From an uncultured bacterium (GTDB taxonomy: Bacteria; Bacteroidota; Bacteroidia; Bacteroidales; 4484-276): a stretch of DNA of 42,599 nucleotides. Positions 1 through 42,599 of this stretch are shown in pieces. The stretch lies in NCBI GenBank assembly GCA_965369845.1, contig CBDUSJ010000001.1, forward strand, positions 1-42,599, written 5' to 3'. Below the pieces are notes generated by a model that searched no databases, was not told where the DNA came from, and saw nothing but the letters and a program-made list of their open reading frames with translations. Both the position numbers and the translations under genes were made by a program. Positions within the stretch are counted from its first letter, which is position 1. Every line of letters begins with the position of its first letter.

Positions 1-103
1 CCCGTATGGGAAGTCGGCAGTCGGCGACACGAAGTTAGCCCGTATGGGAAGTCGGCAGTCGGCGACACGAAGTTAGCCCGTATGGGAAGTCGGAAGTAAT
101 TAG
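1..103. repeat. 38-bp tandem direct repeat (unit CCCGTATGGGAAGTCGGCAGTCGGCGACACGAAGTTAG), 2 identical copies plus 1 degenerate copy, cut by the window edge
   Basis: Copies at 1-38 and 39-76 are identical. The third copy (77-103) keeps the first 16-17 nt and the GAAGT..TAG end but has an internal deletion. There are no spacers. Unit length is not a multiple of 3. Confidence 0.9.
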
Positions 104-109
104 TTAAAC

Positions 110-1708
110 ATGAAAAATTTGACATTTGACATAAAACATTTGCCATCAAAAATAGTTTGGTTCAACAGGACAAATATTTATTATTTCGGGCTTGCGCTGA
201 TGCTGATTGCCTTGCCACTATCGAAATATCTTATGAGCGTGGCTCAGTTTGTTCTTGTTTTCAACTGGTTGTTCGATAGAAATGTTATTGGCAAATTCAG
301 GCGGTTTTTTCATAACAAGCCTGCCCTCATTCTGTCTTCCCTGTTTTTAATTCATGTAATCGGTTTGCTGTGGACGAGCGATTTCAATTATGCAATGAAA
401 GACCTTCGTATAAAACTGCCAATCCTTGCATTGCCGGTAATAATTTCCACTTCGCCCAGGATCAACAAAAAACTTTTCTTTTATTTTATGTTGCTTTTTA
501 TTGCCGCAAATGTGGTCGGCTCTTTTTTTAGTATTCATGCCCTGCTTAGCCGTGAAATAATTGAAATAAGGAAAATATCGCTTTTTATGTCGCACATCCG
601 GTTTAGCCTTAACATTTGCATAGCAATTTTTGCCGGAGGATACCTGCTGGTAAAAGCGGAAAAAATTCCTGTTATTGTCAGGATTTTAACCGGGCTGGCA
701 ATAGTGTGGCTATTTATCTTTTTGGTGATTATGGAATCGATTACAGGCCTTGCCGCTATATTTATCACTTTAACGGCGCTCATCTTAATTCTCGTAATTA
801 AAAGAAAAAACAAGTTGATTAAATTCGTACTCTTTTCTATCATTATAATTATTCCTGTTGTATTATTTTTTTATTTAAAAAGTGTTTATAAAGAAACACT
901 CCCAAAAGAAATTGTTGTTTTTGAAAAACTTGAAAAATACAGCCCGCTTGGAAATTCTTATGTTCATGATACTGCTGATAAAATGCTTGAAAATGGTTAC
1001 CGTGTAGGTTTGTATCTTCAGGAAGATGAACTCAGGGAAGCCTGGAATGCGAGAAGTGAATTAAAATACGATGGGAAAGACCGTAAGGAACAACATATTA
1101 AATATACTCTTATCAGGTTTCTTACCTCCAAAGGATTGCGAAAAGACAAGGCAGGAGTTGATGCGCTCAATAATGAGGAAGTGGAAACTGTGGAGAATGG
1201 AATTGCCAATGTTGAACATCAGCGCAAGACAAATTTGAAAACGCGAATAAAAATAATAATCTGGGAATATCAAGTTTATAAAAATACCGGTTATCTGAGC
1301 GGTCATTCAGTTATGCAGCGTATCGAATTTTGGAGAGCTTCCATGCGGATAATCAGCGATAATTTTTGGTTTGGAACCGGAACCGGCGATATCAAAAATG
1401 CCTTTAAAGATGAGTATAAAAAAATGAGTTCAAGCCTCAATCCCAAATTCAGATGGCGTTCTCATAACCAGTTTCTTTCGGTTTTTGCCGCTTTAGGAAT
1501 TTTCGGATTGTTATGGTTTGTGGCGGTATTAATTATTCCCGGGATTATGACAGGAGGATTTAAAGATTATTTTTATTTAATATTTTTTATAATTTTAACT
1601 TTGTCGATGTTGAGCGAAGATACTATCGAAAATCAAGCTGGCGTTACTTTTTACGCTTTTCTTACTTCATTTTTCCTGTTTGCAAGAAAAGATATAGAAC
1701 AGTTCTAA
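110..1708 (+). CDS. O-antigen ligase/polymerase-like (Wzy_C-type) polytopic membrane protein
   Basis: 532-aa ORF with many hydrophobic helices and a central soluble loop. The C-terminal segment RSHNQFLSVFAALGIFGLLWF resembles the conserved His-containing loop plus helix of O-antigen ligase family proteins. Confidence 0.55.
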   Translation: MKNLTFDIKHLPSKIVWFNRTNIYYFGLALMLIALPLSKYLMSVAQFVLVFNWLFDRNVIGKFRRFFHNKPALILSSLFLIHVIGLLWTSDFNYAMKDLRIKLPILALPVIISTSPRINKKLFFYFMLLFIAANVVGSFFSIHALLSREIIEIRKISLFMSHIRFSLNICIAIFAGGYLLVKAEKIPVIVRILTGLAIVWLFIFLVIMESITGLAAIFITLTALILILVIKRKNKLIKFVLFSIIIIIPVVLFFYLKSVYKETLPKEIVVFEKLEKYSPLGNSYVHDTADKMLENGYRVGLYLQEDELREAWNARSELKYDGKDRKEQHIKYTLIRFLTSKGLRKDKAGVDALNNEEVETVENGIANVEHQRKTNLKTRIKIIIWEYQVYKNTGYLSGHSVMQRIEFWRASMRIISDNFWFGTGTGDIKNAFKDEYKKMSSSLNPKFRWRSHNQFLSVFAALGIFGLLWFVAVLIIPGIMTGGFKDYFYLIFFIILTLSMLSEDTIENQAGVTFYAFLTSFFLFARKDIEQF

Positions 1709-1723
1709 ATAATAATTCAAATT

Positions 1724-2743
1724 TTGGTAAAAAATAATTCAAATAAAATATTGCCGGAATGGTTTGTAGTGGTCAATCCCAACGCAGGTAGCCGGAAGAT
1801 CAAAAAAGACTGGCCTGTAATAAAACAGCTTTTAAACGAAAAAAAACTGAGCTATTTTTTTCGTTTTACCGAAGGTCCTCTTCACGCTATCGAAATTACC
1901 TCTGACGCAATTAAAAAAGGATACAGGAAATTTATTGCAGTTGGCGGAGACGGAACCATGAATGAAGTCGTCAATGCAATTTTTACACAAAATGAGATAC
2001 CTCCTCTTGATTTTCAAATCGGTATAATTCCTGTTGGAACCGGAAACGACTGGGGAAGAATGTTTAAAATTCCGGGAAAATATGAAGATGCTATAAACAT
2101 TTTAAAGCAAAATGATCTTTTTATCCAGGATATTGGCAAGATAAATTATTACGACGGTGATAATCCAAAACAGAGATTTTTTGTGAATGTTGCAGGTACG
2201 GGGTTCGATGCGCTTGTAGCAAAAAAAACAAACATTCAGAAACAAGAGGGTAAAAGTTCTTTTCTATCATATTTTTATAATTTATTGATAAGCCTGTTTC
2301 AATACAAACCGAAAATAGCTGAAGTTGATGTAGATGGAAACAAAAATAAATATAACATATTCAGCATGAGTATTGGGATATGCCGCTACAACGGAGGTGG
2401 CATGATGCAACTTCCGAATGCTCTGCCCGATGATGGTTTGCTTGATGCAACAATTATAAAAAAAATTGGTCTTGGCACGATTTTTTGGCAATTGAAAAAT
2501 CTTTATACCGGAACTTTTATTAAGCATCCTAAAGTAGTTACTTTAAGAGGAAAGGAGATAAAAATAAAATCACGGAAAATAAAATTTTTTCTTGAGGCAG
2601 ATGGAGAAACTCTCGGTCATTCGCCTTTCGAAATCACCATTTTGCCGGGGGCTTTGCAAGTAATTATCGGCGACAGAGACGCACGGCCGTGCGTCTATAC
2701 AACAATTACAACACGCAATTCCAACGGTAAAATAAATATATGA
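1724..2743 (+). CDS. diacylglycerol kinase-family lipid kinase (YegS/BmrU-like); the last ~25 codons are read through a REP-like palindrome
   Basis: Motifs VVVNPNAGS, AVGGDGTMNEV and PVGTGNDW are typical of the DAGK catalytic domain. The only available start is TTG at 1724. The stop overlaps the next ORF (ATGA at 2740-2743). Confidence 0.85.
   Translation: MVKNNSNKILPEWFVVVNPNAGSRKIKKDWPVIKQLLNEKKLSYFFRFTEGPLHAIEITSDAIKKGYRKFIAVGGDGTMNEVVNAIFTQNEIPPLDFQIGIIPVGTGNDWGRMFKIPGKYEDAINILKQNDLFIQDIGKINYYDGDNPKQRFFVNVAGTGFDALVAKKTNIQKQEGKSSFLSYFYNLLISLFQYKPKIAEVDVDGNKNKYNIFSMSIGICRYNGGGMMQLPNALPDDGLLDATIIKKIGLGTIFWQLKNLYTGTFIKHPKVVTLRGKEIKIKSRKIKFFLEADGETLGHSPFEITILPGALQVIIGDRDARPCVYTTITTRNSNGKINI
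2677..2696. repeat. REP-like perfect 20-bp palindrome AGACGCACGGCCGTGCGTCT (copy 1), inside the 3' end of the lipid kinase ORF
   Basis: Read directly from the sequence as a perfect inverted repeat centred on GG|CC. The same 20-mer recurs at 3248-3267. It is followed by the shared tail ..ACAACA. Confidence 0.9.
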
Positions 2744-3435
2744 ATGTTAAAATGATGGAAAAATTTCAAAATAAATATCGCATACAGTCAAACAGAATGC
2801 CGGGATGGGATTATTCCGGAGAAGGTGCATATTTCATCACAATTTGCGTTAATAATCGGGATTGTATTTTTGGCCATGTTGAACAGGGCAAAATGATATT
2901 GAACAATTTTGGAAAAATTGCCCACCATGAATGGGAAATTTCTGCCCAGATACGCAATGAAATTGAATTGGACGCATTTGTTATAATGCCCAACCATATT
3001 CACGGAATTGTAATTATCAACAAATCAAATGTGGATAATAATATATACAATACAAATGACGGTACGCATGGTTCACACGTAGAGACACACGGCCGTGTGT
3101 TTCTACAACCACCACAACAACCACCACAACAACCACCACAACCCAACCAACCTAAATTGTATCGCAAACCAAAATCAATTTCATCATTTATTGCCGGTTA
3201 CAAATCATCGGTTACAACCAAAATAAATGATTTGATTGACCGTGTACAGACGCACGGCCGTGCGTCTCAACAAACGCACGGCCGTGCGTCTCAACAGAAA
3301 TATAATAGAAAAAACAGATTGTGGCAGGTAAATTACCACGACCATATCATACGAAGTGACGCAGAATACAACCGTATCAAAACATATATAATTGAAAATC
3401 CTGAAAAATGGGAAGAAGATAAATTTTATAAATAG
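2740..3435 (+). CDS. REP-associated tyrosine transposase (RAYT; IS200/IS605 TnpA-like HUH/Y1 enzyme)
   Basis: N-terminus KFQNKYRIQSNRMPGWDYSGEGAYFITICV, HUH motif MPNHIHGIV, and C-terminal RLWQVNYHDHIIRSDAEYNRIKTYIIENPEKW carrying the catalytic-Tyr region. Palindromic repeats lie in and next to the gene. The true start may be ATG 2752 or 2755 (MEKFQNKYRI). Confidence 0.85.
   Translation: MNVKMMEKFQNKYRIQSNRMPGWDYSGEGAYFITICVNNRDCIFGHVEQGKMILNNFGKIAHHEWEISAQIRNEIELDAFVIMPNHIHGIVIINKSNVDNNIYNTNDGTHGSHVETHGRVFLQPPQQPPQQPPQPNQPKLYRKPKSISSFIAGYKSSVTTKINDLIDRVQTHGRASQQTHGRASQQKYNRKNRLWQVNYHDHIIRSDAEYNRIKTYIIENPEKWEEDKFYK
3079..3106. repeat. Diverged REP-like palindrome GTAGAGACACACGGCCGTGTGTTTCTAC (copy 2), in frame inside the RAYT ORF (encodes VETHGRVFL)
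   Basis: 28-nt palindrome with one G:T. Relative to the canonical 20-mer it carries a paired G>A / C>T change that preserves pairing. It is preceded by GTAG. Confidence 0.85.
3106..3152 (+). repeat. 12-bp microsatellite (CAACCACCACAA x3 plus a degenerate tail) encoding QPPQQPPQQPPQPNQ inside the RAYT ORF
   Basis: Units at 3106-3117, 3118-3129 and 3130-3141 are identical. The tail is CCCAACCAACC. Confidence 0.9.
3248..3297. repeat. Two tandem REP-like palindromes (copies 3 and 4) forming a 24-bp tandem duplication, in frame inside the RAYT ORF (THGRASQQ x2)
   Basis: AGACGCACGGCCGTGCGTCT sits at 3248-3267. ACGCACGGCCGTGCGT recurs at 3274-3289. The 24-bp units at 3250-3273 and 3274-3297 differ at one base. 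Confidence 0.9.
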
Positions 3436-3444
3436 TAAATACAA

Positions 3445-3690
3445 ATGAATAAAGTCGGACAAATAGAAAGCATTACCCAAAACCGTGTGGTAATACTATT
3501 CCAGGACGAATTGGGCTACAAATATCTCGGTAATTGGGAAATAAAAAGATAATAGCAATATTGAAGAATAATTGCTACAGATTTATCTTTATCGGGGAGC
3601 TTATAAATCAGCTTAATTAATCGAGCTATAGACCAATTAAAAACTACAGCAAAAAATTTGAATGATAAATTATTAAATATAAACATTTAA
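3445..3690 (+). pseudogene. hsdR: Relic of the N-terminus of a type I restriction enzyme R subunit (hsdR), with stops, frameshifts and a 3' truncation
   Basis: 3445-3552 reads MNKVGQIESITQNRVVILFQDELGYKYLGNWEIKR*, matching the conserved HsdR N-terminal signature (..TQNRVV.LF...LGY.YLGNW..). Shifted frames continue with DNSNIEE, then SLINRAIDQLKTTAKNLNDKLLNIN, in the order expected for HsdR. Nothing beyond about residue 80 is present. Confidence 0.6.
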
Positions 3691-3701
3691 AAATAAATAT
3701 T

Positions 3702-4721
3702 ATGGATACTAAATTAACGATGACGAACACAAAAAGTCAGCTTCTTAACGCTTATAATGAGTTGTTAAATAAGCTAAAATTTCAAAAAACACCCGACCCG
3801 AAAAAAGAAAAAGAGATTAAAGAAAAAGAAAACATTGTAAAAAGCGCTGTTTCTACTTCGATAGATGAAATTGTGAATAACATTGCCGGCCTTAAACTTC
3901 TGATCAACAAATCGCTCGATCAGAATGAGAAAACATTGGTCGAGCAATTTAAAAAACTTCTCAATATTCAGGAAGCAATAAAATCGGAACAGGAAAAATT
4001 AGAAGAATTGTACGACATTATTGCAAATGCCGATACTTTGGCTGCTCTTCTTCTTGCACAAAAAGAGAAAAAACAGCAGTTCGAAACCGAGATGGCGGAA
4101 GTAAAAGCAAAGTTTGATAATGAGATGAAGGAAACAAAAGAAAAATGGGAAAAAGAGAAAAATGAGTTTATTGCCCTGAATAAGGAAAAGGAAACTTTAG
4201 TAAAAAAAGAACGAACACGTGAGGAAGAAGAATACACGTACAATTTAAAACTTAACAGGAAAAAAGACCAGGATCAATATAAGCTTCAGAAAGAAACACT
4301 TGAAAAAGAACTTAAAGAAAAAAAAGCTGCTTTTGAAAAGGAAATAACGGAACGCGAAAAAGTGGTTAAAGAGCGTGAAATATATTTGGATGAATTAACT
4401 AAATAGGTTGAATCATATCCCACAGAACTTGAAAAAGCAATTAAGGAAACTGAAAAAAATGTTGCAGAAAAATTGCAGACACAGTTTGGTTTTGAAAAGG
4501 AAATGATGGCAAAAGATCTTGACGGAGAACGCAAACTCAAAGACCAGATCATTAAAAGCCTTCAGGAGAAAATTAAAGAACAGAACACATTAATCGCACA
4601 GTTGACTTCCAAGACCGACAATGCAGGGGAACAAGTAAAACAAATTGCGCTAAAAGCAATCGAGAGTTCTTCAAAAAGTCATTATATCCAAATTGAAAAA
4701 GAAAAAAGAGACGAGGGTTGA
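3702..4721 (+). pseudogene. Lys/Glu-rich coiled-coil protein of unknown function, one reading frame interrupted by a single in-frame TAG (4404-4406)
   Basis: ORFs 3702-4406 and 4473-4721 are in the same frame (offset 771 nt, a multiple of 3). The codons between them (VESYPTELEKAIKETEKNVAEKLQ) continue the same heptad-like composition. Confidence 0.55.
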
Positions 4722-4772
4722 AAACAATAATGAAATAATAATTTACTTCTTTTCCAACTCCGGTTTGTAGCT

Positions 4773-7139
4773 TTAATTCAGGATAAGTTTTTTTGTGGAA
4801 AAGACTCGGTTATCTTTATTTATAAATTTCAATAGATAAGTTCCTTTTAGCATGTTTTGAGGAATCCATTTTACCACTTCCGAATCACTGACATTTATTT
4901 CATCAACAAGCAAACCTGCAGAATTATAAATTAAAATTACTGACGGTTTTACTGACCCAAATACTATAAAGACCTCGCTATTTGCAGGATTTGGATAAAC
5001 ACCAATTTTATCTGTAACAGTGGGTGTAAACTCCTTTTGGCCAATATAAATTTCATCCCAGACAGCAAGAGTATATTCTCCTTTTTGAAGATGAGGCACA
5101 TCAATATATCCTAAATATGGCGAGCCGGTTTTGATAAAATAAACCGACTGCCAGTCGGCGGCTGTAGTTGGCCTGTAAAGTATTACAAGGGAATCGTTGA
5201 GGTTGGTGATGAGAGTATTATCAAGATGATTAAACTTACTGTAGTAGAAATGACCCGTGGCATCAAATCCGTCGGGGAACAAGCCCTCAACGCGCCAGTG
5301 ACGGTAATCTGACAATGTGAGTCCTATTTGAGGAGTTTTAAGAGAATCAGGGGCAACCCATCTGTGAGTAATTCTTACAAAGGCCGAATCCCCGGAAGAA
5401 ATTTCTTCGGTAGTTAATTTTGCATAAGTATCAGTGAAAACCTCAGTACCGGTGGTTTTAATAACCATATCGAAATCTATCGTTGCATCAGCCACCTTAT
5501 TAAACAGATCAGGCAAAACAAGTTTTGGTGAAAAAGGAATTAAAAATGTTTGCGAACTGTACTCGCCCGAAAATTCCATAAGTTCGGTTTGTTGTTGCCA
5601 GTTTTCATCCATAAATGTTATTTCAAGCCTGTTCAAATTGGGAAACACAGTTGCCCCTTTAAGTTTTTGACGAACATAAACCGTTGCATTAAAATTTGAA
5701 CCGGCAGGCACAACGGCAAATGAATCTACAGAAAACTCAGAAAAACCGGGTGAAAATACCCAGAATTCAAAAAAGTCGGTTAAATCCACACCGGAGAAAT
5801 CATCAAGAAAATCCCTTAGGTCCCAGGATGAGGCATAGTCGAATTTATATTCCTGCAGATAGGCTTTTACTGCGGGAAAAAATAATTCATCGCCAAGATA
5901 ACCGCGAAGGGTGTGAGTTACAATAGCGCCTTTATCATACACGGTACTTCCGTAAGTGTATTCGGTAGGAATACCGTAAAGCGCCCGGTAACCGCCGTCA
6001 ACAACATGAGTAAGGTGTAGCACTTCCTTATGTTTCGCCCTCATATTTTCATTATAAGCCTCTTTCCCGTAAATACCTTCCCGGTAAATTGATTCACAAA
6101 ACACTGCCCAGCCTTCGTTAAGCCACATTTCCTCTGCCGATTCGCATGTAACCATGTTACCAAAGTACTGGTGCGAAAGCTCGTGGGCAAATAATGATTC
6201 ATACGCAAGAGTTCCGGTTATACAGAAATGCGGATATGCAATATTTGTTGTGTGTTCCATGGCTCCTTTTGAAGTGCCTACATAGCCGATACGTTCCCAT
6301 TCATAAGGCCCGAAATAATATTCGTAGGCTTCGAAAACCGGCTGGAGTGTTGCAAACGAACCTTCAACCTTGGAACTGTCATTCGGCCTTACGTAAATTG
6401 CAACCGGGATCTGACCTCGTATCGACTCAAAAGTATCCATTACCGCAACATATTCGCCAACTGCTACAGAAGCTAAATAGGTAGGAATAGTACAATTAAG
6501 TTTCCAGTGAAAAGTTTTTGTACCGTTTCCGTTATTAATTTCCTCTATTAATGTACCGCCACACACCGCCATCTTCGACTCATCAAGTGTTACAAAAACA
6601 TCATAAAAAGCCCGGTCATGAAAATCATCAATACAAGGAAACCATGCTTTTCCCAGATTATGTGGATCGGAAACAAAACCTACACCCAGGTTGAAAGCAT
6701 AACTGCCGGAAAAATGAAACCCGCCCCAATCTTCGTGAAATGGCTGGCCATGATAGAAAACTGTAACTTCGGCTTCATCGCCAATGTTTAAAATAGTTCC
6801 CGGATATATCACCAACAACGGATCACTGTGAGAAAATTCGCTAATTTTGTCGCCATCAACGAAAACCGAATCGACATTTAGGTCGAGTAATTCAAGTGAT
6901 ATATTATCAAGATTGTTTACTTTTGAGGCCAAATTAATAACGCAATATCCTTCGATGGTTTTTTCAGAGGTATTGATATCATTCAAATGAATTTCATAAC
7001 TCATGGCATCAAGAGTATCGCTTATGAGCGATTTTTCAAAAGATTGTTTGTGAAAACATCTGTGTTTATTTTCCTGAGCGGGGAGCTGAATAATTGCCAG
7101 TAACATTAAAATGGCAAAACTGTATTTTATAGATTTCAT
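4773..7139 (-). CDS. Secreted M1-family zinc metallopeptidase (aminopeptidase N-like) with a T9SS C-terminal sorting domain
   Basis: GAMEH (GxMEN-like) motif. HELSHQYFGN (HExxH) with WLNEGWA downstream supplying the third zinc-ligand Glu. N-terminal signal peptide. C-terminus VYPNPANSEV...LKGTYLLKF... is typical of Por/T9SS CTDs. Confidence 0.9.
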   Translation of the reverse strand: MKSIKYSFAILMLLAIIQLPAQENKHRCFHKQSFEKSLISDTLDAMSYEIHLNDINTSEKTIEGYCVINLASKVNNLDNISLELLDLNVDSVFVDGDKISEFSHSDPLLVIYPGTILNIGDEAEVTVFYHGQPFHEDWGGFHFSGSYAFNLGVGFVSDPHNLGKAWFPCIDDFHDRAFYDVFVTLDESKMAVCGGTLIEEINNGNGTKTFHWKLNCTIPTYLASVAVGEYVAVMDTFESIRGQIPVAIYVRPNDSSKVEGSFATLQPVFEAYEYYFGPYEWERIGYVGTSKGAMEHTTNIAYPHFCITGTLAYESLFAHELSHQYFGNMVTCESAEEMWLNEGWAVFCESIYREGIYGKEAYNENMRAKHKEVLHLTHVVDGGYRALYGIPTEYTYGSTVYDKGAIVTHTLRGYLGDELFFPAVKAYLQEYKFDYASSWDLRDFLDDFSGVDLTDFFEFWVFSPGFSEFSVDSFAVVPAGSNFNATVYVRQKLKGATVFPNLNRLEITFMDENWQQQTELMEFSGEYSSQTFLIPFSPKLVLPDLFNKVADATIDFDMVIKTTGTEVFTDTYAKLTTEEISSGDSAFVRITHRWVAPDSLKTPQIGLTLSDYRHWRVEGLFPDGFDATGHFYYSKFNHLDNTLITNLNDSLVILYRPTTAADWQSVYFIKTGSPYLGYIDVPHLQKGEYTLAVWDEIYIGQKEFTPTVTDKIGVYPNPANSEVFIVFGSVKPSVILIYNSAGLLVDEINVSDSEVVKWIPQNMLKGTYLLKFINKDNRVFSTKKLILN

Positions 7140-7397
7140 ATTAAAAAAATTTTAAATTATTTTTATTTTTCAAAAGTATAAAAAATAAACGGAAGTATTA
7201 ATCATTATTATTTGTCAAAGAAATTTAATTATGTTGTTCCGGTTATGTTCAATTTCGTACATTCGTTGTATTTATCTGAACACATTCAAACAAAACATTA
7301 ACAAAATTTAAAACTACAAACTGATTTACAATTATTTATAATACTGGCATGTTTTTAGATTAGGTCAGGAATAATTTAAAATTAAAGAACAAAAAAA

Positions 7398-8774
7398 ATG
7401 AAAAAGTCAAGAATCAAAAGAATTTACTTATTTGTATTTTTTACAGGGATATTATTTATTTCCGGAAAGATAGATGCTCAAAAAACATGGTCTCTCGAAG
7501 ATTGCATTAATTATGCTATAGAAAACAATATTCAAATAAAGCAAAGCGAGCTTGATATAGAACGCAATAAAGTCGATCTTCTGCAAAGCAAATTAAATCT
7601 TTTGCCAACATTGAATGGAAATACTTCATTCAGCTATAACTGGGGGCGTGTGCTTGATCAAACAACATATTTGTATTTTAACAAAGAAACAAACCAGGGA
7701 AATTTTGGAGCGGATGCAGGCATTATTCTTTTCAACGGAATGCAGAATATTAACACTATAAAACAAAATCAGATTGATTTTCTGGCAAGTCAGTACGATG
7801 CAGACAAGATGAGAGATGATATTTCTCTGATGCTTACCGCAGCCTACCTGCAGATTTTATTCGATAAGGAACTGTTGAGAGTTGCAAGAGAACAAGTTAG
7901 CATGACCAATGAACAAATAGAACGCACATCCAAAATGGTTGAAGCAGGTACACTCGCCCGTGGCAGCCTTCTCGAAATACAGGCACAGGGAGCAAAAGAA
8001 GAACTTAATGTTATAAACTATGAAAACCTTCTCGATCTGGCTTACCTTGATCTGTTGCAAATTCTCGACCTGAAAGCCGATGAGGAATTTGAAATAGAAA
8101 TACCCGATTTGAATATTGACCTCCAAATGGAACTACTCCCTATTAATGAAATATATGAATATGCGCTATTAAATCAGCCGGTAATAAAAAGCGCCGAACT
8201 TAATATGGAAAGTTCACAAAAAGACATTGCATTAGCGCGTGGCGGATATTACCCTACATTGAGAATGGGCACAGGATGGGGAACCAATTATTCCAATCAG
8301 TTCAGAAAATGGGATACTGAATCAGAATCATTTACCGATGTTATTCCGTTCGGAGATCAGTTTAAGGACAACCAAACTACATACCTCGGATTCAGTCTGA
8401 ACATTCCAATTTTCAACGGATACCAGGTTTCGTCCAGCGTTAGCAAGGCTAAAATAAATTCTGACAATGCCGAATACAATTACGAACTTACCAAAAACAC
8501 TCTGAGAAAAACGATTGAACAAGCATATAGTGATGCAAAAGGAGCATATAAAAGTTATAAAGCAACTGAGAGTTCGCTTTATTCGTTTGAAGAATCGTTC
8601 AGATATACCGAACAAAAATTTAATGTAGGGCTGGCAAATTCCGTTGAATATAATATTTCTAAAACACAGTTGACGGCAGCCGAATCCGAACTTATAAGCG
8701 CTAAGTTTGACTATATTTTCAAAACTAAGATTCTCGATTTTTATCTTGGTAAACCTTTAACACTAAAAAATTAA
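7398..8774 (+). CDS. TolC-family outer membrane efflux protein
   Basis: 458 aa with a signal peptide. WSLEDCINYAIENNIQIKQ start and duplicated OEP-type coiled repeats. Immediately followed by an adaptor gene. Confidence 0.85.
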   Translation: MKKSRIKRIYLFVFFTGILFISGKIDAQKTWSLEDCINYAIENNIQIKQSELDIERNKVDLLQSKLNLLPTLNGNTSFSYNWGRVLDQTTYLYFNKETNQGNFGADAGIILFNGMQNINTIKQNQIDFLASQYDADKMRDDISLMLTAAYLQILFDKELLRVAREQVSMTNEQIERTSKMVEAGTLARGSLLEIQAQGAKEELNVINYENLLDLAYLDLLQILDLKADEEFEIEIPDLNIDLQMELLPINEIYEYALLNQPVIKSAELNMESSQKDIALARGGYYPTLRMGTGWGTNYSNQFRKWDTESESFTDVIPFGDQFKDNQTTYLGFSLNIPIFNGYQVSSSVSKAKINSDNAEYNYELTKNTLRKTIEQAYSDAKGAYKSYKATESSLYSFEESFRYTEQKFNVGLANSVEYNISKTQLTAAESELISAKFDYIFKTKILDFYLGKPLTLKN

Positions 8775-8775
8775 T

Positions 8776-10131
8776 ATGAAAAAGAAAAAAGTTATTTTTA
8801 TTGTAGCGCCTCTTATTTTAATTCTGATAATCCTTGCTGTTCTGAAAAGCAAGGGCGTGATTGGAAAAGAAAACAAGATCAAAGTATCAACTGATTTTGT
8901 GAAAAATAGAACACTGATAGAAACCGTTTCGGCGAACGGAAGAATACAACCCGAAACCGAAGTAAAAATATCTCCTTACATATCGGGGGAGGTTGTGGAA
9001 CTGAAAGTTATGGAGGGAGATGAAGTAAAAGAAGGAGATTTGCTTGCAAAAATTGACCCTGAAATATATCTTTCGAATTATGAAAGAATGGAAGCAGGCC
9101 TTCAGTCGCAAAAGGCAAGTTTGGCAAATTCAAAAGCCCGTCTTGCACAGTCAAAGGCTCAATATGTCAACGCCGAATTATCTTTCAAACGAAATGAAAA
9201 ATTATGGAAACAGAAGGTAATTTCAGATGCAGATTATGATGCGGCAAAATCATCGTTTGAAGTGGCAAAAGCTGAAGTTGAAGCATCAGAAGAAAATGTA
9301 AAAGCTTCGGAATTCCAGGTTAAAAGCGCCGGGGCCTCGTTGAAAGAGGCTCGTGAAAACCTTACCAAAACAGCTATTTATGCTCCTTCCGACGGAACAG
9401 TATCAAAACTTATTATTGAAAAAGGCGAGAGAGTTGCCGGAGCTTCCCAGTTCTCAGGCGGAACCGAGATAATGCGTATTGCCAATCTGAATATAATGGA
9501 AGCAGTGGTAAAAGTTAACGAAAACGACATTGTCAGAGTAAATGCCGGCGATACAAGCCTGATTGAAGTTGACGCTTATCTCAACAGAAAATTTATGGGC
9601 ATTGTTACCGAAATTGCCACCTCTGCAGATGTAACCGGCGTTAGCGCCGATCAGGTAACAAATTTCGAAGTTAAAATACGAATCCTCAAAAACTCATACA
9701 AAGACCTGATACCTGAAAACATGCCGAATTATTCGCCTTTCAGGCCAGGCATGTCAACCACTGTCGATATTCAGACGGAAACAGAATATGATATTCTCAC
9801 AATTCCGATCCAGGCTGTAACCACACGTGCCGACAGCACGGGAAAATCCGTTAGAAAAAAAATCGACAGCGAACAGGCTAAACCGGATGAAGAAGAAAAC
9901 GAAAAAGTAGAATCCGATATAAAAGAATACGTTTTCCGTTACGAAGACGGAGTTGCCGTTTTGGTTAAAGTGAAATCCGGAATTCAGAACAATACCTACA
10001 TTCAGATATTAGAAGGACTTGAAGACGGTGAAGAAATAATCGTAGGGCCTTACAGGGCTGTATCGAGAACTCTCAAAAACAACGATAAAGTTAAAGTTGT
10101 TTCAAAAAAAGAACTGTTTGAGGAGGATTAA
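8776..10131 (+). CDS. Efflux transporter periplasmic adaptor subunit (HlyD/MacA-like membrane fusion protein)
   Basis: N-terminal TM anchor, a biotinyl-lipoyl-like segment (ISGEVVELKVMEGDEVKEGDLLAKID), a long coiled-coil hairpin, and a beta-barrel region (IYAPSDGTVS). Confidence 0.85.
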   Translation: MKKKKVIFIVAPLILILIILAVLKSKGVIGKENKIKVSTDFVKNRTLIETVSANGRIQPETEVKISPYISGEVVELKVMEGDEVKEGDLLAKIDPEIYLSNYERMEAGLQSQKASLANSKARLAQSKAQYVNAELSFKRNEKLWKQKVISDADYDAAKSSFEVAKAEVEASEENVKASEFQVKSAGASLKEARENLTKTAIYAPSDGTVSKLIIEKGERVAGASQFSGGTEIMRIANLNIMEAVVKVNENDIVRVNAGDTSLIEVDAYLNRKFMGIVTEIATSADVTGVSADQVTNFEVKIRILKNSYKDLIPENMPNYSPFRPGMSTTVDIQTETEYDILTIPIQAVTTRADSTGKSVRKKIDSEQAKPDEEENEKVESDIKEYVFRYEDGVAVLVKVKSGIQNNTYIQILEGLEDGEEIIVGPYRAVSRTLKNNDKVKVVSKKELFEED

Positions 10132-10324
10132 AGCGCCGATTTTAAATTACCAATAAATTCTGAATGACTAAAACTTATTGCTATAGTAAAATTTTTGTGG
10201 TAAAATTAGCGATTTTATAGATTTTAAAAAGAAAAGTAATGAAGATATTATCAATGCGTTTATATTTTATAATAGTGTTAAAGAAATATAAATCACTGTT
10301 TTTTATTTTAAAGAATAATTTTTT

Positions 10325-10440
10325 AGCTGCTAAACTTGTCCGACCATACGTGTGGATGGATGCGCTAATTTATTCTTAAATATTTTTATTTTATAAGTTT
10401 TAAATTAGCGAATCCATACGGACAAGTTTCGCGGCTTTTT
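10325..10440 (+). terminator. ~112-nt imperfect palindrome (two stacked stems plus a 13-nt bulge) followed by T5; terminator and/or MITE-like element
   Basis: The outer stem pairs 10325-10342 with 10419-10436 (18 positions, 1 mismatch, 1 G:T). The inner stem pairs 10356-10372 with 10401-10417 (17 positions, 1 mismatch). T-run at 10436-10440. The right arm shares a 19-mer with 17650-17668. A fragment AAATTAGCGA also occurs at 10203-10212. Confidence 0.6.
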
Positions 10441-10481
10441 AATCTTTTTCCAATTTCACAATAATTTTAGTTAAAATTCCT

Positions 10482-11195
10482 TTGGCAATTATTCTTCATA
10501 TCGAAACTGCAACACAGGTCTGTTCAGTGTCTCTTGCACAGGACGGGCTTTTTATTGCAGGTAAAGAAACCACTGAAAAAAATGCTCACTCAAAAATTCT
10601 TACTTTTTTTATTGATGAAATTCTGAAAGAGAACAATATTTCTCCCCGCAAACTCGATGCCGTTGCAGTAAGCAAAGGCCCCGGTTCATACACCGGTCTG
10701 AGGATTGGCGTTTCAGCAGCAAAAGGACTTTGCTATGCTGTTGACAAGCCCCTGATTTCGGTCAACACATTGCAAGCAATGGCAAATGGAATGAAACAAA
10801 AATTTGTTGATAATTTTTTCGGCAGGAAAGAAAAAATGATTTTTTGCCCGATGATTGATGCCAGGCGGATGGAAGTTTACAATGCATTGTACGATTGCCA
10901 AATCTCTGAAATCCGGAATACTAAGGCGGAAATAATAAACGAAGATTCTTTTTCTGAATATTTAGCTAACAATAAAATATTGTTTTTTGGCGATGGCGCT
11001 CCGAAATGCAAGCCACTGCTTTCACATCAGCAAAATGCAGAATTCTTCGACAACTTTGTAACTTCTGCTAAATATATGATCAGCATGGCATATAAGAAAT
11101 ATCAGGAATCTGAATTTGAAGATATTGCGTATTTCGAACCTTTTTACTTAAAAGATTTTATTGCCGGAATTTCAAAAGTTAAAGGATTAAAGTAG
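10482..11195 (+). CDS. tsaB: tRNA N6-threonylcarbamoyladenosine biosynthesis protein TsaB (YeaZ family)
   Basis: ILHIETATQVCSVSLAQDG and VSKGPGSYTGLRIGVSAAKGL are typical of TsaB. Apparent TTG start. Confidence 0.8.
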   Translation: MAIILHIETATQVCSVSLAQDGLFIAGKETTEKNAHSKILTFFIDEILKENNISPRKLDAVAVSKGPGSYTGLRIGVSAAKGLCYAVDKPLISVNTLQAMANGMKQKFVDNFFGRKEKMIFCPMIDARRMEVYNALYDCQISEIRNTKAEIINEDSFSEYLANNKILFFGDGAPKCKPLLSHQQNAEFFDNFVTSAKYMISMAYKKYQESEFEDIAYFEPFYLKDFIAGISKVKGLK

Positions 11196-11197
11196 GT

Positions 11198-12670
11198 TTA
11201 CAATTTATAACTCAGGCCGGTAAACCACGAAAATGAATAAGGCCTGTATTTCAGATTACTTCCGGGGTTTATAGGAGAAAGAGAATATTTAAACACGGGA
11301 TCCATGCTTATTGATAATTTTGATGATATTGAATATTCCAAGCCGATTCCGACAACGCTGTTAAAAATCATATTATTAATATCTTCGGTAATACCTGTTT
11401 GCAGTTTTTCGCCATCAACCTTAAAATAAGATCTGTTGTTGATTAAAATCCCCGGGCTTAGCCCCCCCATCAGGTTTATTCCAAATTTTTTATTTACCAG
11501 ACGATATTTTACCATCAACGGCACTTCAAGATAATCATAATTCTGAACAAAGGTGCCATTAACAAGATAATCGCCCGCGATGGAGTCTTTAGGACTTGCA
11601 ATCTGCCTGATCATCACCCTTTCAAATTTTTCAGGATTTATTGAAACAGCCCCGCCTGAGGTAGAAAGTTTATAAAGGTATTTACTATCAGGGTCATTAA
11701 AAGCAATTACATCATTGTTTTCCTGTCCTATCCTTGAAAAATACAAACCCGAGGCTATGCTAAATTTATTCGAAACACGATAATCGATGCTCAAACCTCC
11801 TGCTAATGTAAGAATACTTCCTTCGACCTCATTGAAATATTCTTTTGGTATTTCTTCGTCATTTGATGAAATACCGCTTCCGTCTAAGGTCCTGTAAGAA
11901 TAAACCGGGGAGAGCTGCGCTCCCACACTCCAGGTTTTCAAGGTATTATTTTTCTTTGACATACCGGGAATTTTCCCGGCTAATTTGGCCTCATCCTGCT
12001 TTAATAATTCCAAAAGAACATCAGATTCAACAATATTGTGTTCGTTTAACTGTTCATTCCCGGCAACAGTTTCCTTCGCAGGTTGTACTTCGACTTCGAC
12101 AAGCGGCGGCTTGTCAGCAAGTGTTTTATCATCAAAAGTTACCGTTTCTTTTAACTTTGGCTTTTCCTGAATTTCAGAATCAGTTAATGCCGGAATTTCT
12201 TTTACATCCTGACTTTTACTGATATCTGCCGTTGCTTCTTTTTGTATTTGTGATGGTTTTTCACTCTTTTTCTTCTCATCCAAATTTTCACTCTGAATTA
12301 ATCCGGCAGTAAGATTTTTATCTTGTAAATTTAATAATGTCTCGCTTTCTGTATCCTTGTCTTCAATATTGTTTTGGTAAAAAGGATTCTTAACTTCACT
12401 TGTCTCTGATGTTTTTTCATGATGTGTTATTTCAGTAATACCGGTATTGATAACATCCTTCCTGTATTCCGATATAAAATATCCCGATGAAAAAGCAATA
12501 ATTACCAAAACACTTGCTGCTGCGAGTTTAATATATCTGAAACGTCTGATGCGTCTGTTATTCTGTAGAACATCATGCAGCCTGTTCCATGCTCCTTGTG
12601 GTACAGAAATCTTATACCCTAACAGAAAATCTTTAAATAATTTGTCAATATTTTTTCGTTCTTCAGGCAT
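11198..12670 (-). CDS. Anti-sigma-like membrane protein fused to a C-terminal outer-membrane beta-barrel (porin-family) domain
   Basis: Short N-terminal region, one TM helix (YIKLAAASVLVIIAFSSGYFI), a long charged low-complexity linker, and a C-terminus with alternating beta-strand pattern ending in an aromatic-rich tail (FSWFTGLSYKL). I place the start at ATG 12670, which overlaps the sigma gene stop (ATGCCTGA), rather than at the track start 12814. Confidence 0.6.
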   Translation of the reverse strand: MPEERKNIDKLFKDFLLGYKISVPQGAWNRLHDVLQNNRRIRRFRYIKLAAASVLVIIAFSSGYFISEYRKDVINTGITEITHHEKTSETSEVKNPFYQNNIEDKDTESETLLNLQDKNLTAGLIQSENLDEKKKSEKPSQIQKEATADISKSQDVKEIPALTDSEIQEKPKLKETVTFDDKTLADKPPLVEVEVQPAKETVAGNEQLNEHNIVESDVLLELLKQDEAKLAGKIPGMSKKNNTLKTWSVGAQLSPVYSYRTLDGSGISSNDEEIPKEYFNEVEGSILTLAGGLSIDYRVSNKFSIASGLYFSRIGQENNDVIAFNDPDSKYLYKLSTSGGAVSINPEKFERVMIRQIASPKDSIAGDYLVNGTFVQNYDYLEVPLMVKYRLVNKKFGINLMGGLSPGILINNRSYFKVDGEKLQTGITEDINNMIFNSVVGIGLEYSISSKLSISMDPVFKYSLSPINPGSNLKYRPYSFSWFTGLSYKL

Positions 12671-13238
12671 TAATAATTTTTGAAGATAAATAAAAATGTT
12701 TTTCCACTTTCTTTTGAAGTATTGACCTTGCCCTTGAAAGATTAGATTTTGATGTGCCTTCAGATATTCCCAGCATATTTGAAATTTCTTTATGGGAATA
12801 ACCTTCGAGCGCATACATATTAAAAACCATCCGGTACCGTGGAGAGAGTTCCTGTATCAAATGAAGCAGATCATCAGCCGAAATATTACTGATAATGTTC
12901 TCTCTGTCGATGTCCTCAAAAAATTCGTTGTCATCTCCATCCAAAAGATACAAAAGATTTTTCTTCCTGTATTTCTCAAGCGCGGTATTTATCATAATTT
13001 TCCTGACCCAGCCTTTGAGCGAGCCTTTGCCCTTGAATGTTGAAATTTTCTGAAATACTTTTAAAAAACCTTCGTGAAGTGTATCTTCTGCCTCTGTACG
13101 GTTGGGAGAATAATAAATACATACTCCGAACATCTCCTCTGCAAACATATTAAATAATGCCTGTTGAGCATTGTTCTTATTTTTGATACAACCATTTATG
13201 ATATTCTGCAGATCCAAAACCGTTTTTTCAGAGTTCAC
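12663..13238 (-). CDS. ECF-type RNA polymerase sigma-70 family factor
   Basis: Region 2 (FNMFAEEMFGVCIYY...EAEDTLHEGFLKVF) and region 4 HTH (ALEGYSHKEISNMLGISEGTSKSNLSRAR). Confidence 0.9.
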   Translation of the reverse strand: MNSEKTVLDLQNIINGCIKNKNNAQQALFNMFAEEMFGVCIYYSPNRTEAEDTLHEGFLKVFQKISTFKGKGSLKGWVRKIMINTALEKYRKKNLLYLLDGDDNEFFEDIDRENIISNISADDLLHLIQELSPRYRMVFNMYALEGYSHKEISNMLGISEGTSKSNLSRARSILQKKVEKHFYLSSKIINA

Positions 13239-13337
13239 TTATTATTCACTGATTTCCGAATAATCAGTTACAAAGTTAGTCAATAAATCAAAGAACGTTT
13301 GAAAGTATTAATTATTAGATGATAAAATAAAAAAAAT

Positions 13338-13376
13338 GGTTGCGTGAAAAAAAATCAACAAGCACGCAACCTTTTT
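13338..13376. terminator. Bidirectional intrinsic-terminator-like hairpin
   Basis: Perfect 9-bp stem GGTTGCGTG/CACGCAACC with a 16-nt loop. A-run upstream (13327-13336) and T-run downstream (13372-13376). Confidence 0.55.
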
Positions 13377-13422
13377 GATTTATAAATCGTCAATATGTTA
13401 TAATTCTAACAGCAATAAAAAA

Positions 13423-13575
13423 ATGAAAAGTGTAAGAAGTCTGTTTTTAAATTTAAGTAGGATCCAACTTTTTAATGCTAACTCAAAAGCCACTATTTAC
13501 TTATTAATTCTTGCTTTCATAATTCTACTTCTGGCAGCCGAAAATATAATAAAGCAAACTTTCGTTTCATTATAA
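13423..13575 (+). CDS. Possible small (50 aa) single-TM protein between two terminator-like hairpins
   Basis: MKSVRSLFLNLSRIQLFNANSKATIYLLILAFIILLLAAENIIKQTFVSL contains one hydrophobic helix. I recognise no homology, and it may be non-coding. Confidence 0.2.
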   Translation: MKSVRSLFLNLSRIQLFNANSKATIYLLILAFIILLLAAENIIKQTFVSL

Positions 13576-13656
13576 ATAAATAATAATTGTTTCAGGATAA
13601 AGTTTTTTTCATGATTTTTTTTTAAGTTAATCAATTGGTTTGATTGTAAAATAAAA

Positions 13657-13696
13657 AGAGGTTGATATTTTTTATCAGCCTCTTTTGTTTTTTTTA
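13657..13696 (+). terminator. Intrinsic-terminator-like hairpin with a long T tract
   Basis: 10-bp stem AGAGGTTGAT/ATCAGCCTCT (one G:T), 7-nt loop, followed by TTTGTTTTTTTT. Confidence 0.55.
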
Positions 13697-13697
13697 A

Positions 13698-13705
13698 TAT
13701 TTTTG
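13698..13705 (+). promoter_or_regulatory. Bacteroidota -7-like promoter motif TAnnTTTG (TATTTTTG) upstream of the crotonase gene
   Basis: Motif read at 13698-13705. The ATG at 13726 is about 20 nt downstream. Confidence 0.4.
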
Positions 13706-13725
13706 TTCAAAAATTTAACAGCTTT

Positions 13726-14505
13726 ATGGAATATACAATTTTAAAATTAGATGTTGAAGATGGAATTGCAATTGTTACCATCAGCCTCCCAAAGGCTATG
13801 AATGCACTGAACACACGGTTTTTTCACGAGATGGGCTATCTTATTTCCGAGATAAACAAGAAGCCGGAGGTAAAAGTTATGATAATTACAGGCGAAGGGA
13901 AGGCATTTGTTGCCGGCGCTGATATTGCCGAAATGGTTGATAAAAATTCTGAGGAGGGGTCGGCATTTTCGCGGCTTGGGCAAAATGTTTTCAGAAATCT
14001 TGAAAAAATGGAAATACCGGTGATTGCAGCCATTAATGGTTATGCGCTTGGCGGAGGACTTGAACTAACTATGGGATGCGATTTCAGGATTGCAAGCTCA
14101 AAAGCAAAATTCGGGCAGCCCGAGGTTAACCTGGGACTTATTCCGGGATATGCCGGAACTCAGCGGCTTCCACGCCTTGTCGGACTGGCAAACGCCCTCT
14201 ACCTGCTTATGACAGCAGAAATGATTGATGCCGGCGAAGCCCTCCGTATCGGACTGATACAAAAAATAACCGAACCTGAAAATCTAATGGATGAAGTTAA
14301 AAAAATCGCAAAGACGATAATTTCAAAAGGGCCGTTAGCCGTAAAAAAAATTAAAGCCGTAACACGCCAAGGTATGATGAGCAGTTTTGATGATGGTTGC
14401 GAACTCGAATCGAAAGAGTTCGGATCGCTGTTCGGAAAAGGCAATGAAGGAGAAACCGGAATGAAGGCTTTCCTGAAAAGGGAAAAACCGGCATGGAATA
14501 AATAA
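13726..14505 (+). CDS. Enoyl-CoA hydratase (crotonase family)
   Basis: KAFVAGADIAEM, AAINGYALGGGLELTMGCDFRIA and FGQPEVNLGLIPGYAGTQRLPRLVG are crotonase-fold signatures. Confidence 0.9.
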   Translation: MEYTILKLDVEDGIAIVTISLPKAMNALNTRFFHEMGYLISEINKKPEVKVMIITGEGKAFVAGADIAEMVDKNSEEGSAFSRLGQNVFRNLEKMEIPVIAAINGYALGGGLELTMGCDFRIASSKAKFGQPEVNLGLIPGYAGTQRLPRLVGLANALYLLMTAEMIDAGEALRIGLIQKITEPENLMDEVKKIAKTIISKGPLAVKKIKAVTRQGMMSSFDDGCELESKEFGSLFGKGNEGETGMKAFLKREKPAWNK

Positions 14506-14557
14506 TTTTAGAAATGAAATATTATTATAAAAAATTTATAATCTAACCTAATAAAAT

Positions 14558-15895
14558 ATGACATACGACGAACGATTACAAAAAGTAAGTGTGCTGGGCG
14601 CTGCCGGAAAAATGGGCAGCGGAATATTGTTGTTAACAGCAGTGGAAATGGCTGACCTTAGCCTGAAACCAGAAAATAAGGATAAAATGTTTGTTCTGAA
14701 CGCTATCGACATTTCAGAGGAATTATTATCTGGATTGATGAAATACCTGAGAACACAGGTAAAAAAGATTGCTGAAAAAAAAATGGTCTGGCTGAGACAT
14801 GTATATGCCCACCGTGACGACCTGGTTGAAAACAGTGAAATTCTGGATGAATACATTTTTGACGTATTGAACATCGTACGGCCGGTTACAACTATTGAAT
14901 CGGCATATAATTCTCACTTGGTGTTTGAGGCTGTAAGCGAAAACCTGAATGTCAAAAAAATGTTACTGTCAAAGATAAATCAGAACAATCCGGCAAAGCC
15001 ATGGTTCTTTACAAACACCTCCTCCATCCCAATTCATGTAATTGATGAAACGGCAGGACTTGAAAGCAGAATACTGGGCTTCCATTTTTATAATCCCCCT
15101 GCAGTTCAAAGACTTGTTGAATTGATAACTATCGACAAAAACAGCCCGGAGATGATTGAGTTTGCTCGTTTGTATGCCAAACATCTTAAAAAGAAAATTG
15201 TGCCTGCTAACGATATTGCAGGTTTCATCGGCAATGGCCATTTTATGCGCGATGCGCTTCATGGTATTCAGGAAGTTAAAAATCTTCAAAACGAATATTC
15301 CTTCGCCGAATCGCTTTATATGATAAATAAAGTTTCGCAGGATTTTTTAATCCGTCCGATGGGCATTTTTCAGTTGATAGATTATGTTGGAATAGATGTG
15401 GTCAGGTTTATTATGAATGTTATGAACCCATACCAGGAAAGCGAAGACCTGCACAGTGATTTACTTGATAGACTTTTTGATATGGGTGTGAAAGGTGGCC
15501 AAAAATCCGACGGCTCGCAAAAAGACGGTTTACTAAGATATGAAAAAGGCAAGCCTGTGGCAATTTATGACCCGGATAAAAAAGATTATGTTCTTATCGA
15601 AAATATCAAAAATAAATGTGATGAAAAACTCGGCGCCATCCCAGAATCATACAAACCGTGGAAAGCGGTTAATTTTAGCAAAAACAAAAATGATGTGCTG
15701 GAAACCTATTTTAATGAATTGAACAATATGAAAACGCCTGGCGCTGAATTAGCAAAAAAATACAATGCCCGTTCAAATGAAATTGGTAAACAACTTGTCA
15801 GCAGCGGAGTTGCCAACAGCGATGAAGACGTAAATACGGTAATGCTTACGGGATTTTTCCATGCTTATGGACCTATTAATAATTATTTAAAATAA
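14558..15895 (+). CDS. 3-hydroxyacyl-CoA dehydrogenase family protein (long, 445 aa form)
   Basis: N-terminal Rossmann motif VLGAAGKMGSG. FHFYNPPAVQRLVELI is typical of the 3HCDH NAD-binding domain. Has an extended C-terminal region. Confidence 0.75.
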   Translation: MTYDERLQKVSVLGAAGKMGSGILLLTAVEMADLSLKPENKDKMFVLNAIDISEELLSGLMKYLRTQVKKIAEKKMVWLRHVYAHRDDLVENSEILDEYIFDVLNIVRPVTTIESAYNSHLVFEAVSENLNVKKMLLSKINQNNPAKPWFFTNTSSIPIHVIDETAGLESRILGFHFYNPPAVQRLVELITIDKNSPEMIEFARLYAKHLKKKIVPANDIAGFIGNGHFMRDALHGIQEVKNLQNEYSFAESLYMINKVSQDFLIRPMGIFQLIDYVGIDVVRFIMNVMNPYQESEDLHSDLLDRLFDMGVKGGQKSDGSQKDGLLRYEKGKPVAIYDPDKKDYVLIENIKNKCDEKLGAIPESYKPWKAVNFSKNKNDVLETYFNELNNMKTPGAELAKKYNARSNEIGKQLVSSGVANSDEDVNTVMLTGFFHAYGPINNYLK

Positions 15896-15908
15896 GGAGA
15901 AAATACAA

Positions 15909-17156
15909 ATGAAAAAAATGAGAAGAAAAATATATATGGCAGCCGGATATAACACAATTTCACTTGGAACCGGAAGAAAAGAATTTAATCCGAAAAAGCC
16001 GAGGCCCGGACTTGAACATTACATGAAAGAAGCGGGGAAAAGCACCTTAAAACAAATAGGCGGAGCTGATAATGTTGATGAAAGTGTTGTTGGGAATTTT
16101 ATGTGTAGCCGTTTTAACCGGCAGGGCCATTTAGCAGGATTGATACCGATGATAGACGAAAAACTGAAATTCAAACCAAGCATCAGGGTTGAGGCTGCTT
16201 GCGCCTCCGGCGGCATGGCGCTGATTACCGGAATGAAATCAATTCTTGCAGATTTAGCCGACACTGTACTGGCAGTAGGTGTGGAAGTCCAGAACACAAT
16301 GAAAGCAATTTACGGAGCCGATGTATTGGCCGGCGCCGGATGGTACCAAAAAAGAAAAAACGGCCATGCATACTTTTTCCCCGGGCAATTCAGCGACCGT
16401 GCAGGAGCTTACTTTGAAAAATTTGGTCGCGAGAGAACACGAAAAGGCTTTGCGCGCTGGTACCGGAATGCTATCGAAAATGCCCGTCTCTGCCCCACCG
16501 CCCAGGAATATCACAATACAACAAAAGATCCTGAAACCTTGTCGTTCAACATGGAGCCCAACGGTGAGAAGTTTGTCGATTATCTGAATGTCCTCGACTG
16601 CTCCAAGGTTTCTGACGCTGCTTCTGCTATTGCTATTCTTTCAGAAGAAGGGCTTAAAAAATGTGGCATTGATAAAAAAGACGCAGTTGAAGTTATTGGA
16701 TTTGCCACTTCAGAACGTGATATTACTAAAGACCCGGATGATTTTACAGTGGTGGAAACTATTAAAGATGCTGCCCATAAAGCTCTGAATAATGCAGGTA
16801 TCACGATCCACGATCTTGCCACCATCGAAACACACGATTGTTTTACAATAGCAGGCGTACTCGCTGTTGAGGCTTTTGGATTCGCCAAACACGGAGAAGG
16901 CGCCGATTTTATTGCTGCCGGAAATACTGCGAGAGATGGGAAAATTCCATTTAACACAACCGGCGGCCTTATCGGCTGGGGGCATCCGACAGGCGGAACA
17001 GGAGTGCACCAGGCAGTAACTATGTGGGAACAACTCACCGGAAAAACGGGTGATGCGCAAATAGAAATCCCGGAAAACAAACCTTATGGCATGACAGTCA
17101 ATATGGGGGGCGATGATGGAAGTGTTGTGGCGATTGTTTATAAAAAGATTTTATAA
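15909..17156 (+). CDS. Thiolase-family protein (SCP-x / non-specific thiolase-like acetyl-CoA acyltransferase)
   Basis: Active-site Cys context VEAACASGGMAL, HDCFTIAG, and GGLIGWGHPTGGTG. Confidence 0.8.
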   Translation: MKKMRRKIYMAAGYNTISLGTGRKEFNPKKPRPGLEHYMKEAGKSTLKQIGGADNVDESVVGNFMCSRFNRQGHLAGLIPMIDEKLKFKPSIRVEAACASGGMALITGMKSILADLADTVLAVGVEVQNTMKAIYGADVLAGAGWYQKRKNGHAYFFPGQFSDRAGAYFEKFGRERTRKGFARWYRNAIENARLCPTAQEYHNTTKDPETLSFNMEPNGEKFVDYLNVLDCSKVSDAASAIAILSEEGLKKCGIDKKDAVEVIGFATSERDITKDPDDFTVVETIKDAAHKALNNAGITIHDLATIETHDCFTIAGVLAVEAFGFAKHGEGADFIAAGNTARDGKIPFNTTGGLIGWGHPTGGTGVHQAVTMWEQLTGKTGDAQIEIPENKPYGMTVNMGGDDGSVVAIVYKKIL

Positions 17157-17225
17157 CTGAACCGGAAAATATTTTCCACAGCATAAAGTGGAAAAACGAC
17201 AATATTATCATACTTGTTAAAATTT

Positions 17226-17495
17226 TCAAGTGAGATACGAACTCCTGTTTTCAACAGGAATATTATAGTATGCTGAAAGGTTACGACATATTTCATCAGG
17301 ATTTATGTCGGCCTGAAAAAATTGATGAACCGCTTTGTCGGATTCAAAATTTATTTCAAGAAAATATGGAAACCCCTTACCCAATTTTCTTATCGAGTAT
17401 GTTTTACCAACCTGCCTTGCGCCTCTCAGTAAAAGAACCTTTCGGTCGTCACGGTTTTTCCATTGTACTAAATATTTGTCAATAAACCTATCCAT
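17226..17495 (-). pseudogene. 5' fragment of an AAA-family ATPase (AAA_14/DUF4143-type); only ~89 of ~390 expected codons remain
   Basis: MDRFIDKYLVQWKNRDDRKVLLLRGARQVGKTYSIRKLG contains the Walker A motif. The ORF stops early, and only ~70 bp separate it from the convergent thiolase gene, so the rest is deleted. Confidence 0.65.
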
Positions 17496-17554
17496 ATAAG
17501 CTCGTTCTTTTTATAAAATTAAAAATAGAAATTTAATACTAACATACATTTTTA

Positions 17555-17636
17555 AAAAAATCAAGGCAAAAATAACCTATTTATTAGAAAAAATCAAGGC
17601 AAACATTAATAAAAATATTAAAAAAGTCAAGGCAAA
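17555..17636. repeat. Three 16-bp direct repeats AAAAA(A/T/G)TCAAGGCAAA spaced exactly 33 bp apart
   Basis: Copies at 17555-17570, 17588-17603 and 17621-17636, located upstream of the truncated ATPase gene (minus strand) and downstream of purL. Confidence 0.85.
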
Positions 17637-17649
17637 GATAGAAAGTTGA

Positions 17650-17668
17650 AATCCATACGGACAAGTTT
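17650..17668. repeat. Solo copy of the 19-mer AATCCATACGGACAAGTTT, shared with the right arm of the 10.4-kb palindrome
   Basis: Identical 19 nt at 17650-17668 and 10411-10429. It lies 12 nt downstream of the purL stop codon. Confidence 0.85.
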
Positions 17669-17679
17669 AGAAAGGATGA

Positions 17680-20600
17680 TTAAATAATTTCCCCCATTTT
17701 TTTCTCAACCCATTTTCTTGCATTAACAAAAATTTCGAGCCAGGGTGTAAGTTCATCATCGGGCCTGCCCGGAGGATAATAGGCCCATTGCCAGGGCAGA
17801 ATTGCTCTTTCGGGATGAGGCATCATGGCAAGATGACGGCCATCGTCCGAACATATAGCTGCTGCTGAATAATCCGAGCCGTTCGGGTTAGCCGGATAAT
17901 TTTTATAAGAATATTTTACCGGAATTTTGTATTTACTTTCTTCGTAAGGCAAGCAAAATTTGCCTTCGCCATGGGCAACCCAAATACCGAGCCGGCTGCC
18001 GGTAAGCGATTTTAACATTACGGAATTATTATCCGGAATATCAACATTCAGGAAAGCCGATTCGAACTTCCCGGAATCATTGTGAAGCATTTTTGGTTTT
18101 TCCTTATGGTCGGGATTTATAAGCCCGAGTTCGATCATTAACTGACAACCGTTGCAAATTCCCAAACTTAATGTGTCTTTTCTCTTATAAAAATTGTCAA
18201 GCGCCTGCCTCGCTTTTTCATTATACAAAAATGCTCCTGCCCATCCTTTTGCCGACCCGAGCACATCGGAATTGGAAAATCCACCGACAAACACAATAAA
18301 GTTTACATCTTCAAGATTTTCCCTTCCGGCGATAAGGTCGGTTATATGAACATCTTTTACATCAAAACCTGCAAGATACATTGACCACGCCATTTCCCTG
18401 TCGCCGTTCACTCCTTTCTCACGGATTATTGCAGAGCGAACACCAGTGGAATTTCTGCGTTCGGGAGCAATGCCAAATTGCGAAAATCTTCCTGTAAAAT
18501 TTTTATTAAAACAAAATTCAAGCGGCTGGTTTTTATAATTCCTGTATCTTTTAAGTGCCAATTCGGGTTTTGTCTGGTTTCTCTCAAAAAGGTATGATGT
18601 TTTAAACCAAAGTTCTCTTAAGGAATTTATATCAAATTTATAATGTTCATCAAAATGTTTGATTGTAAGTTTTCTTTCATCCGTAGGGCTGCCGATATCT
18701 GAAAAAATAATCTCTCTATTTTTTAATATTTTAACCGCTTTCGCCTTATCTCTCACCTGGATGATTACGCCTGGATTTTCGCTAAAGGCTAATTTTATAA
18801 AATCCCTTTCATTCAAAGAAGTTAAATTTATATTCAGGCCGCCGTTTTTGTTTGCAAAAGTCATTTCCAAAAGTGTAGTTATCATCCCTCCTGCTGAGAT
18901 ATCATGTCCCGCCAGAATTATATTTTTTTCAATCAATTCCTGAATCGCAGCAAAACAATTGCTGAAATATTCGGCGCTTGTTATGTCCGGAGATTCGTTC
19001 CCAATTTCGTTAAGGGTCTGTGCAAAACTGCTTCCACCGAGCCGGTAATTCTCACCTGAAAAATTGATATAAATAATCGATGTATTTTTTTCGTTAATTA
19101 GAACAGGCGTAACGAGTTTACCAATATCCGATACTTCACCAACCGCTGAAATAATGACTGTTCCCGGCGCATAGACCTTTTCGCCAGTAGGATATTTTTG
19201 TGTCATCGACAGGGAATCTTTTCCGGTGGGAATATTTATCCCCAGCTTAATGGCAAAATCGCTAACAGCTTTTACAGCCAGATATAGCCGCGCATTTTCA
19301 CCTTCATTTCTTGCAGGCCACATCCAGTTGGCGCTCAGAGAAACGCCCCCAAGCCCTCCTTCGAGAGGAACAAACACTAAATTTGTTAAAGCCTCAGCCA
19401 CCGAAAGAACCGACCCTTTTGCTGGATCGATCAAAGCGCTTACCGGGGCATGGCCTATGGAAGTGGCGATACCTTTTTTTCCTCTGTAATCAAGAGAAAC
19501 AACGCCGGCATTATTTAATGGCAATTGTATTTCGCCGGCACATTGCTGCATGGCAATTTTTCCGGTAACCGAGCGGTCAACCTTATTTGTAAGCCAGTCT
19601 TTACACGCAACGGCTTCAATCTGAAGCACAGCTTCAAGATATTCTTCAACTTTTTCGGACCGATACTTCAGCTCACTGAATTTTTGTATGATAATTTTAT
19701 CTTCAAGAATTGTCTTTGGAGGCCTCCCAAACAGATCGGACAAGTTAAGGTTTATCGGGTTCAAATCTGAATTTTTATCTTCAAAAATAAATTTTTTATC
19801 CCCTGTTGCTTCTCCGACAACATAAGACGGCGCCCTTTCACGTTCGGCTATTCTTTGCATTAGCCCGATATTTTTTTCTTTTAAAATAAGTCCCATTCTT
19901 TCCTGCGACTCATTCCCGATTATTTCCTTATCCGACAATGTTGAATCGCCGATTGGAAGTTTATCCAGTTCAATCACAGCGCCTGTTTCCTCAACAAGCT
20001 CGGATAAACAGTTAAGATGTCCGCCGGCGCCATGATCGTGAATTGAAACTATTGGATTTTCGCCTGCTTCGATCATTGCCCTTATCGCATTAAAAACCCT
20101 TTTCTGCATTTCAGGATTTGACCTCTGAACGGCATTTAGTTCGATAGTGTTGGCATACTGCCCCGTAGCAACTGACGAAACAGCGCTTCCCCCCATTCCG
20201 ATGCGATAATTATCTCCACCCATAACAATAACTTTATCCCCCTTTTCGGGAAAATCTTTCAAACTGTCTTGCCGTTTTCCGAAACCAATGCCTCCCGCCA
20301 GCATTATCACTTTATCGTATCCGAATTTTTTGGATTCGCCGATATGTTCAAAAGTCAACAAACTTCCACAAATAAGCGGCTGCCCGAATTTATTTCCAAA
20401 ATCGCTGGCGCCATTCGAGGCTTTAATAAGAATGTCGAGCGGGGTTTGGTACAACCATTTTCTTGCTTCTGATTTTTCTTCCCATCCTTTTGAGTTATCG
20501 AGTCTTGGATAGGAGGTCATATAAACCGCTGTTCCCGCCATGGGGATGCTTCCCTTTCCTCCGGCCATCCTGTCGCGGATCTCCCCTCCCGATCCGGTTG

Positions 20601-21387
20601 CTGCTCCGTTGAAAGGTTCAACAGTTGTCGGGAAATTATGGGTTTCGGCTTTCAGGGATATCACAGTTTTAATATTTTTAACTTCAAAAAAATCAGCTTT
20701 ATCCTGCGACTTTTGAGCAAATTGTTCGACCACAGGCCCGCTGATGAAAGCCACATTATCTTTATATGCCGAAACGAGCCTGTTCGGATTTTTCTTTGAA
20801 GTATTTTTAATCATCGAAAACAAGGTCTCCGGCATTTTTTCACCATCGATAATAAATGTTCCGTTAAAAATCTTATGTCTGCAATGCTCCGAATTTACCT
20901 GTGCAAAACCATAAACCTCGCTGTCGGTGAGTTTACGGCCGAGTCGTTCGCAAAGCCGGATGAGATAATCAATTTCTTCATCACTCAGCGCCAAACCTTC
21001 TTTTTGATTAAATTCACTAATATTTTCTAAAAAGATTACCGGTTCAGCTTGTTTATCAATAAAAAAAATATTCCGGTCAAGTTTATCGTAAACGGCGTTT
21101 AGCATAGGGTCAAACTGAGGATCGCTTTTTTCAACCCGTGTAAATCTTTCAATCCGGTTAATTCCCTGAATGCCCATGTTTTGGGTAATTTCAACGGCAT
21201 TGGTACTCCAGGGAGTTATCATCTCTTTTCTTGGCCCGATAAAGCTTCCGGTGATTTTTTCTTGTTGAATATATTCGGCATTCCCGAATAACCATAGAAG
21301 TTTTTTCAGATCGGTTTTACTCGGCTTTACTTCTGAATCAACAACGTAAAATAAATCTTCAGTTCGAAAAAATAGTATCATCTTCAA
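17680..21387 (-). CDS. purL: Phosphoribosylformylglycinamidine synthase, single-chain large form
   Basis: 1235 aa with an N-terminal PurS-like region, FGAM synthase domains (SEHCRHKIFN, ETHNFPT) and a C-terminal glutamine amidotransferase domain (GICNGCQ). Confidence 0.95.
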   Translation of the reverse strand: MKMILFFRTEDLFYVVDSEVKPSKTDLKKLLWLFGNAEYIQQEKITGSFIGPRKEMITPWSTNAVEITQNMGIQGINRIERFTRVEKSDPQFDPMLNAVYDKLDRNIFFIDKQAEPVIFLENISEFNQKEGLALSDEEIDYLIRLCERLGRKLTDSEVYGFAQVNSEHCRHKIFNGTFIIDGEKMPETLFSMIKNTSKKNPNRLVSAYKDNVAFISGPVVEQFAQKSQDKADFFEVKNIKTVISLKAETHNFPTTVEPFNGAATGSGGEIRDRMAGGKGSIPMAGTAVYMTSYPRLDNSKGWEEKSEARKWLYQTPLDILIKASNGASDFGNKFGQPLICGSLLTFEHIGESKKFGYDKVIMLAGGIGFGKRQDSLKDFPEKGDKVIVMGGDNYRIGMGGSAVSSVATGQYANTIELNAVQRSNPEMQKRVFNAIRAMIEAGENPIVSIHDHGAGGHLNCLSELVEETGAVIELDKLPIGDSTLSDKEIIGNESQERMGLILKEKNIGLMQRIAERERAPSYVVGEATGDKKFIFEDKNSDLNPINLNLSDLFGRPPKTILEDKIIIQKFSELKYRSEKVEEYLEAVLQIEAVACKDWLTNKVDRSVTGKIAMQQCAGEIQLPLNNAGVVSLDYRGKKGIATSIGHAPVSALIDPAKGSVLSVAEALTNLVFVPLEGGLGGVSLSANWMWPARNEGENARLYLAVKAVSDFAIKLGINIPTGKDSLSMTQKYPTGEKVYAPGTVIISAVGEVSDIGKLVTPVLINEKNTSIIYINFSGENYRLGGSSFAQTLNEIGNESPDITSAEYFSNCFAAIQELIEKNIILAGHDISAGGMITTLLEMTFANKNGGLNINLTSLNERDFIKLAFSENPGVIIQVRDKAKAVKILKNREIIFSDIGSPTDERKLTIKHFDEHYKFDINSLRELWFKTSYLFERNQTKPELALKRYRNYKNQPLEFCFNKNFTGRFSQFGIAPERRNSTGVRSAIIREKGVNGDREMAWSMYLAGFDVKDVHITDLIAGRENLEDVNFIVFVGGFSNSDVLGSAKGWAGAFLYNEKARQALDNFYKRKDTLSLGICNGCQLMIELGLINPDHKEKPKMLHNDSGKFESAFLNVDIPDNNSVMLKSLTGSRLGIWVAHGEGKFCLPYEESKYKIPVKYSYKNYPANPNGSDYSAAAICSDDGRHLAMMPHPERAILPWQWAYYPPGRPDDELTPWLEIFVNARKWVEKKMGEII

Positions 21388-21429
21388 TAACTTAATGACT
21401 TTGTAGATTAATTATTTCCAGCTTATTTG

Positions 21430-23352
21430 TTAATTTATTTCACGTCGATCAAACATTTTATGGATTATTTGGTTAAACTCGGAAAAGTTAAAGGGTTTTG
21501 TCATAAAATCATTCATGCCTGCTTTCAAACATTTATTCTGATCTTCATTAGTTGCATTGGCTGTAAGTGCAATAATTTTTGTTTTCTTGTCGTCAGGAAG
21601 GTCTTTTTCGTAATTTCTGATTTGCCTCGTAGCTTCAAAACCGTCCATCACAGGCATTTGCAAATCCATAATTATTAGCCTGTAATTATTATCTTTAAAC
21701 ATTTCAAAAGCTTCAAGTCCGTTACCGGCAAGGTCGAAATTTATGTTATTTCTTTTCAGCGTGGCGCTCATAACTTTCTGATTAAGTAAGTTATCTTCCA
21801 CAATAAGAAATTTCAATTTATCGTCATTTTTTTCAATGATTTTAGGTTCATGTTCAAGTTCCAGGACGAACCAGAAATTTGTTCCCTTTTTAATTTCACT
21901 TTCGAAGCCTATTGTGCCGCCCATCATTTCACAGAGACGTTTTGAGATTGCGAGGCCAAGACCGGTTCCGCCATAATTCTGTGAAATTGTCGGGTCGCTT
22001 TGTTCGAAATAATTAAAAATATGTTCCCTGGCTCCTTCAGATATTCCGATACCAGTATCCGAAACAGTAAACCTGAATTTTGATTTTGTTTCCGTTTCTT
22101 CAAACGTTTCAACAGCAAATTTAATACTACCCTTTTTTGTGAATTTTAAAGCATTATTTATCAGATTGGCAATAATCTGAACTATTCTCAGCGAGTCGCC
22201 GTTTATTTTTTTCGGGACATTCGGGTCGATTTTGCATGTTAATGTGTTTCCCTTCTTTTGGGCATCTATTTTGTATAATCTAATAATACTATTGATTTCA
22301 TCATGAAGATTGAACCAGATTTTCTGTATTTTGATCTGGTTGGCTTCAATTTTTGAAAGGTCAAGTATTTCGTTAATTATCTCAAGAAGTTTTCTTCCTG
22401 AATGCTGAATAACTTCAACGTCTTCCTTTTGATCCTCATCCAGGTTGGTTTCCAATAATACTTCAATCATTCCGAGGATCGAATTCATTGGAGTTCTGAT
22501 TTCGTGGCTCATATTTGCCAGAAAATTTGATTTCGACTGTGTTACTTCTTCTGCTTTTTGTTTGGCAATTATAACTTCTTCGCTGGTTTTTTTTTCTTTA
22601 GTAATGTCTCTCATAACCAACTGATAGCCGACATGTTTATAATTGGCATCATAAAGCGCTCTTATTATTGTTGACACCCAAATTTGTTTTCCTTGTGAAA
22701 CATTCAACCGGTGGTGAATTTTGATTATTGAATTTGTTGGGTTTAAAATTCCCAATGATTTGTTAAATTTCCCCAAATCGTTATTATCAACCCAGTTCAG
22801 GATATTCTGGCCTTTAATTGATTCGAATGTTTTTGTAAATGCAATAAGCAAAGCTCGGTTAGCGAAATTTATATAAAAGTTGCTGTCGATACGGCAAATA
22901 AGGTCGGTTTGATCCTGAACAATATTTTGGAATTCCTTTTTCGATTGTATTAGCTCATTTTTAATACGGTCGAGGTCAAGGAAAATTGACGCTTTACCTA
23001 AAAGGACTTCCTTGTTAAATGGTTTTGTAATATAATCCACAGCCCCTGTGCGATATCCTTTATAAATGCTGTTATTGTCGAAATATACCGCAGTAATAAA
23101 AATTATCGGTGTGTGTTGATTACGTCTTCCCTGTCTTATTCTTTCGGCTGTTTCAAAACCATCCATATCCGGCATTTGTACATCAAGCATGATAAGGGCG
23201 AAATCGTATTGTCTCACTTTTAGTAACGCATCCTGGCCACTCTGAACACAATACATTTCGGCATTCAGACTTTTTAAATTACCTTTAAGAGTAATTAAAT
23301 TTTCTTCTATATCGTCAACTAAGAGTATTTTTGGGGTATAAACTAAGTCCAT
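21430..23352 (-). CDS. Hybrid sensor histidine kinase with receiver domains at both ends (REC-PAS-HisKA-HATPase-REC)
   Basis: N-terminal REC (ILLVDDIEEN...MLDVQMPDMDGF), PAS-like region, H-box FLANMSHEIRTPMNSILG, G-boxes (DTGIGI, GGTGLGLAISK), C-terminal REC (FLIVEDNLLNQ...MDLQMPVMDGF). Confidence 0.9.
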   Translation of the reverse strand: MDLVYTPKILLVDDIEENLITLKGNLKSLNAEMYCVQSGQDALLKVRQYDFALIMLDVQMPDMDGFETAERIRQGRRNQHTPIIFITAVYFDNNSIYKGYRTGAVDYITKPFNKEVLLGKASIFLDLDRIKNELIQSKKEFQNIVQDQTDLICRIDSNFYINFANRALLIAFTKTFESIKGQNILNWVDNNDLGKFNKSLGILNPTNSIIKIHHRLNVSQGKQIWVSTIIRALYDANYKHVGYQLVMRDITKEKKTSEEVIIAKQKAEEVTQSKSNFLANMSHEIRTPMNSILGMIEVLLETNLDEDQKEDVEVIQHSGRKLLEIINEILDLSKIEANQIKIQKIWFNLHDEINSIIRLYKIDAQKKGNTLTCKIDPNVPKKINGDSLRIVQIIANLINNALKFTKKGSIKFAVETFEETETKSKFRFTVSDTGIGISEGAREHIFNYFEQSDPTISQNYGGTGLGLAISKRLCEMMGGTIGFESEIKKGTNFWFVLELEHEPKIIEKNDDKLKFLIVEDNLLNQKVMSATLKRNNINFDLAGNGLEAFEMFKDNNYRLIIMDLQMPVMDGFEATRQIRNYEKDLPDDKKTKIIALTANATNEDQNKCLKAGMNDFMTKPFNFSEFNQIIHKMFDRREIN

Positions 23353-23602
23353 CTGATAATTGATTTTTTCTTATTCTTTAATACTATCAAAATTTTTACA
23401 AAATTACATAAAAACCTGATATCTCAAATCCTTTGCTAAAATATGAAATTAAACGCAGGTTTTATATAATAATGTTTTTTTGATAAATAAATTTTGTCAG
23501 TAGATAAGAAAGTTGGAATTTTGCATGCTGAAAATTTTTTTGTGAAATAATGCAAAAGGCTACAATTTGCGTTTTTTATAACTTTAAACAGTATAAATTA
23601 AT

Positions 23603-23677
23603 GGCCCCATAGTTCAAGGGATAGAATGGAAGTTTCCTAAACTTTAGATCCAGGTTCGAGTCCTGGTGGGGCTACCA
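23603..23677 (+). tRNA. tRNA-Arg (anticodon CCT), CCA encoded
   Basis: Manual cloverleaf: acceptor GGCCCCA/TGGGGCT, D arm GTTC-AAGGGATA-GAAT, anticodon arm GAAGT-TTCCTAA-ACTTT, T arm CCAGG-TTCGAGT-CCTGG, discriminator A plus CCA. Confidence 0.9.
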
Positions 23678-23850
23678 AATACACGGTTTAAAATCCTTAT
23701 ATTTTCACATTTTTTCTTTTCGTTCCAATTTCTTTCATTAGTTTGGGTGAGAACGATTAGTAAAACACTATAAAAAAGTTGTAGGTAAGCTGTGAGAACA
23801 TACTGTTTCAAATTCATATAATTTTCGTAATTTTAGGAAAAATTAAAATA

Positions 23851-24171
23851 ATGATTAATAAAACCAAAATATTAATAGACCTAAAAAGTCATTTAATTAA
23901 GAACTACGGCAATTCTGTAAAAGATGTTATTTTGTTTGGTTCTCAAGCACGTGGCGACTCTAAGAAATATTCCGATTATGATGTTTTAATTGTATTAGAA
24001 AAAGATTATTCGGGCAAAGATGAAAATCAAATTTTGGATTTGTGTTATGATATTGATTTGAAATATGACATTCTTTTAGATGTTCATTTATTATCAAGTA
24101 ACGAGATGAAATCTATTCGAGGGAAACAACCTGTTTTTGTAAATGCTATTAAATCTGGGATATACGCATGA
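23851..24171 (+). CDS. Nucleotidyltransferase-domain protein (MNT-type antitoxin of an MNT-HEPN module)
   Basis: LFGSQARGDSKKYSDYDVLIV matches the GS-x-ARG...D-x-D minimal nucleotidyltransferase motif. 4-nt ATGA overlap with the downstream HEPN gene. Confidence 0.85.
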   Translation: MINKTKILIDLKSHLIKNYGNSVKDVILFGSQARGDSKKYSDYDVLIVLEKDYSGKDENQILDLCYDIDLKYDILLDVHLLSSNEMKSIRGKQPVFVNAIKSGIYA

Positions 24172-24569
24172 CAATAGAAAGAAACGACAGAAAAAGTTTA
24201 ATTAATTATCGGTTGGAGAAGGCAGAAGAAATGATTTTAGATGTTCAATTATTAATTGAGAATGATAGATTACGTTCGGCGGTTAATCGGATTTATTATG
24301 GGATGTTTTATTCTCTATTGGCATTAGGATTAGCAAATCAATTTGAGACATCGAAACATGTCCAACTGATTGGTTGGTTCAATAAGAATTTCATCCGTGA
24401 GGGTTTAATAGATTCAAAATATGGTAAAATAATCAACAAAGCATTTAACCGGAGAACTACAGGAGATTATGACACCTATATTGAATTCGAGAAGGACATT
24501 GTATTTGAGATGTTCAATGAAATGCAAGATTTTATATCGGAAATCAAATCATACCTAAAAATTGATTGA
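24168..24569 (+). CDS. HEPN-domain protein (putative toxin partner of the MNT-HEPN module)
   Basis: 133-aa all-helical protein with the RIYYGMFYSLLAL and NRRTTGDYD segments typical of HEPN (PF05168-like) partners of MNT genes. Translationally coupled to the MNT gene. Confidence 0.8.
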   Translation: MTIERNDRKSLINYRLEKAEEMILDVQLLIENDRLRSAVNRIYYGMFYSLLALGLANQFETSKHVQLIGWFNKNFIREGLIDSKYGKIINKAFNRRTTGDYDTYIEFEKDIVFEMFNEMQDFISEIKSYLKID

Positions 24570-24774
24570 AAATAGCCAGCCTACAACAGCACCTATAACA
24601 AATAGCCGCTGTTCTTACTTCGTAGAAAAATTAATTAGTAAATTGAAAAATATAAGTAATTAAGAAAATTAATACGTAAAAAAGCGGCACGCAACATAGC
24701 TGCGAACAGTTATTGTACTTATCGAAAAAAACAAAACCGAATTCAACAAACTAACGCAAGGAATCGAAAAAATC

Positions 24775-24805
24775 TTGACATGTGTTATCTTTTATGATAA
24801 CTTTG
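24775..24805 (+). promoter_or_regulatory. Putative promoter with an embedded operator palindrome upstream of the RelE/Gp49-like-XRE pair
   Basis: TTGACA at 24775-24780. Inverted repeat GTTATC-N6-GATAAC at 24784-24801. TAACTTTG (TAnnTTTG) at 24798-24805, only 4 nt before ATG 24810, so the mRNA may be leaderless. Confidence 0.45.
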
Positions 24806-24809
24806 CAAA

Positions 24810-25145
24810 ATGGTAAGAAAGATTGAATTTTATAAAGACTACTTCACTGAATTTTATTCAAAACAAAATGAACGAGTTCAAGAAAAGATTGAATATGTTT
24901 TCAAATTGATAAGACATGTTGAAAGAATACCTAAGAAATTTTTTCAACATTTAACTTCAACTGACGGTCTTTATGAAATACGAATTGAGTACCAATCTAA
25001 TATTTATAGAATTTTCTGTTTCTTTGATAAAGGAAGATTAGTTGTTTTATTGAATTGATTTGAAAAAAAGACAAGAAAAATCCCCAGGAAAGAAATAGAA
25101 TTGGCAGAAAAACTAAAACAAGAATATTTTAACGAAAAAAAGTAG
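24810..25145 (+). pseudogene. RelE/ParE-superfamily toxin (phage Gp49-like / HigB-like) inactivated by an in-frame TGA at 25056-25058
   Basis: The N-terminal 82 aa end ...YEIRIEYQSNIYRIFCFFDKGRLVVLLN*. The same frame continues FEKKTRKIPRKEIELAEKLKQEYFNEKK*. Family members read ..LLNGFQKKTQKTP.. at this point, so the stop replaces a Gly codon (GGA to TGA). Confidence 0.75.
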
Positions 25146-25149
25146 CGCA

Positions 25150-25449
25150 ATGAAAAATTTTAAAGGGATTAAAGATTTCGATGAACTCTTAAATAAAAAA
25201 TACGGAAAAGTTGGAACTGAAAAACGAAATGATTTTGAGGAACGTGCTCACATGTTCATAATTAGTGAAATGTTAAAAGAAGCAAGAAAAGAGGCAAAAA
25301 TAACACAAGAGCAACTTGCTATAAAAGCAGGAACAAAGAAAAGTTACATATCAAAACTTGAAAATGCAAAAGGGAATATTCAACTTTCAACCTTGATTAG
25401 AATATTTGAAACAGGACTTGGAAAAAGGATTGGACTAACATTTATGTAA
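25150..25449 (+). CDS. XRE-family helix-turn-helix antitoxin/transcriptional regulator (HigA-like)
   Basis: HTH_3 segment ITQEQLAIKAGTKKSYISKLENAKGNIQLSTLIRI. Sits 4 nt downstream of the toxin reading frame. Confidence 0.85.
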   Translation: MKNFKGIKDFDELLNKKYGKVGTEKRNDFEERAHMFIISEMLKEARKEAKITQEQLAIKAGTKKSYISKLENAKGNIQLSTLIRIFETGLGKRIGLTFM

Positions 25450-25644
25450 TAAATACGCATCATAACAAAGACTCATAGCATCAAACATTGAACGAAACCG
25501 TTCCATATCGGATGCAGCAATTTTTTATTATATTTTTAGGATTAATTATTAACTTAAAATATAACAAAAATGAAAAAAAAGATGATTCGTTAAAAGAACG
25601 TATGCTCCTTATAATTAGACCGGCAAGAATTTATTGAAAAATAT

Positions 25645-25680
25645 AAAAAATGGAGCAAATTAAACTTGCTCCATTTTTTA
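25645..25680. terminator. Bidirectional intrinsic terminator immediately downstream of tRNA-Pro
   Basis: 8-bp stem TGGAGCAA/TTGCTCCA with a 7-nt loop, flanked by A6 (25645-25650) and T6 (25674-25679). Confidence 0.7.
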
Positions 25681-25682
25681 TG

Positions 25683-25756
25683 TCGGAGTGGCGAGACTCG
25701 AACTCGCGACCTCTAGTCCCCCAGACTAGCACGCTAACCAACTGCGCCACACCCCG
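25683..25756 (-). tRNA. tRNA-Pro (anticodon GGG), CCA not encoded
   Basis: Manual cloverleaf on the minus strand: acceptor CGGGGTG/CACTCCG, D arm GCGC-AGTTGGTTA-GCGT, anticodon arm CTAGT-CTGGGGG-ACTAG, T arm GCGAG-TTCGAGT-CTCGC, discriminator A. Confidence 0.9.
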
Positions 25757-25949
25757 ATAAAATTATTAAATAACCGGTTTTTTAAACTGACTGCAAATAT
25801 AGTATATCCTTTTTTACCGAAAATAAATTATTGGGAATATTTTTACCGTGATACCTGAAATTGAAAATGATTTTTATTTTTTAATGATGCAAAAATTGAC
25901 TTAAAACTTTAGCTCACTTCAGATTAAAAAAAACGATAATATTAAAATA

Positions 25950-26082
25950 GGGTGTTCACGCCCTTCAAAAAAAATCGTTCTTCAATAAAATTTATAGTAG
26001 TTCAAAAGGGCATAAATGCCCTGAAACCGTTCTTTCATCATTTTAATCCCAGCCATGAATGGCCGGGCTATGGATTTCATGG
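25950..26082. other. Cluster of three short GC-rich tetraloop hairpins in an AT-rich spacer upstream of the atp operon
   Basis: GGGTG-TTCA-CGCCC (25950-25963), GGGCA-TAAA-TGCCC (26008-26021) and CCCAGCCA-TGAA-TGGCCGGG (26048-26067, one mismatch). An alternative 7-bp pairing exists between CCATGAA (26053-26059) and TTCATGG (26076-26082). Confidence 0.5.
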
Positions 26083-26137
26083 ACACCAGAAGAATTTGTA
26101 AATCATTTACTCAACTCATTCATATTAAAAAAAATAA

Positions 26138-27945
<1,808 letters not shown>

Positions 27946-27975
27946 TATTTCCCGACAGGAAATGATAAAATAAAA

Positions 27976-29124
27976 ATGAGCAATAATTCAAATAAAAGAG
28001 TGAAGATTTTCCGTAAAGTCATCCTGATTACAGGATTTTTCATACTACTGATCTTTCCGTTGCTGGCAACCGACCAACATCAGCGAGAAGATGAAACTTG
28101 GGAAGAAGAAATAACCGAAGAAGAATACAAAGCCGGCGAGATGATCTTAGAACATGTTCTTGATTCTCATGAATGGCACATACTTAGTATCGGAGATTTT
28201 CACCTGACAATTCCATTGCCTGTAATTCTTTATCATAATGGAAAATTACACTGCTTTTTATCGAACAAATTTGAACACGGACATAATCATTATAATAGTT
28301 TTGCTATAATAAAAGAGGGTGGGAACAAAGGACAAGTTGTAAAAATTCTTGAAGAGCGATTTATAGATGAAAAAATTATTGTGGCTGACGATAGTCAAAA
28401 ACTTCCTCTCGATTTTTCAATAACCAAAAATGTACTCGCTATTTTTATTAGCCTGATTTTTATGTGCTGGTTATTTATTTCAATCGCAAAAGCCTATAAA
28501 AAAAGAGGAGGTCAGTCGCCAAAAGGCATTCAGTCGGTACTTGAGCCTGTTATTCTTTTCATCAGGAACGACATTGCCAAACCATCTATCGGAGAAAAAA
28601 ATTATGAAAAATTCATGCCTTATTTACTTACTCTTTTCTTTTTTATCTTTTTAAACAACCTGATCGGGTTGATACCATTTTTTCCCGGTGGCGCCAACGT
28701 TACAGGGAATATTGCCGTAACCGGAGTGCTTGCTTTATTCACATTCTTTGTTACTAACTTTGGCGGAAATAAACAGTATTGGAATCATATAGTTAATACA
28801 CCAAGCGTACCGTGGTGGCTTAAATTTCCTGTTCCGCTTATGCCGGTTGTTGAATTAATTGGATTGATCACCAAACCGTTTGTTCTGATGATTCGTCTTT
28901 TTGCAAACATCGCTGCCGGGCATTTCATTGTTCTTGGTTTCATCAGCTTGATCTTTATTTTCGGCCAGGCACATCCGGCCTTAGGATACAGCATATCAAT
29001 AGTTTCAGTGGCTTTTGCAATTTTTATGAACCTACTCGAAATTCTCGTAGCTTTTATCCAGGCTTATGTTTTTACACTTTTATCAGCGCTTTATTTTGGA
29101 ATGGCAACTGAAGAAAATCATTAA
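27976..29124 (+). CDS. atpB: F1Fo ATP synthase subunit a with a ~150-aa N-terminal extension
   Basis: C-terminal half has the conserved LMIRLFANIAAGH (essential Arg) helix. The N-terminal part contains EHVLDSHEWHI. Confidence 0.92.
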   Translation: MSNNSNKRVKIFRKVILITGFFILLIFPLLATDQHQREDETWEEEITEEEYKAGEMILEHVLDSHEWHILSIGDFHLTIPLPVILYHNGKLHCFLSNKFEHGHNHYNSFAIIKEGGNKGQVVKILEERFIDEKIIVADDSQKLPLDFSITKNVLAIFISLIFMCWLFISIAKAYKKRGGQSPKGIQSVLEPVILFIRNDIAKPSIGEKNYEKFMPYLLTLFFFIFLNNLIGLIPFFPGGANVTGNIAVTGVLALFTFFVTNFGGNKQYWNHIVNTPSVPWWLKFPVPLMPVVELIGLITKPFVLMIRLFANIAAGHFIVLGFISLIFIFGQAHPALGYSISIVSVAFAIFMNLLEILVAFIQAYVFTLLSALYFGMATEENH

Positions 29125-29161
29125 ATAATAAATAAATTATCAATTCATCAAAACCATAATT

Positions 29162-29422
29162 ATGGAATTATTAGCAGTATTGTTACAGGTAGCGACAGAT
29201 TTGACGCCGATAGCAAAAATGGGAGCCGGATTCGCAGCTGCCATAGTTACAGTCGGCGCCAGTATCAGCATCGCCAGGATAGGTAAAGGGGCTGTCGAAT
29301 CCGTTGCCCGTCAGCCGGAAGCTACGAGTGAAATCCGTTCGAATATGATCATAGCGGCAGCTCTGATCGAAGGAATTGCATTCTTCGCTATCGTTGTGTG
29401 TTTGCTTATTGTATTTCTATAG
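29162..29422 (+). CDS. atpE: F1Fo ATP synthase subunit c
   Basis: 86-aa two-helix hairpin with loop ARQPE and the carboxylate site in AALIEGIAFF. Confidence 0.95.
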   Translation: MELLAVLLQVATDLTPIAKMGAGFAAAIVTVGASISIARIGKGAVESVARQPEATSEIRSNMIIAAALIEGIAFFAIVVCLLIVFL

Positions 29423-29436
29423 TAAGCATAAAAATT

Positions 29437-29473
29437 CCCGCATCCTGACAGTTGGTCAGGATGCTGGGGTTTT
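29437..29473 (+). terminator. Intra-operon stem-loop with a short T tract between atpE and atpF (possible attenuator or mRNA stabiliser)
   Basis: Perfect 10-bp stem GCATCCTGAC/GTCAGGATGC (29440-29449 with 29455-29464), 5-nt loop, then GGGGTTTT. Confidence 0.5.
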
Positions 29474-29535
29474 AAATGAACAGGAAAGAAATTGGAAATG
29501 CATAAAATTTGAAAGTTAATATAAAACAATAAACA

Positions 29536-30030
29536 ATGGAATTAGTTAGTCCGGGTATCGGATTGGTTTTCTGGATGACCCTTGCATTTGGGATAGTTCT
29601 TTGGATTCTTAAAAAATTTGCGTGGAAACCAATTATGGAAGCCCTGAAGCAACGTGAAGATTCAATCGACAATGCTCTGCAAGAAGCCGACAAAGCCAGA
29701 GAAGAAACAAAAGAGCTGGAGAAAAGAATCGAACAACTTGAAAAAAAAGCAAAACATGAAAGGGATAATATCCTCAGACAGGCTCGCGAAATCAAAAAAG
29801 AAGTGATTGAAAAAGCCAGATTGAAAGCCAACGAAGAATCAAACATCATTATTGAGAATGCACTCGAAACAATTGAACACGAAAAAATAGCTGCAATGAT
29901 CGACCTTAAAAATCAAATAGCAAAATTTTCAATTGAAATTGCTGAAAAACTGCTTACAGAAGAACTTTCTGATAAAGTAAAACAGAAAAAATATGTCGAT
30001 AAACTTATTACAGAATTTGTTGTAAATTAA
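29536..30030 (+). CDS. atpF: F1Fo ATP synthase subunit b
   Basis: N-terminal TM helix followed by a long charged helix. Position in the operon supports the call. Confidence 0.9.
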   Translation: MELVSPGIGLVFWMTLAFGIVLWILKKFAWKPIMEALKQREDSIDNALQEADKAREETKELEKRIEQLEKKAKHERDNILRQAREIKKEVIEKARLKANEESNIIIENALETIEHEKIAAMIDLKNQIAKFSIEIAEKLLTEELSDKVKQKKYVDKLITEFVVN

Positions 30031-30058
30031 TTCAGCTAACCTACATTATTAATATCAA

Positions 30059-30616
30059 ATGGATATTACTATAATTTCGAAACGGTATGCGCAAGCGCTT
30101 TTTGATCTTGCATTAGAGATGAACAAACTCGAAAGGGTTAGTGAAAATATGAAACTTGTATCAAAAGTTACTAACGAAAACCCACAACTGAGACGCTTGC
30201 TTGCAAGCCCTGTAATCTCTATTGGTAAAAAATTAGTTATCCTGAAAAAAATATTTGAAAAACACCTCGATATACTTTCATTCAGATTTATCCAGTTAGT
30301 TACAAGAAAAGAACGGCAGATATATCTTAGAAGCATTACCGATAATTTTAATGTTCTTTATAAAAAATATAAAAACATACTTACTGTTCATCTGAAAACA
30401 GCTTATAAAATAGATGAGGCAACCATGAGAAAATTACAAATAATTGCCGGGCAGAAGGTAAAAATGAATATAGAGATGATAGAAGAAATAGATAAAAGCC
30501 TTATTGGCGGATTTATTATGAATATCGGAGATTACCTGTATGACGCAAGTTTAAAAAAGAAATTCAAACTTTTATCAGAAACGTTTAGTAAAAATTTATA
30601 CATCGGGGAATTTTAA
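30059..30616 (+). CDS. atpH: F1Fo ATP synthase subunit delta (OSCP)
   Basis: ISKRYAQALFDLALE start and C-terminal LIGGFIMNIGDYLYDASLKKK are typical of OSCP/delta. Confidence 0.9.
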   Translation: MDITIISKRYAQALFDLALEMNKLERVSENMKLVSKVTNENPQLRRLLASPVISIGKKLVILKKIFEKHLDILSFRFIQLVTRKERQIYLRSITDNFNVLYKKYKNILTVHLKTAYKIDEATMRKLQIIAGQKVKMNIEMIEEIDKSLIGGFIMNIGDYLYDASLKKKFKLLSETFSKNLYIGEF

Positions 30617-30636
30617 TTTCAAAAAATCAATAAAAT

Positions 30637-32223
30637 ATGTCACAGATAAAACCCGCAGAAGTATCGGAAATTTTAAGACAGGAACTGGCAGGCTATAAAA
30701 CCGAAATCGAACTGGAAGAAATAGGAACGGTTTTACAAATTGGTGATGGCATTGCGCGAATTTACGGTTTGACCAACGTTGAAGCCGGCGAGATGGTTGA
30801 ATTTGAAAAACACAACCTGGCAGGCATAGCTTTGAATCTTGAACAGGATAATGTCGGTGTAGTACTTCTTGGCGAATCTCATGATATTAACGAAGGCGAC
30901 ATTGTAAAACGCACCGGCAGGATTGCTTCGATAAATGTGGGCTACGGTATGCTCGGAAGAGTAATCAACACCCTTGGTGAACCTATCGATGGAAAAGGCG
31001 AAATCAAAGGTGAAACATGGGAACTACCACTCGAACGAAAAGCTCCGGGAGTAATTTTTCGTCAGCCGGTAAATGAACCGCTTCAAACCGGACTAAAGGC
31101 TGTAGATGCAATGATCCCGATAGGAAGAGGACAACGCGAATTGATAATCGGCGACCGTCAGACAGGTAAAACAGCAATTGCTATCGACACGATAATAAAC
31201 CAAAAAGAATTCTACGATAATAACGAACCTGTTTACTGTATTTATGTTGCTATAGGGCAAAAAGGCTCAACAGTGGCAAATATTGTAGAAACCCTTAAAG
31301 AGAAAGGCGCTTTGAGATACACAATTGTTATATCGTCCACTGCTTCCGAACCTGCTGCAATGCAATTTTATTCAGCGTTTGCCGGCGCAACTATTGGCGA
31401 GTTTTTCCGCGACAGCGGCCATCCGGCATTAGTAATTTACGATGATCTGTCGAAGCAGGCGGTAGCTTACCGTGAAGTATCGCTATTGCTACGTCGCCCA
31501 CCGGGACGAGAAGCTTACCCGGGCGATGTGTTTTATCTGCACTCAAGACTCCTCGAAAGAGCTGCCAAAATAATTGAATCCGACAAAATAGCACGGCAAA
31601 TGAACGACCTTCCGGAATCGATAAAACATTTGGTTAAAGGAGGCGGTTCACTAACTGCTCTGCCCATTATCGAAACACAAGCCGGAGACGTATCTGCGTA
31701 TATCCCGACAAACGTTATCTCTATCACCGACGGCCAGATATTCCTTGAGTCAAGTCTTTTTAATTCGGGTATCCGGCCTGCCATCAATGTTGGCATTTCG
31801 GTTTCGAGGGTTGGAGGTAATGCTCAGATAAAATCAATGAAAAAAGTGGCTGGAACACTTAAACTTGACCAAGCGCAATTTAGCGAACTCGAAGCTTTTG
31901 CAAAATTTGGCTCCGAACTCGATGCTGCTACTATGGCAGTGTTGGAAAAAGGGCGGAGAAATGTTGAGATACTCAAACAGGCTCAATATTCACCTCTGCC
32001 GGTTGAAAAACAAATAGCTATTATTTTCTGTGGTACAAAAAATTTACTGAAAAATATTCCTCTTAAAGACGTCAAAAATTTTGAAGTAGAATATTTGCAC
32101 TTTCTTGAAATCCACCACAAACATTTACTATTAAATCTGAGAGAAGGAAAATTGTCGGATAAAGACATGATAACATTGGAAAAAGTGGCCAGGGAGATAG
32201 CTGTTAAGCATGAAAAATATTAA
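30637..32223 (+). CDS. atpA: F1Fo ATP synthase subunit alpha
   Basis: Walker A GDRQTGKT, plus [42 protein letters not shown]. Confidence 0.97.
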
Positions 32224-32226
32224 AAT

Positions 32227-33111
32227 ATGCTAAGTTTAAAAGAAGTCAGGTTACGGATTGAAACGGTAAAATCCACACAGCAGATCACCAGAGCTATGAA
32301 AATGGTGGCCGCAGCAAAACTGAGGAAGGCACAAAATGCCATTCTTGCCCTTCGGCCTTATGCCGCCAAGATGGCTGAAATAATTCAAAACATTAGTGCA
32401 ACGCTCGATGACTCGCACGAAAGCGTTTTCTCGGAAGTCAGGGAAGCTGAAAACATTCTGATTTTAGTAGTGTCCTCAAACAGGGGACTTTGCGGGCCAT
32501 TTAATGCAAATATTTCTAAAGCTGCTCTACGATTTATCGTTGAGAAATACACAAAACAACTCCTTGCAGGTAATGTTGATGTTTTAACAATCGGCAAAAA
32601 AGGACACGATTTTATTACAAACCGGAATTTCAGGGTTACCGAATCAAATAATGATATTCTCGAAAAACTGACATTTGAATCGGTATCACCGTTTGCCGAA
32701 AGGTTAATGGCTGACTTTGCAAACAAAAAACACGACCGCATAATTTTTTTGTACAACCAGTTTAAAAATGCGGCGATACATATATTAAAAATTGAACAGT
32801 TCCTCCCGATAGTGAATGAAACCCCTGAAGAACAATTTTTATTACATCGTCATCCGGATTTTATTTTTGAACCCTCGAAAAATGAAATCATTTCCGAACT
32901 TATTCCAAAATCACTGAAAACACAGCTTTATAAAATCTTACTCGATTCACTTGCTTCTGAACACGGCGCAAGAATGACTGCCATGCATATTGCTACCGAC
33001 AATGCGCAAGAACTTCTCAAAGAACTCAGACTCACTTATAATAAAGCCCGCCAGGCAACCATTACAAATGAAATTCTTGAAATTGTTAGCGGCGCCGAAG
33101 CATTGAAATAA
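32227..33111 (+). CDS. atpG: F1Fo ATP synthase subunit gamma
   Basis: LKEVRLRIETVKSTQQITRAMKMVAAAKLRKAQ and C-terminal RQATITNEILEIVSGAEAL. Confidence 0.95.
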   Translation: MLSLKEVRLRIETVKSTQQITRAMKMVAAAKLRKAQNAILALRPYAAKMAEIIQNISATLDDSHESVFSEVREAENILILVVSSNRGLCGPFNANISKAALRFIVEKYTKQLLAGNVDVLTIGKKGHDFITNRNFRVTESNNDILEKLTFESVSPFAERLMADFANKKHDRIIFLYNQFKNAAIHILKIEQFLPIVNETPEEQFLLHRHPDFIFEPSKNEIISELIPKSLKTQLYKILLDSLASEHGARMTAMHIATDNAQELLKELRLTYNKARQATITNEILEIVSGAEALK

Positions 33112-33122
33112 AAAATGCTGAT

Positions 33123-33548
33123 TTACTCCATAATTACTTTTCCCTTGATCTGTAAGATTTGAGGGTTGTCGTTTGCATTTGTTTTTATTGTAACAGTTTT
33201 TCTGAAATTTCCTTTTCCTCTTGCATTATAGGTTACCGAAATTGTTATTGACTTTCCCGGAAGGATCGGCTCGTGTGAATATTTCAGGTTTGTGCAACCG
33301 CATGAAGCCTTTGCATAAGTGATGATCAGCGGTTCGTTGCCATCGTTTGTAAGAATGAATTCAGCGGTCTGAGGCTCTTTGTATTTAATATCTCCGAAAT
33401 CATAAGTTGTTTTGTCCCATGAAGACTTTGGCCCCATGATTATTGTTTCAGACTCTGTTTTATCATTTTCTGTTTGTAAACTCTGGGCAGGAACAGACAA
33501 ACCTACAGCAAGCATAATTGCCATTGTTAAAATAAAAGTTTTTTTCAT
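33123..33548 (-). CDS. DUF1573 domain-containing secreted protein
   Basis: Signal peptide. FILTNDGNEPLIITYAKASCGCT is the DUF1573 signature. Confidence 0.8.
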   Translation of the reverse strand: MKKTFILTMAIMLAVGLSVPAQSLQTENDKTESETIIMGPKSSWDKTTYDFGDIKYKEPQTAEFILTNDGNEPLIITYAKASCGCTNLKYSHEPILPGKSITISVTYNARGKGNFRKTVTIKTNANDNPQILQIKGKVIME

Positions 33549-33720
33549 CTCACATAATTTTTTAGATTATATTAAAATATTTCATCGACAAAAGTCTTTA
33601 ATTATATCCGAAAAGCATGTTAATAAAAAGTAAAACTATGTTAATGAAATGTAAATTTTTATTATCAAACCAAAAATCAGAGTATCTTTACCTTATAAAA
33701 AAAATTTAATTTATTATGTA

Positions 33721-34983
33721 ATGAAGCGCAACAACATCAGATTTATTGTAATTCTTGGCACCTTTGCAATCACGGGAATAATCATCGTGCAGATTTATTG
33801 GCTTCAGAAAGCCTGGAATACTAAAGAGAAACAATTTAATCAAACAATTTTTATTGCGCTGAAAAGTGTTGCCGAAAAAATGTCTGTTTACAATCAGACA
33901 TTATTGCCAAACGAAAATCCTGTAAACCAGCTTTCTTCAAACTATTTCGTTGTGAACATCAATAGCGTTATCGATGCAAATATTCTTGAATATTATCTGA
34001 AAACAGAATTCGACAAACTCAATATTAAAACCGATTATGAATACGCCATTTACGATTGCCACAACGATAAAATGGTATATGGAAATTTCATCTCACCAAA
34101 AGGAAAACCTATAGAACCTACCACAAACCTTCCCAAATACAGCGACTATGTTTACTATTTTGGAATAAATTTCCCCTCGAAAAAAAATTATCTTGCCGGC
34201 GATATGACTATCTGGATTGTTTTTTCATCCATACTGCTTGTTTCGGTGATTTTTTTCAGCTACGCAATTTTTGTTATTCTGAAACAAAAAAGACTCTCGG
34301 AATTGCAGAAAGACTTTATAAACAACATGACACATGAATTTAAAACTCCGATAGCAAGCATTAATATTTCATCCGACGTTATCACCAAACCGGATATTCT
34401 TAAAAATCCCGAACGTTTATTCAACTATGGAAAAATTATCAAGCAGGAAAACAACCGCCTTAATAACCAGGTCGAAAAAGTGCTTCAGATAGCCAGAATA
34501 GAAACAAGCGGGTTTGAACTGAAAAAGGAAAAAATCAATCTAAACGAACTAATCGAAAATGTGGCTAAAAACTGCAAACACAACAACAATAAAAATAACA
34601 AACAAATCACTACCGATCTCGATCCATCAATAGAACACGTTATTGCAGATCGTTTGCATCTGACTAATATTTTATACAATTTGCTCGATAATGCTTTTAA
34701 ATACTCAGGGCAAAATCCAAATATTAATTTTGTAACCGGAAAGAATAAAAATAGTGTTTTAATAAAAATAGAAGATAATGGCCAGGGTATAAGTCGCGAA
34801 TACCAGAAAAAGATATTCAATAAGTTCTTCAGGATACCGACGGGAAATGTTCATGATGTGAAAGGCTTCGGCCTGGGTTTGTATTATGTAAAAAATATTT
34901 GCAAAGCTCATAGATGGAAAATTTCTTTAGAAAGCGAATTAAACAAAGGTTCAAAATTTATTATTGAAATACCCTCACTATAA
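33721..34983 (+). CDS. Membrane sensor histidine kinase
   Basis: Two TM segments, H-box FINNMTHEFKTPIASI, N-box LLDNAFKYS, G-boxes DNGQGIS and GFGLGLYYV. Confidence 0.9.
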   Translation: MKRNNIRFIVILGTFAITGIIIVQIYWLQKAWNTKEKQFNQTIFIALKSVAEKMSVYNQTLLPNENPVNQLSSNYFVVNINSVIDANILEYYLKTEFDKLNIKTDYEYAIYDCHNDKMVYGNFISPKGKPIEPTTNLPKYSDYVYYFGINFPSKKNYLAGDMTIWIVFSSILLVSVIFFSYAIFVILKQKRLSELQKDFINNMTHEFKTPIASINISSDVITKPDILKNPERLFNYGKIIKQENNRLNNQVEKVLQIARIETSGFELKKEKINLNELIENVAKNCKHNNNKNNKQITTDLDPSIEHVIADRLHLTNILYNLLDNAFKYSGQNPNINFVTGKNKNSVLIKIEDNGQGISREYQKKIFNKFFRIPTGNVHDVKGFGLGLYYVKNICKAHRWKISLESELNKGSKFIIEIPSL

Positions 34984-35027
34984 AAAAAGACAAAAGGAAT
35001 ACAAACAAGCTAAAAAATTTTTAACTG

Positions 35028-35723
35028 ATGAAAAGTAAAGCAAAAATATTATATGTTGAAGATGATCTGACACTTTCTTTTGTTACCAGAGATAACCTTG
35101 AACTTCAGGGTTATTCTATTGATTTTTGCGAAGACGGACTTGAAGCCATTAAAAAATTTAAAGCAAACAAATACGATTTATGCATTCTCGATGTGATGTT
35201 GCCAAAAATGGATGGGTTTACTCTTGCAGTTAAAATAAGAGAAATGAATGAAGAAATCCCGATAATCTTTCTAACGGCAAAATCAACAAAAGAAGATAAA
35301 ATTTACGGGCTTAGACTTGGAGCTGATGATTACATTACCAAGCCATTCAGCATTGAAGAACTGATCCTTAAAATTGAAGTTTTTCTGAAAAGAAGCGGAA
35401 GTAGTATAAAAGAAAAAATAGAAACTACAATTTTCAGGATAGGACATTTTACATTCGACAGCCTGAACCAAAAACTTATAAGCCCCGAAAAAAGCAGTCA
35501 ACTTACACATCGTGAAGCCGAGCTATTCAACCTTTTTATAAAAAATGCGGATAAGATAATTAAGCGTGATGATATCCTGAACAAGGTTTGGGGTAATGAT
35601 CACTTTTTTGCCAGCCGTAGCCTCGATGTTTTTATTTCAAGATTAAGAAAATACCTGAAATCCGACCCTGATATAAAAATTGAAAACATACATAATGTTG
35701 GTTACAGGCTAAAAACAAAATGA
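35028..35723 (+). CDS. OmpR/PhoB-family response regulator (REC plus winged-helix)
   Basis: ILYVEDDLTL...LDVMLPKMDGF receiver domain. C-terminal LTHREAELFNLF...VGYRL winged helix. Confidence 0.9.
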   Translation: MKSKAKILYVEDDLTLSFVTRDNLELQGYSIDFCEDGLEAIKKFKANKYDLCILDVMLPKMDGFTLAVKIREMNEEIPIIFLTAKSTKEDKIYGLRLGADDYITKPFSIEELILKIEVFLKRSGSSIKEKIETTIFRIGHFTFDSLNQKLISPEKSSQLTHREAELFNLFIKNADKIIKRDDILNKVWGNDHFFASRSLDVFISRLRKYLKSDPDIKIENIHNVGYRLKTK

Positions 35724-35958
35724 TTTTAGAATACCGATTAACGATTTTTGATTTTAGAATTAATGATGAAATATGATATTAGATTAAAGAACAGATATAT
35801 AATTCTAATGTAATATTCTAAAAATCTGCAATCAACTTGCCCCGTACCTTTAGCGTATCGCGGTTAATATTTGTTGGATGAAAAGAAAACCGGTATTTGC
35901 TCTTTCAGATGATTATTAATCTCCAAAAAAGTTTTTTACTATCAATATTTTCTAATTC

Positions 35959-37863
35959 TTATTTTGTGGCTTTTAAAAATTCAGGTGTTTCAAAATATTT
36001 TATAAATTCTCTATCCTGAACTGCTTCCTTGCGGTATTTCGGATTTGCTTTGATTGACTTTTTCAGGTTTGCATACATTAAGACTTCATTACCCGTTCTT
36101 GCTCCAACTACTGCAAGTAAATAATAAGTAGCGCCATTTTTTCTTGCACATTCAAGGTTTGCTGCTGCGCCTGAATTGTTTCCGGCAAGCAATTGAGCAA
36201 GAGCAACATTGTAGTTGCATTTCACACCGCTAAATCTTTTTAAAGCCATTGAATAATCACCTTTTGTTATTGAAATGACACCAAGATTATAGCTATTGTT
36301 GACACCCATTTTTTCAGCATTTATAAAATACTTTTCTGCAGCAGTGTAATTTTTATTATATGCGAAAGCAACGCCAAGGTTAGTAGAAACAATACCATTA
36401 TTTTTACTCAGCACTTCGGCTTTTTCAAGAATTTTAAGCGCCTCTTTCACTTTTCCAAGTTTCAATGCCACATATCCTGCATTGTTGAAACCCTTCCAGC
36501 TTCTTGGGAAATTTGACATTGCAGCTTTATAAATACGATACTGTGTATTCCATTCGTCTGTCAATGTTCCTGCGTACAGAAGTTCTTCCTCGGTGAGTTC
36601 TTTTGGATTTGATGTAGCCAGCCTTGCTATTTCTTCATCTGTTTTTTTCGGTTCATAACAAAAAACAGTAATTTCAGATCTCCTCAAAGGCGGCAGAATA
36701 AATTCCTCGAGTTCAGGATAAATATTGATCATATTTCTGATTTCCTGTTCTCTTTTCAAAGGATCAGAAGATTTAACAACATTCACGATAGGGCGTTTAT
36801 CTTTAATCTTTGATTTTTCTACAACATTAAGGAAACCGTTCCAGTCGGGGCCGCGACCTGTAATTCTGAAATTAATATCTGTCTTCGGGTTTTTAAATTC
36901 AACCTTAGTATCTTTTTCGCGGGCGATTTTTTTAAACTGCTTGCAAAGATATTTTTCTGCAGTTATTGCTCTGTTTTCTGAAAGACCGTCGTTAAATGAT
37001 TCCTCACCTTCCGGCGACGCCCATCCGTTTATTTCAATACCTCTGATTTTCCAGCCCTGGCTAACAAAATCATTTACTTTGCCAAGCTGTTCAAATATTT
37101 TGTGTTCTTTGTTTAGTTTTAGGTTTTTATTAAAATTATAAAGATTTTTAGCAAAATAAATTTTTGCGCTTTCACTAACTATTGTTTGTTTCTGATATCC
37201 GTGAGGAGCTATTTTAAGCAAATCTACTTCTATCTCAATCTGCGCTTCATATATCTCCATAAGAATATTGCCACGACTGTCTCTTTCAATTATCTCTTCG
37301 CCAATTTCAATAACCTCCCTGACTTCATTTTCAACTTCAATTCTTGTTGAAGTATAAATTACACCGTCAGCCAGTTTGGTGGTTCCCAGTTCGGCGGCTT
37401 TTAGCTTAAGCATAATATCTTCGCGGGTTTCACCAATTTTTAATGACTCTTTTGCCATAAATACAATTGGTGTAACTAAAAGCACCGATGTATTCATATC
37501 CGGGTGATAATTAATTTCATCAGAATACGAAAAGCTGCCTCCATTTTTATAGCTGATTTCTATACCTTCGCCTTCAACTTTTTCGCCTTTCAATAAAATC
37601 GGTTTTAATTCCGTAACGCCATTCTCATACTTTAATACAGGCGCAAAATAAATTGCTGCCTTCGTGTTAAAAAACTTCGGAGGGATGTTTCCTTCTATCG
37701 ACACAGCTATCTTCCCACCATTAGTTTCAAGCACCTCTGGGGTAACCTGGTATGAAATAGTTTCATAATTTTTGGTCATTTTTTGCAGACCACTGCAACT
37801 GGCAAGTACAACAGCTATGATGATTAATCCTGCCAAATTCAGATAGGTAAGTTTTCTTTTCAT
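35959..37863 (-). CDS. Lipoprotein with an OmpA-like segment and C-terminal TPR repeats
   Basis: Lipobox LASCSG. GWASPEGEESFNDGLSENRAITAEKYL resembles the OmpA-C peptidoglycan-binding motif. The C-terminus has TPR-like A/Y/N-rich repeats. Confidence 0.55.
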   Translation of the reverse strand: MKRKLTYLNLAGLIIIAVVLASCSGLQKMTKNYETISYQVTPEVLETNGGKIAVSIEGNIPPKFFNTKAAIYFAPVLKYENGVTELKPILLKGEKVEGEGIEISYKNGGSFSYSDEINYHPDMNTSVLLVTPIVFMAKESLKIGETREDIMLKLKAAELGTTKLADGVIYTSTRIEVENEVREVIEIGEEIIERDSRGNILMEIYEAQIEIEVDLLKIAPHGYQKQTIVSESAKIYFAKNLYNFNKNLKLNKEHKIFEQLGKVNDFVSQGWKIRGIEINGWASPEGEESFNDGLSENRAITAEKYLCKQFKKIAREKDTKVEFKNPKTDINFRITGRGPDWNGFLNVVEKSKIKDKRPIVNVVKSSDPLKREQEIRNMINIYPELEEFILPPLRRSEITVFCYEPKKTDEEIARLATSNPKELTEEELLYAGTLTDEWNTQYRIYKAAMSNFPRSWKGFNNAGYVALKLGKVKEALKILEKAEVLSKNNGIVSTNLGVAFAYNKNYTAAEKYFINAEKMGVNNSYNLGVISITKGDYSMALKRFSGVKCNYNVALAQLLAGNNSGAAANLECARKNGATYYLLAVVGARTGNEVLMYANLKKSIKANPKYRKEAVQDREFIKYFETPEFLKATK

Positions 37864-37960
37864 TTTATATAAATTTATTGTTTATAGATTAATACATTTT
37901 ATTAAAAGTGGCAAATATACAAACATTTGTAAACGTAAAACAAATTTTTTATAGAAATAT

Positions 37961-38500
37961 TTATTTTTCTTTTCCGGCAAATTTTTTATAAATTTCCCAG
38001 ATCACAATTCCGGCGCATACGGAAATATTCAGAGAGTGCTTGGTGCCGAACTGAGGAATTTCGATACAACCGTCAATCAACGGGATGATTTCATCTGAAA
38101 TACCCTTAACCTCATGCCCAAATACTACGGCAATTTTTTCATCCTTTTTAATAAAAAGCTCACCGGGTTGAATACTCTCGTCAACCTGTTCAACAGCAAA
38201 AACCCTGTATCCGTCAGATTTTAGTTTTTTAACAGCTTTAACGGTTTCCGAAAAATATTCCCAGTCAACTGATTCGGTAGCGCCAAGCGCAGTTTTATGA
38301 ATATCCTTATTGGGAGGAGTTGCAGTTATCCCACATAAATAAATTTTATCCACCAAAAAAGCATCGGAAGTACGAAAAACCGAACCAATATTATTTAAAC
38401 TCCTAACATTATCGAGAACCACTATACAGGGTAGTTTCCTGGCTTTCTTGAATTCCCCGACAGTCAGACGATTAAGCTCATTATTTTGCAATTCCCTCAT
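37961..38500 (-). CDS. TrmH/SpoU-family RNA 2'-O-methyltransferase
   Basis: NIGSVFRTSDAF, VFGHEVKGIS and IPQFGTKHSLNISVCAGIVIWE are SpoU motifs 1-3. Start taken at internal ATG 38500 (MRELQNNELNRL). Confidence 0.85.
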   Translation of the reverse strand: MRELQNNELNRLTVGEFKKARKLPCIVVLDNVRSLNNIGSVFRTSDAFLVDKIYLCGITATPPNKDIHKTALGATESVDWEYFSETVKAVKKLKSDGYRVFAVEQVDESIQPGELFIKKDEKIAVVFGHEVKGISDEIIPLIDGCIEIPQFGTKHSLNISVCAGIVIWEIYKKFAGKEK

Positions 38501-38645
38501 AGCTAAATATCCGGTTTTCCAATTGTGCAACAAAATTATTAACATTCGTTAAAAATTCTTCCCAGCGCCTCAAAATAAATTTTAGTCAAATAATGCCACG
38601 CCTGCACCTTCTTTTCATATAATAAAACTCCTGAATGATTAATAT

Positions 38646-39125
38646 TTACATCTTTTTCTTTATTGTCATTATATGATATTCAAGGTCAATAAGGATTGTA
38701 TTAATTAATATTATCTTTTTTGCGAACGTGTTTTTTTTATTGGTTTTTGTTGTCAGATCAATAATATCTACATGAAATATTTCAGGAATTCCGTTTATTT
38801 TATCAAGAGTATCTTCCTGTTCTTCTTCCCCCAAAAACCCTTGATACAGAAGAAAATAATTTGCCATTAAAGGATTTTCCTGCATTAATTTACTTATCAG
38901 ATAAATATATCTTGTATTGTCGTTTTTAAAATAATAGAATGAAAATATCTCAGGTGGTTTTTTATCCGAAGAAAATACAGATAAATCTTTTTCTTTTTCC
39001 AGACATAAATCAAGATTTTTATTAAGATGATAAGCCAGTTTAAAATCAGGTAATGAGGTAACAATATCGAAAATTGTAAAATCTTTGTGCAATCCGGTTA
39101 CCGGTGAAAGTTTTTTCTTTTTCAT
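38646..39125 (-). CDS. IPExxxVDY-family protein (conserved Bacteroidota protein of unknown function)
   Basis: The GIPEIFHVDII segment matches the family-defining IPExxxVD motif. Size ~160 aa. Confidence 0.6.
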   Translation of the reverse strand: MKKKKLSPVTGLHKDFTIFDIVTSLPDFKLAYHLNKNLDLCLEKEKDLSVFSSDKKPPEIFSFYYFKNDNTRYIYLISKLMQENPLMANYFLLYQGFLGEEEQEDTLDKINGIPEIFHVDIIDLTTKTNKKNTFAKKIILINTILIDLEYHIMTIKKKM

Positions 39126-39131
39126 TGCTGT

Positions 39132-39590
39132 TCAAGATTCTTTTTCATTTATGACAATATTGTTGGTTTTTTCAAAATCCATAAGGTAGTGCTTAATTCC
39201 GGCTTCTATAAAAATATCCCCCTTTTTCCTGAAGCCTTGTCTTTCGTAATATGGAACAGCTTTAAGCTGGGAGTGTAGATAAATTTTATCTGATAATGGA
39301 ATTACGTCGCTGAGTATTCTTTTCAAAAGTTCTGTTCCTAATCCCCGGTTGCGGTATTTAGGCAAAGTGGCAAAACGTTCGAGTTTAATTCCTTTTTGCG
39401 TGTATCGCCACCGGCCTGTACCGACTGGTTTATTATCAATAATGATCAGGTAGTGTGTGCACTTCTCCTCGTTTTCGTATTCAAGAGAGGGATCGACATT
39501 TTGTTCCTGAACAAAAACTTTGTTTCTTATATCAAAAGCCTTTTCGCTTAATTCTTTATCTGAAACCTGAAATTTTACAATCTTGATCAT
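39132..39590 (-). CDS. GNAT-family N-acetyltransferase
   Basis: The RFATLPKYRNRGLGTELLKRIL motif A (Q/RxxGxG/A) region is present. Start probably ATG 39590 (MIKIVKF); the track ORF extends to 39614. Confidence 0.85.
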   Translation of the reverse strand: MIKIVKFQVSDKELSEKAFDIRNKVFVQEQNVDPSLEYENEEKCTHYLIIIDNKPVGTGRWRYTQKGIKLERFATLPKYRNRGLGTELLKRILSDVIPLSDKIYLHSQLKAVPYYERQGFRKKGDIFIEAGIKHYLMDFEKTNNIVINEKES

Positions 39591-39638
39591 TGTGGACAGA
39601 AAAAAAGCAATCACTCATGGACTGCTTTTGTAATATTT

Positions 39639-40640
39639 TTATTTGTTTCCGTTATACGCCCATTTTACATAAATTGCGCCCCATGTAAATCCGCCTCCGA
39701 AAGCTGAAAGGATAATTTTATCTCCCTTTTTCAATTTATCCTCCCATTCCCACAAGCAAAGCGGTATAGTTGCAGAAGTGGTGTTTCCGTAATTTTGGAT
39801 ATTGATCATCACCTGTTCTTTTCTAATCCCCATTCTTCTGGCGGTTGCTTCAATTATCCTGAGGTTTGCCTGGTGAGGAACCAGCCAGGTAAGTTCATCC
39901 GGAGCAATGTTGTGCTTTTTCATCATTTCGACCGAAACATCAGCCATTTTCGACACGGCAAATTTGAACACAGCCTGTCCTTCCTGATACACATAATGTT
40001 CGCGGGCATCAACCGTTTCATGAGAAGCAGGCTTCACCGAGCCACCTGCTTTTTGATGAAGATACCTACATCCAGCGCCATTCGAAAAATGTATCGAATC
40101 GATTATCCCGACATCTTCGGTTGTCGGTTCCAGTAAAATTGCACCGGCGGCATCGCCAAAGATCACGCAGGTTGTTCTGTCGGTATAATCAGTGATTGAT
40201 GACATCTTATCGGCGCCAACGATTATAACTTTTTTATACTGGCCCGACTCAACAAATTTTGCCCCGGTGGTTATGGCGTATATCAAACTGGAACAGGCTG
40301 CGTTGATATCATAGCTGAAGGCGTTTTTTATACCGGTTTTATCGCTGATGATATTTGCCGTGGCGGGGAACTGCATATCGCCGGTTACGGTTGCACAAAT
40401 AAGTAAATCAATTTCATCAGGGTTTGTTCCTGTCTTTTCCAGAAGTCCTTTCACAGCTTCAGCGCCCATGTCGGAGGTTCCTAAGCCTTTTCCTTTTAGG
40501 ATGTGTCTTTTTTTAACACCTGTACGTGTGGTAATCCAGTCGTCAGAAGTATCTACCATATTAGCCAGCTCCTGGTTTGTGAGAATATATTCCGGAACCC
40601 ATGCATTAATTCCTGTAATAGCAGCTCTTCTTTTTATCAT
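39639..40640 (-). CDS. fabH: Beta-ketoacyl-ACP synthase III
   Basis: Active-site context NAACSSLIYA, PHQANLRII and GNTTSATIPL. Confidence 0.95.
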   Translation of the reverse strand: MIKRRAAITGINAWVPEYILTNQELANMVDTSDDWITTRTGVKKRHILKGKGLGTSDMGAEAVKGLLEKTGTNPDEIDLLICATVTGDMQFPATANIISDKTGIKNAFSYDINAACSSLIYAITTGAKFVESGQYKKVIIVGADKMSSITDYTDRTTCVIFGDAAGAILLEPTTEDVGIIDSIHFSNGAGCRYLHQKAGGSVKPASHETVDAREHYVYQEGQAVFKFAVSKMADVSVEMMKKHNIAPDELTWLVPHQANLRIIEATARRMGIRKEQVMINIQNYGNTTSATIPLCLWEWEDKLKKGDKIILSAFGGGFTWGAIYVKWAYNGNK

Positions 40641-40652
40641 TTTGAATAGCTA

Positions 40653-41603
40653 TTAATGAGTATATTTTTTAAATGCCCTTTTAACCTTTGTTGAAAGTTT
40701 GGCATAATAAATTTCCTTCGATAAAAGTATCATGTTTTTAATTGCAACGGCATTGGAAATACCATGACCGATAACAACCGATGAATTCACACCAAGTATC
40801 GGGCTGCCGCCGTAATTTTCGTAATTAAATCGGCGAAAATAATCGTCGAGCAATCCGCGTTTTTGCATTAGCCGGTACATTGCTTCAATTTGCTTTAATA
40901 CTATATTTCCGATGAATCCGTCGCATATTATTACATCAACTTTTGCACTGAAAATATCACGACTTTCGATATTTCCATAAAAACAAAAATCCCTTGAATC
41001 TTTCATTAAATGAAAAGCCGACTGACACAACAGATTGCCTTTTCCATCCTCATCACCGATATTCAGCAATCCAACTTTTGGTTTCTTGATATTGAAAATA
41101 TTTTTTGCATAAATTGACCCCAGCAGCGCAAACTGGTATAATACATCGGGTTTGGAATCGGGGTTTGTTCCGATGTCGAGTATCAGGCTATCGCCTCCTT
41201 TTTCCTGTGGGATGAAAGCTGAAGTAGCCGGACGTATCACACCCGGAATATTACCGACACTGTACATTGCGCCAACGAGAGTAGCGCCTGAATTGCCGGC
41301 GCTTGAAAACGACTGTATTTTCTTATTTTTTAATAGTCTGAAACCGATGGAGATACTCGAATCGGGTTTGTTCGAGAAAGCTTTGATCGGGCGCTCATCC
41401 ATTCTAATGGCCTGAGCTGCGTGTATAATCTCAAATTTTAAAGGGTCAAAATTCTTTTCTTTAATTGTTGATTCAATAATTCCTTTATCGCCAATTAAAA
41501 CAATTTTATCATTTTCCGGCAGAAAAGTATATGCGAGAATTGCGCCATCAATTGTTGCAACCGGCGCAAAATCACCACCCATAACGTCTAATCCGATTTT
41601 CAT
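40653..41603 (-). CDS. plsX: Phosphate:acyl-ACP acyltransferase
   Basis: KIGLDVMGGDFAP start and GFIGNIVLK. Position between rpmF and fabH supports the call. Confidence 0.95.
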   Translation of the reverse strand: MKIGLDVMGGDFAPVATIDGAILAYTFLPENDKIVLIGDKGIIESTIKEKNFDPLKFEIIHAAQAIRMDERPIKAFSNKPDSSISIGFRLLKNKKIQSFSSAGNSGATLVGAMYSVGNIPGVIRPATSAFIPQEKGGDSLILDIGTNPDSKPDVLYQFALLGSIYAKNIFNIKKPKVGLLNIGDEDGKGNLLCQSAFHLMKDSRDFCFYGNIESRDIFSAKVDVIICDGFIGNIVLKQIEAMYRLMQKRGLLDDYFRRFNYENYGGSPILGVNSSVVIGHGISNAVAIKNMILLSKEIYYAKLSTKVKRAFKKYTH

Positions 41604-41639
41604 CAGTATAAAATAGTTCTTGAATTTTTAAAATCCCGG

Positions 41640-41831
41640 TTATTCTGTTTCGCTTCTTTGCATCACCAGTTTTCCTTTGTAATACAAATCGTCGTCAACC
41701 CAGTATGCTCTGTGATACACATGCACTGTGCCGGTAGTCGGGCATTTTGCCAGTGTCGGCAATGTGGCTGTATAATGAGTGCGCCTTTTGTCTCTTCTGG
41801 TTTTCGATATTTTTCTTTTCGGATGAGCCAT
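41640..41831 (-). CDS. rpmF: 50S ribosomal protein L32
   Basis: [19 protein letters not shown] start. 63 aa. Confidence 0.95.
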
Positions 41832-41851
41832 TTTATAAATATTTTTTTCTA

Positions 41852-42379
41852 TTATGATTTACTTTTTGTTTTTAATTTCAACAAAGTTTCCCAGCGCGGG
41901 TCAGGTTTCTGATGATGCCTGTGCTTCTCAATTTTTCTGATCATCTCCTGATTGCATCCGTCCTCTCCGTTTTTTTTTACAGGATGAATTTTCTGCATCG
42001 GAATATTCAGAATGATAAACTCATAAATAAACCGGCTTACATCTATCTGATGTTCATTTTCAGGAATGATCTGTACTTCGTCTGATTCTTCTCTCCATTC
42101 ATCTCCAAATTTGATCATCAGTTTTTCGGTTCCCGAAATAGGAAGATCAAATTTTTCAAGACACCTGTCGCACACAACTTCAACAACGCCCTTAATTCTG
42201 AAATCGAGGATGAACATCCGTTCCTGTTTTGTAAATTTGAGATCAATCCTGATGTTTCCTCTTTTTATTTCAGAGTATTCAAACTTTGTAAAGAACTGGT
42301 CGTTTACTTCAAAATCAAAGTAATGAACTCCAGGCTTCAGCCCGCTGAACGGGATTACAAACTGTTTTAAGTAATCCAC
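41852..42379 (-). CDS. YceD/DUF177-family protein (23S rRNA accumulation protein-like)
   Basis: CDRCLEKF Cys pair. Conserved position immediately upstream of rpmF-plsX-fabH. Confidence 0.8.
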
Positions 42380-42599
42380 TGTTTTTTACTTTAAAAAATT
42401 GGGCGGCAAAAATAAAAATTAATATTATTAATAACAAATAATTATTATAACTATTCTGTTTACAAAATGCGGAGCTTAATTTTTGTTCTGCCCGAAGTTC
42501 CGAAAAGAAACTCATATATTTGCTCCTTGTTAATAAATTCTCACCTAATTCTACTTTGGTAAATCAACTCATTCAGTTTTATAATATCTCATAATATCT

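Follow-up and report, generated by a model that had tools for sequence, protein, structure and literature searches.

Introduction

REPs that lie in frame within the gene of their own transposase were described by Quentin, Siguier, Chandler and Fichant (2018, BMC Genomics 19:475; PMC6006769), who reported 'double-foot' REPs inside the tnpA_REP genes of subclass 2.4, the group 4 RAYTs of Bertels et al. 2017. Table S1 of that paper lists the exact 28-mer GTAGAGACGCACGGCCGTGCGTCTCTAC. The first-pass annotation of the locus studied here had assumed that REPs are confined to the flanks of RAYT genes, a view outdated by the in-frame REPs of subclass 2.4 tnpA_REP genes (PMC6006769). Genes of this subclass carry NH[IFV]H, WQ and YIxNNP motifs and a β3-αC insertion of variable length and sequence, and their REPs, with 5' GT[AG]G and 3' C[TC]AC feet, occur beside the gene and inside it in frame (PMC6006769). 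All of these features were found again in the window, that is, the whole 42.6-kb stretch of DNA that was analysed, with the feet GTAG...CTAC at 3079-3106. The taxonomic range of the subclass (Bacteroidetes, Cyanobacteria and scattered phyla) fits as well, and there is no essential difference. Beyond this, the window locus has two tandem copies with mutated feet at a second site, its only flanking copy lies upstream, and the resident site holds a compensated variant. The arrangement and the exact hairpin have been known since 2018; the locus is one more case of an oddity already on record and is of little weight as a discovery.

The REPIN-RAYT systems of Pseudomonas and enterobacteria (groups 2 and 3), reportedly treated by Bertels and Rainey in 2011, likewise combine a single-copy, domesticated Y1 transposase with short GTAG-tagged palindromes. 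REPINs differ in being REP pairs with a spacer, which are extragenic and number tens to hundreds per genome. The flanking 16-mers of group 4 average only ~14 per replicon. Formally, the 28-mer consists of two inverted 14-nt halves and thereby resembles a collapsed REP doublet.

TnpA_REP from E. coli (YafM; PDB 4ER8; Messing et al. 2012, PMC3479197) shares with the window protein the Y1 HUH fold, with the HUH motif and the catalytic Tyr on αD, as well as the conserved β4 residues for the 5' GTAG and REPs adjoining the gene. It requires a bulged stem and an unpaired GTAG (PMC3479197). In contrast to the imperfect REP of E. coli with its essential bulge, the window REP is a perfect palindrome in which GTAG is paired with CTAC. 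E. coli has hundreds of REP copies, all of them extragenic, with BIMEs flanking the gene, whereas the REP family of the window has few copies and lies inside an ORF. The classical REP/BIME layout was not found in the window, where three of the four copies are intragenic. Moreover, the window RAYT has ~85 more residues between HUH and β4 than the E. coli enzyme.

TnpA proteins of the IS200/IS605 type (IS608, ISDra2) are the best structural matches and have the chemistry of ssDNA hairpin recognition in common. The IS elements differ in that their left and right ends have distinct hairpins, located outside the gene, that they exist in multiple identical copies and that TnpA measures ~130-155 aa and lacks loop insertions. 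Functional proteins can also accommodate short palindromic repeats in frame within their loops, as with the Rickettsia RPEs and the GTAG/CGTC REPs that Di Nocera et al. 2013 (PMC3733652) described inside genes. Since a TAG stop codon may arise from GTAG, only certain frames survive. These repeats reside in many host genes at positions that are not conserved, whereas in the window the host gene codes for the enzyme of the element itself and the insertion position is conserved throughout the clade.

Results

The ORF at 2740-3435 is a RAYT/TnpA_REP gene of subclass 2.4 with the Y1 HUH fold. The features of the locus are compiled in Table 1. The gene product matched the NCBIfam model REP_Tyr_transpos (NF047646) with E = 5e-18 and 65.3 bits, below the curated cut-off of 80 bits, and the match was broken into two stretches because of loop insertions in the protein. 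Against Pfam, no family was found at E ≤ 0.01, including PF01797 (Y1_Tnp), for which a precomputed match exists in a few homologues. More than 7,900 homologues were obtained, many of which are called RayT by the source databases, and the family profile matches 4ER8 across the HUH and Y regions. The protein was modelled with AlphaFold from a 110-sequence alignment, which resulted in a pLDDT of 76.5 and a pTM of 0.70; a model from a 40-sequence alignment gave pLDDT 44 and was discarded. The top 30 PDB structure matches of the model were IS608, ISDra2, IS200 or TnpA_REP, including 4ER8, with E-values from 7e-6 to 1e-3. The earlier assignment of the gene as RAYT transposase was thus borne out by the NCBIfam match and by a model that resembled only Y1 HUH transposases.

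Table 1. Coordinates and properties of the features at the RAYT locus (positions within the window; empty cells, no entry).
Feature	Position	Strand	Remarks
Extragenic REP copy, exact 20-nt core, degenerate feet ACAG...ATAC (not GTAG...CTAC)	2673..2700	.	Predicted RNA hairpin -13.3 kcal/mol
RAYT / TnpA_REP gene, subclass 2.4, 231 aa	2740..3435	+	Appears intact, family-invariant residues all present
HUH motif codons H86-I87-H88 within PNHIH	2995..3003	+	Aligned to 4ER8 H59-M60-H61
Intragenic 'double-foot' REP, GTAG...CTAC, 28 nt, encodes VETHGRVFLQ, β3-αC loop	3079..3106	+	Family-conserved site; compensated G:C>A:T, one G:T
12-nt tandem repeat ACAACCACCACA x3.2, encodes PPQQ repeats, part of variable linker	3105..3142	+	Overlaps right REP foot at 3105-3106
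Tandem REP pair, cores 3248-3267 and 3272-3291, feet mutated (GTAC...CAAC, CAAC...CAAC)	3244..3295	+	Loop after helix αC
β4 segment W195-Q196...H200-D201-H202...R205 (LWQVNYHDHIIR)	3322..3354	+	Homologous to GTAG-binding residues of E. coli TnpA_REP; residue list in Fig. S11 of PMC6006769
Y motif YIIENP	3385..3402	+	Y216 aligned with catalytic Tyr Y115 of E. coli TnpA_REP (4ER8)

The NH[IFV]H motif of subclass 2.4 is present as N85-H86-I87-H88 (nt 2992-3003), and neither H86 nor H88 varies among the 110 aligned sequences. The β4 residues align to W94, Q95, W99, E100, H101 and R104 of the E. coli protein (4ER8), for which the residue roles were taken from PMC3479197, and the W motif is found as WQ. 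Y216-I-I-E-N-P agrees with the Y motif YIxNNP at five of six positions; the family consensus is YIINNP. The intragenic copies had been placed between the HUH motif and the catalytic Tyr. Their position holds, but YHDHIIR is not the Tyr region: it corresponds to the GTAG-binding segment of β4, and the Tyr is Y216 in YIIENP. Residues ~94-146 between β3 and αC cannot be aligned within the family, with the REP-encoded decapeptide as the exception. In the model, both REP sites are low-confidence loops, with a pLDDT below 50 for residues 103-135 and of 61-73 for residues 171-190.

The 20-mer AGACGCACGGCCGTGCGTCT occurs exactly at 2677-2696 and 3248-3267, with one mismatch at 3272-3291 and with three mismatches at 3083-3102. 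The coordinates of all four copies in the first-pass annotation, including 3079-3106 for the last, were reproduced exactly. By chance, 0 matches to the 20-mer are expected (100 dinucleotide-preserving shuffles). All copies lie within 2673-3295 and the rest of the 42.6 kb contains no further one at ≤3 mismatches. The first copy precedes the RAYT start codon by 43 nt and begins, at 2677, exactly at the end of the lipid-kinase domain in the upstream ORF 1724-2743 (aa 314-317). This ORF reads through the copy as RDARPCVYTT and the copy lies at the gene boundary.

The other three copies are in frame in ORF 2740-3435 and are read as VETHGRVFLQ and twice as THGRASQQ, as had been translated before. 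At 3079-3106, the 28-nt palindrome GTAGAGACACACGGCCGTGTGTTTCTAC has 13 Watson-Crick pairs and one G:T pair, and an RNA hairpin of -18.1 kcal/mol (z = -5.95) is predicted. Compared to the consensus, a change of ACG to ACA is paired with a change of GCG to GTG, which is the G>A/C>T compensation observed previously; a third change from TCT to TTT was found too and makes the G:T pair. This copy was originally taken for the diverged one. It is the ancestral, family-wide site, and the perfect copies at 3248 and 3272 (the latter with its one mismatch) are lineage-specific extras. The two extras constitute a tandem repeat (unit of 24 nt, 2.1 copies) and can jointly fold into one hairpin of 18-20 bp with a predicted -40.4 kcal/mol on the sense strand. 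Flanking tandem repeats resembling the one at 3105-3142 occur in homologues. An ACAAC tail, formerly ascribed to all copies, is limited to those at 2677 and 3083; all four have in common a degenerate CTAC foot with an A after it (ATACA, CTACA, CAACA and CAACA). The three extra copies (2677, 3248 and 3272), with their mutated feet, may be non-substrates of the enzyme. At the gathering score, Rfam gave nothing except two tRNAs elsewhere, and the tandem hairpin had only sub-threshold, chance miRNA-like matches. A promoter and terminator scan of 2400-3750, carried out with a tool without a model for Bacteroidota promoters, gave no interpretable signal.

The peptide VETHGRASLQ is found just after the HUH strand, at the same site, in 107 of 110 close homologues (subfamily alignment) and is encoded by the perfect 28-nt palindrome GTAGAGACGCACGGCCGTGCGTCTCTAC with fixed and atypical codons. 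In 15 coding sequences with ~52% mean amino-acid identity, the codons were fixed as GTA GAG ACG CAC GGC CGT GCG TCT CTA, which is unusual for these AT-rich genes. The third-position entropy was 0.27 bits at the motif and 1.00 bits at other conserved residues of the same sequences (p = 3e-4). Residue 10 of the decapeptide is Q, P, H, R or L in 104 of the 107, consistent with a fixed first-base C, and the amino acids covary as E..S versus D..Y in 5/5 cases.

More distant relatives were represented by 69 genes picked without reference to the motif. Palindrome arms of at least 9 bp were detected in the linker of 60 of them, compared to 6 in the N-terminal and 5 in the C-terminal control region. 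At this site, the 60 genes have a lineage-specific GTAG...CTAC palindrome, which occurs in two reading frames with fully compensated inner stem bases, and the peptides at the site are, for example, RRDTLQRVST, RRDVACNVST and VGATGRSPLH. As the palindrome is kept in two frames with compensated inner bases, what is constrained is the nucleic acid rather than the peptide. A covariation count over 26 distinct 28-mers gave a strong signal; these sequences were preselected as palindromes, and the table is therefore descriptive only and draws its weight from the 60/69 site-versus-control contrast. The compensated ACACAC/GTGTGT variant of the window is shared by the homologue L205 (76% identity), and consensus copies are located outside the gene at both loci.

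The intragenic hairpin is near-universal in the clade (~90-97% of genes) and maintained at the nucleotide level; it is not an occasional insertion. This single-site occupancy, the fixed codons and the two frames exceed the description as 'insertions' in PMC6006769. Selection on the hairpin over the peptide, proposed in the first-pass annotation, is strongly supported by the fixed rare codons, the compensated stems in two frames and the E..S/D..Y covariation, and the outcome that would have refuted it, THGRAS kept by orthologues via non-palindromic codons, was not observed. Both selection and self-templated correction of the palindrome are compatible with the nucleotide-level upkeep and are not separated by these results.

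The full REP unit is the 28-mer, a perfect palindrome that provides a 12-bp stem, a GGCC loop and a 5' GTAG foot on either strand. Across many phyla, the exact 20-mer turned up in at least 120 stretches. Among the matches listed, 118 of 145 copies belong to loci without a RAYT, ~85% have the GTAG and CTAC feet, with conservation ending sharply beyond 28 nt, and 37% are inside ORFs compared to 86% of random positions. The palindrome is a REP family, as had been suspected: exact copies exist in many genomes, mostly extragenic and far from any RAYT. REP DNA was also found out of frame, giving RDARPCVST read-throughs. Copies cluster locally, with 19 in or ≤150 nt from 13 genes versus 4 in 148 kb of the farther flank (~1 per 37 kb), and in 17 of 46 genes, the gene's own lineage-specific palindrome is found again directly next to the ORF, on its upstream or downstream side. 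No dispersed copies are present beyond the gene neighbourhood within the 42.6 kb, so that a wider REP population of this genome is only putative.

Discussion

In all likelihood, the locus contains an intact ssDNA Y1/HUH RAYT endonuclease of subclass 2.4 with the palindrome as its cognate 'double-foot' REP, present as a resident copy and locally gathered extras. By homology with E. coli TnpA_REP, the hairpin and its GTAG would be bound via the β4 residues W195, Q196, D201, H202 and R205, and the ssDNA next to the hairpin would be nicked and rejoined using H86/H88 and Y216. The perfect stem and the pairing of GTAG with CTAC, which contrast with the needs of the E. coli enzyme, speak against this transfer. 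Almost every gene of the clade has one REP at a fixed site of the disordered β3-αC loop, with the hairpin kept at the nucleotide level. Extra copies are located in and beside the gene, here one upstream and a tandem pair in the αC-β4 loop. They might have arisen because the enzyme prefers to act close to its own gene, together with hairpin-driven slippage, and the survivors would be those with stop-free frames in permissive loops because the frame reading TAG is excluded.

A role of the resident copy as physically linked seed copy, by which the substrate accompanies the enzyme in inheritance and transfer, is a tentative proposal that we rate as about equally probable as the neutral insertion treated below. 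The same caution applies to the idea that the in-frame β3-αC REP serves subclass 2.4 RAYTs as an obligatory cis element, an inseparable master or seed copy under nucleotide-level selection and not a tolerated insertion, for which we see a fair chance that falls short of even. In its favour are the ~90-97% occupancy, the two frames, the fixed rare codons and the inheritance of compensated variants. Such an obligatory element might also set the enzyme's own expression. If it is obligatory, one DNA stretch would encode both a protein loop and the substrate of that protein, and enzyme and substrate would move together in vertical and horizontal transfer.

On the opposite reading, the copies are neutral insertions tolerated in flexible loops, and palindromic only via hairpin-templated arm-to-arm correction or repeated re-insertion. 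This neutral tolerated insertion was proposed by Quentin et al. 2018 (PMC6006769), whose model puts the insert off the DNA-binding surface, and we hold it to be possible and somewhat short of probable. The low-confidence loops at both REP sites in the AlphaFold model fit it, as do the tandem repeats and partial arm duplications beside the hairpins, which indicate slippage, and the decay of second-site copies among near relatives (P0002 and P0004, for example). It accounts less well for one site being occupied in 107/110 and 60/69 sequences of only ~50% identity with perfect or nearly perfect stems, and the derived compensated variant in the window and L205, which persists despite neighbouring consensus copies, argues against simple homogenisation. 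The nucleotide-level upkeep could also reflect cis autoregulation, with the in-frame hairpins on the gene's own mRNA or ssDNA stalling translation or transcription, or binding the enzyme, and so limiting the transposase level. Strong hairpins are predicted on the sense strand at the conserved site and for the tandem pair (-18.1 and -40.4 kcal/mol, as above), the lone non-Watson-Crick pair of the window copy is G:U in the sense and A.C in the antisense strand, and the hairpin is kept whatever the reading frame. We nevertheless consider this unlikely. The single mismatches of the family have no sense-strand bias (G.T versus A.C 13:13 overall, and ~6:4 among clean single-mismatch 28-mers), a balance that says little about an RNA role, and the identical hairpin is dispersed extragenically, from where it is unable to regulate the RAYT gene. 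To our knowledge, HUH enzymes are ssDNA-specific, which counts against it as well.

Two further readings were discarded. An autonomous element of the IS200/IS605 type, with the palindromes as left and right subterminal hairpins, would suit the Y1 HUH fold, the hairpin just upstream of the gene and the unrelated gene neighbourhoods of the nearest homologues; no synteny of the window was found with the three closest homologues. It was rejected as very improbable because a right-end hairpin is absent: the window has none 3' of the stop codon and its hairpins would enclose just the 5' two-thirds of the gene. Furthermore, the 28-mer is dispersed alone with sharp 28-nt boundaries, and the genes are typically one per locus, with no second gene copy in the window. 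Least plausible of all is an ordinary protein motif, in which VETHGRASLQ or THGRAS is kept for a metal or DNA contact and the codon palindromy is incidental. The peptide is indeed almost invariant within the close subfamily, but the codon evidence effectively refutes this: synonymous sites are fixed on codons atypical for AT-rich genes and residue 10 is free to vary among amino acids with C-initial codons. In addition, distant relatives retain the palindrome while encoding unrelated peptides in another frame, the same DNA exists extragenically and out of frame, as in the RDARPCVST read-throughs, and the segment is predicted to be disordered.

The system offers a compact test case of the lasting association between a domesticated transposase and its non-autonomous repeats, and of the way in which a strong DNA or RNA structure fits into a coding sequence. 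In annotation, the 28-mer is of practical use as a flag: where 'hypothetical proteins' contain VETHGRASLQ or RDARPCVST, a REP has been read through.

REP copies in and beside the RAYT gene

Direct reading of the region confirmed four palindrome copies in and beside the RAYT (TnpA_REP) gene, at the positions of the first-pass annotation. Dinucleotide-preserving shuffles gave an expectation of zero matches to the 20-mer, and over the remaining 40 kb (∼35% G+C) of the window no further copy was found. Compared with the consensus, the core of the resident copy carries a compensated G>A/C>T pair, as had been noticed, and an extra C>T, through which one pair becomes G:T. Single-copy hairpins were predicted at -13.3 and -18.1 kcal/mol, and the tandem pair folded as one long hairpin at -40.4 kcal/mol. 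An ACAAC tail, previously ascribed to all copies, follows only two of the four; the common tail is a degenerate CTAC foot.

The upstream copy starts at the exact end of the lipid-kinase domain. The kinase ORF extends ∼22 codons beyond this domain, across the REP, which it translates as RDARPCVYTT. The read-through contains no TAG stop because the 5' foot of this copy is ACAG and not GTAG.

Features of the window and of compared loci (L numbers: stretches matched by the 20-mer scan or loci of homologues)
Locus	Position	Feature	Remark
Window	1724-2743	YegS/DAGK lipid-kinase ORF	Overlaps RAYT start codon
Window	2677-2696	Upstream REP copy	AGACGCACGGCCGTGCGTCT, exact
Window	2740-2743	Kinase TGA/RAYT ATG overlap	ATGA
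Window	2740-3435	RAYT ORF	231 aa
Window	3079-3106	Resident REP, 28-nt palindrome	GTAGAGACACACGGCCGTGTGTTTCTAC; residues 114-123
Window	3083-3102	Core of resident REP	20-mer, 3 mismatches
Window	from 3105	12-nt tandem repeat (PPQQ x3)	Overlaps last two bases of resident palindrome
Window	3248-3267	Tandem pair, first copy	AGACGCACGGCCGTGCGTCT, exact
Window	3272-3291	Tandem pair, second copy	1 mismatch; 24-nt tandem repeat with first copy; pair encodes residues 170-185
Window	3702-4406	Lys/Glu-rich ORF	
Window	4473-4721	Lys/Glu-rich ORF	
Window	23603-23674 (+)	tRNA gene	
Window	25683-25756 (-)	tRNA gene	
L205	10001-10948	In-frame tandem arrays adjoining resident REP	P0003
L113	6619-7796	Seven exact 20-mers in 1.2 kb	Spacings 109-309 nt
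L097, L047, L017, L106, L038	4824, 12, 220, 4197, 4291	Nested 28-mers	Examples
L059, L061, L118, L032, L044	1150, 118, 6073-6276, 7088, 6603	Half-sites	Examples

Identity of the transposase and location of the REP sites

The product of the RAYT ORF was identified as a member of this enzyme family. It matched NCBIfam REP_Tyr_transpos in two stretches (65 bits, below the cut-off of 80), had more than 7,900 database homologues, many named RayT by their sources, and its family profile matched the E. coli TnpA_REP structure 4ER8 at the HUH strand and the WQ...YIxNP region. A Pfam search of the protein gave no match. Alignment to Y115 of E. coli TnpA_REP places the catalytic Tyr at Y216, within YIIENP; YHDHIIR, earlier taken for the catalytic-Tyr region, aligns to the β4 GTAG-binding segment instead.

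An AlphaFold model from 40 sequences was unusable and the results rest on one from a 110-sequence alignment (pLDDT 76.5, pTM 0.70), whose best 30 PDB matches were all Y1 HUH transposases (ISDra2, IS608, IS200, 4ER8). The residues encoded by the resident palindrome lie in its sole long low-confidence segment (103-135), between the HUH strand and helix 147-172, and those encoded by the tandem pair form coil after this helix (pLDDT 61-73). From the low confidence and the coil, both REP sites are predicted to be loops, as the first-pass annotation had considered. Some homologues (P0085, P0095, P0049, P0106; alignment A1/A3) carry a third in-frame REP at about residue 46, in the β-hairpin preceding the HUH strand (VVDTHGRAYLQYSDFGK, VVNTQGRAYLSL); the protein family thus accommodates REPs in at least three loops.

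Constraint on nucleotides at the resident site

The peptide HVETHGRASLQ was nearly invariant across alignments of 40 and 110 homologues, at the same site in 107 of the 110, so that the copy described as diverged occupies the conserved site. In its observed codons, GTA GAG ACG CAC GGC CGT GCG TCT CTA C, VETHGRASLQ is the perfect 28-nt palindrome GTAGAGACGCACGGCCGTGCGTCTCTAC. Codons were compared in 15 subfamily coding sequences (∼52% mean amino-acid identity) obtained by protein-level searches without the palindrome. Nine codons were essentially fixed, on codons otherwise rare in such AT-rich genes, with a third-position entropy of 0.27 bits versus 1.00 bits for 59 other conserved residues (Mann-Whitney p = 3e-4). 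Residue 10 is Q, P, H, R or L in 104 of 107 proteins, and each of these amino acids can have a codon beginning with C, consistent with only the CTAC-completing C being fixed. E2 and S8 changed jointly to D2 and Y8 in 5/5 cases, equivalent to G:C>T:A in a single pair of the stem, and A>V at residue 7 was accompanied by a silent ACG>ACA. N-terminal read-throughs of homologues include RDARPCVST or VETHGRASLP, which come from upstream copies of this DNA read in different frames. Judging from these several independent signatures in the sequences compared, the constraint on the resident REP acts on nucleotides, in line with the proposed selection on the hairpin over the peptide; the contrary case, THGRAS conserved through non-palindromic codons, was not what the 15 sequences contained.

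The three nearest homologues (62-80% identity) have unrelated gene neighbourhoods. The resident site of L205 shows the same compensated ACACAC/GTGTGT variant as the window, with an exact consensus copy 51 nt past the stop; L201 (P0001) combines a resident copy of consensus sequence with a second-site copy, ATACGCACGGCCGTGCGTAT, again compensated; L204 has the resident copy only. Pairing of the resident copy is kept even where its sequence no longer matches neighbouring consensus copies. The second site is thus common to the sub-clade and decays at different rates. Long in-frame tandem arrays adjoin the resident REP in L205, L122 and L123, for example PHVETHG ∼17x (left palindrome arm), HVRDGS x12 and SQPNQQQ x5 (downstream), and the linker before the REP is 3 to 83 residues long.

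In-gene palindromes across the wider clade

Metagenome contigs were scanned with an N-terminal 86-residue alignment and the patterns MPNHxH and SxRxPxWDY; gene selection was therefore blind to the palindrome. In 60 of 69 complete genes the linker after HUH contained a palindrome whose arms measured 9 bp or more, versus 6 (N-terminal) and 5 (C-terminal) for control regions of the same genes. This site-versus-control contrast is the real test of nucleotide constraint. About 47 of the 60 are 28-29 nt long and follow the pattern GTAG(A/G)G(A/G)C-N6|N6-G(T/C)C(T/C)CTAC, whose inner six pairs vary by lineage, fully compensated. They are translated in one frame as VETHGRASLQ, VGAHGRAPLQ, VGATGRSPLH or VETRHALSLP and in a second as RRDTLQRVST, RRDVACNVST or RGTARRAPT; the third frame of a GTAG REP would contain TAG. 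Among 26 distinct 28-mers, 97.8% of cells pair and double-sided changes occur in 6/12 pairs (56 cells versus 14.5 ± 3 in shuffles), a description only, since being a palindrome was the criterion for choosing these sequences. In 17/46 genes the lineage-specific palindrome of the gene itself is found again just 5' of the start codon or within ∼40 nt past the stop, which makes the intragenic hairpin each gene's cognate REP. The evidence for a near-universal, nucleotide-constrained in-gene REP is the lasting value of the locus analysis.

The REP family beyond RAYT genes

The palindrome is a REP. Its absence elsewhere had been considered; as a sequence family it was found by an exact 20-mer scan (one genome per species) in at least 120 stretches from Bacteroidota, Spirochaetota, Chloroflexota, Planctomycetota, Desulfobacterota, Gammaproteobacteria and others. 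Among the matches listed, 24/145 copies lie within a RAYT gene or ≤300 nt from one and 118/145 in loci without RAYT; ∼85% have GTAG and CTAC flanks, and conservation ends sharply beyond 28 nt. Copies are mostly intergenic: 37% of those listed, from many genomes, lie inside ORFs of ≥120 aa versus 86% of random positions. The window's genome shows four local copies (42.6 kb covered). In 13 subfamily loci, 19 copies are in the gene or ≤150 nt away and 4 in 148 kb of farther flank: density is low and copies concentrate at the gene. The low density is in keeping with the figure reported for group 4 RAYTs, about 14 flanking 16-mers per replicon.

Among the matches listed, 7/66 perfect extragenic or dispersed 28-mers are nested within longer host palindromes (expected 0.35), with 4-15 more complementary bp per side; some resemble bidirectional terminators (A-run, stem, T-run). 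The nesting suggests that hairpin loops or palindromic sequences served as insertion targets. The L113 array, within a larger composite repeat in a locus without RAYT, is therefore BIME-like. Isolated half-sites and tandem half-arm arrays (GAGACGCACGGCC..., ...GTGCGTCT) border many full copies and may be traces left by events at the hairpin that were aborted or incomplete.

Published precedent, mechanism and persistence

Quentin, Siguier, Chandler and Fichant 2018 (PMC6006769) defined TnpA_REP subclass 2.4 (Bertels group 4; motifs NH[IFV]H, WQ and YIxNNP) from Cyanobacteria, Bacteroidetes and various phyla, with 'double foot' REPs (5' GT[AG]G, 3' C[TC]AC), among them in-frame copies within tnpA_REP genes that they read as peripheral-loop insertions; in their Table S1 the exact 28-mer is assigned to a gene of Chloroflexus aggregans. 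GTAG REPs inside other genes were documented by Di Nocera et al. 2013 (PMC3733652). The observation made here is confirmed and its core interpretation supported; the locus is a further case of a published arrangement and the phenomenon is not new. A literature search found no paper after Quentin et al. 2018 on the function of intragenic copies.

The roles of GTAG, H59/H61 and Y115 in E. coli TnpA_REP were described by Messing et al. 2012 (PMC3479197). By homology, β4 residues would bind the hairpin and its GTAG foot, and Y216, acting with H86/H88, would carry out nicking and joining. The anatomy suggests that the extra copies, flanking tandem repeats and partial arm duplications may stem from the enzyme acting close to its own gene and from slippage at hairpins, with later filtering for stop-free frames in permissive loops.

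The resident copy might persist as a linked seed copy or, with equal probability, through neutral tolerance combined with correction of one arm by the other; neither reading is more likely than not. Expression control is less likely. The sense-strand mismatch tally, a test for RNA bias, was even (13 G.T versus 13 A.C) and speaks neither for nor against it, an Rfam search added nothing on the hairpins and a promoter/terminator scan around the RAYT gene added nothing.

Other features of the window

The two consecutive Lys/Glu-rich ORFs downstream of the RAYT gene, on the same strand and of coiled-coil appearance, had no Pfam match and may represent a single gene interrupted by a frameshift or a stop. 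Between the tRNA genes on opposite strands, ∼2 kb of low G+C (0.29-0.32) holds four small ORFs of 82-133 aa, and 23603-25756 could be a small island.
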